Shown here: piece by piece, positions 1-64,000 of the stretch | Position numbering within the stretch: the first letter of the stretch is position 1 | Layout: every line of letters begins with the position of its first letter | NCBI GenBank assembly: GCA_963775515.1 | Contig: CAVZIQ010000003.1 | Location: 198,308-262,307 of the forward strand | DNA: 64,000 nucleotides | Origin: an uncultured Alphaproteobacteria bacterium | Lineage (GTDB): Bacteria; Pseudomonadota; Alphaproteobacteria; Rhizobiales; Xanthobacteraceae | Direction of reading: 5' to 3' | Notes under the pieces: model-generated | The model's input: the letters and a program-made list of their open reading frames with translations, nothing else | Databases searched by the model: none | Told to the model about the DNA's origin: nothing | Translations under genes and position numbers: made by a program

Positions 1-306
1 ACTTGGAGTGTCCGAGATCCCTCGCCGCAGACCGTAAGCTTGATCGCCAACTTGGCGGATTTATCCGGCGCCGGGAGCACGGTGATCGTGCGTGACTCCG
101 CGGCGCCGCCGCCACCCGATGCGACGGGGCTCTATGGGGTCTATCTGGGACCTGCGCCGCATGCGACGTTTACGGACGGCGGCGTGACGCTCGCTTTCAC
201 AAATTTTCCGGGAGTGCTGGCGTCGGCGAGCATGATTGAGGACAACCCGATATCGCCCGCCACGGCCGGCGGTCCTGGATGGCTGCGCATCGACGCTCAA
301 TTCTGA
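1..306 (+). CDS. 3' end of an unidentified protein-coding gene (partial, open to the window edge)
   Basis: The frame of listed ORF 40..306 has no stop back to nt 1. GC-rich third positions. No domain recognised. Confidence 0.3.
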   Translation, partial: TWSVRDPSPQTVSLIANLADLSGAGSTVIVRDSAAPPPPDATGLYGVYLGPAPHATFTDGGVTLAFTNFPGVLASASMIEDNPISPATAGGPGWLRIDAQF

Positions 307-358
307 CGGCGGCTGAAGTCCGGTTTGTCCGCGCTGAGCCAGCCGGCACTTAGCGCAT

Positions 359-2197
359 TCACGCCAGCGGCCAAACCCGCACCGCGTCGGCGTCGATGTC
401 GAAGCGGCAGGCGCTGCCGGGAACGGGATCGACGTAGCCGGCCGTAGCGTCGATCGACGCCTCGCCAAAACGCAGCGTGATCTGATGACCCGCGGCGATG
501 CGGGTAACGGCTTCGACTACGCCACTGTAGCGGCCGGTCTCGCTCAAGCGCACGCGCGCCGGCGACACGGTCCAGCCGACATGCGCCCCGGGTGTTAGCG
601 GCGGCCCGGCGACTTTGAGCACGACATCCGCGCCAATCGCGATGCTGTCGGCGCCGACCGCGATGCCGTCGGCGGCATGATCGGCGCCGAGAAGCCGTGC
701 CACCGTTTCGTTGTTCGGCCGCCGAAACACTTCGTCAGTCGGGCCCGATTGGAGGACCCGGCCGTTTTCGAATACGAGAATTTCATCGGCGAGCATCGCC
801 GCCTCCGCCGGATCGTGGGTGACGAGAATTGTCGTCGCGGTGAGCTCGTTTTGCAGCGCCAGCATTTCCCGCCGCAGCCTCGCGCGCAGCGGCGCGTCGA
901 GCGCGGAAAACGGCTCGTCGAGCAGCAACAGGCGGGCAGGGCGCACCAGCGCACGCGCCAGTGCGACGCGTTGTTGTTGACCGAGCGAGAGCGCCTCGGG
1001 ACGCCGCCGTTCGAGGCCGCGAAGTCCGAGACGATCGATCCAATGCTTTGCCGAATCCGGATCGGCGCCCAGCGGAAACTCAAGCTGCTCGACCACCGTG
1101 AGGTGGGGGAACAGGCCGTAATTTTGCGGCACATAGGCAATGCCGCGCGCGGCGGGTTCGAGCGAAGCGATGTCACGGCCATCGAGCAGGATGCTGCCGC
1201 GATCGCAAGCTTCGATGCCGGCAATCATCTTCAGCGTCAGCGATTTGCCCGAGCCGGACGGCCCGACGATGGCGAGACGGCGCGCCTGCGGCGACCACGC
1301 GACGTCGAGATGGAAACTGCCGAGCCGCTTTTGCAGTTGCAGAGCGAGATCGACCGCGCGGGTCGTCGCGGCAGGCCGCGCGGCAATATCGGGCGGCACG
1401 CCGGGCAACGCGCCGGCCGATGATGCCACCGCCGCTCGTGCCGAAGCCCGATTGCCGGCAAATGTACTGAACAGCATGATCGCCAGCGCCAGCCCGACCG
1501 CGGGCAGCAGCACCGGCAGCATCGCCGGAAGACCTTGCGCGCCGAACGCGACATAGGTGTAAACCGGCAGCGAGTAGGGATGATAGGCGACCATTACCGT
1601 GGCGCCGAATTCGCCGAAGGCGCGCAGCCACGCCAGCAACAGTCCGGAAACAATGGCCGGCCGCACGATCGGCATGCTGACGCGGAAGAACACGTAGAGC
1701 GGACCGCGCCCGAGCGTCGCGGCGACGTCCTCGAGGCCCGGATCCATCGCGGCGAACGCCGAACGCGCGGCGATGATCAGAAACGGCGCGGCGACGAAAA
1801 CTTCGGCAAGCACGATGCCGGCGAAGGAATCGGTCAGCGCGCCGCCGGTGAGACGGCCGACGGGCGTCGCGTAGCCGACCAGAAACAGCAGCAGGATGCC
1901 GCTGGCGAGCGGCGGTAAAGCCAGCGGCAGCTGGACGAGAAAGCCCAACAACCCGACGGCGCGGCCCGAAACCCGCGCCAACAGATAACCGAGCGGAATG
2001 CCGCCGAGCGCGATCAGCACCGTCGCCGTCGTTGCGCTTGCGATCGAAACGGCCGACGCGCGAACGAGCGCCGCCGTGTCGACGGAATTCCAATCGGCAA
2101 TTCCCGCCTGCTGCGCTCCCGCAATCAGCGGCGCGATCAGATAGATCGCGAGCAGCCCGGCGAGCCAGGGAATAAGTGCGGGAACGCGGCGCGTCAC
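359..2197 (-). CDS. Fused ABC-transporter permease + ATPase of the molybdate/tungstate/sulfate oxyanion family (ModB-ModC-like fusion)
   Basis: The N-terminal half is a multi-TM permease. The C-terminal half has Walker A 'GPSGSGKS', ABC signature 'LSLGQQQR', Walker B 'LLLLDEPFSALD' and a TOBE-like tail. Lies in an operon with a binding protein and Mop. Confidence 0.85.
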   Translation of the reverse strand: MTRRVPALIPWLAGLLAIYLIAPLIAGAQQAGIADWNSVDTAALVRASAVSIASATTATVLIALGGIPLGYLLARVSGRAVGLLGFLVQLPLALPPLASGILLLFLVGYATPVGRLTGGALTDSFAGIVLAEVFVAAPFLIIAARSAFAAMDPGLEDVAATLGRGPLYVFFRVSMPIVRPAIVSGLLLAWLRAFGEFGATVMVAYHPYSLPVYTYVAFGAQGLPAMLPVLLPAVGLALAIMLFSTFAGNRASARAAVASSAGALPGVPPDIAARPAATTRAVDLALQLQKRLGSFHLDVAWSPQARRLAIVGPSGSGKSLTLKMIAGIEACDRGSILLDGRDIASLEPAARGIAYVPQNYGLFPHLTVVEQLEFPLGADPDSAKHWIDRLGLRGLERRRPEALSLGQQQRVALARALVRPARLLLLDEPFSALDAPLRARLRREMLALQNELTATTILVTHDPAEAAMLADEILVFENGRVLQSGPTDEVFRRPNNETVARLLGADHAADGIAVGADSIAIGADVVLKVAGPPLTPGAHVGWTVSPARVRLSETGRYSGVVEAVTRIAAGHQITLRFGEASIDATAGYVDPVPGSACRFDIDADAVRVWPLA

Positions 2198-2233
2198 GTG
2201 TCCTGGTTCACCTGGCTCGGTTCACTACTTGGT

Positions 2234-3157
2234 TCATTTGGCCTGATCGAGCAGCGATTGGATGTCTTTCGGCATGCCGCCGGCATCTCCGGAGAGCGCC
2301 AGCTTTTGCACGCCGAGCCCGTGCGCCTTCATCAAGCTTTGTCCGTCGTCGCCGAGAAGAAACGCAACGAATTTGTCGGCGCCGTCGGCATTCGGCGCAT
2401 TATGCAGAATGGTGGCGGTGTACACAGCCTTGGGCGCGATTTCGGCCGGCAGCGCAAGCGCCGGTATCTTGGCGTCCGCGGTTTCGGTCGAATAGAAAAA
2501 GCCGGCATCGAGCTGACCCGATTGCAGGCGGCCGACCAGAGTTTCCTCCGGCAATACCTGGTCCGGGTTGTCGGGCGTGCCGAGCACTTTTTCCGACAGT
2601 TCTGGGCTTTTGTAGAAGGTTTCCGCCTGTTTCATCAGCGTCACCGTAAGCGCGCCCTTGGGATCGAGCTTCGGGTCGGTGCGGCCGATCTTGATTCCCG
2701 GCTCCATGAGCACCTGATACCACGGCTTCGATTTGAAGTCGGCGGCGAACTTACTCGATACATTGTAGCCGATGACGACCGGAGATTGGGCGAAGGTAAC
2801 GTACCAGCTCACCCAATCGCCGTTCGCCGCGCCCATCAGGCTGTCGTTGACCTTGGGACTGGCGCTGACGAACACGTCGCCCTGACGGAGCTTGCCCTTG
2901 ATCTGATTGGCAAGCCCGCTCGATCCGCCGGCAAAGCCCTGGAACGTGTCGCCGCTCGCCTTGTCGAAGGCCGGCCCGACGCCGTGTTCCATCAGATTGA
3001 CCAGCGATCCGGCGTAAAGCACGTTGACTTTCCCCGCGGCAAAAGCCGCGGGAGGCGACGACAGGCCGGCTGTGAGTAGTGCCGCGCCCGACAGTAGCAA
3101 CAGCGTGGTAAATCGTCGAGCAGATTTAACGACGGAAAGCATTGGCATCTCCTTCAT
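2234..3157 (-). CDS. Periplasmic oxyanion (molybdate/tungstate-type) substrate-binding protein
   Basis: Signal peptide, then 'AGKVNVLYAGSLVNLME...FAGGSSGLANQIK', typical of ModA/WtpA-like type-2 binding proteins. Directly upstream of the permease-ATPase gene. Confidence 0.8.
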   Translation of the reverse strand: MKEMPMLSVVKSARRFTTLLLLSGAALLTAGLSSPPAAFAAGKVNVLYAGSLVNLMEHGVGPAFDKASGDTFQGFAGGSSGLANQIKGKLRQGDVFVSASPKVNDSLMGAANGDWVSWYVTFAQSPVVIGYNVSSKFAADFKSKPWYQVLMEPGIKIGRTDPKLDPKGALTVTLMKQAETFYKSPELSEKVLGTPDNPDQVLPEETLVGRLQSGQLDAGFFYSTETADAKIPALALPAEIAPKAVYTATILHNAPNADGADKFVAFLLGDDGQSLMKAHGLGVQKLALSGDAGGMPKDIQSLLDQAK

Positions 3158-3170
3158 AGCTGTGAGTAGT

Positions 3171-3668
3171 TCAATCCGGCGTGACTACAAATGTGAGAGC
3201 GTGCGCCGTCGTGCCGCTGAGCTCGACGGTAAATGGCGCTGCGGCAAGCTCGAATTTCACGCTCTTGGCGATGCCGGCGCAGCCGCTCGCTCCGCTGAAC
3301 GCGGTTGATTTCAAGGCGATCCCATTTTGGATAACGTCGATCCAAGCCGGTCCCGCAAGCGTGACGCGATAGGTGCCCGATTTCGGAATTGCCGAAAGGC
3401 GGATAAACCCGGCGTATGTGACGGGAGATTTCGGCGCGCGCGACGGCGGCACGGGCAGTTTCGCGTCGGCGTACGGCGCCAGCGCGACAGTCACCGCCGT
3501 CCCCGGCGGCTGCAGCGTTTCGCCGCCGGACGGCAGTTGCGACGGCGACGCCAGCAGAGCGCGCTCATGGTCGAGCGGCCACTTGAATTTGTCGCAGCCG
3601 ACGGGCTCCTGCGCCAATGCCGGCGCCGCGATCAGAAGCGCGATCGGAATAAGCCAATGTTTCTTCAT
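3171..3668 (-). CDS. Secreted protein of unknown function embedded in the Mo/W uptake operon
   Basis: Clear signal peptide 'MKKHWLIPIALLIAAPALAQ'. 10-13 nt spacing to both flanking operon genes. No recognised domain. Confidence 0.6.
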   Translation of the reverse strand: MKKHWLIPIALLIAAPALAQEPVGCDKFKWPLDHERALLASPSQLPSGGETLQPPGTAVTVALAPYADAKLPVPPSRAPKSPVTYAGFIRLSAIPKSGTYRVTLAGPAWIDVIQNGIALKSTAFSGASGCAGIAKSVKFELAAAPFTVELSGTTAHALTFVVTPD

Positions 3669-3677
3669 GGCGGCTGC

Positions 3678-3887
3678 CTAGGCAACGCCGATCATGACGT
3701 CGGAGGCTTTGATGACGACGATTGCCGCATCGCCGGCTTTCAAGCCGAGCTCGTCGACGGCTTCGTTGGTAATCGAGGACGTGATGACTTGGCCGGGAGC
3801 GATTTCGACCCGCACATGAGCGGTCGTTGCACCCTTTTTCACCTCGATAATTTTTCCTTTAATTTGATTGCGCGCGCTCAATTTCAT
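3678..3887 (-). CDS. mop: Molbindin (single Mop/TOBE domain molybdate-binding protein)
   Basis: 69 aa starting 'MKLSARNQIKGKIIEVKKGATTAHVRVEI...', the canonical Mop/TOBE fold signature. First gene of the operon. Confidence 0.85.
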   Translation of the reverse strand: MKLSARNQIKGKIIEVKKGATTAHVRVEIAPGQVITSSITNEAVDELGLKAGDAAIVVIKASDVMIGVA

Positions 3888-4063
3888 GAAATTCCTCGAA
3901 ATAGTTCGTCGCGCGGCTAAAACCGCGCGAATCGCACGTTTTCATGGATTTGGGGGACAAACTTCGGAGGCGCATTCCGAAGTATTGAAGACGCGCTTAC
4001 GGCGCGTCAGTGTCGAGCGGCAGACTAGCAAGGATTGCTTAGAGCGCAAAGCCCCAAGAAAAC

Positions 4064-4088
4064 GCGCTATATCGCGTCATATATGACG
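4064..4088. promoter_or_regulatory. Candidate ModE-type Mo-box operator
   Basis: 'CGCTATAT-CGCGTCA-TATATGACG' contains TATAT-N7-TATAT. It lies about 180 nt upstream of mop on the operon's promoter side. Confidence 0.4.
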
Positions 4089-4142
4089 AAACGCCGCAAC
4101 GCAGCTGCTGTCGGCCAGCGGCAGCAATGACCGAGTCGATGG

Positions 4143-4216
4143 GGCCGATGACGACGTGGCCGATGACGACGTGGCCGATGACGACGTGGCCGATGACGAC
4201 GTGGCCGATGACGACG
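4143..4216. repeat. 15-bp perfect tandem repeat, about 5 copies (GGCCGATGACGACGT)
   Basis: Read directly: four exact 15-mers plus a fifth with a terminal mismatch. Intergenic, between the receiver gene stop (4226) and the Mo-box. Confidence 0.95.
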
Positions 4217-4225
4217 AGGCGCGCG

Positions 4226-4618
4226 CTACCCGGCTTGCCGGCAAGCCTCGCGGATTCGCTCCACGAGCGTGTTGCTGAGGAACGGCTTTTCCACGATCGG
4301 AACGGCGGCCTTGGCGGCACGCAAGCTCAACGCCTCGTTGGGCTGGCTGATAACGAGAATGGCCGGCGTCGCGACCTTGTGCTCGCGCAGGAGCGCGATC
4401 AGCTCCATGCCGCTCATGCCGGGCATGCGTTGATCGACGACGAAACAATCGCAATCGCCGAAATCGCCGGAGCGCAGAAGCTCGGTGCCGCTCCGATAGG
4501 TGCGGACTATAAAGCCTTCGAGCTCAAGTGAAAATTTCAGTGAATTGCAGACCGCCACATCGTCGTCGACGACGGCGATGACCGGAAATTTTGCTGCCAA
4601 TTGGGACTGCGGCGTCAT
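4226..4618 (-). CDS. Single-domain response regulator (receiver only), FixT-like candidate
   Basis: 'VIAVVDDDVAVCNSLK...CFVVDQRMPGMSGMELI...EKPF' is a receiver domain with no output domain. Immediately downstream of fixLJ. Start taken at the ATG at 4618; the listed ORF extends to 4696. Confidence 0.8.
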   Translation of the reverse strand: MTPQSQLAAKFPVIAVVDDDVAVCNSLKFSLELEGFIVRTYRSGTELLRSGDFGDCDCFVVDQRMPGMSGMELIALLREHKVATPAILVISQPNEALSLRAAKAAVPIVEKPFLSNTLVERIREACRQAG

Positions 4619-4702
4619 AGCGGCGTGAATTGAAGGGAAACCGGCCCGGCCGCATTGATATGGCTCAATTCGGTGCACCACCCGAGCGCAGGTCAACTAG
4701 TC

Positions 4703-5320
4703 CTATTCCAGCATGCCGATGACCAGCGCCATACGCACCAGGTCGGAGAGGCTTCCGGCCTGCATCTTGTTCATGAGGTTAGCCCGGTAAATCTCCACGG
4801 TCCGCGGGCTGATGCCGAGGTCGAAGGCGATCTGCTTGTTGGCGCGGCCGGCGACCAGGCCGCCCAGCACGTCGCGCTCGCGGGCTGACAGCGTTCGCAG
4901 ACGGCTGTCGATCTCCGCACGTTCGCTGTCGCGCCTGGCCTGGCCGCCGTGCTGTTGCAGCGCCGCTTCGACGCTGGCCAGCAGCACTTCGTCGTCGAAA
5001 GGCTTTTCCAGGAAATCCACCGCGCCGATTTTCATGGCCTCGACCGCGAGCGCGACGTCGCCGTGGCCGGTGATGACGATCACCGATACGGCGACCTTGA
5101 GCTCCTTCAAGCGCCGCAACAGGTCGATCCCGCTCATGTCCGGCATGCGCACATCGGTGATGATGCAGCTTAGGCTCGGATCGGGCAGCGCCTCGAGGAA
5201 CGCTGTGGCGCTGGCGTAGCTCTTTGCCTCTATCGCGGCAGTGCGCAGCAGAAAGGCTAGCAATTCGCGAAGCGCATCGTCGTCATCGATGATGTGCACC
5301 AGTCCTTTTTCAGCCGCCAT
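4703..5320 (-). CDS. fixJ: Response regulator FixJ (receiver + LuxR-type HTH)
   Basis: '[13 protein letters not shown]...[15 protein letters not shown]...EKPF' plus '[43 protein letters not shown]'. Its start overlaps the fixL stop. Confidence 0.92.
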
Positions 5321-6836
5321 CCGCAGCCTCCTCCTTGGTCACGGCGGGCAAGGTGAAGGAAAACACCATGCCGCCGCCGCTGTTCGGCCGCGCCGAGATC
5401 GCGCCGCCATGGGCCTCGATGATGGTGCGCGAAATCGACAGGCCGACGCCCATGCCCGTGCGTTTCGTGGTGACAAAGGGCTGGAACAATTGCGCGGCGA
5501 TCTCCGGCGCAATTCCGGCGCCGGAATCGGCGACGCTGATCTCGATCGAGCCGTTTTGCGCCGGCGCTGTCGCGATAGCCAGTTCTCGCGTCGTGGAATC
5601 CTCCATCGCCTCGACGGCATTGCGCATGAGATTGAGCAAAACCTGCTGCACCTGGACCCTGTCGGCAAGCACGAAATCGAGCCCCGGCGCGAAGGCGTAG
5701 CGCACCCGCACGCCTTTGTCCTTGGCGCCGACCAGCGCCAGCGCGCTTGCCTCCTCGACCAGCTTCTTTACATCCTCGACCCGCCGCTCGCTCTCGCCGC
5801 GGGCGACGAAATCGCGGAGCCGGCGGATGATATTGCCGGCGCGCAATGCCTGATCGGCGGCCTTGTCCATGGCGTCGCGAACCAAGTCGGCGTTCTCATC
5901 GGATCGGTTGGCCAGGAGCCGGCGCGATCCTTTCATGTAATTGGCGATGGCCGACAGCGGCTGGTTGAGCTCATGGGCAAGCGCCGAAGCCATTTCGCCC
6001 ATCGCGGTCAGCCGCGACATGTGGACGAGTTCGGACTGCAATTCCTGCAGCCGGGCTTCGGTGTCCTGCCTCTCGGTGAGATCGCGAATGAAGCCGGTGA
6101 AGAAGCGCCGATCGCGCACGTGCATCTCTCCGACGGCAAGCTCCATGGGAAAGGTCGAGCCGTCGCGGCGCTGGCCGACGACGACACGGCCGATGCCGAT
6201 GATCCGCCGCTCTCCGGTGCGCAGATAACGGTTAAGGTAGCTGTCGTGGTCCTCGCGGTATGGCGTCGGCATCAGAAGTCTTGACATTTTTTCCACGACA
6301 TCCGGCGCGGCATGGCCGAACAAACGCTCCGCGGCCGAACTGAAGGACTGGATGAGGCCGCGTTCGTCGATGACGATCATGGCTTCGGGAATGCTGTCGA
6401 GGATCGATGCGAGATGAGCGGCGCGCGCCTCGGCATCTTGCGCATTCGAAGTTGCGGCGCGGCGAAAGCGAGACAGCATCTCGCCGCGCCACGATATGCC
6501 GATGCCGACCAGGGCGAAGACCGCGGCGGTCACCGCGTCCGCTGCCGATAGCATGCGGAAGTCCCTGATGAAAAACAGGCCAAGCGTTACGCCAAGGGCA
6601 GTGGCCAGTAGGCCGGGCCCCCAGCCGCCGACCGCCGAAGCGATCAGAATAGCCGGGATAAAGAAAAGGTACGAAGCCTGGCCGCGCAGTACATCGGCCA
6701 GCGCCAGCTCGGCGGCAAGCCCGACCGCAATGGCGACAATCGCGGCGCCATAGTGTCCGGCAATTCTGCGCCAAGCCCGCGGCGCCAATCCCGCCGGAGC
6801 CGTGAACAATCGCGAACCGGGCGAAGTTTCAGCCAT
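5310..6836 (-). CDS. fixL: Oxygen-sensor histidine kinase FixL (membrane N-terminus, heme-PAS, HisKA/HATPase)
   Basis: Heme-PAS block '[50 protein letters not shown]'. H-box '[13 protein letters not shown]'. ATPase G-boxes 'DSGAGI', 'GMGVGLSI'. About 4 TM segments at the N-terminus. Confidence 0.92.
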
Positions 6837-6913
6837 TGCAAGGCCGGTGAACCGTCTACTGTCATCTCGGCCCGGATCAGCATTAACACTGCTAATTCAA
6901 AGGCTTCGCGATT

Positions 6914-6956
6914 AGATATCCCTAAGCATAAGGGGAAACCCTTAGGGTCAATATCT
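6914..6956. promoter_or_regulatory. Imperfect inverted repeats in the fixL-fixK divergent intergenic region (candidate FixJ operator)
   Basis: 'AGATATCCCTAAG' (6914-6926) faces 'CTTAGGGtcaATATCT' (6941-6956). Nested perfect palindrome TAAGGG-N4-CCCTTA at 6929-6944. Confidence 0.3.
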
Positions 6957-7019
6957 GAATTTTCCGCGTCTCAGCCGAGGCTTAGCAATACCTCCCGACG
7001 CTCCTGGAGGTAAAGGCCC

Positions 7020-7736
7020 ATGCACACGCGCAGCGCAATTCGCACCGACGTCATCCGCCGCCCCGTCGTCTCCACGCGCCAAGTGGCGCTTGTTCCTAGT
7101 TCCTTGCACGACGACGCGCTCGCTACCGGCGCGCTCGACCAATCGATGCAGCTGATGGGTGCGACGATGGCCTATCCGCGCAATTCCGAAATTTTCGGCG
7201 ACAACGAAGCGGCCGACTACCTGTACAAAGTGGTCAGCGGCAGTGTCCGCACCTATAAGATTCTCAGCGATGGCCGCCGTCAGATCGGCGGGTTTTATCT
7301 TCCCGGCGATATTTTCGGTCTTGAATTCACCGACGAGCATACGCTGTCCGCCGAGGCGATCGCCGACACCAAAGTGCTCGTGGTCAAGCGCAGCGCAATC
7401 AACGCATTGGCCGGGCGCGATGCGTCGGTCGCCCGGCAGCTCTTCACGCTGACCGGGCGCGAGCTGCACCGGGTGCAGGATCGCATTCTGCTCCTCATCA
7501 AGAGCGCGCAGGAGCGCGTCGCGAGCTTCCTCTTGGAAATGTCGGAGCGCGTGTCGGGTGCCAATGCCATTGAGCTTCCGATGTCGCGCCAGGATATCGC
7601 CGATTACCTCGGCCTGACGATCGAGACAGTGTCGCGGACGCTCACTTCGTTGGAAGACGTAGCCGCGATCGAAGTGCCGACGTCGCGCCGCATCGTGCTG
7701 CGCAATCGTTTGGCGCTGAGCCGCATGAACGGTTGA
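7020..7736 (+). CDS. fixK: Crp/Fnr-family transcription factor FixK
   Basis: cNMP-like domain 'YLYKVVSGSVRTYKILSDGRRQIGGFYLPGDIFGLE'. HTH 'MSRQDIADYLGLTIETVSRTLTSLE'. No N-terminal Cys cluster, so FixK-type rather than FnrN-type. Divergent from fixLJ. Confidence 0.88.
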   Translation: MHTRSAIRTDVIRRPVVSTRQVALVPSSLHDDALATGALDQSMQLMGATMAYPRNSEIFGDNEAADYLYKVVSGSVRTYKILSDGRRQIGGFYLPGDIFGLEFTDEHTLSAEAIADTKVLVVKRSAINALAGRDASVARQLFTLTGRELHRVQDRILLLIKSAQERVASFLLEMSERVSGANAIELPMSRQDIADYLGLTIETVSRTLTSLEDVAAIEVPTSRRIVLRNRLALSRMNG

Positions 7737-7782
7737 GATCGCACGCTCGTTTCGAGACGCAATTCACGGATGGAGAGGGGTC

Positions 7783-8511
7783 ATGCAAGTCAAAGATGTC
7801 ATGACGCGGAACGTCATTTCTATCGGTGCTGACGAGCCAGTCATCAAGGCTGCGCGCATGATGCTGGAGAATCGGATCAGCGGACTGCCCGTGGTCGACG
7901 CGAAGAGCCAGTTGGTCGGTGTCGTGACCGAAGGAGATTTTCTCCGGCGCCGCGAAATCGGCACCGAGCGGCAGCGTCCGAAATGGCTCGAATTCGTCCT
8001 CGGCCCGGGCAAACTGGCCCAGGAATACGTGCAAACTTCGGGAAGGAAAGTCGCGGAGATCATGACGCTCAATCCTTGGACCGTTGGCGAAGACGATGCG
8101 CTCGAGGATGTCGTCGAAATCATGGAACGCCGTCACATCAAGCGGCTTCCCGTTATCCGGGCCGGGCAGATGGTCGGCATTATCAGCCGCGCCAATCTGA
8201 TGCACGCGCTGGCGAGTTTATCCCGCGACATTCCGGCTCCGGCCGGCGGCGATTCGGCGATCCGCGACAACATCATTGCGGCGCTTGGCAAGCAGCATTG
8301 GGCGCCGCACGTCAACGTCGTTGTCAAAAATGGCGTCGCCGAAATTTGGGGCATCGTCACCGACGACCGTGAGCGTCAGGCACTAGTCGTTGCCACCGAA
8401 AATGTACCCGGTGTCGCGAAGGTGCGTGACCATCTGGTCTGGGTCGAGCCGATGTCGGGCATGGCGTTTCCTTCCGTCGAAGACGAAGCCAAGGAACGCG
8501 CGGCGTCGTGA
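7783..8511 (+). CDS. CBS-pair + BON domain protein
   Basis: Two CBS repeats ('VKDVMTRNVISIGADEPV...', 'VAEIMTLNPWTVGEDDAL...') and a C-terminal BON-like 'VNVVVKNGVAEIWGIV...NVPGVAKVRDHLV'. Confidence 0.85.
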   Translation: MQVKDVMTRNVISIGADEPVIKAARMMLENRISGLPVVDAKSQLVGVVTEGDFLRRREIGTERQRPKWLEFVLGPGKLAQEYVQTSGRKVAEIMTLNPWTVGEDDALEDVVEIMERRHIKRLPVIRAGQMVGIISRANLMHALASLSRDIPAPAGGDSAIRDNIIAALGKQHWAPHVNVVVKNGVAEIWGIVTDDRERQALVVATENVPGVAKVRDHLVWVEPMSGMAFPSVEDEAKERAAS

Positions 8512-8541
8512 GACGGCGTCCGGCGGAAATGGGATCAAATC

Positions 8542-8901
8542 ATGCAGTGGATCGTGCGCTTATGCATCGGCATTGCCAGCCTCGCCAATATCGCGGCGAT
8601 TCTGTTGACGATGACGGCTTCGCCGGCAAAGGCCGATAACGTGCTGTCGCCGGCGGCCCAACGCGGCTTCGTTCTGCTGCGCGAGGATTGCACGCGCTGC
8701 CACGCGATCGGCAAGGTCGGCGACAGCCCGCTAAAAATCGCGCCGCCGTTCCGCACGCTGCATGAGCGCTATCCGGTCGAGGATCTCGAAGAGCCTCTCG
8801 CCGAGGGCATCATCACCGGCCATCCGACTATGCCGGAATTCCGTTTCGACCCCGGCCAGGTCGGCGACATCATCGCCTACCTGAAGTCGCTCGAGCACTA
8901 A
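8542..8901 (+). CDS. Small secreted c-type cytochrome
   Basis: Signal/anchor sequence, single heme motif 'CTRCH', distal 'HPTMPEF'. Confidence 0.8.
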   Translation: MQWIVRLCIGIASLANIAAILLTMTASPAKADNVLSPAAQRGFVLLREDCTRCHAIGKVGDSPLKIAPPFRTLHERYPVEDLEEPLAEGIITGHPTMPEFRFDPGQVGDIIAYLKSLEH

Positions 8902-8953
8902 ATCGGCAATGTTTGGGCGAAGTAGCTCGATTCATGTGAATAAAAAAGCCGCG

Positions 8954-8967
8954 TTGATCTAGGTCAA
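8954..8967. promoter_or_regulatory. FixK/Fnr box upstream of ccoN
   Basis: 'TTGATCTAGGTCAA' matches TTGA-N6-TCAA exactly. It lies about 75 nt upstream of the proposed ccoN start. Confidence 0.8.
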
Positions 8968-9035
8968 CGTCAGCCGCGCCCGCGCATGTTTTGAGGGCTG
9001 ATAAAGCAAAATCCTCGCTGGTACGGGCCCGCCAC

Positions 9036-10685
9036 ATGACTCCATCGCACGTGCAACCGAAACTTATGACGCTGGGAGAAGGCGGCTTGGCGGCCGCCAT
9101 GACCGCGCTCGCTTTCCTTTCCATCGTCGTCGCCGCCAAAGCCTACACCCCGGAATACGCGTTTCACGCCTATCTGTTCGCCGCGGCAAGCGTCGCTTCG
9201 GTGTTTGTCATCGTCAATCGCTATTTCGAGCGCAGCCCCGAGGCTCCGCCGCTCGAAATCGACGGCAAGCCGAACTACAATATGGGACCGGTCAAGCTGG
9301 CGACCTTGCTCTCCGTTTTTTGGGGCATCGTCGGCATGACAGTGGGCCTTTGGATCGCGCTCGAGCTTGCCTATCCGGCGCTCAACTTCGGTCTTGCTTA
9401 TATTTCTTTCGGCCGCCTGCGCCCGCTGCACACCTCCGCCGTGATTTTCGCGTTCGGCGGCAATGTGCTGCTCGCAACCTCGTTCTACGTGGTGCAGCGC
9501 ACCTGCCGCGCGCGGCTCGTCGGCGACCTGGCGCCGTGGTTCGTTATCCTCGGCTACAATTTCTTCATCATCATTGCCGGCACCGGCTATCTCCTCGGCA
9601 TCACGCAATCCAAGGAATATGCCGAACCGGAATGGTATGCCGATCTTTGGCTGACGATCGTCTGGGTCACCTATCTGCTAATCTTCATGGGCACGCTGAT
9701 GCGGCGCAAAGAGCCGCATATCTACGTCGCCAATTGGTTCTATCTCGCCTTCATTATCACCATCGCGGTTTTGCACGTCACCAACAATGCCGCGATTCCG
9801 GTGTCGTTGTTCTCGTCGAAATCCTACATCGTGTGGGCCGGCGTTCAAGACGCCATGGTGGAATGGTGGTACGGCCACAACGCGGTGGGCTTTTTCCTCA
9901 CCGCGGGATTCCTCGGGATCATGTATTACTTCATCCCGAAGCGCGCCGAGCGGCCGGTCTATAGCTATCGCCTCTCCATCATTCACTTCTGGGCGCTGAT
10001 CTTCCTCTACATCTGGGCCGGTCCGCATCACCTGCACTACACGGCGCTGCCGGATTGGACGCAAACGCTCGGCATGACGTTTTCAATCATGCTGTGGATG
10101 CCGTCCTGGGGCGGCATGATCAACGGACTGATGACGCTGTCCGGCGCGTGGGACAAGCTGCGTACCGACCCGGTGCTGCGCATGATGGTGCTGTCGGTCG
10201 CGTTCTACGGCATGGCCACTTTCGAAGGACCGGTAATGTCCATCAAAGAGGTCAATTCGCTGTCGCACTACACCGACTGGACCATCGGTCACGTGCATTC
10301 CGGGGCGCTCGGCTGGGTCGGCTTCATTTCGTTCGGCGCGATCTATTGCCTGGTGCCGTGGCTGTGGAACCGGCCGCTGTATTCGCTGCGGCTGGTGAAC
10401 TGGCATTTCTGGATCGCGACCATCGGTATCGTCGTCTACGTCACCTCGATGTGGGTGTCGGGTATCCTTCAAGGGTTGATGTGGCGCTCCTACACCGGTC
10501 TCGGCTTCCTCGAATATTCCTTCATCGAGACGGTGCAGGCGATGCATCCGTTCTACGTGATCCGCGCGCTGGGCGGCTCGCTGTTCCTCGCCGGCGCTCT
10601 GATCATGGCCTTCAATGTGTGGCGGACGATCTATCCGCCGCGTCAAGAGCTGGTGCCGGCCGCCGGCCTGGCTCCGGCCGAGTAG
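9036..10685 (+). CDS. ccoN: cbb3-type cytochrome c oxidase subunit I (CcoN/FixN)
   Basis: 12-TM heme-copper oxidase pattern ('[12 protein letters not shown]', 'HHLHYTALP', '[13 protein letters not shown]'). The listed ORF start at 8991 would lie about 24 nt downstream of the FixK box, leaving no room for a promoter and leader. The ATG at 9036 is preferred. Confidence 0.95.
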
Positions 10686-10696
10686 GGGGATCGCAG

Positions 10697-11437
10697 ATGT
10701 CCACTTCGCTTTGGCAGAAACACGGGATCCTCGAACGCAACTCGATCCTGTTGCTGGTCGGTATTCTGATCGTGATCGCCATCGGCGGCCTCGTGGAAGT
10801 CATACCCTTGTTCTACCTGAAGAGCACGATCGAGACCGCCGACGGCATGCGGCCTTACACGCCGCTCGAACTTGCCGGCCGCAACATCTACGTCAGCGAG
10901 GGCTGTTATTTGTGCCACTCGCAGATGATCCGGGCGCTGCGCGACGAGGTCGAGCGCTATGGCCACTACTCGCTCGCCGCCGAGAGCCAATACGATCACC
11001 CGTTCCAATGGGGCTCGAAACGCAACGGCCCGGATTTGGCGCGGGTCGGCGGCAAATATTCCGACGACTGGCACCGTGATCACCTGAACAATCCGCGCGC
11101 GGTGGTCCCGGGATCGATCATGCCGGCCTATCCGTGGCTGTTCACCACCGATCTCGACTATTCGCACATCGCGCAGGATATGAAGGTCCAGTCGGATCTC
11201 GGCGTGCCGTACACCGATGCGATGATCGACAGCGCACTCGCCGACGTTCGCACGCAGGCGACCGACAACGCGCCGGATGCCGACGCGCTCGCCAAGCGCT
11301 ACCCGAAGGCACAAGCCCGCGATTTCGACGGCAACCCGGACCGCGTCACCGACGCCGACGCGCTGATCGCTTACCTGCAGATGCTGGGAACGCTGGTCGA
11401 CTTCAGGCTCTACAACGACAAAGCAAATATCCGCTGA
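10697..11437 (+). CDS. ccoO: cbb3 oxidase monoheme subunit II (CcoO/FixO)
   Basis: '[16 protein letters not shown]...' with TM anchor, heme motif 'CYLCHSQ' and '[22 protein letters not shown]'. Internal ATG of listed ORF 10055..11437. Confidence 0.95.
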
Positions 11438-11447
11438 GGAGACGATC

Positions 11448-11603
11448 GTGTCGCCAACCTACGCCTTCTTCTCGCATTTCGCCCAGACCTGGGGGCTGAT
11501 CTACTTCCTCCTGATTTTCCTCGTGGTGCTCGTCTACGCACTATGGCCATCGAAGCAAAAAGAGTTCGACGAGTCGGCACGCGTGCCGCTGCGGGAGGAT
11601 TGA
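11448..11603 (+). CDS. ccoQ: cbb3 oxidase small subunit CcoQ/FixQ (51 aa, below the ORF-track cutoff)
   Basis: GTG start 5 nt after the GAGGAG Shine-Dalgarno. Hand translation 'SPTYAFFSHFAQTWGLIYFLLIFLVVLVYALWPSKQKEFDESARVPLRED'. Single TM. Fills the ccoO-ccoP gap exactly. Confidence 0.8.
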   Translation: MSPTYAFFSHFAQTWGLIYFLLIFLVVLVYALWPSKQKEFDESARVPLRED

Positions 11604-11604
11604 T

Positions 11605-12477
11605 ATGACCGACCGCAGCGAGCACGCCAAAGAGCATCAGCACGGCACCACCGGCCACGAATGGGACGGCATTCATGAGTTGAATACGCCGCTGCCGCGC
11701 TGGTGGCTGTGGTTGTTCTACGCGACCATCGTCTGGGCGGTCGGCTATTGGGTGGTCTATCCGGCCTGGCCGCTGGTATCGTCCTATACCAACGGCGCTT
11801 TCAATTGGCATGCGCGCTCCGCGGTCGCGACCGATCTCGCGGCGCTGCAGGAAGAGCGCCAGCCGATGATGGCCAAACTCGCGGCCGCTTCGCTGCAACA
11901 AATCGAAACGACGCCGCAACTGCTCGACTTCGCCCGTGCGCTCGGCGGCCGCGCCTTCGCCGACAATTGTGCGCCGTGCCATGGCGCCGGCGGCGGCGGC
12001 GCCAAGGGCTATCCCAATCTCGTCGATAACGACTGGCTGTGGGGCGGCACGCTCGCCGATATCCAGCAAACCATCACGCACGGCGCGCGTTCCGGCGACG
12101 ACCAGGGCCATCAAGGGTCGATGCCGGCATTCGGCCGCGATGGCATGCTCAAGCGCGACGACATTGTGACCGTCGCCAATTACGTGCGCTCGCTGTCGGG
12201 GCTTTCGACGACGCCCGGCGCCGATCTCGCTGCCGGCGCGAAAGTCTTCGCCGCGAATTGCGCCGTTTGTCACGGACCGCAAGGCAAGGGCAACCGCTCG
12301 GTCGGCGCGCCGAACCTGACCGATCAGATCTGGCTCTACGGGTCCGACACCGACACGATTATCGACGGCATCTGGAACGGCCACGGCGGCGTGATGCCGG
12401 CCTGGGGCGGGAAGCTCGATCCGGTGACCATCAAGGCGCTGGCGGTTTACGTTCACACCTTCGGCGGCGGAGAGTGA
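11605..12477 (+). CDS. ccoP: cbb3 oxidase diheme subunit III (CcoP/FixP)
   Basis: TM anchor plus two heme motifs 'CAPCHG' and 'CAVCHG'. Confidence 0.95.
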   Translation: MTDRSEHAKEHQHGTTGHEWDGIHELNTPLPRWWLWLFYATIVWAVGYWVVYPAWPLVSSYTNGAFNWHARSAVATDLAALQEERQPMMAKLAAASLQQIETTPQLLDFARALGGRAFADNCAPCHGAGGGGAKGYPNLVDNDWLWGGTLADIQQTITHGARSGDDQGHQGSMPAFGRDGMLKRDDIVTVANYVRSLSGLSTTPGADLAAGAKVFAANCAVCHGPQGKGNRSVGAPNLTDQIWLYGSDTDTIIDGIWNGHGGVMPAWGGKLDPVTIKALAVYVHTFGGGE

Positions 12478-12480
12478 CGG

Positions 12481-14058
12481 ATGTGCCCCGGTTGCTCATC
12501 GGTGCTCGCTATCGAAGGCTTGAATGCGGAGCGGCCGGGGCCGCCGCTTGCCGACCTCGCCGAGAGCGCAAAGCTTGCGCCGCAGCGGCCGGCCGCAACC
12601 GAACCGCAACTGCACGACGATAATCCTGGCGACAACCCCGACGATGAGCCGCTCTATGCCGCGCGCAAGAAGATCTATCCGCAGCATGTGACCGGCACGT
12701 TTCGCCGCGTGAAATGGGCGGTGCTCATCGTCACGCTCGGCATCTACTACTTCCTGCCGTTCATCCGCTGGGATCGCGGCCCGAACGCGCCGAGCCAGGC
12801 GGTGCTGCTCGACATTCCCGGCCGGCGTTTCTATTTTTTCTTCATCGAGATCTGGCCGCAGGAAGTCTATTACCTGACCGGGCTCCTGATCCTTGCGGCA
12901 ATGACGCTGTTCCTGATGAATGCGCTCGCCGGGCGGGTGTGGTGCGGCTATCTGTGTCCGCAAACGGTGTGGACCGATCTGTTCGTCACCATCGAACGCT
13001 GGATCGAAGGCGACCGGCGCGAACATCTTTTGCGCGATCGGCAACCGTGGACGTTCGAGCGCGCCGCGCGCAGCGTTTCCAAGCATTTCTGGTGGCTGAT
13101 GATCGCGTGGTGGACCGGCGGCGCCTGGGTTCTGTATTTCGCCGACGCGCCGACCTTGGTGAAGAACTTGGCGACGTTTCAGGCCCCGATCGCGGCTTAT
13201 ATTTTTATCGGCCTGCTGACGTTTACGACCTACGCGCTGGCCGGTTGGATGCGCGAGCAGGTCTGCGTCTATATGTGTCCTTGGCCGCGCATCCAGGCGG
13301 CCTTGACCGATGAATACGCGCTCAACGTCACCTATCGTTACGATCGCGGCGAGCCGCGCGCCTCGCTGAAGAAGGCCGCGACGCTGCATGAGCATGGCCA
13401 GCCGGCCGGCGACTGCATCGACTGCCTGCAATGCGTGCACGTCTGTCCGACCGGAGTCGATATCCGCAACGGCCCCGATCTCGGCTGCATCCAATGCGGG
13501 CTGTGCATTGACGCTTGCGACGCGGTGATGGCGAAGATCGGCCGGCCGACGCGTCTGATCGCCTACGATACCGACATCAACATCAGAAACCGCCAGCAGG
13601 GCAAGCCGGCATTCTATCGGCTCGTACGCTCGCGCACGGTGCTCTATGCCGTGATTATCGTGCTTGTCGGCGCGATCATGACCTATGCGCTGGCGACGCG
13701 ACACAGTGACAGCGTCAGCGTCATTCACGACCGCAACCCGATATTCGTCCGTCTTTCCGACGGCGCGTTGCGCAACGGCTACACCATCCGCATTCTCAAC
13801 AAGACGCTTGATGCGCAAAGCTACGCGCTCAAGATTTCCGGTCTGCCCGACGCCGAGCTCGACGTCATCGGCAGCGAAGGAAATTCCGGCGGCAATCCCG
13901 TCATCTATGTCGGTCCCGATCAAAGCCGCGAAATGCGCGTGCTGGTGACGACGCATCAAAAACTCGAAGCGGACGCCTCGATCCCTCTGACTTTCACCGT
14001 GGTTCCCGTCGACGGCGGCGTCGCGGCAAACGCCGCCGATCATTTCCTGGGACCATAA
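12481..14058 (+). CDS. ccoG: cbb3 oxidase maturation ferredoxin CcoG/FixG
   Basis: 'YPQHVTGTFRRVKW', TM segments, two 4Fe-4S motifs 'CIDCLQCVHVCP' and 'CIQCGLCIDACD'. Exact start uncertain. Confidence 0.92.
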   Translation: MCPGCSSVLAIEGLNAERPGPPLADLAESAKLAPQRPAATEPQLHDDNPGDNPDDEPLYAARKKIYPQHVTGTFRRVKWAVLIVTLGIYYFLPFIRWDRGPNAPSQAVLLDIPGRRFYFFFIEIWPQEVYYLTGLLILAAMTLFLMNALAGRVWCGYLCPQTVWTDLFVTIERWIEGDRREHLLRDRQPWTFERAARSVSKHFWWLMIAWWTGGAWVLYFADAPTLVKNLATFQAPIAAYIFIGLLTFTTYALAGWMREQVCVYMCPWPRIQAALTDEYALNVTYRYDRGEPRASLKKAATLHEHGQPAGDCIDCLQCVHVCPTGVDIRNGPDLGCIQCGLCIDACDAVMAKIGRPTRLIAYDTDINIRNRQQGKPAFYRLVRSRTVLYAVIIVLVGAIMTYALATRHSDSVSVIHDRNPIFVRLSDGALRNGYTIRILNKTLDAQSYALKISGLPDAELDVIGSEGNSGGNPVIYVGPDQSREMRVLVTTHQKLEADASIPLTFTVVPVDGGVAANAADHFLGP

Positions 14059-14069
14059 CGGAGCAATCG

Positions 14070-14585
14070 ATGACCCAATTTGGCCGGCAGGAGACGGAAC
14101 GGGGCAGGCCGCCGCGGCGGTGGACTGGCTGGACGATATTGCTCTCGCTTCTCGGTTTTTTCGGCGTCGTCTTCGCCGTCAACGGCGTGATGATTTACGA
14201 GGCGCTGTCGACATTGAGCGGCGTCGATACCGACAGCGCTTATCAGGCCGGCCTCATGTACGAGCAGAGCGTCGCGATGGCCAAGGCACAAGACGAGCGG
14301 CACTGGCGCGTCGATGCCAAGCTGACGCCGTCGCCGGCCGGCGAACGGCTGGACGTGAATGCCCGCGATGCCGCCGGTCAACCGCTCGGCGGCATCGAGG
14401 CTTCCGCCATTTTCGAACGCCCGACCGACCGGCGTCTGGATCGGAGCGTCGTGCTGGTCGAGGATGCGGCAGGGCGCTTCCACGGCAGCGCCGACGTCAC
14501 GGTCGGGCAATGGGATCTCGTCATCGAGCTGACGCATCACGGCGAGCAGCTATTCCGATCGAGGAACCGCGTCATGTTGAAGTGA
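14070..14585 (+). CDS. ccoH: CcoH/FixH
   Basis: N-terminal TM 'WTILLSLLGFFGVVFAVNGVMIY'. Correct size and position between ccoG and ccoI. Confidence 0.85.
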   Translation: MTQFGRQETERGRPPRRWTGWTILLSLLGFFGVVFAVNGVMIYEALSTLSGVDTDSAYQAGLMYEQSVAMAKAQDERHWRVDAKLTPSPAGERLDVNARDAAGQPLGGIEASAIFERPTDRRLDRSVVLVEDAAGRFHGSADVTVGQWDLVIELTHHGEQLFRSRNRVMLK

Positions 14586-14594
14586 GCGCCACAC

Positions 14595-16912
14595 ATGGCC
14601 GAAACGCTTGATCTGTCGCAATTCGTTGAGTTGAGCGACGCCGGCGCGGCGCACATGACGCTCGCCGTCGACGGCGTCGCGTGCGCCGGCTGCATCCGCA
14701 AGATCGAGAGCGGGCTGACCAAGCTGCCGGGAGTGGTCGACGCGCGGCTGAACTTCACCCAGCGCCGTCTTGCCGTCGATTGGCGCGACAATGAGATCGG
14801 CGCCGCGGACATCATGAAGGCGCTTGAAGACATCGGCTACCACGCCCATCCGTTCGCGCCCGAACGCGCCGAGGCCGACGACAGCCGCCGGCCAAGTGGC
14901 TGTTGAAATGTCTCGCGGTCGCCGGCTTTGCGGCGATGAACGTCATGCTGCTGTCGATCTCGGTGTGGTCGGGCAATGTATCCGACATGACGCAGGTGAC
15001 GCGCGATCTGTTCCACTGGCTCTCCGCGCTGATCGCGTTGCCGGCGGCCGCTTACGCGGGGCAGCCGTTCTTTCGAAGCGCTTGGCGCGCCTTGCGTAGG
15101 CGCGAGCTGAACATGGATGTGCCGATCACGGTCGGCGTCACGCTGGCGCTCGCTCTGTCGCTCTACGAGACCGCGACGCATTCCGTCCATGCCTATTTCG
15201 ATTCCGCGCTCATGCTGTTGTTCTTTTTGTTGTGCGGCCGCTACCTCGATCTGGCGATGCGGCGCAAGACCAAAGTGTTTGCCGGCAATCTCGCCTCGTT
15301 CAAGGCGGAGTTCGCGCACCGGCTCGACGGTAACGGCGAATTGACCCGGCTGCCGGTCTCCGGCCTGGTGCCCGGCGACCGCGTGCTGGTCCGGCCCGGC
15401 GAGCTCATTCCGGCCGACGGCGTCATTCTCACCGGCTCGTCGGCAATCGACGAGAGCCTGGTAACGGGCGAGACCGTGCCGCGCGCCATCGCGACGGGAG
15501 CGACGGTTTACGCCGGAAGCATCAATGGCTCCGGCGCGCTCACCTTGAAAGTCGTCGTCGCCGGCGCCGGCACGCTGGTCGATGAGGTGGAGCGGCTTCT
15601 CGACAAGGCGACGGCGGCCAAGTCACGCACGGTGCGCCTTGCCGATCGCGCGGCGCGGCTCTATGCGCCCGTGGTCCATACGGCGGCGGCTCTCACCTGC
15701 GTCGGCTGGTTGATCGCCGGTGCGTCGCTGCACGATGCCATCGTCACCGCCATTGCCGTGCTCATCATCACCTGCCCCTGCGCCATCGCGCTGGCCATTC
15801 CCGCGGTGCAAGTGGTGGCGGCGGGTCAACTGTTCCGGTCCGGCGTCATTCTCAATTGCGGCGATGCGATCGAGCGGCTGGCCGAGATCGACACCGTCGT
15901 CTTCGACAAGACCGGCACGCTGACGCTTCCCGATCCCGCTGTCGATGCAACCTCGATCGATCCCGATCTCCTGGAACGCGCGGCGCGGCTTGCTTTGTCG
16001 AGCCATCACCCGCTGGCGGCAGCTTTGGCGCGCCAGGCGCGCGAGCGCGCGCCTTATCCGGGCGCGGTGGAAGAGCCGGGACGCGGCGTGCGTGCACTAA
16101 TCGAGGGCGGGGAAGCCCGCCTCGGCAGCGCAGTATTTTGTGGCCTTGGCGATGCGGCGTCGCAGGCCGTGCGCGATCGCGACGCTTCTTGCATCGCCTT
16201 TACGCATGCCGGCCGGACGGCGGTCATCCCGATCCGGCAGAGCCTGCGGCCCGATGCCGTTGCCGTGACGCAAGCACTCGTGGCGCGCGGCCTCGATCTC
16301 ATGGTGCTCTCGGGCGACCGGCCGGAGGCGGTCCGTCCGGTGGCGGAACGCCTTGGACTTAAGCAATGGCTTGCGGCTTTGACGCCGACGGAAAAAATCG
16401 CGGTCATCGAGCTTTTGAAGTCGCAGGGCCGCCGCGTTCTGATGGTCGGCGATGGATTAAATGACGCGCCCGCGCTCGCCGCCGCTCACGCCTCGCTGTC
16501 GCCGATCACGGCCGCGCATCTCACTCAGGCGCATGCCGACGCGCTTTTTCTGGGCGACCGTCTCGCGCCGGTGCTGCGCGCCGTCATGCTGGCGCGGCGC
16601 GCGCGCGACCTGATGCGGCAGAATCTTGCGCTCGCGGTGGTCTACAATGCGATCGCCGTGCCGATCGCGGTGGCGGGCCTGGTCACGCCGCTGATCGCGG
16701 CGCTGGCCATGTCGGGTTCGTCGATCCTGGTGACGTTGAACGCCTTGCGCGCGCGGCTCGCCGCGCCGCCGTCATTATCCGCGCAGGCCGACGGTCCAGT
16801 CACCGGGCGCGGTGACGGATTGATCGCGGGCGCCTCGGATGCTGGATGTCCCGCCGCCGCGGGCGCTGACAGCATGGCGCAAAACGGCGTCGGATTGGAG
16901 TTCGTGCCGTGA
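14595..16912 (+). pseudogene. ccoI: Copper-translocating P1B-type ATPase CcoI/FixI, reading frame broken near nt 14885-14903 (frameshift or assembly error)
   Basis: The HMA domain with 'GVACAGC' is in ORF 14595..14906. The ATPase body ('CPC', 'DKTGTLT', 'GDGLNDAP') is in ORF 14903..16912 in a different frame. Homology-like sequence 'AKWLLKCLAVAGF' continues upstream of the second ORF's TTG start. Confidence 0.75.
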
Positions 16913-17058
16913 ATGTCCTGATCTATCTCGTGCCGCTGGCGCTTTTGCTCGGTCTGACCGGGCTCGTCGGTTTCATGTGGACGCTCAAACACGGCCAATA
17001 CGATGATCTTGAGGGCGCCGCGGTTCGCATCCTGCCTGACGACGACATTGAGACCTAG
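16909..17058 (+). CDS. ccoS: CcoS/FixS (49 aa, below the ORF-track cutoff)
   Basis: The GTG start overlaps the ccoI stop (GTGA). Hand translation 'MNVLIYLVPLALLLGLTGLVGFMWTLKHGQYDDLEGAAVRILPDDDIET' matches the CcoS pattern. Confidence 0.8.
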   Translation: MNVLIYLVPLALLLGLTGLVGFMWTLKHGQYDDLEGAAVRILPDDDIET

Positions 17059-17067
17059 CACCGGCGC

Positions 17068-18072
17068 CTAATGCGTCTTGCCGGCCGGCTGCGGAGTGTA
17101 TGTCGCCCGTTGTTCCACGCGACAGACGTTTTCTATTTTATCGCCGCGTAAGCGCGTCAGGACGCGTGGCGGCATGGTCTGCTGCTCGGCCATTCCGCCG
17201 TCGATTTCGATAAGGTTCTGTCCGTCCGCCCGAACGACAAAAGCATTCGAACCGTGGCAGTTCGTCATGTCCTCTTGCGCGGCGAGAAGCGCGGTGTTGC
17301 GCGGACTGTTTTCGATGTCCTGGCCGTGCAGCAACACCACGCCGGCCGCATGGCATCCAGCCCCGGCGCTGCTCTCGTATGCGAAATAGCCGACCGCGAC
17401 GGGAGCGGCGGCCGGATCCAGCTTTATATTCAAATAGCGCGCGATAGAGGGACTGAACGGGCCAGGAAGATCGAGCGTCGAGGCGTCCGCCACGGTGATT
17501 TCGTTCGCGAGCTTTCGGGTCGGCAGTTTTTGCAACGGTTTGCCGGCGCGGACTTCCTTACAGAGCGCAGGCGCATGGTCTTCGGTCAGCGCCGCCGAAT
17601 AATGCCGCTTGAACTGGCAAAGCTCGCCACCGTCGGGTTTGACAACGTCATACGGTCCATCGTCTGCCTCGTAGACGACGTAATACGCGCCCTTGAACCG
17701 AAAGATGCGCGGAATCGTTCCGAGCTCCATGTCTTGGCCGATCGAACCATAAAAATTCACTTCGCTGCTTGGTGCGGCCGCTTGCTCGGCGGCCGATAGC
17801 GGCTTGGTGCTGGCGACGATGCTATGCACATGGGCCGTGCCCTGCTCGATGATGTAGACGTGGCGCAATTTGCCGTCGCCGGCGATATCGACCGGATCCG
17901 GGTAGCCCCAAAGTTTGCTTTGATCGCCGCGATTGTAAGCTGCCGCGATATAGGAGCAGACGTCGCCAGTGGCGGATGCGGCCGGCGGTTGCGCGGCGGC
18001 ACAAAGCTTCGAACTCGCTACCGTGCAACAGAACGCGGCGAGAGCAACAATCGCGACAGCAAGCGCTTTCAT
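17068..18072 (-). CDS. Secreted protein of unknown function
   Basis: Signal peptide 'MKALAVAIVALAAFCCTVASS' at the internal ATG at 18072. Lies 61 nt downstream of the Pat-like gene on the same strand. Confidence 0.6.
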   Translation of the reverse strand: MKALAVAIVALAAFCCTVASSKLCAAAQPPAASATGDVCSYIAAAYNRGDQSKLWGYPDPVDIAGDGKLRHVYIIEQGTAHVHSIVASTKPLSAAEQAAAPSSEVNFYGSIGQDMELGTIPRIFRFKGAYYVVYEADDGPYDVVKPDGGELCQFKRHYSAALTEDHAPALCKEVRAGKPLQKLPTRKLANEITVADASTLDLPGPFSPSIARYLNIKLDPAAAPVAVGYFAYESSAGAGCHAAGVVLLHGQDIENSPRNTALLAAQEDMTNCHGSNAFVVRADGQNLIEIDGGMAEQQTMPPRVLTRLRGDKIENVCRVEQRATYTPQPAGKTH

Positions 18073-18133
18073 CCGGACGGTGAAGTTTGGTTCTGGTCCG
18101 GCGGCCGAAGCCGCCAACTCATGAATAGCCAGA

Positions 18134-20821
18134 CTAGACCGGCAGGTTCACGACAACAATGGACGGGTCCTGCGGATCGGACGAAATCCGAAAGCCGAGC
18201 TTGCGGCACATTTCCACCATCGTCGTGTTCTCGCGCAGGACTTGCCCGCGAACGGAGCTGAACCCTTCGGCGCGGGCATATTCGATGATCATCTCCATCA
18301 GCAGCCATCCGAGACCGTGTCCTTTCATGTCGGAACGAACAAGAATGGCGTATTCCGCGCTCTCGAAGGTGGGGTCGGCGTGAATGCGCACCACGCCGAG
18401 CATTTGGCCGGTCGCCTCGTCGATGGCGATGAACGCCATGGCGCGCGCGTAATCGATCTGGGTAAATCGCGCGATGAAGGCGTGGCTGAATTCCTTGAGC
18501 GGAGCAAAGAACCGCAGGCGCAAATCCTGTTGCGTCACGGCGGCGAAAAACGGCGGATACAGGGCTTCGTCTTCGGGACGGACCGGCCGCACCAGAAGCT
18601 TCCTGTCGTCCGGCAGCGACATGTGCCGCTCCCACGCCTTTGGATAGGGCCTGATCGCGAAACGTCCCGCCGGCCCGCGCCGGTGCGGTTCGGCCGGCGC
18701 GACGGAGACGCGGGCGTCGACTGCGATGACGCCGGTCTCGTCGGCGAGAACCGGATTGAGATCGATCTCGCGGATCTCGGGAAAATCGGCGGCAAGCTGG
18801 GAGAGCTTGACCAAGACAAGCGCGATGGCCTGTTCGTCCGCGGCGGGCACGTTACGGTAAGCTTTTAGAATCCGCGACACCTGGGTGCGCGCGATCAAGC
18901 TGCGCGCCAGCGTCAGGTCGAGCGGCGGCAGCGCCAGTGCCTTGTCGTTGATTACTTCGACCGCGGTGCCGCCTTGACCGAAGACAATGACGGGACCGAA
19001 TGTCGGATCGTCCGCCAGCCCGACGATCAGTTCCCGCGCCTTCGGGCGCACGATCATGGGAAACACGGTCACGCCCGTGATCCGCGCATCGGGTTTTGCC
19101 GCCCGCGCCCGGCTGAGAATCTCCGCCGCGGCCTGGCGCACGTCCTGCTCGGTGATGAGGTTGAGCCGCACGCCGCCGACCTCGGACTTGTGCGCGATGT
19201 CGGGCGACAGAATCTTGAGGACAACCGCGTTGCCGGCGGCAAGATGCGGTTTTGCCGCCGCGACGGCTTCATCCGGATCGCGCGCCAGCACGGCGGGCGT
19301 GATGGCGATGCCATAGGCCGAAAACATTTTCGATATTTCGACGGGATCGAGCCAGGTGCGTTTATCGGCCAAGACGGCGTCAATGATCGGACGCACCGCC
19401 GCCGTATCCGGGGTGAAATCCTCCGGCATGCTGGGCGGCGTCGCCATCAGCTGCTCGCGCGATTCCCGGTATTGCACCAGATGCATAAAACCGCCGACCG
19501 CATCCGATTCGGTCGCGTAGCTCGGGATGTTGGCTGCATCGAACGCTTCCGCGGCAGGATCGCTGGCGCCGATCCAAACCGCGAAGACCGGTTTCGCCGG
19601 ACTGCGCGTTTTGCGATGCCGTTCGGTTACCGCAATAACGGACTTCGCCGCCTCGACCGGCGAAGCCAGCGCGGTCGGCACGTTCATGACCAGCACGGCG
19701 TCGTTGGCGTCGTCGTTGAGCAAGTATTCGAGCGCGATCGCGTATCTTTCTTCGTCCGCGTCGCCGGCGATGTCGGCCGGATTGGCATGCGACCAAATCG
19801 CCGGCAGCGCGGCATCGAGCTTCTTCATGGTCTCAGGCGAAATGCCGGCGAGCTCGCCGCCGAAATCCGCCAGACGATCGACCGCGAGAACGCCGATGCC
19901 GCCGCCATTGGTCAAGATCGCAAGCCGCTTGCCGGCAAGACTCGTCAAATGTCCAAGCGTCTCCGCGGCGGCGAACAGTTCGTCGAGATCGAGCACGCGC
20001 AACAGACCGGCGCGGCGGAACGCCGCGTCATAAACCGCGTCCGAACCGGCCAGCGCGCCGGTATGCGTCATTGCGGCTTTGGCGCCCTGCGCATGACGTC
20101 CGGTCTTGACCACGAGCACCGGCTTGGCGCGCGCGGCGGCGCGCGCCGCCGACATGAACTTGCGCGCGTCCTTGACCGATTCGATGTAGAGCAAAATCGC
20201 CCGCGTCGGCCGATCCGTGGCGAAGAAATCGAGCAGGTCGGCAAAATCGACGTCGATACTGTCGCCGATCGAGACCACGGCGGAAAATCCGATGCCGCGA
20301 ACCGATGCCCATTGCACCAAGCCGGTCGCAATGGCGCCGGATTGCGAGATGAGCGCCAGGTCGCCGGGTCGCGGCATCGAAGCGGCAAAGCTCGCATTGA
20401 GTTTGACGCCGGGCACCAGTACGCCCAGGCAATTCGGTCCGATGAGGCGCAAGCCGGTTGCGCGCGCGGCTTCCTCGGACGCTTCCGCCAGCGAGCCCGG
20501 ACCGTGGCCGAGGCCGGACGTGACGATGACGGCGGCAGCGGTGCCTTTGGCTCCGGCGGCGGTAATGGCGGAGGGAACCGCCGGCGGTGGGACGCCGATC
20601 ACAGCGAGATCGGGCGCAGTCGGAAGGTCGGCGTAGGATTTAACCGCGCGAACACCCTCGATGGCGTCGTAATGCGGATTGACCAATCGGATTTCGCCAG
20701 CAAAGCCGCCGCGGAGCAGATTCTTCAAGACCGCACGGCCGGGTGACTTTTCCCGCGGGCTCGCGCCGACGACGGCGACGGATCGCGGCGAAAACACTTT
20801 GTCGAGACGATAGATTGACAT
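18134..20821 (-). CDS. Pat-like protein: NDP-forming acyl-CoA synthetase-like domains fused to a C-terminal GNAT acetyltransferase
   Basis: N-terminal CoA-binding 'SVAVVGASPREKSPGRAVLKNL', ligase-CoA and ATP-grasp regions, C-terminal GNAT ('VRSDMKGHGLGWLLMEMIIEYAR'). Confidence 0.88.
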   Translation of the reverse strand: MSIYRLDKVFSPRSVAVVGASPREKSPGRAVLKNLLRGGFAGEIRLVNPHYDAIEGVRAVKSYADLPTAPDLAVIGVPPPAVPSAITAAGAKGTAAAVIVTSGLGHGPGSLAEASEEAARATGLRLIGPNCLGVLVPGVKLNASFAASMPRPGDLALISQSGAIATGLVQWASVRGIGFSAVVSIGDSIDVDFADLLDFFATDRPTRAILLYIESVKDARKFMSAARAAARAKPVLVVKTGRHAQGAKAAMTHTGALAGSDAVYDAAFRRAGLLRVLDLDELFAAAETLGHLTSLAGKRLAILTNGGGIGVLAVDRLADFGGELAGISPETMKKLDAALPAIWSHANPADIAGDADEERYAIALEYLLNDDANDAVLVMNVPTALASPVEAAKSVIAVTERHRKTRSPAKPVFAVWIGASDPAAEAFDAANIPSYATESDAVGGFMHLVQYRESREQLMATPPSMPEDFTPDTAAVRPIIDAVLADKRTWLDPVEISKMFSAYGIAITPAVLARDPDEAVAAAKPHLAAGNAVVLKILSPDIAHKSEVGGVRLNLITEQDVRQAAAEILSRARAAKPDARITGVTVFPMIVRPKARELIVGLADDPTFGPVIVFGQGGTAVEVINDKALALPPLDLTLARSLIARTQVSRILKAYRNVPAADEQAIALVLVKLSQLAADFPEIREIDLNPVLADETGVIAVDARVSVAPAEPHRRGPAGRFAIRPYPKAWERHMSLPDDRKLLVRPVRPEDEALYPPFFAAVTQQDLRLRFFAPLKEFSHAFIARFTQIDYARAMAFIAIDEATGQMLGVVRIHADPTFESAEYAILVRSDMKGHGLGWLLMEMIIEYARAEGFSSVRGQVLRENTTMVEMCRKLGFRISSDPQDPSIVVVNLPV

Positions 20822-20891
20822 CGGTTCTCGGCCCAGACGCTTCGCAGCCTGACTCAGGATTTAAACAGCTTGCCCAACCAATTTAAGACGT

Positions 20892-20918
20892 GAATGCCCG
20901 GCACCAGGCCGGGCATTC
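20892..20918. repeat. Hairpin element GAATGCCCGG-loop-CCGGGCATTC
   Basis: Perfect 10-bp stem read directly. The same stem sequence recurs at 49971-49995. Confidence 0.7.
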
Positions 20919-20948
20919 CGCCGTAAGTATTGACACAGATCCGACCGT

Positions 20949-21440
20949 TCAGCCAACCAGCGGCCGCAGCATCGGATATTCATCGACCATATGCACCCGC
21001 TCGATCAGGCCATCGAGGCCGAAAACATGGCCGGCGCGATGGGCGATCAGATAGAGGATCACGGTTGCATAAACGAGATGATAGTCGACGAGGAAATTGA
21101 CCGGTTCCTCGATGTAGGGGAATTTCATGTGAGCGAAGTAGTAAGTGATCATCAGCAGGATACCGAACGGTCCGCTGATGCGCACCATCAAGCCGGAGAT
21201 CAGCGACAGGCCGATCAGCAGGTGACCCCACTTTACAAGCAAATCGGTGATGGGCAGCATCGTCGGCGTGCCAAATACCGCAAATGCGGCGTGAAACGTC
21301 ACGACGTGATTCAAGAACCCAGCGGTGTCGAAATTGTCCCAAATCTGCCACACGCCGGCATAGAGAAACGTCCAGCCCATCAAGATACGCAGCACGAAGA
21401 TGATGCCGCGGTCGAGTTTGGTTTCAGTCATTTCAGTCAT
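20949..21440 (-). CDS. DoxX-family membrane protein
   Basis: 'LRILMGWTFLYAGVWQIW...LLVKWGHLLIGLSLISGL' is a 4-TM DoxX pattern. Start at the ATG at 21440 ('MTEMTETK'). Confidence 0.75.
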   Translation of the reverse strand: MTEMTETKLDRGIIFVLRILMGWTFLYAGVWQIWDNFDTAGFLNHVVTFHAAFAVFGTPTMLPITDLLVKWGHLLIGLSLISGLMVRISGPFGILLMITYYFAHMKFPYIEEPVNFLVDYHLVYATVILYLIAHRAGHVFGLDGLIERVHMVDEYPMLRPLVG

Positions 21441-21624
21441 CGCACAGCTCCCTCGGAAGATGATTTCGACCCTATCGCGTCGGCCCCGCACACGGCATTG
21501 ACATGAGTCAAAACGGCCTGCGAGGCGCGGAATTGCGAGCGTCGGGGACAACCGTCGGACTTAAAATTACGAGGAATTAGGCAATTCCCGTCTGCCGACG
21601 TCGAAAAACTTTGGCGCAAGGCCG

Positions 21625-21638
21625 TTGATTCAAATCAA
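21625..21638. promoter_or_regulatory. Second perfect FixK/Fnr box
   Basis: 'TTGATTCAAATCAA' is TTGAT-N4-ATCAA. Its centre lies about 67 nt upstream of the ATG at 21699. Confidence 0.7.
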
Positions 21639-21698
21639 TGCCGCGCCGTGTTCGGGCGAGTGAAATACGACAATTCCGAAAAAGGGAGATGCCGCGCC

Positions 21699-22223
21699 AT
21701 GAAAAACGCTACGCGACAGTTTGCGGTTCTTTCTCAGGGCGTTATCGCCGGCGCAGCAGGCGGCTTGGCAGAGGTCGCCTGGGTGACGTTTTATGCCGGC
21801 GTGACCGGCGGCGATCCCGCGGTTCTGGCGCGCGGCGTCACTAGCGCCGCCGGGGTAAGCGCGCTTTTGCCAACGTCGCCGGCGACGCTCGGCGCCGGTA
21901 TACACATGTCGCTCGCGGTGGCGCTTGGCGTTGCATTGTCCTTCGCTTGGTCGGCGTTGCGCGAGTGCCGGTCGAGCCTGACCAATCCCTATCCGCTGAT
22001 GCTGGCGGTGCTGGCCGCAGTCTGGGCCGTCAACTTCTTTATTGTGCTGCCGGTCGTCAGCCCGGCTTTCGTCCACGTGGTTCCTTATGCGGTCAGTCTG
22101 ACCTCAAAGCTCTTGTTCGGTGCGGCTGCGGCGGAAGTGCTGCGGCGACAGCCTCGGACAATGTCGAGCCTCGCGCCGGTCGCCGTGCGCAAACGTTCCG
22201 ACCGACGCGATCTTAAACGATAA
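21699..22223 (+). CDS. Integral membrane protein of unknown function (likely FixK-controlled)
   Basis: Shine-Dalgarno AAAGGGAGA precedes the ATG at 21699. About 4 hydrophobic helices. No recognised domain. Confidence 0.6.
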   Translation: MKNATRQFAVLSQGVIAGAAGGLAEVAWVTFYAGVTGGDPAVLARGVTSAAGVSALLPTSPATLGAGIHMSLAVALGVALSFAWSALRECRSSLTNPYPLMLAVLAAVWAVNFFIVLPVVSPAFVHVVPYAVSLTSKLLFGAAAAEVLRRQPRTMSSLAPVAVRKRSDRRDLKR

Positions 22224-22241
22224 GCCGGAGGCAATCTGCGG

Positions 22242-23243
22242 CTATTTGGTCGGCACCTTCAGCTTGAGCAGCGCATCGGCATTGCCGTGCGTGAGCTTTG
22301 CCATGTCGGCCGGCGCCGGTGCGACGCGTTCGAGGAAGGCGCGGCCTTCCGCATTCGTTGCAAACGGATAGTCGACCGAGAACATGATGCGATCGAGGCC
22401 GAAAGTCAGGAGCGCGCAGATGAACGGCGGCGCGTCGAACACGCCGCTGGTGGTGAGCCAGACCTGATCGCGGATGGCGCGGCTGATCGGCCGCTTGAGA
22501 TGCCCGACATCGTGCACGAAGGCTTCGTCGATGCGAGCCATCATCATCGGCAGCATCTCACCCATGTGACCGATGATGATTTTCAGCCGCGGATGGCGAT
22601 CGAGCGTGCCGGAGACGGCGAGCCGCAAGACGTGAATGGCCGTCTCGGAATGCCAGCCCCAGCCGGCGGTCTCGAGAACGCGCGCCGCGCCTTCAGGCAG
22701 GTTCGAATAATAGGCCTGCCGCACCGGCTCGGGCGGCAAATGCGGATGAACATAGATCGGTACGTCGAGCTCGACGGCCGCGGCGAGCAAGCCGTCGTAA
22801 CGCGGATCGTCGAGGAAGCGGCCGTCGGTCGTGCCGTTGACCATCGCGCCGACGAAGCCGAGCTCTTTCACGGCGCGGCTGAATTCGGCCGGCGCCGCGT
22901 CGGGGCTTTGCATCGGCAGGGCCGCAAACCCGGCGAAGCGGGCGGGATGGCGCGCGATAGCTGCCGCGAGGTGATCGTTGATGCCGCGCGCCAGCGCGAT
23001 GCCGGCGGGGCCGGGCACCAGATCGGCGGCCGGTCCGGCATTCGACAGCACCTGCACGGTGATGCCGGCGTCGTCCATCGATTTGAGGCGCTTCTCGCCG
23101 ATCTCGGGCAAAAGCTCCATGGGGTTGACCGCGCCGGGCGTAATATTTCTCGGCCGGAAGCCGCGGGCGCTGACGACCTTTGGATCGATGCCGCGGGCCA
23201 GAGCCGGGACCGAAAAATGCTCCTCGAGTGCGACGGTACGCAT
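22242..23243 (-). CDS. Amidohydrolase_2 (ACMSD/metal-dependent TIM-barrel hydrolase-decarboxylase) family protein
   Basis: 'MRTVALEEHF', 'IIGHMGE', 'FSVDYPF'. GGAGGAA Shine-Dalgarno before the ATG at 23243. Confidence 0.8.
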   Translation of the reverse strand: MRTVALEEHFSVPALARGIDPKVVSARGFRPRNITPGAVNPMELLPEIGEKRLKSMDDAGITVQVLSNAGPAADLVPGPAGIALARGINDHLAAAIARHPARFAGFAALPMQSPDAAPAEFSRAVKELGFVGAMVNGTTDGRFLDDPRYDGLLAAAVELDVPIYVHPHLPPEPVRQAYYSNLPEGAARVLETAGWGWHSETAIHVLRLAVSGTLDRHPRLKIIIGHMGEMLPMMMARIDEAFVHDVGHLKRPISRAIRDQVWLTTSGVFDAPPFICALLTFGLDRIMFSVDYPFATNAEGRAFLERVAPAPADMAKLTHGNADALLKLKVPTK

Positions 23244-23335
23244 AGCCGATTTCCTCCATTGACGGCGGGTTGTTGCATTGCTGGCGCCGCCTAGCAAGCG
23301 CGGTACACCGCCCGCAGTGATGCTATAATAAATCG

Positions 23336-24556
23336 ATGGCGCGTATATTCATCAATTACCGACGGGACGATACGCCCGGCGTCGCCGGGCGGTTGTTCGA
23401 TTACCTGACGAAGAAATATTCCAGGCGCGAGCTATTCATGGATGTCGATGCCATGGAGCCGGGCCGCGACTTCGCCAAGCAGCTGGCCAGTCAAGTCTCC
23501 CAATGTAATGTGTTGCTCGCCGTGATCGGCCCGCACTGGCTTGACGCCCACGACCAAGCCGGCAAGCGCCGGCTCGACAACGACAAGGACTATGTGCGCA
23601 TCGAAATCGCCTCGGCGCTTCAGCGCGATATTGCGGTGATCCCGGTGCTGCTCGACGGCGCCGCCATGCCGCCCGAAGAGAGCTTGCCCGACAATCTCAA
23701 GCCGCTGGTCCGCCGTCACGCGCTCGAACTGCGTCACACCCGCTTCTCCGCCGACGCCGATGCGATCGTCCATGCGCTTGAAGCCGTGGTGCCGCGGCGC
23801 AGCGTTCCTTGGACCTGGATCGGCGGCGGCGTCGCCCTGGCGGCCGTCGCAGCGATCGCCCTGCTGTGGCCGAGATTGCACGCAAGAGCCGTACCGCAAC
23901 AGCCGGTTGCCGTTGCCGTGCAAGCGCCGGCACTTCCGCCGGTCGCTGCCTTACCCCCGCAGGTGCAAACGCCGGCGCCGGCGCAGCAGGCGAGCGCACC
24001 GACGCTGCCGGCACCCCCGACGGACTTCGGGCTACCGGCGGACGTCAAGCTCGGCGAAATGCTCAATGGCATCGCCTTTCCCGGCTCGATCATGCGCGTG
24101 ACCAGCATCTCGGCCGACCCGGCGGTTTGTCAGGCCGCGTGCCGCGCCGAACCGCGCTGTGCGGCTTGGACCTACACGCAGCCCGGCGCTGCTGATGCCC
24201 CGGCGCACTGTTCGCTGAAGGAAGTCATCCCCGGGCGGGTTGCGAATACGTGTTGCGTATCCGGTATCGAGCGCGAACCGCCGCCCGAGATGCGCGAGCC
24301 GCCGCCGGTTTCGGTTACCGTTAGCGGCGCTCAGCGCGGTATCGAATTGCAGGGCGGCACCTATCGTTTTTTCGGCGATGCCACTCCGGAAGCATGCCAG
24401 GCGGCGTGCCGCGCCGAGGGCCAATGCCTGGCGTGGGATTACGTGCGTCCCGGTATCTACAGTCCCGATGCCCGATGCTATCTGAAAGACAAATCTTCGC
24501 GGCCGGTGGCCAGCCCGTGCTGTGTTGCCGGTTTCGAACGGTCGGAGACAAAGTGA
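23336..24556 (+). CDS. TIR-domain protein with single TM helix and two C-terminal PAN/Apple-like modules
   Basis: aa 1-150 'IFINYRRDD...LLAVIGPHWL...DYVRIEIASAL...VIPVLLDG' is TIR_2-like. TM at aa 159-178. Pro/Ala linker. Two repeats 'CQAACRAEPRCAAWTY...HCSLK...CC' and 'CQAACRAEGQCLAWDYV...RCYLK...CC'. Confidence 0.85.
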   Translation: MARIFINYRRDDTPGVAGRLFDYLTKKYSRRELFMDVDAMEPGRDFAKQLASQVSQCNVLLAVIGPHWLDAHDQAGKRRLDNDKDYVRIEIASALQRDIAVIPVLLDGAAMPPEESLPDNLKPLVRRHALELRHTRFSADADAIVHALEAVVPRRSVPWTWIGGGVALAAVAAIALLWPRLHARAVPQQPVAVAVQAPALPPVAALPPQVQTPAPAQQASAPTLPAPPTDFGLPADVKLGEMLNGIAFPGSIMRVTSISADPAVCQAACRAEPRCAAWTYTQPGAADAPAHCSLKEVIPGRVANTCCVSGIEREPPPEMREPPPVSVTVSGAQRGIELQGGTYRFFGDATPEACQAACRAEGQCLAWDYVRPGIYSPDARCYLKDKSSRPVASPCCVAGFERSETK

Positions 24557-25563
24557 TCCGCGCCGGAATCGTCGGACTTGGCCGCTGGGGCCGCGCGCTG
24601 GTCGACGCCGTTGCCGGTAAAAGCGACGACATTCGTTTCGTGCGCGCCACGACGCGCACGCGCGCCGGCGCCGAAGAGTTCTGTCGCGAGCGCCGGATCG
24701 CTGTGGCCGACAGCTATGACGAAATTCTGCGCGCGCCGGATATCGATGCCGTCGTGCTCGCCACGCCGCACAGCCAGCATGAGGCGCAGGCGCTTGCCGC
24801 GATCGCCGCCGGCAAGCATGTCTTCGTCGAAAAGCCGCTGACGCTCGATCATGACAGCGCGCTTGTCGTCGCCGATGCCGCACGCAAAGCCGGATTGGTT
24901 TTAGCCGTCGGCTTCACGCGGCGGTTTCATCCAAGCATCGCCGAGCTGCGGCTGCGCGCACGCGACGGCCGGCTCGGCAGCATCGTCGCGATGGTGGCCC
25001 AGCACACCACCTCGACCGCGCAATTCATTGCGCCGGACAATTGGCGTGCGTCGGCTGAAGAAGCGCCGGGCGGCGCCTTCACCGCTGTCGGCGTGCATGC
25101 GCTCGACCACATGATCGAGCTCGCCGGCCGCGTGCGCGACGTACGCTGCGTCACCGCGCGCAACTATCCGGGCCCGTCCGACGATACGACCACGATCATG
25201 CTGCGGTTCGAGGCCGGAGCAAGCGGGTTGCTCTTCGGCTCGGTGGCGACCGCCACCAATTTCGAGTTCACCGCCTATGGCACCAACGGTCTCGTCGAAA
25301 TTTCCCGTCCCGACCTGTCGCATTTTCGTTTCGTGCCGACCGCGACGGCCGCGCCGACCGGCGTGATAGCCGCACCGGCGGACGATATTTTGCAATTCCC
25401 CGGGTTCGACATGTTGCACGCCGAAATGACCGCGTTTGCCCGCGCGATTCGCGATGCTACGCCCTATCCGGTGCCGATCGCCGACGTGCTCCATGGCATG
25501 GCGGTGTTCGATGCCGTCGTGGAGTCGGCAAAATGCGGCGAAATCGTTGCCGTCCGCAACTGA
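24553..25563 (+). CDS. Gfo/Idh/MocA-family NAD(P)-dependent oxidoreductase
   Basis: GTG start overlapping the TIR stop (GTGA). 'IRAGIVGLGRWG' Rossmann motif. 'VVLATPHSQHEAQALAAIAAGKHVFVEKPL'. Confidence 0.85.
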   Translation: MIRAGIVGLGRWGRALVDAVAGKSDDIRFVRATTRTRAGAEEFCRERRIAVADSYDEILRAPDIDAVVLATPHSQHEAQALAAIAAGKHVFVEKPLTLDHDSALVVADAARKAGLVLAVGFTRRFHPSIAELRLRARDGRLGSIVAMVAQHTTSTAQFIAPDNWRASAEEAPGGAFTAVGVHALDHMIELAGRVRDVRCVTARNYPGPSDDTTTIMLRFEAGASGLLFGSVATATNFEFTAYGTNGLVEISRPDLSHFRFVPTATAAPTGVIAAPADDILQFPGFDMLHAEMTAFARAIRDATPYPVPIADVLHGMAVFDAVVESAKCGEIVAVRN

Positions 25564-25814
25564 TTTCATTTGCGCGCATCGGAATACTTTTTGATTTTGT
25601 TAAGGCTGTATGCCGGCTGTCATAAACCGGCCCGCGCGGTCTTGCGAAAAAGCCGTGTTGCCGCTAAATAGCTCGGATCGAGTTTTCGGCCGAATGACTT
25701 GGCTTTGCAGCGACTGATAGCGCGCCTGACTGACGATCTTTCACCAAAATCTCGAGCTAACCGAGCCGCGTACACTCGCGCGGCTTACATCGACATGTCT
25801 ATGAGGAGAGACCC

Positions 25815-26024
25815 GTGAACAACGGAACCGTGAAGTGGTTCAACGCACAGAAAGGCTATGGATTCATTCAACCCGAGGGCGGCGGCAAGGACGTGTTCGT
25901 CCATATCAGCGCCGTCGAGCGCGCCGGCCTGCGCGAGCTGAGGGAAGGCCAACGCGTATCCTTCGAAATCGTGGTGGACCGCAAGACCGGAAAGTCGGCC
26001 GCTGAAAATCTGAAGACGATGTAA
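25815..26024 (+). CDS. cspA: Cold-shock protein (CspA family)
   Basis: '[31 protein letters not shown]' contains the RNP1/RNP2 motifs. Preceded by a roughly 250-nt untranslated leader. Confidence 0.92.
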
Positions 26025-26074
26025 CTCGAGTTACACGCGGCCGGAGCATCGGCCGCGCTCTTACGAAGTGACAG

Positions 26075-26104
26075 CCCGGATTGCGCTTGCGCAGTCCGGG
26101 TTTA
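26075..26104 (+). terminator. Probable intrinsic terminator after cspA
   Basis: Stem CCCGGATTGCGC / GCGCAGTCCGGG (one mismatch) followed by TTTAT. Confidence 0.5.
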
Positions 26105-26127
26105 TCGAACGCGCGGCGCCCCGGATT

Positions 26128-27450
26128 TCACGCCGGGTAAAACAGAGTCTGCGCGATCAGAACCACATTAAGACCGAGCACCAGAACCGTTGCGGTGACG
26201 GCCGCGACGCGCGTCAACATGCTGTTGGCGAACGCCCCCATGATGTCGGTCCTGCTGGTGAAAATGATGAGCGAAATCATCGGCAGCGGCAGCGCGAGGC
26301 TCAAGATCACCTGACTGATGACCAGCGCGTTGGTCGCGTTGACGCCGAGCGCAACGACGACGAAGGCCGGCACCATGGTGACGACGCGGCGGATCCAGAT
26401 CGGAATGTGAAAGCCGACGAAACCCTGCATGATCATCTGGCCCGCCATGGTGCCAACCGTCGACGCCGACACGCCCGACGCAATCAGCGAAACCAGGAAG
26501 ACCCCGGCGGCCGCGGCGCCAAGAAGCGGCGTGAGCGTGTGATAGGCGGTTTCGATCTGCGACACGTCCGGATGGCCGGCGTGAAACGCGCCCGACGCCA
26601 TCATCACCATGGCCATATTGACCAGACCGGCGACCGACAGCGCGATTACGACTTCCCTGTTCGAGAATCGTAACACCGTGCGCCGGTCGTCGTCGCTGTG
26701 AACCGGCACGCGCCCCTGAGTCAGGCCGGAATGCAAGTAGATCGCGTGCGGCATTACGGTGGCGCCGATGATGCCGACGGAAAGCAACAGCGCCTCGGCG
26801 TCGGCGATATGCGGCGTGACGGCATGGAATGCGGCGGAGGCCCAGTCGACCGGAGCGATGAACATTTCGACGACGTAGCAAAGGCAGATCACGCCGACGA
26901 TCGAACCGATGATCAGTTCGAGCGGCCGGAAGCCGAATTGCTCGCACATCAGCAGGCCGTAGGTGATGATCGCGGTGATGACCATTCCGGCAAGGAGCGG
27001 CAGGTGCAACAGCAATGACAGTCCGATGGCGCCGCCGAGGAACTCGGCGACATCCGTCGCCATGGCGGCAACCTCGCTGACCGCCCACATCGCCCACACC
27101 ACCGGGCGCGGAAATCGATCGCGGCACAATTCGGCGAGGTTGCGTCCGGTCACGATACCGAGCTTGGCCGAGAGGCCCTGGAACAGCATGGCGACCACGT
27201 TGGCGAGGAGCACGACCCAAAGCAGTCCATAGCCGTATTTCGCCCCGGCCTGGATATTGGTCGCGAAGTTTCCCGGATCCATGTAGGCGATCGAGGCGAC
27301 GATCGCCGGGCCGGCGAAGGCGAGGGCCGCGCTGACGCCGCGCCGCCCGGCGAGCGCCTGATGCGCCGTCGCGACGGTGCGTTCGGTCAACGAAGCCGAC
27401 CGTTCAAGGGTTTCGGTCACCGTCGAATCCGACATCGCTTCGCGCCGCAT
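26128..27450 (-). CDS. mntH: Nramp-family Mn2+/Fe2+:H+ symporter MntH
   Basis: 'AYMDPGNFATNIQAGAKYGY', 'MPHAIYLHSGL', 11-12 TM segments. Confidence 0.9.
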   Translation of the reverse strand: MRREAMSDSTVTETLERSASLTERTVATAHQALAGRRGVSAALAFAGPAIVASIAYMDPGNFATNIQAGAKYGYGLLWVVLLANVVAMLFQGLSAKLGIVTGRNLAELCRDRFPRPVVWAMWAVSEVAAMATDVAEFLGGAIGLSLLLHLPLLAGMVITAIITYGLLMCEQFGFRPLELIIGSIVGVICLCYVVEMFIAPVDWASAAFHAVTPHIADAEALLLSVGIIGATVMPHAIYLHSGLTQGRVPVHSDDDRRTVLRFSNREVVIALSVAGLVNMAMVMMASGAFHAGHPDVSQIETAYHTLTPLLGAAAAGVFLVSLIASGVSASTVGTMAGQMIMQGFVGFHIPIWIRRVVTMVPAFVVVALGVNATNALVISQVILSLALPLPMISLIIFTSRTDIMGAFANSMLTRVAAVTATVLVLGLNVVLIAQTLFYPA

Positions 27451-27468
27451 GCAGCAATTACATGAAAG

Positions 27469-27484
27469 TGTAGCATTGGTTACA
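27469..27484. promoter_or_regulatory. Candidate MntR operator 1
   Basis: 'TGTAGC-ATTG-GTTACA' is a TAGC-N4-GCTA-type dyad with one mismatch, in the mntH/mntR divergent region. Confidence 0.4.
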
Positions 27485-27522
27485 GTATAAGCGCGCGTCG
27501 CCTCTGGTCAATGGCTATAAGA

Positions 27523-27538
27523 TGTAGTATGAGCTACA
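27523..27538. promoter_or_regulatory. Candidate MntR operator 2
   Basis: 'TGTAGT-ATGA-GCTACA'. In addition, AAAGTGTAGC (27465-74) is the exact reverse complement of GCTACACTTT (27533-42). Confidence 0.4.
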
Positions 27539-27613
27539 CTTTGATGCCGGCAATAATTCGTGGTTGCGGCTGGCGCTCGCCATCGCGGCGCCAAAACGCG
27601 GTCTGGGTCACAC

Positions 27614-28040
27614 ATGGGCAAGCTTCCCGCCGAAGGAACCCAGGCGCGCCGTTTCGGCAAGACGCGGTCGGCGCAATCGACCGCGCTGCTTGAGGATTAC
27701 GCCGAGCTGATCGCCGATCTGCTGGAAGGCGAAGGCGAGGCGCGGCCGACCGACATCGCACGCCGGCTCGGCGTGTCGCACGCCACCGCCATCAAGACCA
27801 TTTCACGCCTCAAGCGCGCCGGACTGGCGACGGCGCGCCCCTATCGCGGGGTCTTCCTCACCGAGAAGGGGCATGCCTTGGCCGATCGCGTGCGGGTGCG
27901 CCATCGGCTGGTCGTGGATCTACTCCGCGCGCTCGGCGTGGCGACCGAAATCGGCGGAGGCCGACGCCGAGGGCATCGAGCACTACGTTTCCGAAAATAC
28001 GCTCAAAGCCTTCGCGCAGTTTCTCAAGGCGAAGGGGTGA
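27614..28040 (+). pseudogene. mntR: DtxR/MntR-family manganese regulator with a +1 frameshift near nt 27953
   Basis: 'LLEDYAELIADLLEGEGEARPTDIARRLGVSHATAIKTISRLKRAGL...RGVFLTEKG...RHRLVVDLLRALGV'. The conserved C-terminus 'AEADAEGIEHYVSENTLKAFAQFLKAKG*' then continues only in the next frame, with its stop at 28038-40. Confidence 0.75.
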
Positions 28041-28045
28041 GTCCC

Positions 28046-28145
28046 GTCATTCCGGATTGCCGCAGAGCGGCAAGTCCGGAATCCATATTCGCTGACCGGT
28101 GAGTATGGATTCCGGGCTCGACGCATCGCGTCGCCCCGGAATGAC
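28046..28145. repeat. About 100-bp nested-palindrome REP-like element (GTCATTCCGG...CCGGAATCCATA...TATGGATTCCG...CCGGAATGAC), copy A
   Basis: Read directly. A second copy at 39035-39135 has the same termini and internal dyad. Sits between convergent mntR and glmM. Confidence 0.85.
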
Positions 28146-28147
28146 GA

Positions 28148-29491
<1,344 letters not shown>

Positions 29492-29658
29492 AATAAGGGG
29501 CCCCACCGCCTGCCGTTACAGCGATACTAGCCCGTTCCCCGTCTCAACTGGTTCAAAAAATATTGGGTAATCTTACTGCCCGATGCAACGATCCATTCAT
29601 CATAACGACAAGCGATATCAAAGCGATACGCCTTAATCGGGCGGCCGGATGGAACTCG

Positions 29659-29883
29659 TTAGCGCCGCTTTGCCTCGTTCTTATCGTAGATGCTGCCGGG
29701 CGGCTGGGTGACGGAAACCGGGTCCGAGCCCGGAAAAGTGTCCTCCAAACCGCGCTCAAGCGCGTCATCGAGCTGTTCACGCCGCTGGTCCTCGGTGCGC
29801 GACTTGCCGTCGCGACACTTCTGGTCGCGCTGAAAACGGGCGGCATCGGGTTGCAGCGATCAATTCCCGTTCCATTCATCCAT
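29659..29883 (-). pseudogene. Small conserved-looking ORF (74 codons) interrupted by an in-frame TGA at codon 8
   Basis: Hand translation 'MDEWNGN*SLQPDAARFQRDQKCRDGKSRTEDQRREQLDDALERGLEDTFPGSDPVSVTQPPGSIYDKNEAKRR'. Strong GC3 bias. Carries the 'E-D-T-F-P-x-S-D-P' motif seen in small alphaproteobacterial proteins. No ATG/GTG/TTG until far downstream of the TGA (the first is a TTG about 37 codons later). Confidence 0.5.
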
Positions 29884-30022
29884 GGTGCGCGTCTCGCCTG
29901 GTTTGGGGTGCAACACTAAATCCTGCTGCCTACAACAACGGTTTGCGAGGGCCGCCGTTCCCTGCGCATCCGCGCCAGCGCTTTGTGCTATCAATGGCGG
30001 GCTCAAGAGCTGGGAACCTCTC

Positions 30023-31162
30023 ATGAAGACCATGACCTGCATCGAGGATCTGCGGCAGGCCGCCCACCGCAGGGTGCCGCGCGCGTTTATCGATTACGCG
30101 GAAGCCGGCTCGTACGCCGAAGAGACGCTGCGCGCCAACCGGGCCGACCTCGAACGGATCAAGCTGCGCCAGCGCATCCTGTTTGACGTCGCCGATCGCA
30201 GCACCAAGACCACCATCCTCGGCGAGGCCGCCGCGCTGCCGCTCGCGCTGGCGCCGATCGGGCTCTGCGGCATGCAGCATGGCGACGGCGAAATCCTGGC
30301 CTGTCGCGCCGCGCAGCAAGCGGGCATTCCATTCACGCTGTCGACGATGTCGATCTGCTCGATCGAAGACGTCGCTGCGGCCGTCGACAAGCCGTTCTGG
30401 TTCCAGCTCTATGTCATGAAGGACCGCGGCTATATTCGTGCGCTGATCGAGCGCGCCGCCGCCGCCAAATGCAGCGCTCTCGTTCTCACCGTCGACCTTC
30501 AGGTGATCGGACAGCGCCACCAGGACATCAGGAACGGCATGACCGTTCCGCCGCAAATCCGCATCAAGAACCTGATCGATATCGCCACCAAGCCGGCCTG
30601 GGCGCTGAGCGTCGCCCGCGGCAAGCGCAAAACCTTCGGCAATATTGCCGGCTACTATCCCGGCATGAGCAACGTCACCGTACTGTCGAAGTGGATTTCC
30701 GAGCAGTTCGATCCGACGCTGAGCTGGAAGGACGTCGAGTGGATCAAGAGCCTGTGGCCCGGCAAGCTGATCCTCAAAGGCGTTCTCGACCTCGAGGACG
30801 CCCGCATTGCCGCCAAGAGCGGAGCGGCGGCGCTCGTCGTTTCCAATCACGGCGGCCGGCAGCTTGACGGCGCGTCATCCTCGATTGCCATGCTGCCGGC
30901 AATCGCGGATGCGCTGGGTTCCGATATCGAGATCATGTTCGACGGCGGCATCCGTTCCGGCCAGGACATCATGCGCGCGATCGCGTTCGGCGCACGCTCG
31001 TGCCTGAGCGGCCGCGCCTACGTTTACGGGCTCGGTGCCGGCGGACAGGCCGGCGTCGCGCGCGCCATCGAGATCATGCGCAACGAACTCGACGTCTGCA
31101 TGGCGCTGACCGGGGTCACCAGCATCGCCCAGATCGATCGCCGCGTGATCGCGACGATGTAG
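30023..31162 (+). CDS. FMN-dependent alpha-hydroxy-acid dehydrogenase (L-lactate dehydrogenase LldD-like)
   Basis: 'RVPRAFIDYAEAGSYAEETLRAN', 'VVSNHGGRQLDG', 'DGGIRSGQD'. Start at the internal ATG at 30023. Confidence 0.88.
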   Translation: MKTMTCIEDLRQAAHRRVPRAFIDYAEAGSYAEETLRANRADLERIKLRQRILFDVADRSTKTTILGEAAALPLALAPIGLCGMQHGDGEILACRAAQQAGIPFTLSTMSICSIEDVAAAVDKPFWFQLYVMKDRGYIRALIERAAAAKCSALVLTVDLQVIGQRHQDIRNGMTVPPQIRIKNLIDIATKPAWALSVARGKRKTFGNIAGYYPGMSNVTVLSKWISEQFDPTLSWKDVEWIKSLWPGKLILKGVLDLEDARIAAKSGAAALVVSNHGGRQLDGASSSIAMLPAIADALGSDIEIMFDGGIRSGQDIMRAIAFGARSCLSGRAYVYGLGAGGQAGVARAIEIMRNELDVCMALTGVTSIAQIDRRVIATM

Positions 31163-31196
31163 TTTGCCGTTGCGCCGCCAAAGCGGCGCTGCCGGT

Positions 31197-31805
31197 TCAC
31201 ATCGGCGGCGTGAGGCCGTCGAGCCCGACATTGATCCGCGGCGCCAGGATTGTGCCGTCGGGCTGCTTCGTGCCGGCAGCGACGAAGATTTTTGCGCCCG
31301 GCGTGAGTTCGGCCACAGTCCCGGGCACAAATGTCACAACGACGGCATTCGCCGGCACAATAAAGGTCTTTTCGCCGTCCTTGTATTTCAGCACCAGCTT
31401 TTGGCCGTCGCTGAGAGCGACTTCGCTATCGACCGTCGCATTGGTCATGGTGCTGTTGGGCATCAGATCCCACGGGCGGTGACCTTCGCCGGTGCCGCGC
31501 ATCGCTTCCGGGAAAATGTGAATCTCGACGGCTTTCTCGGTTCCGTCGGGCTGCGGCATCGCGGTGATGCCGACGAAACCGCCTTGCTTGACGTTGGCCA
31601 GCGAAGACTTGGCGATGCCGACCACCGTTGCATTGTCGGCAAGCTTCACCGTCACCTTGGAGCCGTCGCGCGCCGTCACGTTCAGCGTCGAACCGTTGAC
31701 GCTGTCGATTGCGCCGCGGACGCGTGCCGGCGCTTGCGCCAGCGCCGAAGTAGCCGCGAAAGCGGCAACGAACGCGACCGCAACCGGCAATGCCATTCTT
31801 CTCAT
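31197..31805 (-). CDS. Secreted protein of unknown function, paralog A
   Basis: GGAGGA Shine-Dalgarno before the ATG at 31805. Signal peptide. Shares 'MPQPDG..KAV...IFPEA.RG.GEGHRPWD..PNSTMTNATVD' with the neighbouring gene. Confidence 0.7.
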   Translation of the reverse strand: MRRMALPVAVAFVAAFAATSALAQAPARVRGAIDSVNGSTLNVTARDGSKVTVKLADNATVVGIAKSSLANVKQGGFVGITAMPQPDGTEKAVEIHIFPEAMRGTGEGHRPWDLMPNSTMTNATVDSEVALSDGQKLVLKYKDGEKTFIVPANAVVVTFVPGTVAELTPGAKIFVAAGTKQPDGTILAPRINVGLDGLTPPM

Positions 31806-31830
31806 GTCATCCTCCACCGATCTGTCCGCG

Positions 31831-32439
31831 CTACCGCCAAACGCCGTAATCGCCGAATTGGACGTTTGGCGCCTCTAGCGAGCCGTCCGGAAGTTTCTTT
31901 GCGGCGGGAATCAAGATTTTTTCGCCCGGTTTCAGATCGGCGATCGTTTTCTTCGCCAAAGTGGTGATCTCGGTTGTCGGCGTTACGATAATCTTCTGCT
32001 CGCCGTCCTTGTATTTCACCGTGAGAATTTGGCCGTCGACGCCGGCAACCTCGTTGTCGACGGTCGCATTCGTCATCGTGCTGTTGGGTTCATAGTCCCA
32101 TGGCCGATGACCTTCGCCGAGGCCGCGCAGAGCTTCCGGAAATATGACCACCGTCACGGCCTTTTGGCTGCCGTCGGGCTGTGGCATGCCTGTGACCGCG
32201 ACATATGAGTTTGGCTTGATGTCAGCGAGGGATGCCTTCACGACCTCGTTCGCCGGCGCGTTGTCGGCAAGCTTGATCTTCATCTCTGTGCCGTCGCGCG
32301 ATTTTGCCGTCAGCATCGAGCCATCGACGCTTTCGATGGTGGCGCGTACGCGCACCATTTGCGGCGCCTGCGCCAATGCAAGCGAAGCGCCGAACAGCAG
32401 CGCCAGGGCGCCTACAGCCGTGATCTTGAACCGGGTCAT
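31831..32439 (-). CDS. Secreted protein of unknown function, paralog B
   Basis: GGGAGGAG Shine-Dalgarno before the ATG at 32439. Signal peptide 'MTRFKITAVGALALLFGASLALA'. Collinear with paralog A. Confidence 0.7.
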   Translation of the reverse strand: MTRFKITAVGALALLFGASLALAQAPQMVRVRATIESVDGSMLTAKSRDGTEMKIKLADNAPANEVVKASLADIKPNSYVAVTGMPQPDGSQKAVTVVIFPEALRGLGEGHRPWDYEPNSTMTNATVDNEVAGVDGQILTVKYKDGEQKIIVTPTTEITTLAKKTIADLKPGEKILIPAAKKLPDGSLEAPNVQFGDYGVWR

Positions 32440-32500
32440 CGTCACTCCTCCCAACGCGCCTCGGATCGAGGGCACGGGTTACAACCCCGCTGATACAACC

Positions 32501-33355
32501 TTATTCCGCGGTAGCCGCCCGGGGAAGGGATAGGTCGGCCTCAAGCAGCGCGCGCAGCTCCGCCGTTACTTCGGGCTTTTTTCCGAACCACAGCAAAAAT
32601 CCGCCCACGGCCTGATGCATCAGCATACCAAGCCCGTCGGCGGTGCGTAGTTCTCGCGCCCGCGCCGCGCGGATGAGCGGCGTGACAAGCGGCCAATAAA
32701 CCAGATCGGCGACAATGGCGTGACCGGGCAGCCGCCCAATTTCGAGCGTGAGTTCCGGTTGCCCGGCCATGCCGAGCGTCGTCGTGTTCACGACGAGGGC
32801 CGCATTGTCGAGCGCCGCATTGCGTTCGTCCCAGCGGGCCGGATGGACCCGCGCGCCAAAGCGTTCATGCAAGGCCTCGGCGCGCCGCTGCGTCCGGTTG
32901 GCGACGACGATGCGGTCGATGCCGCGTTCGAGCAGCGCATAAACCACCGCGTGCGCGGCGCCGCCGGCGCCGAGCACGACGGCTTGGCCCGAACCGCGAT
33001 CCCAGCCGGGCGCGCCGGCGTCGAGATTGTTCCGAAAACCTTCGACGTCGGTATTGGTCGAGCGCAGCACGCCGTCGAGCCACAGCGTATTGGCGGCGCC
33101 GACGGCGCGCGCGCGCTCGTCGGGCTGCGACCAGGCGAGCGCCGCTTCCTTATGCGGCACCGTGACATTGGCGCCGACATAGCCGCGCGCGGCCAGCGAT
33201 TGCAGGAAGTCGGGAAATTGATCGGGCGGCACCGCCTCGCGCCGGTATGCGCCGGGGATGCGGTAGGTCTTCAGCCAATAATTATGAATGAGCGGCGAGC
33301 GCGAATGTCCGATAGGCCAGCCGACGACGCAAGCCGCTCGCGCCGGCGTGGTCAC
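32501..33355 (-). CDS. aroE: Shikimate dehydrogenase
   Basis: 'VVGWPIGHSRSPLIHNYW', 'NVTVPHKEAA', 'VLGAGGAAHAVVYAL'. The GTG start at 33355 overlaps the upstream gene's stop (GTGA). Confidence 0.85.
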   Translation of the reverse strand: MTTPARAACVVGWPIGHSRSPLIHNYWLKTYRIPGAYRREAVPPDQFPDFLQSLAARGYVGANVTVPHKEAALAWSQPDERARAVGAANTLWLDGVLRSTNTDVEGFRNNLDAGAPGWDRGSGQAVVLGAGGAAHAVVYALLERGIDRIVVANRTQRRAEALHERFGARVHPARWDERNAALDNAALVVNTTTLGMAGQPELTLEIGRLPGHAIVADLVYWPLVTPLIRAARARELRTADGLGMLMHQAVGGFLLWFGKKPEVTAELRALLEADLSLPRAATAE

Positions 33356-34197
33356 GCCTCGTCCACCACGGTGTTGCGCAGCACGCCGATGTCCGGACAC
33401 TCGACCTCGATGGTGTCGCCGGGCTTGAGCCACACCGGCGGGTCCGCTTTCGTTTTCTTGACCGGCGTGCCGGTGCAGATGACGTCGCCGGCCTTGAGCG
33501 TCATGAAGCTCGTCGTGTAGGCGATGATATCGGCGAACGAGAAGATCATGCTCGCCGTGGTGTCATCCTGGGTCACTTCGCCGTTCTTGCGCACGACGAG
33601 GTGCAGCGGCTTGCCAAGGTCGAACTCGGTTTGGATCCACGGCCCGATGCCGCCGGTGGCGTCGAAATTCTTGCCTTGGGTGACGTTGAACTGGCCGTGA
33701 CGCGTCCAATCGCGGATGGTGCCTTCATTGGCAAGGGTAATGCCGGCGACGACGTCGTGCGCGCGGTCCTTCGCCACGTGCTTGCAGTCGCGGCCGATCA
33801 CGATCGCGATCTCGCCTTCGTAGTCGAGCTGTTCGGAGATTTTCGGGCGTACCAGACTTTGCCCCGAGCCGACCAGCGAGTTCGGCGCGCGATAGAACAT
33901 GCTCGGATATTTCGGATTGTTGGTGACATTATAATCCGCGCCGCGGTTGGCATAGTTGATGCCGATGCAGAGGATTTTCTCCGGCGCCGGCAACGGCGCC
34001 AGCAGTTCGACTTCGGCGAGCGTGACGTCGGGACGCACGCCGGTCGAGGCGGCCTTGGCCTGATCGAGTGCTTGGGCGCGAAACACCTCGCTCAGCGTTT
34101 GGAAGCGGTGCAGCCGCGGCCGCAGATCGACAATGCCGTCGCTGACGACCGCACCGAAACTCGGCCGGCCGCGCAAGGCATAGCTGGCAAGGCGCAT
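33352..34197 (-). CDS. Fumarylacetoacetate hydrolase (FAH) family protein
   Basis: 'LDYEGEIAIVIGR', 'GKNFDATGGIGPW', 'LKAGDVICTGTP'. Confidence 0.85.
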   Translation of the reverse strand: MRLASYALRGRPSFGAVVSDGIVDLRPRLHRFQTLSEVFRAQALDQAKAASTGVRPDVTLAEVELLAPLPAPEKILCIGINYANRGADYNVTNNPKYPSMFYRAPNSLVGSGQSLVRPKISEQLDYEGEIAIVIGRDCKHVAKDRAHDVVAGITLANEGTIRDWTRHGQFNVTQGKNFDATGGIGPWIQTEFDLGKPLHLVVRKNGEVTQDDTTASMIFSFADIIAYTTSFMTLKAGDVICTGTPVKKTKADPPVWLKPGDTIEVECPDIGVLRNTVVDEA

Positions 34198-34295
34198 CTG
34201 TTCTCTCCCGCGCGGTCATAAATGGCCGGCAATCGGCCTTCCGCGATTCGGCCGATGTGTTAGAAGTCGGCGGACGCACCGTCAACGGCCAAACC

Positions 34296-35208
34296 GTGAA
34301 ATCTCTTTTCCTCGACTGCAACGATCAGCTTGCGCCGGTATGGCAGCAGGTGTTTGGCGCCGGCGACCCGCCGATCGACGTCAACCGCAAAGCGTTCGAG
34401 CAAAGCGAGCTGCCGCGCGTGCTCGAGGGTTACGACATCTGTATCGACGATCATTCTTACATGCCGACGCCGCTGGTCGACCGTTGTGCCGCGCTGAAGC
34501 ACATCGTCTTTCTGGGGACCGGACCCGCGAGCTACATGAGTTCTCGCCGACATGGCGGCGCGCGGCATAAAGGTTCACGTCATCAGGAACTACGGCGACA
34601 CGGCGGTCGCCGAGCACACCATTGCGCTGCTCCTTGCCTCTTGCCGCGATATCGCGCGGATGGACCGCGAGGTGCGCGGCGGCACCTGGATTCCACACGA
34701 CGGCGTGCAGCTTCTGGGCAAGACGCTGGGCGTGATCGGCCTCGGCGGCATCGGGCGTGAAGTGCTGCGGCTTGGCCGCGGATTGGGCATGGAAGTAGTC
34801 GCCTGGAACCGCACGCCGCAGGCGGGCGCACCGCTGGTGCCGCTCGACGAATTGCTGGCGCGGTCCGACGCTATCTCGATGAATCTGACGCTCAACGACG
34901 AGACCCGCGGCTTTCTCGGCCCGGCGCAATTCGCGGCGATGAAACCCGGCGTGATTTTCGTCAATACCGCGCGGGCCGGTTTGGTCGATGAAGCGGCCTT
35001 CATCGAAGCGCTGCGATCGGGCCGCATCCGCCATGCCGGCCTCGATGTCTTTCACGCCGAGCCGCTGAGAACCGCCAACCCGCTCGCGCGCATGGAAAAT
35101 GTCACGCTCACGGCGCACGCCGCGTTCCGCACGCCGGAAGCCTCGATGACGCTGTTGCGCCGCGCCATCGACATCGTGCGCGACATCCTGGACAATGCGA
35201 AGCGCTAA
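34296..35208 (+). pseudogene. D-isomer-specific 2-hydroxyacid dehydrogenase with a frameshift near nt 34540
   Basis: The N-terminal substrate domain ('KHIVFLGTGPASYMS') is in frame 0 (ORF 34257..34760). The NAD domain ('LADMAARGIKVHVIRNYGDTAVAEH...GVIGLGGIGREV...') is in frame +1 (ORF 34552..35208). Deleting one T in AGTTCTC restores a single ORF. Confidence 0.7.
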
Positions 35209-35226
35209 GACCATTGCGGATCGACG

Positions 35227-35721
35227 ATGGGCCAACGCCACCTCGACATCGGCATGAGCGTGAATGGCGAGGACGTGCGCGAGCGCGTCGAGGCCCGCAA
35301 GACCTTGGTCGATTTCTTGCGCGACGATTTGGGTTTGACCGGCAGCCATATCGGCTGCGAGCACGGCGTGTGCGGCGCCTGCACGGTGCTGGTCGACGGC
35401 GAGGTGGTGCGCGGCTGCCTCGTTCTTGCGGTGCAATGCGACGGCGCCGCGGTCGAAACCGTCGAAGGCATCTCGGATTCCGGCATTATTGCCGATCTTC
35501 AGGAGGCCTTCCAAAAGCGCAACGCGCTGCAATGCGGCTTTTGCACGCCCGGCATGCTGATCGGCGCCCAGGCACTTTTGTCCCGCGGCGGCATTCCGAG
35601 TCGTGATATGATCCGCGAACACCTGTCCGGCAATTACTGCCGCTGTACCGGGTACCAGGCCATCGTCGACGCCATCGAGTCCACAGCCCAAATGCGGGCG
35701 GCAAAGGCAGCCACATCATGA
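35227..35721 (+). CDS. [2Fe-2S] small subunit of a xanthine dehydrogenase/CO dehydrogenase-family molybdoenzyme (CoxS-like)
   Basis: 'GCEHGVCGACTVLVDGEVVRGC' and 'CGFCTPGML...CRCTGY'. Confidence 0.9.
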   Translation: MGQRHLDIGMSVNGEDVRERVEARKTLVDFLRDDLGLTGSHIGCEHGVCGACTVLVDGEVVRGCLVLAVQCDGAAVETVEGISDSGIIADLQEAFQKRNALQCGFCTPGMLIGAQALLSRGGIPSRDMIREHLSGNYCRCTGYQAIVDAIESTAQMRAAKAATS

Positions 35722-36503
35722 ACGAACACGCAAACCCCAACCTTGCGAAGTCAGTGTCGCTGTCGCAAGCCGCCGACGAGCTCGAAGAGCAGATGATGCA
35801 CGAGCTTGGCGAGCGCATCGCCACCAAATCGGTGTTATTCGGCATGGCCGACGGCAAGGTCGAGATGGCGAGCGGCCCGGCGCTCAAAGCCGCCAATCCC
35901 GATAAGTACTTTTTGATGGGCGCCGATCCCCGCCTGCCGAAAATGCCGGCGAAACCGACCCTGATCGATTTCTTCAACAACCGCTTCGCCTCGCTCAATC
36001 ATCTTTTGCAAAGCGCGACGCATGCGCTCAAGGGCGGCCACAGCGAAAAGGTGGTGCTCGCCTGCCTGTTGCACGACATCGGCGTCGCCGGGTTCATCCG
36101 CTGCGACCACGGCTATTGGGGCGCGCAGATGATCGAGCCCTATGTCGACGAGGAGGTGAGCTGGGCGGTGCGCATGCACCAGGCGCTGCGCTTCTTCCCC
36201 GATCCGTCGGTCGGCTACGAATATCCGGAAATGTACGTCAGATATTTCGGCGCCGATTATAAGCCGGAGCCCTATATCGTTGCGGAATACGAGCGCGCGC
36301 GGAACCACAAGTTCTACATGACGTCGCGGATGATCACGGTGAACGACATCTATTCGTTCGATCCCAACGCCAAGGTCGATCTCAACGACTTCGTCGACAT
36401 CATCGGCCGCAATTTCAAGCAGCCGAAAGAAGGCCTCGGCTTCGACAACTCGCCGTCGGCGCATATGTGGCGCACGCTGATGTGGCCGACGCGGTTTTTG
36501 TAA
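35718..36503 (+). CDS. HD-domain-like metal-dependent protein of unknown function
   Basis: 'HSEKVVLACLLHDIGV...CDHGYWGAQMIEPYV...AVRMHQAL' is an H..HD..H..H spacing. Its ATG overlaps the CoxS-like stop (ATGA). Confidence 0.65.
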   Translation: MNEHANPNLAKSVSLSQAADELEEQMMHELGERIATKSVLFGMADGKVEMASGPALKAANPDKYFLMGADPRLPKMPAKPTLIDFFNNRFASLNHLLQSATHALKGGHSEKVVLACLLHDIGVAGFIRCDHGYWGAQMIEPYVDEEVSWAVRMHQALRFFPDPSVGYEYPEMYVRYFGADYKPEPYIVAEYERARNHKFYMTSRMITVNDIYSFDPNAKVDLNDFVDIIGRNFKQPKEGLGFDNSPSAHMWRTLMWPTRFL

Positions 36504-36508
36504 TCACT

Positions 36509-36621
36509 TCCCCTCCCCCTTGTGGGGAGGGGTAGGGGTGGGGGTCGTGAGGTAGTTGGCAAACGTCGACGCTCGTAGTCGCCTCCCGACCCCCACCCCT
36601 GCCTCCCCACAAGGGGGAGGG
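36509..36621. repeat. G/C-tract inverted-repeat element (TCCCCTCCCCCTTGTGGGGAGGGGTAGGGGTGGGGGTCG ... CGACCCCCACCCCTGCCTCCCCACAAGGGGGAGGGA)
   Basis: Arms of about 37 nt, nearly perfect reverse complements, flanking a 39-nt centre. Intergenic. Confidence 0.85.
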
Positions 36622-36628
36622 AGAAAAA

Positions 36629-39025
36629 ATGAAGATCGCGGACGACCAGCCGTCCGGCCTTAGCGCGCTCGACCGGCCGAATTCCTATATCGGCCGCTCG
36701 GTGCCGCGGCCGAATCTGGCGCGGCTGACCCAGGGGCGCGGTCAATACGTCACCGACGTCGTGCTGCCGCGCATGGTGCATGTCGCCTTCGTGCGTTCGC
36801 CGCACGCCCATGCCCGCATCAAAAACATCGAAACCGTCGACGCCAAGAAGTCGCCCGGCGTCGTCGCGGTGGTCACCGGCGCGGAACTCGCCAAGGTGAT
36901 CACGCCGTGGGTCGGCGTACTCACCCATCTCAAGGGCATCAAGTCGGCGCCGCAGCACGCCATCGCCATCGAGCGCGCTTGTTGGCAAGGCGAGGCGGTC
37001 TGCGCCGTCGTCGCCCGCAGCCGCGCCGAAGCGGAAGACGCTTGCGCGCTGGTCGCGGTGGACTACGAACCGCTGCCCAGCGTCACCGACCCGGAAACGG
37101 CGCTCGATGCGAACACGCCGGTCATCCACCCCGAGCTTGGCGACAATCTCACCTTCGAGCGCGTTCTCAACGCCGGCGAACCGGATAAGGGCTTCGCCGA
37201 AGCCGACGCCGTGGTCGAGACGACATTTATCTTCGGCCGCCACACCGGCGTCACCAACGAGCCGCGCGCCATCGTCGCCGACTGGAATCCGGGAGAGCAA
37301 CGTCTCACGGTCTATCAAGGCACGCAGGCGCCGCACATGACGCAGAACCTGTTCGCCAAGCACCTCGATCTCGAGGAAAACCAGGTGCGTGTCCTTACCA
37401 AGGACGTCGGCGGCTCGTTCGGCATCAAGGTGCACATCTATGCCGACGAGATGGCGACGGCGGCGCTGGCGAAACTCCTCAAGCGGCCGGTCAAATTCGT
37501 CGCCGACCGCCTGGAAAGCTTCGTCACCGACATTCATGCGCGCGATCATCGCGTTAAAGCGAAAATCGGCGTCAAGCGTGACGGCACGATCACCGCGTTC
37601 GAGATCGACGATCTGACCGGTATTGGACCTTATTCGGTCTATCCGCGAACCAGCGGCATCGAAGCCAACCAGGTCGTCAATCTCACCGGCGGTCCTTACA
37701 TCTGTCCGAATTACCGCGCCCGCGCCCGCGTCGTTTTCCAGAATAAGAATGTGATGTGCCAATACCGCGCCGTCGGCCACCCCATCGCGACCGCGGTGAC
37801 GGAAGGCCTGGTCGAGCTTGCGGCGGCGAAGATCGGCATGGACCCGGCCGAGCTGCGGCGGCGCAATCTATTCCCGGATAACAAATATCCCGCCACCAGC
37901 GCCGCCGGATTGAAATTCGAAGGCCTGTCGCATCACGCCTCGCTCGACAAGATTCTCAAAATGATGGACTACGCCAAGCTGCGCGCCGAGCAGACCCGAT
38001 TGCGCCAACACGGCGTTCATCGCGGCATCGGCTTCGCCTCTTTCATCGAAGTGACCAACCCCTCCGCCGCGTTCTACGGCGTCGGCGGCGCGCGCATTTC
38101 ATCGCAGGACGGCGCCACCGTGCGGCTCGATGCGACCGGCGCGGTGTTCTGTCATTCCGGGGTGACCGAGCAAGGGCAGGGCGCCGAATCCGTGCTGGCG
38201 CAATGCGTCGCCACGTCGTTCGGCGTGCCGATCGAGCGCGTGCGCGTCATCACCGGCGACACCGACAACACGCCCTATGGCGGCGGCACCTGGGCGTCGC
38301 GCGCGGCTGGCATCGGCGGCGAGGCGGCGTGGCAGGCCGGCAAGGCGCTGCGCGGCAACGTGCTTGCCGCTGCCGCCTCGATCCTGCAGGCCGATCCGAA
38401 GGCGCTCGATATCCGCGCCGGCATCGTGGTCGACGCCGACACCGGCCGCGAGCGTATGGGCCTCGATGAAGTGGCGCGCGTCGTTTATTTCCGCCCCGAC
38501 ACGCTGCCGCCCGGTTTCCAGGCCGAGTTCGCGGTGACGCGCCATTATGTGCCGCGCGCCTGGCCGTTCGCATTCACCAACGGCGTCCAGGCGTCCTATC
38601 TCGACGTCGACATCAGGACCGGCGAGATAAAGCTGCTCAAGCACTGGTGCGTGGAGGATTGCGGCACCGTGATCAATCCGCAGCTGGTCGACGAGCAGAT
38701 ACGCGGCGGCATCGTGCAAGGCATCGGCGCCGTGTTGTTCGAGCACTGCCTCTATGACGATGACGGCCAACTCCTCAACGGCACTCTGATGGATTATCTC
38801 GTGCCGATGGCCGGCGAAATGCCCGACATCGATATCGGCCACGTCGTGACGCCGACGGCGGATTCCGAGCTTGGCGCTAAGGGCGCCGGCGAAGCCGGCA
38901 CCGCCGGCGCGCCGGCCTGCGTCATGAACGCCATCAACGACGCGCTCCGCCCGCTCGGCGCCGCGCCGATCACGGCGATGCCGATCACGCCGGAGCGCGT
39001 GCTGCAAGCGTTGCGGGCCGGGTAA
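36629..39025 (+). CDS. Molybdopterin-binding large subunit of the xanthine dehydrogenase/CoxL family (substrate unknown)
   Basis: 798 aa. 'RGQYVTDV', 'VGGSFGIK', 'GVTEQGQG', 'GAGEAGTAG'. The active-site loop reads 'CQYRAVGHP', not the CODH form I 'VAYRCSFR' or form II 'AYRGAGR'. Confidence 0.9.
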   Translation: MKIADDQPSGLSALDRPNSYIGRSVPRPNLARLTQGRGQYVTDVVLPRMVHVAFVRSPHAHARIKNIETVDAKKSPGVVAVVTGAELAKVITPWVGVLTHLKGIKSAPQHAIAIERACWQGEAVCAVVARSRAEAEDACALVAVDYEPLPSVTDPETALDANTPVIHPELGDNLTFERVLNAGEPDKGFAEADAVVETTFIFGRHTGVTNEPRAIVADWNPGEQRLTVYQGTQAPHMTQNLFAKHLDLEENQVRVLTKDVGGSFGIKVHIYADEMATAALAKLLKRPVKFVADRLESFVTDIHARDHRVKAKIGVKRDGTITAFEIDDLTGIGPYSVYPRTSGIEANQVVNLTGGPYICPNYRARARVVFQNKNVMCQYRAVGHPIATAVTEGLVELAAAKIGMDPAELRRRNLFPDNKYPATSAAGLKFEGLSHHASLDKILKMMDYAKLRAEQTRLRQHGVHRGIGFASFIEVTNPSAAFYGVGGARISSQDGATVRLDATGAVFCHSGVTEQGQGAESVLAQCVATSFGVPIERVRVITGDTDNTPYGGGTWASRAAGIGGEAAWQAGKALRGNVLAAAASILQADPKALDIRAGIVVDADTGRERMGLDEVARVVYFRPDTLPPGFQAEFAVTRHYVPRAWPFAFTNGVQASYLDVDIRTGEIKLLKHWCVEDCGTVINPQLVDEQIRGGIVQGIGAVLFEHCLYDDDGQLLNGTLMDYLVPMAGEMPDIDIGHVVTPTADSELGAKGAGEAGTAGAPACVMNAINDALRPLGAAPITAMPITPERVLQALRAG

Positions 39026-39034
39026 TTTGCCCTG

Positions 39035-39135
39035 GTCATTCCGGGGCGCCGCGAAGCGGCGAGCCCGGAATCCATAAGCACGAACGCTGGGGTTATGGAT
39101 TCCGCGCTCCTCGCTGCGCTCGGCCCCGGAATGAC
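39035..39135. repeat. About 100-bp nested-palindrome REP-like element, copy B
   Basis: Same termini (GTCATTCCGG / CCGGAATGAC) and internal CCGGAATCCATA / TATGGATTCCG dyad as 28046-28145. Confidence 0.85.
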
Positions 39136-39184
39136 GAAAAGGCTATGGTACGCCGGCACGCGAACCTCTATCTCTCACTGCCCG

Positions 39185-40600
39185 ATGTCTCCCGACCGGA
39201 AACCAAAAGTTGTCGCCATGATCGTCGGCTCGGCGATCATCATGCAGCAGATCGATTCCACCGTGATCACCACGGCGCTGCCGCAGATGGCGATCTCGCT
39301 GCACACCGATCCGATCCGACTCAGCGTCGCCGTCACCGCCTATCTCCTCAGTCTTGCGGTATTCGTGCCGGTCAGCGGCTGGGCGGCGGACCGGTTCGGC
39401 GGCCGCACCGTGTTCCGCGCGGCCATCGCGCTGTTCACGCTCGGCTCGATCCTGTGCGGGCTTTCCGGCAATGTCGTCGAGCTGACCGCGGCGCGGGTGC
39501 TGCAGGGGCTTGGCGGCGCCATGATGGTGCCGGTCGGCCGGCTTGTTCTATTCCGCAGCGTTGAGAAAACGGCGCTTATAGCCACCATGGCCTATCTACA
39601 GGTGCCGGCGCAGCTCGGCCCGGTGCTCGGGCCGCCGATCGGCGGCTTCATCACCACTTATTTTTCCTGGCGCTGGATTTTCCTGGTCAACGTTCCGCTC
39701 GGCATTCTCGGCATCGTGCTGGTGACGCTGTTCTTCGACAATCCGAAGGAAGAAACACGGCGCCCGTTCGACTATGTCGGCTTCGTGCTCACCGGCGGCG
39801 CGCTGTTCTGCATGATGTACTCGATCGAGGCGGCCGGCCGCGGCCGCGGCGACCTCGGCGAGCTCGTCTTGCTGGTGGTGCTCGGCGTGGTGATCGGCGC
39901 CCTGGCGCTGCGCCATTTGCGGCGCGCCGAACATCCCGTGCTCGACCTTTCGGTATTTCGCATCCTCACCTTCCAAACCGGCATCAGCGGCGGCTCGCTG
40001 TTCCGCGCCGGCGCCGGCACGCTGGTTTTTCTGCTGCCGCTACTCCTTCAAGTCGTGTTCGGCATGACGGCCTTTGCGTCCGGCACCATTACCTTCGCGA
40101 CCGCGGTCGGCTCGATGTCGATGAAGCTGACGGCCAAGCCGATATTGCGCCGGTTCGGCTTCCGTAAAGTCATCATCGTCAACAGCGTGATCAGCGCGGG
40201 CACCATCGCCATGTGCGCCTTCTTTACCGCGCGGACGCCGGTGCTGCTGATTTTCGTCCTCCTCCTGATCGCCGGCTTCTTCCAATCGCTGCAGTTCACC
40301 GCGACGCAGGCGATGAGCTATGCCGACATCGAGCAACCGCAGATGTCGACGGCGACCAGCATTTTGAGCATGTCGCAGCAGTTGAGCCGCGGTTTCGGCA
40401 TCGCGCTGGCGGCGGCGCTGCTGCATTGGTCGCTTGCCGTGCGCGGCGCGACCGCGCTCGGCACCGTCGATTTCGTGGTGGCGTTCGGCGGCGCGGCGCT
40501 GTTGGCGCTGGCCAATCTGCCGTTCGGCTGGGTGCTGCACCACGATGCCGCCGCATCGGTCAGCGGCCACCGGGCGCAAATCAGCGACCGCATCGCTTAA
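39185..40600 (+). CDS. MFS transporter, 14-TM DHA2/EmrB-like
   Basis: 'IMQQIDSTVITTALPQMA', 'GWAADRFGGR', 'LQGLGGAMMVPVGR'. Start at the ATG at 39185, outside the REP element. Confidence 0.85.
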   Translation: MSPDRKPKVVAMIVGSAIIMQQIDSTVITTALPQMAISLHTDPIRLSVAVTAYLLSLAVFVPVSGWAADRFGGRTVFRAAIALFTLGSILCGLSGNVVELTAARVLQGLGGAMMVPVGRLVLFRSVEKTALIATMAYLQVPAQLGPVLGPPIGGFITTYFSWRWIFLVNVPLGILGIVLVTLFFDNPKEETRRPFDYVGFVLTGGALFCMMYSIEAAGRGRGDLGELVLLVVLGVVIGALALRHLRRAEHPVLDLSVFRILTFQTGISGGSLFRAGAGTLVFLLPLLLQVVFGMTAFASGTITFATAVGSMSMKLTAKPILRRFGFRKVIIVNSVISAGTIAMCAFFTARTPVLLIFVLLLIAGFFQSLQFTATQAMSYADIEQPQMSTATSILSMSQQLSRGFGIALAAALLHWSLAVRGATALGTVDFVVAFGGAALLALANLPFGWVLHHDAAASVSGHRAQISDRIA

Positions 40601-40667
40601 GTTGCACTTGCTTCCGCTCTTGTTCGCACTCGACGGCCTTCTACAATGACCGTGGAGGAAACGCGCT

Positions 40668-41867
40668 ATGAGCGGCCGGAAAGACGAACAGGTTCTCATC
40701 GTCGGCGGCGGCATCGGCGGGCTTGCCGCCGCATTGGCGTTGTCGCGCAGGGGCATCCCGTCGCGAGTCATCGAGCAGACGGCCGAGTTCAAGGAGATCG
40801 GCGCCGGCATCCAGCTCGGTCCCAACGTATTCTGGATGTTCGACGTCCTTGGCTTGATCGAGCCGATCAGCGCGCTCGCGGTGTTTCCCAACAACCTGAT
40901 CATGATGGACTCGGTCACCGGCGAGGAAGTCACGCGCATTCCGCTCGGCGATGCGTTTCGCAAAAAATTCCATCATCCCTACGCGCTCATTCATCGCGCC
41001 GATCTGCACAATGTGCTGCTCGAAGCCTGCCGCCAATCCAATCTCATCCGGCTCGACGCTTCGCAAAAGGTCGTCACGGTCGACGAGACGCAGGCCGGCG
41101 TTGCGGTGAAGACCGAAAGCGGCAAGGATTATCGCGGCGCCGCCTTGATCGGCGCCGACGGGCTGTGGTCGAGCATCCGGCAAATGCTGGTCGGCGATGG
41201 CAAGCCCAAGCCCGCCGGCCACATCACCTATCGCGCCGTGCTGCCGACCTCGGAAATGCCGGAGAAGTTCCGCTGGCGCGACATGGTGCTGTGGGCCGGC
41301 GAGAAGGTGCATCTTGTGCATTATCCGCTGCGTACCGGCGAACTGTTCAATCTCGTCGCGGTGTTTCATTCCAACCGTTACGAGGAGGGCTGGGACAGCT
41401 TTGGCGACCCGGCCGAACTGCACGAGCGCTTCGCCAAGACCTGCGAGCCGGTGCGCACGCTGCTTAACAAGATCGAAAGCTGGCGCATGTGGGTGTTGTG
41501 CGACCGGCCGCCGATCAAGGAGTGGAGCCGCGGCCGCATCACGCTTCTCGGCGATGCCGCGCACCCCATGCTGCAATATCTGGCGCAGGGCGCCTGCATG
41601 GCGATCGAGGACGCGGTGTGCCTCGCCGGTCAAGTCGTGGCGGCAAACGGCGATTACGCTGCGGCGTTCCGCGCCTATCAGCAGGCGCGCTATCTGCGCA
41701 CCGGCCGCGTCCAGATTATGGCGCGCGTCTATGGCGAGTTCTATCACGCCTCCGGCGTCGCCAAGGAATTGCGCAACACGATGCTGTCGTCGCGGACGCC
41801 GGACGACGCCATGGCCGGGATGGAATGGCTCTACGGCGAGCAGAAGGAATTAACGCGAGCGGCGTGA
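40668..41867 (+). CDS. FAD-dependent aromatic-ring hydroxylase (3-hydroxybenzoate 6-hydroxylase / salicylate hydroxylase family)
   Basis: 'VLIVGGGIGGLAAALAL', 'GADGLWSSIR', 'ITLLGDAAHPMLQYLAQGACMAIEDA'. Confidence 0.8.
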   Translation: MSGRKDEQVLIVGGGIGGLAAALALSRRGIPSRVIEQTAEFKEIGAGIQLGPNVFWMFDVLGLIEPISALAVFPNNLIMMDSVTGEEVTRIPLGDAFRKKFHHPYALIHRADLHNVLLEACRQSNLIRLDASQKVVTVDETQAGVAVKTESGKDYRGAALIGADGLWSSIRQMLVGDGKPKPAGHITYRAVLPTSEMPEKFRWRDMVLWAGEKVHLVHYPLRTGELFNLVAVFHSNRYEEGWDSFGDPAELHERFAKTCEPVRTLLNKIESWRMWVLCDRPPIKEWSRGRITLLGDAAHPMLQYLAQGACMAIEDAVCLAGQVVAANGDYAAAFRAYQQARYLRTGRVQIMARVYGEFYHASGVAKELRNTMLSSRTPDDAMAGMEWLYGEQKELTRAA

Positions 41868-41904
41868 TCCGCGCTGTACGAGCGGATCACGCCGCGCCGC
41901 TCCC

Positions 41905-42546
41905 TTATACGGAGCGTCGCCTGGGCCGGCGGACGGCTCTCACCGTCCCACTGCTTTCGCCGCCGCAAAAGAACCGATCGCCACCATCCAACTCCAGCCC
42001 CGACACACCGGCTCCTGGCGGCATATCGAGTGTTTCCAGGACTTCGCCGGTGTGAGGATCGACGCGCCGTAAATCGCTCTCGTCGCCTTCCAAAGTGCCG
42101 TGCCAGAGTTCGCCGTCGACCCAGGTGACTCCCGTGACGAAGCGATTGGATTCGATGGTGCGAAGAACCGCCCCTGTGTCGGGATCGATTTGATGGATCT
42201 TCCGGTTGCGATATTGCCCCATCCAGAGCGTTCCTTCGGCCCACGCAAGCCCCGATCCGGCGCCCCCGGGCGCGGGTATAGTGCTGAGCACGCGGCCGGT
42301 CTTCGGATCGATCTTCTGGATGCTCTCGCCCGACAGCTGGAACAGGTGGTGACCGTCGAAGGCCGTTCCTGCATGCGCGGCGACATCGATCGCGCGGACT
42401 TTCTCGCCACTTTTGGGGTCGAGTGCGTTCAGCTTGTCTCCCGACGCAAACCAGACGTGATGGCCGTCGTATGTGACTCCAGCGACGTGTTCGACACCAG
42501 GAAAGGGGCCGTATTCGCGAATTATTTCGGCTGTCGCTCGTTTCAT
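41905..42546 (-). CDS. Beta-propeller-like repeat protein (glutamine cyclotransferase-like), function unknown
   Basis: Repeated 'DG..W......I..IDP.TG.V' blocks. GAGGA Shine-Dalgarno before the ATG at 42546. Confidence 0.55.
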   Translation of the reverse strand: MKRATAEIIREYGPFPGVEHVAGVTYDGHHVWFASGDKLNALDPKSGEKVRAIDVAAHAGTAFDGHHLFQLSGESIQKIDPKTGRVLSTIPAPGGAGSGLAWAEGTLWMGQYRNRKIHQIDPDTGAVLRTIESNRFVTGVTWVDGELWHGTLEGDESDLRRVDPHTGEVLETLDMPPGAGVSGLELDGGDRFFCGGESSGTVRAVRRPRRRSV

Positions 42547-42616
42547 GAGTCGATCCTCGATCATGATCCCGAAAAGCAGGCACCGGTTTTCGGATAAGAT
42601 CGTACTTGATCGAAAT

Positions 42617-43837
42617 CTAGCCTCTCGGGAGCGAGCCCGGGAGTAACAAGGTTGTCGTGAATCCCGGTACCGGCCGGGTTATCCAGCGACGTGCGCGGCC
42701 GCGACCGTACGACTGCACCTTGCCTGCTGTCGCGAGTGAGTCGAGCGCGCGCTGCACAGTGCGCGCGCTGGCTCCAAGCGCAAGAGACAGTGCCGAGCTC
42801 GACCACGATTCGCCGTCCGCGAGGAAGGCAACCACAGAAGCATGCTGATCTTCGACCGGCGGCGCCAGCACGACAACCTTGCGCGCGGCCCGCGACACCA
42901 GGGCAAAACCCAGCGTCGTCGCGCTGACGTCCGCGAGAGGTCTAAGTTTAAAGCGAAGCCGCCCGACTTCGACGCGCAGTCGCGCGCGATGCAATTCGTC
43001 CGCGTGCTTCGCTCGGAAAGCGCGGGCGAGGAGCGCGCTCCTCGAAACGTCCGCGGGCCAGGCTTCACCGAGCGCGCGCACCAGTGTGAACAATATCGGG
43101 CGCGTCGTGAGCGAGACCACGGTGCCGGCATCGCGCACGACATGGCGGCACGCGTCTACGACGAGCGTTCCCGAGGCCAGCAGCGCTTCGACCTCCTCAA
43201 GCAGGATGAGCCGCTCCTCGCCCGACGCAATCAACCGCGCGGCAGGTGTGTTCAGAACATGGGCAGTCCTTTCAATTTCCGCCATGAGCGCAGGGATGCC
43301 CGCATTACGCGCGGCACGCTCAGCCTCGGCAAGCGCGGCGCGTGCTGTCTTGATTTGCAGGCGCCGAATCGCAACGCCGGCGACCACCATTTCGTGGGCA
43401 GCCCGCAACGCCGGCGGCAAGGGCGTGGCATCGAACTTCACCAGCGCGCGTTCGGCCTCGTCGAGGCGCCCGATCAGCAGAAGGCGCCGGATCTCGAGAT
43501 GCCGCGCGTGGGTGGCGTTCGCGCGGTCGCCGTGCCGCTCGAGCGCCGCCCGCGCCGCCTCGAGTGCCTTTGCGGAAAAGCTCAAGTCGCGAGAGACGAG
43601 TGCTATCTCGGCCTCGGCAACGATGCACCGCGCACGGGCCACCGCCTCCTTGGGGCCAAAGGCGCGCGCCGCTTTTCGCAACAGCGCCTTCGCGCGAACG
43701 AGGTCGCCGAGTTGCGCAATGGCGATGCCGCGAAGCGCCAGCGCCGGCGCGTCATTTCGCAGAGCGACCCGTTTCAATGCGCCGAGGGGGTCGCCCGTCG
43801 CCAGTGCATGCGCTGCGGCAGCGATCAGCGAGTCCAT
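42617..43837 (-). CDS. Putative transcriptional regulator: helical (TPR-like) N-terminus, central OmpR/PhoB-type winged helix, C-terminal HTH
   Basis: Central 'VVSLTTRPILFTLVRALGEAWPADVSRSALLARAF...LRVEVGRLRFKL'. C-terminal 'LSLALGASARTVQRALDSLATAGKV'. The overlapping opposite-strand ORFs are Arg-rich junk. Confidence 0.55.
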   Translation of the reverse strand: MDSLIAAAAHALATGDPLGALKRVALRNDAPALALRGIAIAQLGDLVRAKALLRKAARAFGPKEAVARARCIVAEAEIALVSRDLSFSAKALEAARAALERHGDRANATHARHLEIRRLLLIGRLDEAERALVKFDATPLPPALRAAHEMVVAGVAIRRLQIKTARAALAEAERAARNAGIPALMAEIERTAHVLNTPAARLIASGEERLILLEEVEALLASGTLVVDACRHVVRDAGTVVSLTTRPILFTLVRALGEAWPADVSRSALLARAFRAKHADELHRARLRVEVGRLRFKLRPLADVSATTLGFALVSRAARKVVVLAPPVEDQHASVVAFLADGESWSSSALSLALGASARTVQRALDSLATAGKVQSYGRGRARRWITRPVPGFTTTLLLPGSLPRG

Positions 43838-44176
43838 CGGAATCCCGCCAAACTTGTCACTCTCACCATTCGATGTCGGACCCTATTCTAAACACAACGA
43901 CCAACAAATACGTCGTAGCGAGAGAAAGCCAACGTCATGCTCGACTGGACAATTCTGACCCCAACGTTTCTCACGGCCCTGGTCGAATGGACTGTAGCCG
44001 CTGTGACTGTGCTTGCCATTGGGCCTGGCGCCCCAATGGCCGTAGACGATGCTGAAGAACAGGGTTTGCGGTGATCTCCGGAGCCGGGGGTGAACCCCGT
44101 CACACTTGTCACTCCCGTTGTTTCCATATCGGCCTTACGTCTGCCTGCGATCGACAACACGGAACGGAGAACGGTT

Positions 44177-44620
44177 ATGCCTGACATTCTGCATAAGGTT
44201 GGAATCAAATCGTCGTCGCTGGACAATGTCTATAAGGCATTGGCTACCGTCGAAGGTCTTTCTCGCTGGTGGACAAGCGACACGCAGGGCGAGAGCAAGG
44301 TTGGCGGCGTGCTGCAATTCCGCTTCGGCGCGGGCGGTTTCGACATGAACGTTCTCGAGCTTAAGCCTGGCAAGCGGGTTCTGTGGCAGGTGGTCGACGG
44401 GCCGGAAGAATGGCTCGGTACAAAAATCAGCTTCGACCTCAAACAGAACGGCGACTGGATCATTGTTCTGTTCAAGCACCAGGGTTGGAAGGAGCCCGTG
44501 GAGTTCATGCATCACTGCAGTACCAAATGGGCGGTCTTCCTGCTGAGCCTCAAAGCGCTCCTTGAAACCGGCAAAGGCGCGCCCTGGCCGAACGAGATCA
44601 AGCTCGACGCTTGGGAATAG
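44177..44620 (+). CDS. SRPBCC/AHSA1-family protein
   Basis: 'VYKALATVEGLSRWWT...VGGVLQFRF..G...VLELKPGKRVLWQV'. GGAGA Shine-Dalgarno before the ATG at 44177. Confidence 0.75.
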   Translation: MPDILHKVGIKSSSLDNVYKALATVEGLSRWWTSDTQGESKVGGVLQFRFGAGGFDMNVLELKPGKRVLWQVVDGPEEWLGTKISFDLKQNGDWIIVLFKHQGWKEPVEFMHHCSTKWAVFLLSLKALLETGKGAPWPNEIKLDAWE

Positions 44621-44662
44621 CCGAAGCGCCGACCAACAGCGAGCGATGCGACGGAGGGAGCG

Positions 44663-45415
44663 ATGAAAGACGTCATGAAAAAAGATGGACTTGGAGCGCC
44701 CAAAATTGCCGATCGGACCACCTTTCAGGCGGAGCTGGACGCGTTGCGGCTTCGCGAAAAGGCCTACACCCGGGAAGGCGACGCTATTTCGGCCGCGCGC
44801 CGGCAACTCCCCATGGTCGAGGTGAACGGCGCGACACCGCTCATCGGCGAGCGCGGAAAGGTGACACTGTTGGACGCGTTTGAGGGCCGCCGGCTGCTCA
44901 TCGCCTATTACTTCATGTGGCATGCCGGAAAACCTGCGCCGGAGCAGTGCGAAGGTTGCACCTTTTACACATCGCAGGTGTGCGAACTGTCCTTTCTGCA
45001 TTCCCGCGCTGTCACCTACGCCACGTTCGCCCAAGGGCCGTACGAAGAGAGCGCGCGATACCGCGATTTCATGGGATGGGAGATGCCCTGGTACGCAGCC
45101 CCCCGGGAGTCGCTTGAGACCCTCTTGGTTGGACGCCGCGTCGGCATGATGCACATCGTTTGCTACCTGCGACGAGGATCCAAAGTGTTCGAGACTTACT
45201 GGACGACGCGGCGTGGCGTCGAGGCGATGGACAACAGCTATCGGTTGCTCGATTTGACCGTCTACGGGCGGCAGGAGGCGTGGGAGGACTCGCCGGCCGG
45301 CTGGCCGCAACAGCCAGAAGGCCAGCACGCTTACCGCATCGATGGACGCCCCATCGTCCAGTGGCCTCGCCTGAAAGCAGGGTATTCGGACGACCTGGGT
45401 CCTAACAAGCGCTGA
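44663..45415 (+). CDS. DUF899 thioredoxin-fold protein
   Basis: 'FQAELDALRLREKAYTREGDAISAARRQLPMVEV...LLDAFEGRRLLIAYYFMW...CEGCT'. Confidence 0.75.
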   Translation: MKDVMKKDGLGAPKIADRTTFQAELDALRLREKAYTREGDAISAARRQLPMVEVNGATPLIGERGKVTLLDAFEGRRLLIAYYFMWHAGKPAPEQCEGCTFYTSQVCELSFLHSRAVTYATFAQGPYEESARYRDFMGWEMPWYAAPRESLETLLVGRRVGMMHIVCYLRRGSKVFETYWTTRRGVEAMDNSYRLLDLTVYGRQEAWEDSPAGWPQQPEGQHAYRIDGRPIVQWPRLKAGYSDDLGPNKR

Positions 45416-45424
45416 GGGACGGTC

Positions 45425-45703
45425 GTGTCGGAGACTTTCATGACTTCAAGGCCGGCCAGTTCGAAGGGGGCGTTTGGAGCTCGTCGCGCATCGGTCGCCC
45501 GCGTCGCGGCCGATTGGCTGTGCCTCGCGGCTACTCCGACCTTCGCCATTATCGCGCTGCTCGCTGCTCACGACCGCGGTCAGCCCGACATCCTCTGCGC
45601 GGCCATGCGGCATGCGTCGCCGCTCAGCGGAATGGTTCCGATGTACCTCTTGATGAGCGTCTTCCACTCGGTGCCGTGGCTAAAGCTGATTTGCTGTCGA
45701 TAG
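45425..45703 (+). CDS. Small membrane protein, unknown function
   Basis: Two hydrophobic helices. 10 nt after the DUF899 gene. No domain recognised. Confidence 0.4.
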   Translation: MSETFMTSRPASSKGAFGARRASVARVAADWLCLAATPTFAIIALLAAHDRGQPDILCAAMRHASPLSGMVPMYLLMSVFHSVPWLKLICCR

Positions 45704-45711
45704 CACCGACG

Positions 45712-46629
45712 TCAGTGCTGCGCCGGCTGCGCCGCGACGGCATCCCGCGCCCGATGAAATTCCGGCGTCGGCGGCGGGCCCCAGTTGCTGGTCTTGCCGG
45801 CTTCCCAGGTTTTCGGCCGCTGCGGCGTGTCCTGGTGCCACGGCCGGGGCTCGAAATAGCCGAGCTCCTCGTCGACCATCTTGTCGAGCTCGCAGAAGAA
45901 CTCGATCACCTGATCGTCCGGATTGCGGTGATAGGTGGCGAGGTTGTGACCCGGCCCGTGCCGCAGCGGACCCCAGATGATCGGAATTTTCTTCTGCCCG
46001 AACAGGTCGCAGCTGTTCTGCAAATGAATGAAGTCCTTCAGCTCAAACGCCATGTGGTGCATTTTCGAGGCCGTGCCGCGGATGAAATTCACAGTGTGAT
46101 GATCCGAATTGCAGCGCATGAACACGAAGAAGTCGGAAATCCAATCCGAGATCCGGAAGCCCATTACCTTGCTGTAAAACTCAGCCGTCTCCGCCGGATT
46201 CTCGACCACCCAGGCGATATGGCCGAGCTTGAGCGGCCCAACGCCGTGATGCTGCAGATGCTTGCCGAGATAGCTCCAGTCCTTGAACAGCGCGATGGTC
46301 GTGCCCTTGTTGTCTTTGAACGTCAGCACCGGCCCCATGCCCGGAATGGAATCGTTGCGCAGCTCGCTCTTGATGCCGTCCTCTTCCAGCTTGCGGGAGA
46401 GCGTGCCGAAGTCGGAATCCGGCGCGACTTCGAACGACAGCATGCTGCAGCGCTCGGCGTCGGCCTTGTTGATCTGGATGGCGAGCTGCCCGACTTTGGT
46501 GGCGAGGAAAGCCCGGTCCTTTTCCTGTTCGGCGAGGACGAGTCCCATCACCTCGGTATAATAATCGACGAGGCGCGGCAGGTCGGGCGTCTCGAATGTC
46601 GCGTGGCCGATGCGTCTAGGCTTGATCAT
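45712..46629 (-). CDS. Type I extradiol ring-cleavage dioxygenase (two-VOC-domain)
   Basis: 'IGHATFETPDL...YYTEVMGL', 'LGHIAWVVENP...FYSKVMGFRISD', 'HHTVNF...MHHMAFE'. AGGAGCA Shine-Dalgarno before the ATG at 46629. Confidence 0.85.
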   Translation of the reverse strand: MIKPRRIGHATFETPDLPRLVDYYTEVMGLVLAEQEKDRAFLATKVGQLAIQINKADAERCSMLSFEVAPDSDFGTLSRKLEEDGIKSELRNDSIPGMGPVLTFKDNKGTTIALFKDWSYLGKHLQHHGVGPLKLGHIAWVVENPAETAEFYSKVMGFRISDWISDFFVFMRCNSDHHTVNFIRGTASKMHHMAFELKDFIHLQNSCDLFGQKKIPIIWGPLRHGPGHNLATYHRNPDDQVIEFFCELDKMVDEELGYFEPRPWHQDTPQRPKTWEAGKTSNWGPPPTPEFHRARDAVAAQPAQH

Positions 46630-46805
46630 TTTGTGCTCCTGCCGCGTTTCCCGCCTTCTGCAGCCGGAATCAATCACCACGGGTGCGCCAACTCAAGGGC
46701 ATCGTCCGCCTAATATTGCCCGTCGGCCATCCGCCTGACAAACTTGCCAATTGCGCGGGATCGCGGTTTGGTCGCTGCCGAAATTTTAACAGGGAGTACA
46801 CGCTC

Positions 46806-47747
46806 ATGGCTTCGGCAAAACCCGCCGGCTACAAACTCGCGACCTATAAATCGAGCGAGGGACCGCGCGCGGGCCTCATTGTCGGCGACGAGGTATTTGA
46901 CGCGGCAAAGCTCACCGGCAAACCGGCCTATGCCAGTGTTATCGGCATTCTCGCCGACTGGAAGTCGGCCGAGGCGGCGCTGAAAAAAGCCGCCGCCGGA
47001 GCGGCCAAAAGCCGGGGCAAGCGGCTGCCGCTGAAAAAGACCAAATTGCTGGCGCCGATCCAGGGCAGCGTCGCGATCTATTGCGCCGGCGCCAATTACG
47101 CCGATCACGCTGCGGCCATGGCGGCGCGGGAGGGCAGTCCGCCGCCGCCCGATCCGCACAGCCAGGGGCTGAAGCCTTTTCATTTCCTCAAGGCGCCGGG
47201 CACCATCGTGGCTGCGGGCACGACGATCAAGATTTCCCACTACGCCAAAGCCATGGACTGGGAAATCGAGCTTGCCGCTGTCATCGGCCGACCGGCCAAG
47301 GACGTGCCGAAGGAGAAAGCGCTCAGTTATGTCGCCGGCTATATGGTCTCCAACGATCTGTCGGCCCGCGACCGCGGCCGGCGCGACGGGGTGCCGCCGA
47401 CCTCGCCGTTCAAGATGGACTGGCTCAAGCACAAGACGTTCGAGGGCTCATGCCCGATCGGGCCGTGGATCGTGCCGGCAGGCGATATTCCCGATCCGCA
47501 AAAACTCGCGCTAAAACTGTGGGTTAACGGCGAGCTGAAGCAGGATTCCAACACCGCCAAGATGCTGTTCACGCTGGCCGAGCAGATTGAGCAATTGTCG
47601 GCCAACATGACGCTGCATCCCGGCGACCTGATCCTGACCGGCACGCCGTCGGGGACCGGCGCCGAGAGCGGCACCTTCCTCAAGGCCGGCGATGTCGTGA
47701 AGCTCTGGATCGAGAAGGTCGGCGAGTTCGAGAACCGGATGGCCTAA
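46806..47747 (+). CDS. FAH-family hydrolase/isomerase
   Basis: 'MDWEIELAAVIGR', 'HKTFEGSCPIGPW', 'LHPGDLILTGTPSG'. Confidence 0.85.
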   Translation: MASAKPAGYKLATYKSSEGPRAGLIVGDEVFDAAKLTGKPAYASVIGILADWKSAEAALKKAAAGAAKSRGKRLPLKKTKLLAPIQGSVAIYCAGANYADHAAAMAAREGSPPPPDPHSQGLKPFHFLKAPGTIVAAGTTIKISHYAKAMDWEIELAAVIGRPAKDVPKEKALSYVAGYMVSNDLSARDRGRRDGVPPTSPFKMDWLKHKTFEGSCPIGPWIVPAGDIPDPQKLALKLWVNGELKQDSNTAKMLFTLAEQIEQLSANMTLHPGDLILTGTPSGTGAESGTFLKAGDVVKLWIEKVGEFENRMA

Positions 47748-47918
47748 CGGGCCCTCGGACGGGCATGGCTGGGCATCGAGTCATGCCCGTCGCGCAGGCG
47801 GTTGGTCTGTGCTAAAAAGGATGAGTCAGGCGGTCGTTAAATCGGGCCGCCCCATCGCCCCGCCGAGGGCGAGCCAAAAAACCGGAACAAAAGGGTTAAA
47901 CGCGAGGGCGTAACGCAG

Positions 47919-48284
47919 ATGGCCGAAAAATTCGTCGCAAAACTCTCGGAAATGAAGGACGGCGAGCGCCGCATCGTCTTTGTCGGTGACAACGAGATCG
48001 GCGTGTTCCGGCATGAGGGCGAGTACTACGCCTACAGCAATTTCTGCCTGCACCAGGGCGGGCCGGCCTGCGAAGGGCTGACCATCGCCAAGGTCGAGGA
48101 GCGGCTGCGGCCGGACAAAACCTCGATGGGCCTGTTCTTCTCCGAAAACGAGATGCACTTCGTCTGTCCCTGGCACGGCATGGAATACGACATGAAGACC
48201 GGCGAATGCGTCTCCGACCGCAAGATGAAGCTGAAGAAGTACAAGACGGTGCAAAAGGGAGAAGACCTTTATGTCGTCGCCTAA
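47919..48284 (+). CDS. Rieske [2Fe-2S] ferredoxin-like protein
   Basis: 'CLHQGGP' and 'CPWHGMEYD' form the CxH...CxxH motif. Confidence 0.85.
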   Translation: MAEKFVAKLSEMKDGERRIVFVGDNEIGVFRHEGEYYAYSNFCLHQGGPACEGLTIAKVEERLRPDKTSMGLFFSENEMHFVCPWHGMEYDMKTGECVSDRKMKLKKYKTVQKGEDLYVVA

Positions 48285-48648
48285 GCGCGCAGCGAAAGCT
48301 GCCGCGAAACCTGCGGCGAAGGCGCGGCCGGCCGCGCTGCGCGCGGTCAAGCCGGCCGTTGTTCCCGATAGCGGCACTTCGGCGGAGGCCAAGCAGCTCG
48401 CCGCAACGCTCGAGCGCAGCATCGTCGATGACAAGCTCGACACGATTTCGGCCGAGGCGCTGCAAAAGCTCATCGCGGCTGCCTGCCGGGTCTATACCGC
48501 GCGCGCCCAAGCCGGCGAGACATTCACGCCGGTGCCGAGGAATTCGATTACCGCCACCGACGTGATGATCACGGCGAGCGGATTGTTACGGTCGGCCGAT
48601 CTCGCGGTGTTCGAGCTCGGCATGTGGCAAAACTGGACGGGCCGCTGA
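48271..48648 (+). CDS. Unknown protein with Ala/Lys/Pro-rich N-terminal tail
   Basis: GGGAGA Shine-Dalgarno. 14-nt overlap with the Rieske gene. 'SSPKRAAKAAAKPAAKARPAALRAVKPA' followed by a globular part. Confidence 0.55.
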   Translation: MSSPKRAAKAAAKPAAKARPAALRAVKPAVVPDSGTSAEAKQLAATLERSIVDDKLDTISAEALQKLIAAACRVYTARAQAGETFTPVPRNSITATDVMITASGLLRSADLAVFELGMWQNWTGR

Positions 48649-48684
48649 ACCCGCCATTGGAAAGATAGAAAACGGAGAAACGTC

Positions 48685-49941
48685 ATGGATCTCATCGCCG
48701 ATCGCGGTCGCCGCGTAACGATCGAGGAACTCAATACCACCCGGCTGTTGTCGCATGCGCGCAAGCAGGCCCATCAGCGCAACCTCGACGACATGGTGAT
48801 CGTCGACGTCGACGCTCACCACTACGAGAACGAAAGCTACGACGAGTTCCTGCCGTATATGGAAAACGACGTTTTGCGCCAGCTCAGTATGGCGAGCCGC
48901 ACCAAAAACAATCGCGCCGGAATTACCGCGAGCCAGGTCGGCTACCAGGACATGGGCGGCCGCGTCACCCGCTATCCGATGCGCAGCTCGGAAAAGACCG
49001 AAGGCTTGAAGGGTGCGCAGCGCGACATTCAGCTCGGCCATCGCTGGATGGACGCAATGAGCGTCGATTATTCCTGCCTGTTCCCCACCGGCATGCTCAA
49101 CATCGGTCTGCATCCGCAGAAGGAAATGGAGGTCGAGCTGTGCTGGGCCTATAATCGCTGGCTCACCGAGAAGGTGATGCCCGAGGGCGGCAACCGCTTC
49201 TTCTCCATGCTGTGCCTGCCGTTCAATACGCCGGAGGCCGCGCTGCGCCACGTCGAGGTATTCGGCGATCGGCCGAATGTCGGCGGCTTCATGGTCACCA
49301 CCGTGCGTTCGGATATGGCGGTCTATGACAACGCCTATATGAAGCTGTATCGGGCGCTGGAAGAGCGCGGCCTGGTGCTGTCGTTCCACTCCGGCCCGAA
49401 CTGGGGCGAACCGATCTACAAGAGCTGCAACCGCTTCCTTTCGGCGCACGCGCTTGGCTTCACCTGGTACAACGTCGTGCACTGTACCAACTGGGTGATC
49501 AACGGCATGGGCGAGCGCTTTCCCAAATTGCCGGTGATCTGGATCGAATCCGGCCTTGCCTGGGTGCCGTTCCTGATGCAGCGGCTCGACCACGAATACA
49601 TGCTGCGGCCGTCCGAGGCGCCGCTCCTGAAAAAGAAGCCGTCGGACTACATGCGCGATATGTATTATTCGTCGCAGCCGATGGAGATTCAGGATTACGA
49701 CGCGATGGAGTGCACGTTCCGCATGATGAATGCCGAGACGCAGCTCCTCTATTCGTCCGACTATCCGCATTGGGACTTCGACCTGCCGTCGACGATCTAC
49801 GACTTGCCGTTCCTGTCGGAGAAGGCGAAACACAATATTCTCGGCGGCACCGCCGCGCGGCTGTTCAAGCTGCCGCCGCGCAACGACAAGCAGAAAGAGA
49901 ACCTCAAGCGGTTCGGTAATCTCACGCCTGCGGCGGCCTGA
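48685..49941 (+). CDS. Amidohydrolase_2-family metal-dependent hydrolase/decarboxylase
   Basis: 'IVDVDAHHYE', 'LSFHSG', 'YSSDYPHWDFD'. Confidence 0.85.
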   Translation: MDLIADRGRRVTIEELNTTRLLSHARKQAHQRNLDDMVIVDVDAHHYENESYDEFLPYMENDVLRQLSMASRTKNNRAGITASQVGYQDMGGRVTRYPMRSSEKTEGLKGAQRDIQLGHRWMDAMSVDYSCLFPTGMLNIGLHPQKEMEVELCWAYNRWLTEKVMPEGGNRFFSMLCLPFNTPEAALRHVEVFGDRPNVGGFMVTTVRSDMAVYDNAYMKLYRALEERGLVLSFHSGPNWGEPIYKSCNRFLSAHALGFTWYNVVHCTNWVINGMGERFPKLPVIWIESGLAWVPFLMQRLDHEYMLRPSEAPLLKKKPSDYMRDMYYSSQPMEIQDYDAMECTFRMMNAETQLLYSSDYPHWDFDLPSTIYDLPFLSEKAKHNILGGTAARLFKLPPRNDKQKENLKRFGNLTPAAA

Positions 49942-49970
49942 ATTTTCGATCCAGGACCGGTTGTTGCAAT

Positions 49971-50000
49971 AATGCCCGGCCTCGTGCCGGGCATTCGTTT
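49971..50000 (+). terminator. Intrinsic terminator after the amidohydrolase gene
   Basis: AATGCCCGGC-ctcgt-GCCGGGCATT followed by CGTTTT. Confidence 0.65.
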
Positions 50001-50218
50001 TGGCGGAAGCCTAGCTTGGCTGGACGGCCAATTCCGGCCCCGCCGGAGGCCAATTGCGGCACGAGTGCGGCAGCGCACACTAAACGTTTAAAACGCTGAA
50101 AGTTCCACTTTACAAAACAATAACTTACGGCACCTTTTGCGATGCACAAAATGCTGGCAATTTCGGCATCGAAGTATTAAGTAAGCCGTTCAAGCTGACA
50201 ATTGAGGGACGACTGAGG

Positions 50219-50449
50219 ATGAAGATCATAGTTGCTGCATGTCTTTTCGTGGGTCTATCGGTCACCGCCGCGAACGCGGTCGATCTCGCCGAGTTGGCGC
50301 CGTGCCGGCCGGCTGCCGCGCGGCTTTGCGATCATGCCGGCGGCATGACCTGGGACAATCTCATGCGCTGTGGTGCAACGCTCGCTGCGCACAGTTGGCG
50401 CGTCGGCGACGAGTGCCGCGCCGTGCTGCGGAAGTACGGCCAGCTCTGA
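50219..50449 (+). CDS. Small secreted Cys-containing protein, unknown function
   Basis: Signal peptide 'MKIIVAACLFVGLSVTAANA', 4 Cys in the mature part, followed by a strong terminator. Confidence 0.5.
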   Translation: MKIIVAACLFVGLSVTAANAVDLAELAPCRPAAARLCDHAGGMTWDNLMRCGATLAAHSWRVGDECRAVLRKYGQL

Positions 50450-50494
50450 TTGGTTTGAACACAGCATTTTCGTAGCGTAGTTGCGTAGTACAAG

Positions 50495-50539
50495 ACCCCG
50501 GCGCCAAGGTTTTCAAAACCGGCGCCGGGGTTTTTGTTT
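50495..50539 (+). terminator. Intrinsic terminator
   Basis: 11-bp stem ACCCCGGCGCC / GGCGCCGGGGT followed by TTTTTGTTT. Confidence 0.75.
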
Positions 50540-50650
50540 CTGAACGCATGGCCTTCCGGAAACCGCGAAAACCAGCCGGGATGAGCGCACCCCGCGAACA
50601 GGAGGCGATCACCGCGACCGTCCCCTCGATTGCCGCGCCAGCGGCTTCAT

Positions 50651-51733
50651 TCAATCCGTGTTAGCCTTTACTTCTTTGATCTCTTTTATCTGCGCCTCGC
50701 TTAGCCCGCGGATGAAATCCGGCAGCGGGATGAAACCGACGGGCTTGAGATAGCTCGCGGCGTTACCGCCAGTTTCCGAGATGCTCCAGCGCAAGAAGGA
50801 GCGCAGCGCATCGGCCATTGCGGCGTTGGGCTGCGATTTCGAAACGACAGCGTATTCGTAATTGATCAGTGGGTAGCTGTTGTCGCCGGGAGCATAGACG
50901 AGGCTGATGCGCTCATAGGGGGGTGTGCGCGGATCGAGCTGCGCGGCGGCATCGGCAATTGATTCCGGCGTCGGCAGCAAGAACTTGCCGGCTTGGTTCT
51001 CGACCATGGCTGTGCCGAGACCGGCTTTGGCGACGTCTCCGCCGTAGCTGATACCTACGTAGCCGATCGAGTAGGGGTTGGCGGCAAGCGCCTGAACGAG
51101 GCCGTCATTTCCAGTCGCGGTCTTTTCCGCGGCAACGTTAGGCCAAGAGACGGTGCTGCCGTAGCCTGGATTGTTTTCCCAACTGTCGGCGGAAAAATCC
51201 AGGAACTGGGTGAAGATGAAGGTGTCGCCGGAGCCCTCGGCACGGCGGATCGGAATGATCGTCTGGTGCGGAAGCGTCACGCCGGGGTTCATCGCTTTGA
51301 TTGCGGGATCGTCCCACTGCGTGACGGTACCAGAATAGATCGCGGCGAGGGTCGAACCGTTGATCTTGATATTCGCGCCGTTGAGATCCGGAAGGTTATA
51401 GTTGATCGTCTGGGCCGAGATGGCGAGCGGGATGTCGAGGATATTCGGGTTATGCGCCGCGATCGCGTCGGAAATATAGGCATCGGAGGCGCCGATGCTG
51501 GCCTTGCCTGCGAGCGCGGCTTCCTCGCCGGCGCCGGAGCCGGTGGCCGCTGCGCTCAGATCGACATTGGGGACGACGCTCTTGTAGCCGGCGATCCAAG
51601 ACTGGAACAGCGGGTAGAGCAAGGTCGAGCCGGTTTCCCTGAGTGTAATGGTGTCGGCCGCATGCGCGATCGGGACCGCGAGGACCAAGGCGATGGCGCT
51701 GCCACCGAGCATATGGCGAAGTCTGTTTTTCAT
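50651..51733 (-). CDS. pstS: Phosphate-binding protein PstS family
   Basis: Signal peptide, 'ETGSTLLYPLFQSWIAGYK', 'ATGSGAG', 'IGASDAY', 'AEGSGDTFIFTQ'. Confidence 0.82.
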   Translation of the reverse strand: MKNRLRHMLGGSAIALVLAVPIAHAADTITLRETGSTLLYPLFQSWIAGYKSVVPNVDLSAAATGSGAGEEAALAGKASIGASDAYISDAIAAHNPNILDIPLAISAQTINYNLPDLNGANIKINGSTLAAIYSGTVTQWDDPAIKAMNPGVTLPHQTIIPIRRAEGSGDTFIFTQFLDFSADSWENNPGYGSTVSWPNVAAEKTATGNDGLVQALAANPYSIGYVGISYGGDVAKAGLGTAMVENQAGKFLLPTPESIADAAAQLDPRTPPYERISLVYAPGDNSYPLINYEYAVVSKSQPNAAMADALRSFLRWSISETGGNAASYLKPVGFIPLPDFIRGLSEAQIKEIKEVKANTD

Positions 51734-51766
51734 GACTGCGTTTCCTGTCTCTTTGTTCTTGTCAGT

Positions 51767-53266
51767 TCAGCGGCCGATGGTATCGAGGTTCACGCCGGTG
51801 GTTTCGATGCGGTACAGCCAGGTCACAATCGCGCCCAACACGGAGCTGATGACGAGGGCGTAGAGCAGCGAGCGAGTGCCGATGGTGACAAGCAGAATGG
51901 GAAAGCCGTAGGTGGTGGCGACTGCGCCGACCTTGCCGATCATCGCCGCGAAGCCGGCGCCCATGCCGCGGACTTCAGTCGGGAACACCTCGCCCGCGAG
52001 CAGGTAGGTTTGCGCGTTGGGGCCGATATTGGTCATGAAATTGAACAGCATCACGCCGGCCATGATGAGGTACAGCCTGGTCGCGCCGTCCGCGTCGAGG
52101 GACAGGGAGGCGATACCCAGCCCGACCGCGCAGCCGAGAAAGCCGAAGATCTGCAACTTGATGCGTCCCAGGCTATCCGACAGCGCGATGGCAAAGATAA
52201 TGCCGACGATAAGCAGCGACGTCGTGAGAGCTGCGGCCTCGGCCGAATGGATACCGCTCGCAATCAGGTCGGCGGGGCTGCGGATCTTGTCTGGTCCGCT
52301 GCCAAGCGCGGCAGCGATCAGGGTCGGTGTGAAGACGCCGATGCCGTAAGTGCCGAGATCCTGGAACAGCCACGGCGCCGAAGAGAAGATGGTGGCGCGG
52401 AGATTTTTCGCGTTGAAAAGCGCGAAGAAACTCTGTTTCGACGCGCTCTTTTCGTCGACGACGTGGCGTGTCAGCTCCACTTTCTGCGGGTAGGTCGGCT
52501 TGCGGTGGAGCAGGCGTGTCACGGCTTTTTCGGCGTGTTCGTGCGCGCCGCGCACGATCAGCCAGTTCGCGCTTTCCGGGATGAAGAAGCGACCGACGGT
52601 GATGATCACTGCCGGCGCCAGCGCGGTCGCATACATCCACCGCCAGGCATCGATGCTCGGGTCGAGCACGAGCACGAGGGCGCCGATCGCGATGCCGCTC
52701 ATGGCGCCCACCGCCTGGAAGGCGAAGGCGCCGAGCACAAGGCGGCCGCGCGATGCGCTCGGAATACTCTCGGAGATAATCATGTGCGCGGTCGGGTAGT
52801 CACAGCCGAGCGCCATGCCGATGCCGAACAGGCAGATTACCAACGATAGAAAACCCCCCACCATGATCAGCAGCGCCAGGAACAGGCAGAAGATAATCAT
52901 CTCGGCGATGAACATGCGCTTGCGGCCGAAATAGTCCGACAGGCCGCCGAGCAGGATAGTGCCGACCAGAATGCCCGCGAGGCTTGCCGAGGTGACGAGG
53001 CCCGCCTCGCCGGCGCTGAGCCCGAATTCACGGGTAATCAGCGGCACCGTCACGCCGCCCATGAATACGACGAAACCCTCGAAGAACTTGCCGGACGCGG
53101 CGAGTGCCCAAATCCGCCACTGCATGCCCGTCATAGGCGTCGATTTCAGCGTGGTACCGTCGGACCACACGGGCAATTCGTCGATATATTCCTGCACCGT
53201 TTTGTTGCCCGGTTGCGTATTGTTGCCCGGTTGGCTGTACACCTCTCGCGCAGCGACGTTGGCCAT
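51767..53266 (-). CDS. MFS transporter (sugar-porter/phosphate:H+ symporter-like)
   Basis: 'GGLSDYFGRKRM', 12 TM segments, 'PTEVRGMGAG'. Start at the ATG at 53266 ('MANVAAREVY'). Confidence 0.82.
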   Translation of the reverse strand: MANVAAREVYSQPGNNTQPGNKTVQEYIDELPVWSDGTTLKSTPMTGMQWRIWALAASGKFFEGFVVFMGGVTVPLITREFGLSAGEAGLVTSASLAGILVGTILLGGLSDYFGRKRMFIAEMIIFCLFLALLIMVGGFLSLVICLFGIGMALGCDYPTAHMIISESIPSASRGRLVLGAFAFQAVGAMSGIAIGALVLVLDPSIDAWRWMYATALAPAVIITVGRFFIPESANWLIVRGAHEHAEKAVTRLLHRKPTYPQKVELTRHVVDEKSASKQSFFALFNAKNLRATIFSSAPWLFQDLGTYGIGVFTPTLIAAALGSGPDKIRSPADLIASGIHSAEAAALTTSLLIVGIIFAIALSDSLGRIKLQIFGFLGCAVGLGIASLSLDADGATRLYLIMAGVMLFNFMTNIGPNAQTYLLAGEVFPTEVRGMGAGFAAMIGKVGAVATTYGFPILLVTIGTRSLLYALVISSVLGAIVTWLYRIETTGVNLDTIGR

Positions 53267-53538
53267 TGCTCGGCTCCCTTTTAACTCCTTCCCAATCTGC
53301 GGGGGCTTTATGAAGTGCACATGACGGCGGCCCGGCCCTCCTGCGCAAATTCCGGCCGGCCGCCGGCCGCCGGCGGCCCAGGCAGCCTTATCGTAACCGC
53401 AGAGGATTCGACCGTGGGGCAGGGTGAAGTCGGCCAGAACCGCAGGCACGCTTCTCTAATCGGGGTCACGCCGAAACTACGGTCAACGATCAGATGACGT
53501 CCGCGTATAACGACGCGGACGCGGCGCCGTTTGAACAA

Positions 53539-54678
53539 TTACCTATTTGAAAAGTAGGGCCCGAGATCGTTCAAGGCCGCCAGTGCATGACGCACGAGGT
53601 CGGCTTGGCTGCGGCTCCCGGTCCGCTCGAAAGCCGTCTTGAGATGAAACTTCACCGTGTTCATCGAGATTTCCTCTCTATCCGCATAGTCTTTCAGTTC
53701 GACGCCCTGAAGGATTGCAGCCACGATCTTGGCGGCCCCAAGCGGTACATGCAGCAGGTGCGCGATACGCTGAACTGCGGAGGCGATTCGGCGGCTCGGG
53801 TCATGAATGGCAAACAGGGCGCCAACCCGCAGCCTTGGCGCCATGTTTTCGTCTGACGGCAACGGCGACACCAGCACGACATAAGGCGGCCGGCCGGACG
53901 GGCGCTGTATTTGAATAATGCCGCCGGCGCCGCCGCGCGCAACGTCCGTCTCCAGCTTCGCCAGGTGCTTCGCCGCCGTTCGGTCCCTCGCGATCAGCCG
54001 TCCCGCACGATTGAGACTGAGGCCATCGCTCGCGCCCGCAATGACGCGGGCGGCTTCATTGACGAACAATGTGAGGCCGTCGCCGGAAATGCCGATCATG
54101 CCGGTCTGGTTGCGATTGACGATCGCTTCGAACGTCTGGCGTCGCGATTCGCTCTGCAGGAACAGCCGTCTGATCTGGAGCGCCCGTGTCAGGTGAGGCG
54201 TGAGGCGTCTGAGGCAAGCCAGGTCGTCATCCCCGAACGGCTCACGGTTCGTGCCATGATGAATACCCACCATCGCGAACCTGCCGCCGGCCGACAGCAG
54301 TATTCCACCGAGGGTTCCGTCGACCCCGTGAGGGCGCAGGAATTCGTGGAGAAAGACGTTCTTGCGGAGAAATTCCGCGGTGAACATATGATCCGTTGTC
54401 GTTACGGTTCCTGTGGTTAGTGCGCTGAAAGCAAATGGCGCCGGGTCAAGGTGCGCATAGGGTCCGTAGTCCGCAAAGAATGCGTGATCGATGTTTCGCA
54501 CCCCAACCATAATCTGCGCTTCGGGCGTTGCCTGATCCATTTCTCCCAGAGTCGCGCCCGCGCAATCGAAATACCGGGCGATCAATTCGATAGCTTGGTC
54601 TAATTCATTGGGGTCGCACGCACCGCGATAGATGGCGTCGATAATTCTCTGTTCCAGGTCGGCATTTCCGGGAATCAT
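53539..54678 (-). CDS. LuxR-family (HTH GerE-type) transcriptional regulator with uncharacterised N-terminal sensor region
   Basis: C-terminal 'LKDYADREEISMNTVKFHLKTAFERTGSRSQADLV'. Start at the ATG at 54678 ('MIPGNADLEQRIIDAIY'). Confidence 0.8.
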   Translation of the reverse strand: MIPGNADLEQRIIDAIYRGACDPNELDQAIELIARYFDCAGATLGEMDQATPEAQIMVGVRNIDHAFFADYGPYAHLDPAPFAFSALTTGTVTTTDHMFTAEFLRKNVFLHEFLRPHGVDGTLGGILLSAGGRFAMVGIHHGTNREPFGDDDLACLRRLTPHLTRALQIRRLFLQSESRRQTFEAIVNRNQTGMIGISGDGLTLFVNEAARVIAGASDGLSLNRAGRLIARDRTAAKHLAKLETDVARGGAGGIIQIQRPSGRPPYVVLVSPLPSDENMAPRLRVGALFAIHDPSRRIASAVQRIAHLLHVPLGAAKIVAAILQGVELKDYADREEISMNTVKFHLKTAFERTGSRSQADLVRHALAALNDLGPYFSNR

Positions 54679-55012
54679 TTTGACGTCCGCCGGTCGGCGA
54701 CGAGGTTTCGCATCGCAAATTTCCGCTGTCGTCCGATCGTGAGCGGTCAGGCGCCAAGACGTCTTTGCTGCAGGAAAAACTCTTGGTTCATGAAAGACAC
54801 AAATATACCTGCGAGACAAGAAGGAGGATGAATAACAGGACAATTTACATAGCGGCCTGGACGCGCGTGCGGCTCCTGGCGGCCTGAAATTGAACCCCGA
54901 AAAGCTTGCTGACACTACCCGATCGGGTAGGGACGCCCACTGCCTGTGCCGCTAAACGCGAACCGTCGGCCACGGTTTGGTCGTTCAACCTCAGGCAATC
55001 CAGGAGCGTGAC

Positions 55013-55195
55013 ATGCCCATGAGAGGCGAGCTTGCCGTCCCCGCAATGCGGCCGGATACCGGAGCGACGGCCCACGACGCTTGGGCAATTATCGCCTTTT
55101 GTCTGATTGGCTTAGGAATGTCGATTTACGTCTCCGTGAATTCGACGCTTCTCGATCAAATACCGGTGCTGATTATCCAATCCAACTTGTTCTGA
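55013..55195 (+). CDS. 60-aa single-TM small protein
   Basis: AGGAG Shine-Dalgarno 7 nt before the ATG at 55013. TM 'WAIIAFCLIGLGMSIYVSV'. Confidence 0.4.
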   Translation: MPMRGELAVPAMRPDTGATAHDAWAIIAFCLIGLGMSIYVSVNSTLLDQIPVLIIQSNLF

Positions 55196-55199
55196 TGTC

Positions 55200-55403
55200 A
55201 TGCGCGACGCCAAGCCAATCACGGCGCCCACGGGCCAGCCGGGGCCCGTCCCTATCGCGATCATTGAGGAGACGCCGCCGCGCCGAAGTATCTTTTCGAG
55301 ATTGTTCAAAGCTCTCCATGCGCCGACAAGATGCGCCGGCCAGCAGAATGACAGCGCGGAACGCGATCGATCTTCGATGCCTTTGCCGCTCATTCCATTT
55401 TGA
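55200..55403 (+). CDS. 67-aa hypothetical small protein
   Basis: Starts 4 nt after the previous stop. No domain recognised. Weak call. Confidence 0.3.
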   Translation: MRDAKPITAPTGQPGPVPIAIIEETPPRRSIFSRLFKALHAPTRCAGQQNDSAERDRSSMPLPLIPF

Positions 55404-55421
55404 TCCGCAAACGAAAAGCAG

Positions 55422-55595
55422 ATGAAAGCCGTGCGCCGATGGTTGATCTATCGCCGTCTCGTTAACGAGCTTTCCGCCCTCCCTGTCGGATCGCTTGGCG
55501 AGTTGGGAGCGTGGCGAGCCGCCATCAATGATTTTGCTTGGCAGTGCGCGCTGCTCGAAGTTGAACAAAAAGCCAAGACCGCCAAGCGAGGATAG
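55422..55595 (+). CDS. 57-aa DUF1127-like small protein (below the ORF-track cutoff)
   Basis: Hand translation 'MKAVRRWLIYRRLVNELSALPVGSLGELGAWRAAINDFAWQCALLEVEQKAKTAKRG'. Fits the R-x-x-x-x-EL-x-x-L-x-x-x-x-L-x-(D/E)-(I/L)-G pattern of DUF1127. Confidence 0.5.
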   Translation: MKAVRRWLIYRRLVNELSALPVGSLGELGAWRAAINDFAWQCALLEVEQKAKTAKRG

Positions 55596-55890
55596 CCGCG
55601 CATCGCGACCGTCAGAGGCAATATCCTCCTTCTGCTTTATGGATATTTTGCGCATATTCCGCCGGTTCTATTTCTCAACAGCGCGTTGCTGCCGATCGAC
55701 GTGATGCGCCGCATGTCTGTTCATGGGCCTTAACGTTACATCATGCGACGCAACGGAATGGCCGCTCCCGGGCGCAAAGCGGACATTGGCCAGCCGTAGT
55801 TGACCGACCTCGATCTATGAGTACATGCCCTAGCTTGGCGCGCGGACGATGCTAGGCTTGCCTCAAACATCCGGCAAAGGGGGAGGGCAG

Positions 55891-56691
55891 ATGAGCGACG
55901 ACATTCACGAAATCTACGCCATCCGTTACGGTCATCATTCGCGCCGTTCGCCGGTGAATTTCATCGACGGCGACCCGCATGATGTGTTGCAGCCGCTCGA
56001 TTTCTTTGTCTGGGCGATCGTCGGGCCGTCGGGCACGATTGTCCTCGACACCGGCTTCGACGAGGCGATGGGCAAAAAGCGCCAGCGCGAAATGATCAAG
56101 CCGGTGCGCGACGGGCTGGCGGCGCTCGGCATCGCACCGGACAGCGTCAAGGACGTCATCATCAGCCATCTGCATTACGATCACTGCGGAAATTACGATC
56201 TGTTTCCGCAGGCTCGCTATCACTTGCAGGATCGCGAGATGGCCTATGCGACCGGGCGCTGCATGTGCCACCGGGCGCTGCGCGCGCCGTTCGAGGTCGA
56301 CGACGTGGTCGCGATGGTGCGCAAGGTGTTCAGCGGCCGCTGCGCGTTCCACGACGGCGAGGATCAGATCGTGCCGGGCGTGACCGTGCACCACATCGGC
56401 GGCCACTCCAAGGGTCTGCAAAGCGTCCGCGTGAAAACGCGCCTCGGCTATGTGGTGCTCGCCGCCGACGCTTCGCATCTTTACGCGCATATCGACGGCG
56501 GCCGGGTATTCCCGCTCGTCTATAACGTCGGCGAGGTGGTCGAGGGCTACGAGACCCTGAAAAAGCTCGCCACCGCACCGCGCCATGTCGTGCCGGGGCA
56601 CGATCCCTTGGTGCTGGCGCGTTATCCGGCGGCCAAGCCCGGCCTCGATGGCTGGATCGCACGCCTCGACGCCGAGCCCAAACAGGCGTGA
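55891..56691 (+). CDS. Metallo-beta-lactamase-fold hydrolase, N-acyl-homoserine-lactonase-like (AttM/AiiB family)
   Basis: 'ISHLHYDHCGN' (HxHxDH), 'IYAIRYG', 'HHIGGHS'. GGGAGG Shine-Dalgarno before the ATG at 55891. Confidence 0.8.
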   Translation: MSDDIHEIYAIRYGHHSRRSPVNFIDGDPHDVLQPLDFFVWAIVGPSGTIVLDTGFDEAMGKKRQREMIKPVRDGLAALGIAPDSVKDVIISHLHYDHCGNYDLFPQARYHLQDREMAYATGRCMCHRALRAPFEVDDVVAMVRKVFSGRCAFHDGEDQIVPGVTVHHIGGHSKGLQSVRVKTRLGYVVLAADASHLYAHIDGGRVFPLVYNVGEVVEGYETLKKLATAPRHVVPGHDPLVLARYPAAKPGLDGWIARLDAEPKQA

Positions 56692-56848
56692 TCGTGCGGG
56701 AATCATGCGCTGCAACCATGTGTGCGGTGCAGCAACACGCCGCCGCCGATCCGTCGGTTAATTAAACTGACAACTATTCTTTCTAAATTCGCCCGGGGGT
56801 CGCGCGAGCGGGGGTTCGCGCGCCGCTGCCTTCGCCGGGGGAATTTCA

Positions 56849-58480
56849 ATGCACACATTGCTGTTGCCGCTGCAGCCGCGGTTCATCATTTACACGCTCG
56901 TCGTGCTGATCGCCGCGGCGCTCGGACTGGAATTCATCTTCGGAGTGAGGTCGCTTCTGATCGATATTCCGCTGGTCGTTTTCATTGCCTTGGCGGTCGT
57001 CGGCACGGTGGACGTTTTTCAGAAGCGGCACGCTGTGCTGCGCAACTATCCGTTGTCGGCGCATATTCGCTTCATCCTCGAAGAGATCCGTCCCGAGATC
57101 CGGCAATATTTTCTGGAAAGCGAAAAAGACGGCACGCCGTTCTCGCGCGACAAGCGCGCGCTGGTTTATCAGCGCGCCAAGCAGGCCTTGGACAAACGGC
57201 CGTTCGGCACGCAAAACGACGTCTATGCCAGCGGCTTCGAATGGCTGGATCATTCGATCGCGCCGAAGGCCGTCGTCAAGGAGCCGTTTCGCATTGTCAT
57301 CGGCGGTCCGGATTGCGCGAAGCCGTATTCGGCGTCGATCCTCAACATTTCGGCGATGAGTTTTGGCGCGCTGAGCCGCAACGCCATCCTGGCGCTCAAC
57401 GGCGGCGCCAAGAAAGGCGATTTCGCCCACGATACCGGCGAGGGCGGCTACAGCCCCTATCACCGCGAAAACGGCGGCGACATCATCTGGGAAATCGGCT
57501 CCGGCTATTTTTCCTGCCGCAACGGCGACGGCACGTTCTGCGCCGAAAAATTCGCCGCCGGCGCGACGCAAGATCAGGTCAAGATGGTCGAACTCAAGCT
57601 CAGCCAAGGCGCCAAGCCGGGCCACGGCGGCGTGCTGCCTGGCGCCAAGGTCAGCCCCGAAATTGCCGTTACCCGCGGCGTGCCGGTCGGCGTCGACTGC
57701 ATATCGCCGTCGCGGCATTCGGCGTTTTCAAACCCGATCGAGATGATGCAATTCATCGCCACGATGCGTCGGCTGTCCGGCGATAAGCCGACGGGGTTCA
57801 AGCTGTGCATCGGGCACCCGTGGGAATTCCTCGCCATCTGCAAGGCGATGCTGGAAACCGGAATCTATCCGGACTTTATCGTCGTCGATGGCAAGGAAGG
57901 CGGCACCGGCGCAGCGCCGCTGGAATTCGCCGACCATCTCGGCATGCCGCTGCGCGAAGGGCTGAACTTCGTTCACAACGCGCTCATCGGCATCAATGCC
58001 CGCGATCGCATCAAGCTCGGCGCCAGCGGCAAGATCATCAGCGCCTTCGATATCGCTCGCGTCCTGGCGCTCGGCGCCGATTGGTGCAATTCGGCACGCG
58101 GTTTCATGTTCGCGCTGGGCTGTATCCAGTCGCAGTCCTGCCACACCGACCGCTGCCCGACCGGCGTGTCGACGCAGGACAAGTCGCGGCAGCGGGCGCT
58201 GGTGGTGCCCGACAAGGCCGAGCGCGTGTACAATTTTCATCGCGCCACGATCGAATCGCTTGCCGAGCTGGTCGGCGCCGCGGGCCTCGATCATCCCTCG
58301 CAATTCGCACCGGCGCATTTTTCGCGGCGCGTGTCGCAGCACGAGGTCAAGAGTTTCGCCGAGCTTTATCCGTCGCTTAAGCCGGGCGAATTGCTGACAG
58401 GCAGCGCAGACAAGCGATACGAGATGGCCTGGGCCATGGCGAGCCCCGAAGAATTCCGGGCGCTGCCGCGGGCGGCCTAG
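56849..58480 (+). CDS. FMN-binding glutamate-synthase-related protein (GltB domain-2 family) with N-terminal TM helices
   Basis: 'ISAMSFGALS', 'VELKLSQGAKPGHGGVLPG', 'DGKEGGTGAAP', 'ASGKI'. Confidence 0.85.
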   Translation: MHTLLLPLQPRFIIYTLVVLIAAALGLEFIFGVRSLLIDIPLVVFIALAVVGTVDVFQKRHAVLRNYPLSAHIRFILEEIRPEIRQYFLESEKDGTPFSRDKRALVYQRAKQALDKRPFGTQNDVYASGFEWLDHSIAPKAVVKEPFRIVIGGPDCAKPYSASILNISAMSFGALSRNAILALNGGAKKGDFAHDTGEGGYSPYHRENGGDIIWEIGSGYFSCRNGDGTFCAEKFAAGATQDQVKMVELKLSQGAKPGHGGVLPGAKVSPEIAVTRGVPVGVDCISPSRHSAFSNPIEMMQFIATMRRLSGDKPTGFKLCIGHPWEFLAICKAMLETGIYPDFIVVDGKEGGTGAAPLEFADHLGMPLREGLNFVHNALIGINARDRIKLGASGKIISAFDIARVLALGADWCNSARGFMFALGCIQSQSCHTDRCPTGVSTQDKSRQRALVVPDKAERVYNFHRATIESLAELVGAAGLDHPSQFAPAHFSRRVSQHEVKSFAELYPSLKPGELLTGSADKRYEMAWAMASPEEFRALPRAA

Positions 58481-58727
58481 GGCGTGTGTTTATAAATCGA
58501 GGCTGACGGGTCGATCTCCGCTTTACCGCGGCAGGCAGACATCGCCGAGCGCCTCGGTCATGCCCGTCAAGGGCCAGATGGCGACATCGGCTGGCGATGA
58601 CTGCCGTGGGCCAAGCTTGGCGCGACAAATCAGTTGTCCGGGTATCAAACGTTTCGCATCGCACCATTTGCAATCTAGTGCCTGTCCGCGCTAAATTTTT
58701 CAAAATCGTTCACCAATGGGGGAAACA

Positions 58728-59171
58728 ATGGCCACACGATCATCGCATCCGTTACTGTCTTGCACCGATGGCATCGCCACGGGCATGACGGATTTTTGGC
58801 TTTTGATCGGCCGCGTATTGATTGCCGCACTATTCTTGATGACGGTATGGACCGGCGGCCCGGCCGCTGCCTACCTCAAGTCTCTTAACTATCCGGCCCC
58901 CGATGTCATGAGCATCCTCGCGCACGTCGTCGAATGGATCGTTGCGCTTTCTCTGGTTTTCGGCATCGGCACGCGCTACGGCGCGTTGCTCGGGTTCGTC
59001 TTCGTGGTGATCGCCTTTGCCACGGCGCACCGCTATTGGGAGTATCCCGACGCCGCGCAAACCCTACAATACGTATTCCTCAGCAAGGACCTCGCTATCG
59101 CTGGTGGTCTTCTCGTGTTGTTTGTCACCGGTGCAGGGCGCTTTAGCATCGATAACACCCTATCGTCTTAG
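58728..59171 (+). CDS. DoxX-family membrane protein
   Basis: 'LLIGRVLIAALFLMTV...HVVEWIVALSLVFGIGTRYGALL...GAGRFSID'. Confidence 0.8.
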   Translation: MATRSSHPLLSCTDGIATGMTDFWLLIGRVLIAALFLMTVWTGGPAAAYLKSLNYPAPDVMSILAHVVEWIVALSLVFGIGTRYGALLGFVFVVIAFATAHRYWEYPDAAQTLQYVFLSKDLAIAGGLLVLFVTGAGRFSIDNTLSS

Positions 59172-59412
59172 AGAGCGGTGTTTGGTCGGAAAATCGGGCT
59201 TCTGGGCAACGGAGTGCGAGACGGCTGCAAAACTGAGACGGAAAAATAAGCAGCCTATATGATCGTATCGATGCAATGCTTTTCGCGGGCGACCTTAGCG
59301 GCCATCCCAGTCGTCGTTGCGGTATATGCGTTTCCGAAAATTAGAGCAGTCCGCGCACAATCTGAGGTGACGCGCGTACTCGATATCGCAGCCGAAGAGG
59401 CATCGCCCCGGC

Positions 59413-60066
59413 TTATTGCGGCCTGAGGTTTGTCTTACCCAAGCTGATTTCAGGCCTGCGGAGACCCATCGCAATCCAGGCGGCGATCAGTTTCAACATG
59501 AACTTGCCGGAGCGACCACTATAATTCGGCGCGTCATCGGCAAGCTGGACGCCGACGCGCCGCTCTTTTGTCATGACCCGCATATCAAGCGGCGGCACAC
59601 CTTTGGGAAAGCGGTTCCGGTATATCGACAGCCAGTGCCCTTTGGTGAAGTCAAGGAACATCGCCGAATTGCAGCACGTAGCAACGACTCGTCGGGTCGG
59701 GGAAGCAGGCTTGAGCCGACGCTCTTCAAGACGCTCCTGCCCCATAACGAATTGCACTCGATCCTTTCGATATAGAATAAAGCCCGTTCCACTATCGGGA
59801 TCGAGCACGGATGGAGCAGAAGCCGCCTGCTCGAACCGACGCTCAGCTTCTTGGCAACTCGCGCAATAGCAGGAGATGGAAAGGATCGGCGGCCCTACCG
59901 CCTCGCACTTCACCTCGCCGCATTGGCACGTCGCGAAAAGAAGTTTGTGCTGCCGCTGGCTCACTGCGCCTTCCCATTCTTGGCCGGCACTTAGGAGGCT
60001 ATTCTGTTGGTAATGCGAAACGCCCGCAACGGGTCGCGAGCGGACATCTTTTGGTGTCCGCGTCAT
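59413..60066 (-). CDS. GFA/CENP-V-family (glutathione-dependent formaldehyde-activating-like) Zn-Cys protein; start uncertain
   Basis: 'CQCGEVK...SCYCASCQ' Cys pattern. The N-terminal part of the listed ORF runs into a REP-like element. A GTG at 59964 is an alternative start. Confidence 0.65.
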   Translation of the reverse strand: MTRTPKDVRSRPVAGVSHYQQNSLLSAGQEWEGAVSQRQHKLLFATCQCGEVKCEAVGPPILSISCYCASCQEAERRFEQAASAPSVLDPDSGTGFILYRKDRVQFVMGQERLEERRLKPASPTRRVVATCCNSAMFLDFTKGHWLSIYRNRFPKGVPPLDMRVMTKERRVGVQLADDAPNYSGRSGKFMLKLIAAWIAMGLRRPEISLGKTNLRPQ

Positions 60067-60426
60067 GTCCGCTTTACCCCCCAATAGCCGACATCGCTCG
60101 CCGGCCATTGCACGTCAGCTTTGGGCCGTAACCGGGGCTCGAAATCTCTCCACGCACGGAGGAAATTGTCGTAGCCTGGTCGTAGAACCGCCAGCGGAAT
60201 ATGCCGGCGTTCCGTGAAATTCATAGACAACGAGTGTGCCCGAATTCACCTGCATCGATTCGTCCGACGGCAATGGGGCGCGAAGATGCTTCCCGGACAG
60301 GCAAGTCAGACGCTGTTGATCGCGTCCATCATGCGTGCCCGTCGTCAGCTTATCGATACGCCACTGATTCTAAAGGATACGGTGTAGTCGGATAATGGAC
60401 GTATATTTGTTGGGCATGGATTAGCC

Positions 60427-61521
60427 ATGAGGCTTCGCGTTATCGCTGCAGCGGCCTGCATAGCGTTGGTATTCACCGGGCCGTGCCGCGCTCAGGTGGC
60501 GGAGAATGCCGACGCCTCATCCGGGCGGGATTTGGTGATTGGCACGAAACAAGCGCCGCCCTTTGCGATGAAGGCTGCCGACGGCACTTGGCAAGGCATC
60601 AGCATCGACCTCTGGCGTCGCGTCGCGGACCAATTGCACCTGCACTACCGGTTTGCCGAGGAACCCGATGTGCAAGGACTGATTGATGGCATAGCAACGG
60701 GAAAATTCGATGTTGCCGTAGCGGCCCTGACCGTGACGGCAGCGCGCGAGAAACTTCTGGATTTCACGCAGCCCTTCTACGCAACCGGACTTGGTATCGC
60801 TGTTCCCGCCGGAGGGGAGGCAAGCTGGCAGCCGATTATACGCACTTTGACTTCGTTCGGTTTTGCCCAAGCGATTTTGGCCCTGATTGGACTGGCATTA
60901 GCCGTCGGGTTTCTCGTTTGGTTCTTTGAGCGCCGCCACAATGAAGATTTCGGCGGCGGTTTGGCCAAGGGATTGAGTTCGGGCGTCTGGTGGTCAACGG
61001 TGGCAATGACGCAACGAAGCACCGGGAATTTCGGTCCGCGAACTCCGCTCGGACGCGTCGTGGCGATCGTATGGATGATCGCGTCAATCGTCACGATCGC
61101 CGTATTCACGGCGAGCATCACCTCGGTGCTAACGATCAAGCACCTTCAAGGGGAGGTGCATGGCGTCAGCGATCTGTCGATTGTTCGAGTTGGGGCATTG
61201 GCCGGAACCTCTACCGAGGACACGCTTTCCAATATGCGAATAACCTACCGGAGATTCGATTCCTTGCAGGACGGACTCGAGGCGCTCCGTGCGCACAGGC
61301 TCGATGCATTTGTGTATGACAAACCGTTGCTTGCTTGGGCTATCCAGCAAGGCTTTTCATCCTCCATCGAGTTGATCGATGCTACATTCGAGCCGCAAGA
61401 ATACGCATTCGCTTTGCCCGGCAATAGTCCGCTCAGAAAAACACTCGATGTTGCAATTCTCGACGCGATCCACAGCAACTGGTGGGAGCAAACCACCTTC
61501 CGCTATCTCGGTTCGCGATGA
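60427..61521 (+). CDS. Prokaryotic ionotropic-glutamate-receptor-like channel (SBP_bac_3 ligand-binding domain split by M1-pore loop-M2)
   Basis: Signal peptide. S1 lobe 'LVIGTKQAPPFAM...GISIDLW'. TM 'ILALIGLALAVGFLVWFF'. Pore region 'GVWWSTVAMTQRSTGNFGP'. TM 'VVAIVWMIASIVTIAVFTASITSVLT'. S2 lobe 'AFVYDKPLLAW'. Confidence 0.8.
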   Translation: MRLRVIAAAACIALVFTGPCRAQVAENADASSGRDLVIGTKQAPPFAMKAADGTWQGISIDLWRRVADQLHLHYRFAEEPDVQGLIDGIATGKFDVAVAALTVTAAREKLLDFTQPFYATGLGIAVPAGGEASWQPIIRTLTSFGFAQAILALIGLALAVGFLVWFFERRHNEDFGGGLAKGLSSGVWWSTVAMTQRSTGNFGPRTPLGRVVAIVWMIASIVTIAVFTASITSVLTIKHLQGEVHGVSDLSIVRVGALAGTSTEDTLSNMRITYRRFDSLQDGLEALRAHRLDAFVYDKPLLAWAIQQGFSSSIELIDATFEPQEYAFALPGNSPLRKTLDVAILDAIHSNWWEQTTFRYLGSR

Positions 61522-61675
61522 ACGCAATTCGTCTTACGTATCTGTCGCCGGTGACGCAATCCAGTGAGCATCGTGATGTCCGCTCGACCCCCGAAAGCGG
61601 CCGCGACGGACGCTGAGCGCCGCATCCGCCAAGGGCAAGGAGCGGCACTTTGCACTGCGGAAACACAGCGAGCCT

Positions 61676-62131
61676 TTAAAACTCCTTCCTCATCGCTTTG
61701 TCGAGCGAGTAGGGTCCGCCTCCGCGGAAGAAGATTGCCAGCGCCACAATGCCCATGAACAGCGCGTATTCCATACCGCGCTGGCCCCATGCCCAGTTCG
61801 GCCACAGCACAGCAAAGCAAATGACCGCCATCTCGATGGTGAAGGCGAGCGCCGCCGCGCGTGTCCACAGCCCGAGCACCAGCAGAATGCCGCCAAAGAA
61901 TTCCACCGCACCGATAAAATAGGCCCAAGCCAACGGATAGTCCCAACCGAACTTCACGAAATTGCGCGAGGCTGGTACCGCGTCGGCGAGAAACAATTTG
62001 CCGAAGCCGTGTGGGATCAAGATCAGCCCGAGTGCGACACGGATCAGCGTGTAGCTGAGCGGACCGAATGTCTCATACAGTTTGGCCGCGGCCGGCACGT
62101 AAAGCCTGTTGCGGTCGATGGTGCGCTCCAT
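61676..62131 (-). CDS. DoxX-family membrane protein
   Basis: 'LIRVALGLILIPHGFGKLF...GAVEFFGGILLVLGLWTRAAAL...GGGPYSLD'. Confidence 0.8.
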   Translation of the reverse strand: MERTIDRNRLYVPAAAKLYETFGPLSYTLIRVALGLILIPHGFGKLFLADAVPASRNFVKFGWDYPLAWAYFIGAVEFFGGILLVLGLWTRAAALAFTIEMAVICFAVLWPNWAWGQRGMEYALFMGIVALAIFFRGGGPYSLDKAMRKEF

Positions 62132-62410
62132 GGTGATCTCTTCCCCTGCGAGTGTTATTGGCAGTTGCCGCTCCCAGCGCGGCCAAGCCTAGAGTGCTGT
62201 GGCGTAATCGGCATCTATTTTTCGGCATCGAGGAGCCGCCAGGGCGCGCTCCGTCTTCGACGAGGTCATCGAATAATCCCGTCGCACTGCGGCAATTGCC
62301 GGTGGCGAAGGGCCGCTCCGGGTCATTAACTGCCACGCCGAGCATTGAGGCGCGCGGCAGCTAATCCTCCAATAACGGACACGAAGGCGAGCGTTCGGCG
62401 GGGCGGTCAA

Positions 62411-62483
62411 GGGCCAGTTACAGGGTCACGCGATGCAGCAGAGGTCGCGGCTATTCGATCGCCTCGTCGGCGGTGGCGAGCAA
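62411..62483. repeat. 73-bp dispersed repeat, copy 1
   Basis: About 85% identical by hand alignment (11 mismatches in 73) to 63909-63981, same orientation, 1498 bp apart. Core 'GAGGTCG(C/T)GGCTATTCGATC.CCTC.TCGGCGGTGGCGAGCAA'. Confidence 0.8.
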
Positions 62484-62520
62484 GCGACTTTCACGCTTGG
62501 CTTGAAATGAAAATGCGCCA

Positions 62521-62556
62521 GAAAAAGCGACGGCCCCGGAGGGGAGTTCCGGGGCC
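62521..62556 (-). terminator. Intrinsic terminator downstream of the 29-aa ORF
   Basis: On the minus strand: GGCCCCGGA-actcccc-TCCGGGGCC followed by GTCGCTTTTT. Confidence 0.6.
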
Positions 62557-62595
62557 GGATGCAATCCCCACGGCAGGGGAGGTGGTACAGGGGTA

Positions 62596-62685
62596 TTATT
62601 CGAAGCGGCTATAGTAACGGTTTTCGCGGAAAGTATTGTACCAGCGGGTAAACCGGGTACCGGTCTTTTTCATCGCTTGAGCCAT
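62596..62685 (-). CDS. 29-aa basic/aromatic small protein (below the ORF-track cutoff)
   Basis: AGGAGG Shine-Dalgarno 5 nt before the ATG at 62685. Hand translation 'MAQAMKKTGTRFTRWYNTFRENRYYSRFE'. It has its own terminator. Confidence 0.5.
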   Translation of the reverse strand: MAQAMKKTGTRFTRWYNTFRENRYYSRFE

Positions 62686-62755
62686 CTCAGCCTCCTGAAA
62701 GCGGTAAGCGGTGTGCATTCCCTACGCTTAAACAGACCATACTGCGGAGGCTGAG
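62686..62755 (-). promoter_or_regulatory. 5' leader hairpin that can sequester the Shine-Dalgarno of the 29-aa ORF
   Basis: CTCAGCCTCC (62686-95) and GGAGGCTGAG (62746-55) are exact reverse complements. In the mRNA the upstream copy is an anti-SD. A nested 6-bp stem TAAGCG/CGCTTA lies inside. Confidence 0.45.
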
Positions 62756-62964
62756 GCGGCGAAGTGACCGCCATCACAAATGGTCGCTTTCTTTATGGGG
62801 CCCCCGTGCCAGCCCGTGCCAGCCCGCGCCTGCTCGGCGCCATCCCTACGGACTAGGATGGCCTCCCCGGCGAGAGGGGGCTGTATGCCCCGAGGCCGGA
62901 AGCCCGGACCGATTTTAGTTAGAGTTTTCCGCGCTGATTCCCTGGCTGGGAGGAGCAGAGAGCG

Positions 62965-63025
62965 ATGACAGCCTCGAGATTTTCGGACGCGCAGAAGGCG
63001 TCTATTCTCAAGCAGGGGGTGACAT
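62965..63025 (+). mobile_element. Remnant of an IS3-family transposase orfA (first ~18 codons only)
   Basis: 'MTASRFSDAQKASILKQG' resembles the N-terminal HTH_Tnp_1 region of IS3/IS407-type OrfA. The reading frame then degenerates and stops at 63052-54. Confidence 0.4.
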
Positions 63026-63034
63026 GGATTTTAT

Positions 63035-63859
63035 TCAAGCTGCCGACACGTTAAATAGCATCCTGAAGCCAAAGCCGACGCCAAAGGCCAGCGCGGCGGC
63101 GCTCATGCCGATGACGAAAGTCCCAAATCCCGATCGCCACCAGCTCGTCAGCGACCATCGGCTCTTGATGGCTCCGATAGCGAAGAAAACAACTCCGGTC
63201 GCGACCCCGCATGGGACAAGCCCACCTGCCCCGAGAAACGTCACAAGTGGTACCAGGCCGCATAAGATGAACGCGGCAAAAGTGTTTAACCCGGCCAATA
63301 AAGGCGATTTTGGTGTTGGAGCGACTCCATATTCCTCGACCACCATCGTCTTTGCCCAACGAGAATCATCCGCCGTGATCACGTTGACTATTCGCTCAAG
63401 CTCGTCGCCCGAGAAACCCTTGCCACCAAAGATCTGCCGGATCTCTTCTCGCTCGCCGTCCGGGACAACGGCAATGTGCTTGCGCTCGACAGCGAGCAGA
63501 CGATCATAATCGTCGCGATCTGCCTGAGTGCCAGTATAATTGCCCGCTGCCATGGCGAAGCCGTCGGCAACGAGATTGGCAAGCCCAAGCACAAGCACGA
63601 TCCTTGCGGGCATGTCGGCGCCGACGACACCCGCAACCACCGCCAAAGTGGTGACGACTCCGTCGATACCCCCGTAAATCCAATCACGCAGATAACTAAT
63701 CCGCGGGTCTCGCGCGAGCCGAGCGTGGATTGCTTCCTTGGTATGGCTGTGTTCAAGTTTGGCCTCCACCGATCGCCTCCTGTGCCAATGTCGGCACGCA
63801 TTTGTCGTCGTGTAAGAATGCGCCGATTTCCTCCGCAGTCCAGATGGGAAGTGCATCAC
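63035..63859 (-). CDS. VIT1/CCC1-family iron/manganese transporter
   Basis: '[22 protein letters not shown]', '[16 protein letters not shown]', a central acidic helix region, and C-terminal TM helices. Confidence 0.85.
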
Positions 63860-63908
63860 TCCCTAAGCCGGAGCCGACATTCGCTCGCGCCGCAATATTC
63901 GTCGTTCA

Positions 63909-63981
63909 GGGCCAGTTATGGACTCTCGCAATGCGGTAGAGGTCGTGGCTATTCGATCACCTCATCGGCGGTGGCGAGCAA
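63909..63981. repeat. 73-bp dispersed repeat, copy 2
   Basis: See copy 1 at 62411-62483. Confidence 0.8.
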
Positions 63982-64000
63982 CGTTGGCGGCACCGTCAAG

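Follow-up and report, generated by a model that had tools for sequence, protein, structure and literature searches.

The gene considered here, at positions 23336-24556 of the forward strand of a 64-kb stretch of DNA (the window), encodes a complete protein of 406 amino acids (ATG to TGA) in which a TIR domain, a single transmembrane (TM) helix, a Pro/Ala-rich stalk and two PAN/apple modules, PAN-A and PAN-B, follow one another. Its most likely function appears to be that of a sensor through which a cue in the periplasm controls an NADase from the outside in. In the form that we favor, to which we would assign a probability of about one half, the protein is a type II inner-membrane receptor in which a cue sensed by the PAN modules clusters the TIR domains, with cleavage of NAD+ as the predicted result. 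The protein is one member of a large, receptor-like family in which the TIR is constant and the outer module is swapped. A sequence-only reading had delimited the same 406-residue ORF, and the details of its observations on the sequence all held up.

Such a receptor would cross the inner membrane once, in type II orientation, with its SARM1-type TIR on the cytoplasmic face and a flexible Pro/Ala stalk extending the two disulfide-bonded, lectin-like PAN/apple modules into the periplasm. The ligand of the modules would be a glycan or protein outside the cytoplasm, such as an envelope component, a damage product, or a phage or competitor protein, and binding of this cue, or loss of a tether, would alter the clustering of receptors in the membrane, allowing the cytoplasmic TIR domains to meet and, by self-association, to form the active site. 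Self-association builds the active site in SARM1, in plant TIRs and in other bacterial TIRs. NAD+ would then be cleaved; its depletion might arrest growth or kill the cell, or else a signal derived from ADP-ribose might result. This is the sort of envelope-sensing role, NAD-depleting or signaling, that the sequence-only reading had conjectured.

The predicted cytoplasmic TIR domain occupies residues 1-152 (23336-23791, forward strand) and is assigned to the SARM1 type by Pfam, PDB searches and Foldseek together. Pfam TIR_2 (PF13676) matches residues 4-133 and, at 41.7 bits (E 1.9e-10), clears its gathering score of 28, in agreement with the TIR_2 call made earlier for the N-terminus. A phmmer search of the PDB with the single sequence returned matches limited to SARM1/TIR-1 TIR domains (E 4e-6); a family profile again found SARM1/TIR-1 TIRs alone (E 1.6e-9), and no bacterial TIR structure was detected by the profile in the PDB at E <= 0.01. 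With Foldseek, the AF2 model superposes on the SARM1 TIR with a TM score of 0.83-0.87, an rmsd of 2.0-3.0 A and 24-27% identity, while IL-18R-beta and plant TIRs are far poorer matches (E about 1e-4). By sequence and by predicted fold, human SARM1 TIR is the closest solved relative, and the sole close one.

Residue 90 is a glutamate within the motif DYVRIEIASAL. HMMER pairs the query segment KDYVRIEIASAL with SARM1 KDWVHKEIVTAL, so that E90 faces the Glu of WVHKE, and a residue count along this alignment makes it the equivalent of SARM1 E642; the SARM1 numbering is our own count, for which the PDB entries named G601P, H685A and E642A served as a check. Other equivalents are Y8/R9/R10 with Y568/R569/R570, D36 with D594, G43 with the BB-loop glycine G601, and Y86 with W638, a position that stays aromatic (F or W) in relatives. 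The E90 codon (23603-23605, forward strand), that of the predicted catalytic glutamate, is invariant in its product in alignments A1 (42 sequences), A2 (54) and A4 (55), with at least 90% conservation in A3 (143), and E90, D36, G43, W68 and D85 are all invariant throughout the diverse alignments A2 and A4. The earlier proposal that E90 sits where NAD-cleaving TIR domains carry their catalytic Glu is well supported by this practically invariant match to E642. Such residue conservation leads us to infer an enzymatic domain of the SARM1 type, a predicted NADase.

The one hydrophobic segment of the protein, at residues 159-178 (Kyte-Doolittle 1.89), coincides with the helix claimed previously and lies inside a helix that AlphaFold extends over residues 159-181; we place the single TM helix, a signal anchor, at 159-181 (23810-23878, forward strand) on the basis of hydropathy and the AF2 helix. 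Practically every homologue has a TM segment at about 155-185. The N-terminal residues are hydrophilic, and residue 4 already opens the first strand of the TIR, so there is no signal peptide, as the sequence-only reading had said.

Family statistics predict that the TIR faces the cytoplasm and that the PAN modules lie in the periplasm. Among 226 family members, the 15 residues before the TM segment carry a mean of 3.1 K+R and those after it 1.8, and 150 proteins have the higher count on the N-terminal side as against 13 with the opposite bias; the number of Cys residues C-terminal to the TM segment is even in 202 of 224 family proteins. In relatives the place of the PAN part is taken by domains whose function is solely extracytoplasmic, among them OmpA-like, PG_binding_1, LprI and DUF4189. 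A related genome encodes a standalone protein of two PAN modules with a signal peptide, and PAN modules are thus exported in these bacteria. These observations bear out the earlier assignment of the two faces. The query's own TM segment has two K/R on each side, and because of this balance its topology rests on the family statistics and on domain logic. The features of a type II single-pass protein (N-in, C-out) are all present, as a predicted topology in which the charge bias is that of the family and the query is neutral.

Beyond the membrane, the Pro/Ala-rich periplasmic stalk (residues 182-239, 23879-24052, forward strand) is recognized by its composition, 48% Pro+Ala, and by low pLDDT, below 50 for residues 184-222, so that the spacer noticed earlier is modeled by AlphaFold as disordered. 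PAN/apple module A (residues 240-313, 24053-24274, forward strand) holds one PAN_4 stretch at residues 252-295 and module B (residues 330-402, 24323-24541, forward strand) holds the second, together with a PAN_1 match. The PAN_4 (PF14295) match over the two stretches has an E value of 5.2e-25 and 87.7 bits against a gathering score of 27, and PAN_1 (PF00024) matches residues 350-390 with an E value of 1.1e-8 and 35.2 bits (threshold 21.4). Each module has six Cys, at 265/269/275/292/306/307 in A and 354/358/364/381/395/396 in B, and the six are nearly invariant among homologues; the two Cys-patterned repeats described from the sequence are thus PAN modules. Both are modeled with pLDDT >90 in the AF2 model, which the earlier reading had called for and which predicts the TIR fold, the TM helix and the apple-domain fold. 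Foldseek matches the PAN part to the apple domains of factor XI/prekallikrein (E 2e-8) and to the Sarcocystis lectin SML-2, with high rmsd because the two domains were aligned jointly. Repeat number among homologues varies from 1 to 5, and PAN-B is 79% identical to repeat 2 of a five-repeat homologue (P0002).

Whether the TIR-TM-PAN arrangement recurs had been raised as a question, and it does, within a large family with exchangeable ectodomains. Many Alphaproteobacteria, and members of other phyla, have the TIR-TM module, at 45-75% identity, fused to ectodomains of the FGE-sulfatase, TPR, Peptidase_C14, DUF4189, PDZ, PG_binding_1, SH3_3, OmpA, LprI, Sel1, WD40 or PAN type, as judged in part from a Pfam survey of a 55-member subset of 143 representatives. 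An N-terminal TIR with one TM segment and at least 80 residues outside is present in 55 of the 146 closest representatives at 50% identity. About a quarter of the 146 have no TM segment or have tandem TIRs, so membrane anchoring is not obligatory in this TIR clade. Over 41 TIR-PAN homologues the mean identity to the query is 80% in the TIR, 60-68% in the PAN modules and 35% in the stalk, the least conserved region. Some genomes have several paralogues, and at least five MAGs hold two. Cultured carriers of family members include Microvirga massiliensis JC119, Zoogloeaceae G21618-S1 and Nitrosomonas sp. Nm132.

The range of ectodomains has a bearing on a variant of the favored reading in which activation comes from the loss of binding rather than its gain. 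Here the ectodomain would hold on to a fixed part of the envelope, for instance peptidoglycan or a glycan, and keep the receptors apart; lysins, lysozyme or the toxins of competitors, by damaging the envelope, would free them, leading to TIR clustering and NAD+ cleavage. Relatives with peptidoglycan-binding or lysozyme-related ectodomains (OmpA, PG_binding_1, SH3_3, LprI) fit this variant, as does the long Pro/Ala stalk, which by our inference of its reach could extend to the cell-wall layer; PAN, FGE-sulfatase, TPR and caspase-like ectodomains, however, are not known as wall binders, and we consider the variant rather unlikely.

In uncultured Xanthobacteraceae the TIR-PAN gene is chromosomal and passed on vertically, with conserved synteny and no linked partner. 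Its neighbors encode an amidohydrolase resembling aromatic-acid decarboxylases, a sugar dehydrogenase, CspA and MntH, and the order Amidohydro_2 / TIR-PAN / (GFO) / CspA / MntH / MntR / GlmM / LldD / CynS is retained down to 54% identity. When ORFs from 78 loci were clustered, no neighbor conserved across the family emerged, recurrences being confined to sub-clade synteny blocks. The GFO/IDH/MocA gene, whose GTG start overlaps the TIR-PAN stop (GTGA), was rejected as an obligate partner, as it is missing from orthologous loci L007, L008 and L009; it resembles an ordinary inositol-dehydrogenase-type sugar oxidoreductase. The divergent Amidohydro_2 neighbor was likewise rejected as ACMSD, which would have been a link to NAD biosynthesis, as it is much nearer to gamma-resorcylate/2,3-dihydroxybenzoate decarboxylases (E 1e-54 versus 1e-22); this gene is missing at L008. 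No second TIR-PAN copy was found in the window by tblastn.

PADLOC, run on the neighbors and on 55 ORFs across the window, identified no defense system and gave two generic types of match only, an MntR-like repressor HTH to Csa3/CARF-type models (weak) and an ABC ATPase to mad3/AriA. The gene is outside any defense island, and the earlier impression that a ThsA-like or other partner is absent applies nearby, in the window and across the family. No phage match was obtained. Six plasmid or chromid records contain homologues, all of them TIR-only and at most 45% identical; in a Paraburkholderia chromid copy the N-terminus is apparently interrupted. Because a stable housekeeping location is atypical of abortive-infection genes, the outcome of activation might be a non-lethal signal acting through an unlinked reader protein.

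A non-lethal signal in a housekeeping location would also suit a Thoeris-like generator, in which the TIR senses an intracellular (phage) cue and sends a cADPR-type signal to an effector encoded elsewhere, with the TM segment and PAN modules serving only to localize or anchor it. Many bacterial TIRs are signal generators (10.64898/2025.12.03.692087), and the query has weak, partial matches to ThsB1 (PADLOC, 31 bits) and to Thoeris type III ThcB4 (NCBIfam, 37.6 bits), but these are far under the curated cut-off, which for ThcB4 is 220 bits, and are confined to residues 3-71. No effector is adjacent or conserved, and a mere anchor poorly explains systematic ectodomain swaps on a constant TIR-TM module. 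In our judgment this alternative is improbable.

The query does resemble ThsB and the single-gene bacterial TIRs in having a TIR_2-type domain with the catalytic Glu. It differs from Thoeris in that its similarity to ThsB/ThcB4 is partial and sub-threshold, with no full-length or above-cut-off ThsB match, and in that no ThsA-type effector, whether SIR2/SLOG, Macro-TM or similar, is adjacent. It differs from Thoeris and single-gene TIRs alike in lying outside defense islands, away from phages and mobile plasmids, and in having an extracytoplasmic ligand-binding domain, none being described in those systems. The sequence-only reading had treated bacterial antiphage TIRs as soluble and multi-gene, which does not hold generally, as E. 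coli is reported to have single-gene TIR defense systems, one of which combines a TIR with a TM segment (PMC11350192).

In animals many TIRs serve as scaffolds, and one might suppose that this TIR too is non-catalytic, the protein being a structural or adhesive envelope component or acting inside-out through protein contacts. Conservation of the catalytic Glu does not always track activity (PMC7075850), which would allow for such a supposition. Yet hundreds of family proteins show no variation in the catalytic Glu, the BB-loop Gly or the YRR motif and keep an aromatic at the W638 position, the closest relative of solved structure, SARM1, is an NADase, and an inner-membrane anchor could not display an adhesin on the cell surface, all of which makes a scaffold very unlikely. 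Some bacterial TIR proteins interfere with host TLR signaling, but a host-directed virulence TIR of the TcpB/BtpA/TcpC kind, or an inverted topology with an exported TIR, is scarcely credible for a protein with no signal peptide or secretion signal and a TIR from residue 4, opposed as it is by the positive-inside statistics and Cys parity, by the lack of bacterial TIR structures among the profile's PDB matches (E <= 0.01), and by carriers that are free-living soil Xanthobacteraceae and relatives.

For the favored receptor, SARM1/TIR-1 is the nearest point of comparison, since the query TIR keeps its catalytic Glu and BB-loop Gly as well as the YRR motif and the aromatic residue of the pocket. 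The SARM1 TIR falls within a bacterial clade in published phylogenies, and its similarity to the query is consistent with that placement (PMC13142454, where the SARM1 clade is Clade 8). The query is not recognizable as a SARM1 orthologue, which would combine ARM repeats and tandem SAM domains with a TIR at the C-terminus; it has TIR_2 and PAN only, with the TIR N-terminal, and is without the ARM/SAM domains, the octamer scaffold and the NMN/NAD allosteric site. Given this other domain set, a membrane-tethered N-terminal TIR and a periplasmic ectodomain, its regulation must differ from that of SARM1.

Toll-like and IL-1 receptors share with the query extracellular binding repeats, one TM segment and an intracellular TIR whose proximity signals. 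The ectodomain of the query is PAN rather than LRR or Ig, the polarity is inverted (type II, with the TIR at the N-terminus), and its TIR groups with the enzymatic SARM1 type, not with the scaffold type of the TLRs; the combination of signal peptide, LRRs, TM segment and C-terminal TIR in type I orientation that marks a Toll-like receptor is not found in it. The Toll-like topology suggested earlier therefore stands as far as the shared logic goes, and fails on polarity, LRRs and the type of TIR: the resemblance is an analogy of logic, and the architecture is not homologous.

Conflict systems that join lectin-fold FGS/NPCBM sensors to TIR, caspase and similar domains (Kaur et al. 2021, PMC8195603) also couple a lectin-like sensor to a TIR effector, and FGE-sulfatase (FGS) ectodomains are found in paralogues of the query family. 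For those systems an intracellular detection of invaders was proposed, and STAND NTPases or adaptor domains usually accompany them (PMC8195603), whereas in the query the sensor is across the membrane and the NTPase is absent. Plant G-type lectin (S-domain) receptor kinases and single-pass sensors of bacteria such as PASTA kinases likewise have a PAN/apple or wall-binding ectodomain, one TM segment and an enzymatic cytoplasmic output; the output predicted for the query is a TIR NADase, not a kinase, and the link in sequence is limited to the PAN fold.

We found no published description of the TIR-TM-PAN architecture in a literature search that covered subscription journals thinly. The earlier statement that this is not a recognizable described system is accurate to that extent; the protein is not unique, since a large family exists. 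Bacterial TIR proteins in the studies surveyed are cytoplasmic sensors, signal generators or effectors. A systematic survey of TIR signaling explicitly excluded standalone TIR proteins (10.64898/2025.12.03.692087), which leaves the TIR-TM-ectodomain class outside it. As a tentative generalization, there may be widespread bacterial outside-in TIR receptors, in or near the bacterial clade that gave animal SARM1 its TIR, in which a periplasmic lectin-like or wall-binding module directly gates, by way of a single TM helix, a SARM1-type NADase in the cytoplasm. If so, they would mirror the logic of Toll-like receptors in prokaryotes, an arrangement of binding repeats outside the cell, a single TM helix and a TIR having arisen in bacteria besides animals, and cues such as phage adsorption, wall damage, or competitor or host glycans would be detected before anything enters the cytoplasm. 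A periplasm-gated TIR NADase would open NAD-based immunity or stress signaling to a new kind of input, sensed at the surface or envelope. The swappable ectodomains are a natural series of chimeras for TIR activation across a membrane, and the family, as bacterial SARM1-like TIRs, might provide simple models of SARM1 enzymology. Should the TIR be inactive or the ectodomain irrelevant, this would be merely another uncharacterized domain combination.

An identical TIR-PAN protein is present on seven metagenome contigs. The nearest non-identical orthologue is merely 81% identical, and synonymous sites between the two are therefore probably saturated. There is no Shine-Dalgarno sequence ahead of the start codon, as read from the sequence, and an extended -10 box, TGCTATAAT (23321-23329, forward strand), ends 6 nt 5' of the ATG; together these suggest that the mRNA may be leaderless. 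The box was not flagged by a two-hexamer promoter scan because it is without a -35 match. A similar -10-like hexamer lies 6-8 nt 5' of the ATG in several orthologues, namely those at loci L010, L007/L020, L008/L085, L012, L017, L018, L021, L026, L027 and L030.

The ORF at 23336-24556 on the plus strand encodes 406 aa, as the sequence-only reading had it, and the domains proposed there held up in Pfam: TIR_2 matches aa 4-133 with 41.7 bits (gathering score 28), and PAN_4 matches two stretches with 87.7 bits (gathering score 27), with six Cys in each repeat; PAN_1 matched too. The predicted single hydrophobic helix, aa 159-178, is the only strongly hydrophobic segment of the protein and appears as a helix at 159-181 in an AlphaFold2 model built on 42 homologues (mean pLDDT 83), which also has a folded TIR at aa 1-151, disorder at 184-222 and two PAN modules with pLDDT >90. 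The spacer at aa 182-239 is indeed Pro/Ala-rich (48% Pro+Ala), and the hydrophilic N-terminus, with the first TIR beta-strand starting at residue 4, agrees with the expected lack of a signal peptide. All that this reading observed is confirmed, and computation supports its interpretation, with the corrections given below.

The charges flanking the TM segment are balanced in the query alone (two K/R per side); across 226 proteins with an N-terminal TIR and then a TM, K+R averages 3.1 before the TM versus 1.8 after it, with more before than after in 150 and the reverse in 13. The TIR part is Cys-poor, and the number of Cys after the TM is even in 202 of 224 family proteins, as expected for disulfide-bonded exported domains. 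Relatives replace the PAN region with OmpA-like, PG_binding_1, SH3_3, LprI or DUF4189 modules, all of which work outside the cytoplasm, and a related MAG encodes a standalone 191-aa protein with two PAN_4 repeats (locus L007, 5993-6568, minus strand) and a clear classical signal peptide. From the family charge bias, Cys parity, ectodomain swaps and exported PAN protein, we therefore conclude that the query is a type II membrane protein whose TIR faces the cytoplasm and whose PAN modules lie in the periplasm, the orientation first proposed, and we have little doubt about its architecture and topology as described here. The gene for the standalone protein sits two genes upstream from the TIR-PAN orthologue. 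The receptor thus coexists with soluble PAN proteins of the periplasm, which might compete with it for its ligand or present that ligand.

When all PDB sequences were searched with phmmer, the TIRs of SARM1 and C. elegans TIR-1 were the only matches for the TIR region (E 4e-6); a profile of 55 diverse family members found SARM1/TIR-1 again (E 1.6e-9) and no bacterial TIR structure at E <= 0.01. Foldseek of the model ranked human SARM1 TIR first (TM-score normalised to target 0.83-0.87, rmsd 2.0-3.0 A, 24-27% identity), with plant RPS4/Roq1, IL-18R-beta and SPARTA TIRs four orders of magnitude weaker. HMMER alignments place query KDYVRIEIASAL against SARM1 KDWVHKEIVTAL. By residue count, E90 corresponds to the SARM1 catalytic E642, Y86 to W638, G43 to G601, D36 to D594 and Y8-R10 to Y568-R570, the counted SARM1 numbering being consistent with the PDB entry names G601P, H685A and E642A. 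E90, which had been suggested to sit at the catalytic Glu position, does so in this alignment and is invariant, with D36, G43, W68 and D85, in 42 TIR-PAN proteins, 54 diverse genomic homologues and 55 distant representatives; nearly all of the 120 first matches share the motif D-x-V-R-x-E-[ILV]. Given the SARM1 matches and the conservation of catalytic and pocket residues, the query TIR carries the hallmarks of an active NADase-type TIR, a predicted activity.

The query belongs to a large family, and its architecture recurs: among 1209 homologues from a word-indexed search, the top ~90 are TIR_2+PAN_4 proteins of 400-706 aa with 1-5 PAN repeats. Repeat typing sorts the PAN modules into three types and the arrays into AB (the query), ABC (commonest), ABAB or ABABC, so the array gains or loses whole modules. 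Further members have the TIR-TM-stalk module joined to FGE-sulfatase, to a ~130-aa domain without assignment, or to others. An exhaustive HMMER search with aa 1-200 returned 35,058 clusters (50% identity) at E <= 1e-3; tightening the cut-off to E <= 1e-30 left 8,082. Among the 146 nearest new representatives, 55 combine an N-terminal TIR and a single TM with 80 aa or more outside, the rest including 12 with several TMs, 22 with none and 20 with tandem TIRs. Two independent samples, one of 54 proteins from genomes and one of 55 representatives, were scanned with Pfam and gave FGE-sulfatase, TPR, Peptidase_C14, DUF4189, PDZ_2, PG_binding_1, SH3_3, OmpA, LprI, Sel1, WD40 and PAN as C-terminal partners. 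Relative to the query, mean identity is asymmetric (TIR 80%, PAN 60-68%, stalk 35%). Receptor families behave in this way, keeping the cytoplasmic output constant while the extracytoplasmic binding module varies. Two TIR stretches per protein, some with a TM, are seen in many close relatives (for example P0125, P0130, P0139, P0144).

TIR NADases, including SARM1, plant TIRs, AbTir and ThsB, are activated by TIR self-association, which completes the active site across the interface, and PAN/apple modules are protein or carbohydrate binders; Foldseek matches of the PAN modules of the model include Sarcocystis SML-2 structures, which are galactose-binding lectins. We propose that the PAN modules, on a flexible stalk that could reach far into the periplasm, would bind or release a ligand belonging to the envelope or coming from outside, altering receptor clustering and hence TIR proximity on the cytoplasmic face. 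Proximity would switch on NAD+ cleavage, leading to NAD+ depletion (arrest or suicide) or to an ADPR-derived messenger. We give such outside-in gating of an active NADase even odds (about 0.5); the extension to an entire class of outside-in TIR receptors, widespread in bacteria, is more tentative. The wall-binding and lysozyme-related ectodomains of relatives suggest envelope damage as one relevant cue.

Single-gene TIR defence systems are reported in E. coli, one TIR+TM protein among them (PMC11350192), which corrects the earlier generalisation that antiphage TIRs are soluble and work with separate partners. For the query, a location among housekeeping genes and several paralogues per genome that differ in ectodomain are at least as compatible with a sensor repertoire as with classical abortive infection. 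Seven metagenome contigs carry the identical protein in the gene neighbourhood seen in the window, and in orthologues down to 54% identity the gene order is still Amidohydro_2, TIR-PAN, (GFO), CspA, MntH, MntR, GlmM, LldD, CynS, the amidohydrolase being of the aromatic-acid decarboxylase type. PADLOC found no defence genes beside the gene or among 55 ORFs across the 64-kb window, which otherwise holds cbb3 oxidase, FixGHIS, Nramp, GlmM and transporters, and clustering the neighbours of 78 loci revealed no family-wide partner gene, in line with the initial impression that no ThsA-like or other known partner is nearby. The family had no phage matches and only six plasmid/chromid matches, distant, TIR-only and on large replicons. 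We therefore regard TIR-PAN as a stable, vertically inherited, standalone chromosomal gene and not a mobile defence cassette.

The likeness to Toll-like receptors, noted in the sequence-only reading, is one of logic (binding modules, TM, TIR), shared also with plant PAN-containing receptor kinases and bacterial single-pass sensors; it is analogy, since the query has no LRR and its polarity is inverted. Likeness to SARM1 is at the level of the catalytic domain, and a SARM1 orthologue is ruled out because ARM/SAM domains are absent. Thoeris is dismissed, ThsB similarity being sub-threshold and no effector present. A preprint places the SARM1 TIR inside a bacterial clade (PMC13142454), whereas a 2020 survey reported no bacterial SARM1 homologues (PMC7075850). 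FGS/NPCBM lectin-fold sensors paired with TIR effectors are described as intracellular (PMC8195603), and a recent systematic search for TIR signalling systems discarded standalone TIR proteins (10.64898/2025.12.03.692087). Our literature search found no prior description of a TIR-TM-PAN protein or a periplasm-gated bacterial TIR; database annotators have already labelled some members "PAN domain/TIR domain", so the combination is visible in public data, though uncharacterised. The novelty lies in a SARM1-like TIR built into a membrane-spanning protein of receptor type whose periplasmic modules are interchangeable.

In a scan of one genome per GTDB species, full-length TIR-PAN was confined to uncultured soil Xanthobacteraceae/Alphaproteobacteria MAGs, and a restrictive pattern scan found two paralogues in at least five MAGs. 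The TIR-TM module is wider (Bradyrhizobium, Pseudolabrys, Methyloceanibacter, Hyphomicrobium, Microvirga, Nitrosomonas, Zoogloeaceae, Acidobacteriota, Binatia, others). Downstream, a GFO/IDH/MocA sugar dehydrogenase gene (24553-25563, plus strand; inositol-2-dehydrogenase-like, below curated cut-offs) starts with a GTG overlapping the TIR-PAN stop (GTGA), which suggests translational coupling; GFO is found in only some orthologous loci and is missing from L007, L008 and L009. Two neighbours without Pfam, NCBIfam or PADLOC matches, a 348-aa protein with an N-terminal hydrophobic segment (17068-18117, minus strand) and a 187-191-aa membrane protein (21648-22223, plus strand), are retained in the syntenic contigs L001/L002.

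Upstream of the gene, in the region 23321-23335 (plus strand), a perfect extended -10 box (TGCTATAAT) stops 6 nt short of the ATG, and no Shine-Dalgarno sequence is seen there, which suggests that the mRNA is leaderless. Having no -35 match, the site escaped a two-hexamer promoter scan. Most TIR-PAN orthologues have a -10-like hexamer 6-8 nt upstream of the ATG (L010, L007/L020, L008/L085, L012, L017, L018, L021, L026, L027, L030); L009, L016 and L019 differ in having a leader that contains an AGGAG motif. TIR-PAN or TIR-TM ORFs are shortened in several "MFD" MAG assemblies (L018, L021, L027, L028, L047, L072), most likely through assembly frameshift errors rather than as real pseudogenes. On a Paraburkholderia sp. 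PGU19 chromid, a TIR-TM-small-ectodomain homologue (L088, 4001-4849; 45% TIR identity) may be a pseudogene or a sequencing error, as its N-terminal part lies outside the ORF holding the remainder.

Several ectodomains deserve mention. TIR-TM proteins at L035 (8001-9461) and L043 (7013-8446) carry a caspase-like Peptidase_C14 ectodomain that has DASRQNP or DGARRNP in place of the usual catalytic Cys motif; the domain is therefore probably an inactive caspase fold serving as a periplasmic binding module. The ~130-aa ectodomain without Pfam match (L023, P0097, P0108, P0111, P0112; aa ~220-350; WAGNWVGVWFARSGMES...CKVNGNTANCEL...), attached to a TIR-TM ~70% identical to that of the query, is an uncharacterised periplasmic domain family. 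A small ectodomain, the C-terminal ~90 aa of L024, L029, L030 and L032-L042, shows the motif V.LGD....V....G.P without a significant Pfam match; it marks a synteny group of its own in Methyloceanibacter-like MAGs and by eye resembles BamE/SmpA-type folds. Finally, the cultured Microvirga massiliensis JC119 encodes a family member (L061, 7995-9053) whose ectodomain has an LCCL-like motif, VYTGDSEVCRAALHAGVI, and which offers a possible experimental entry point.
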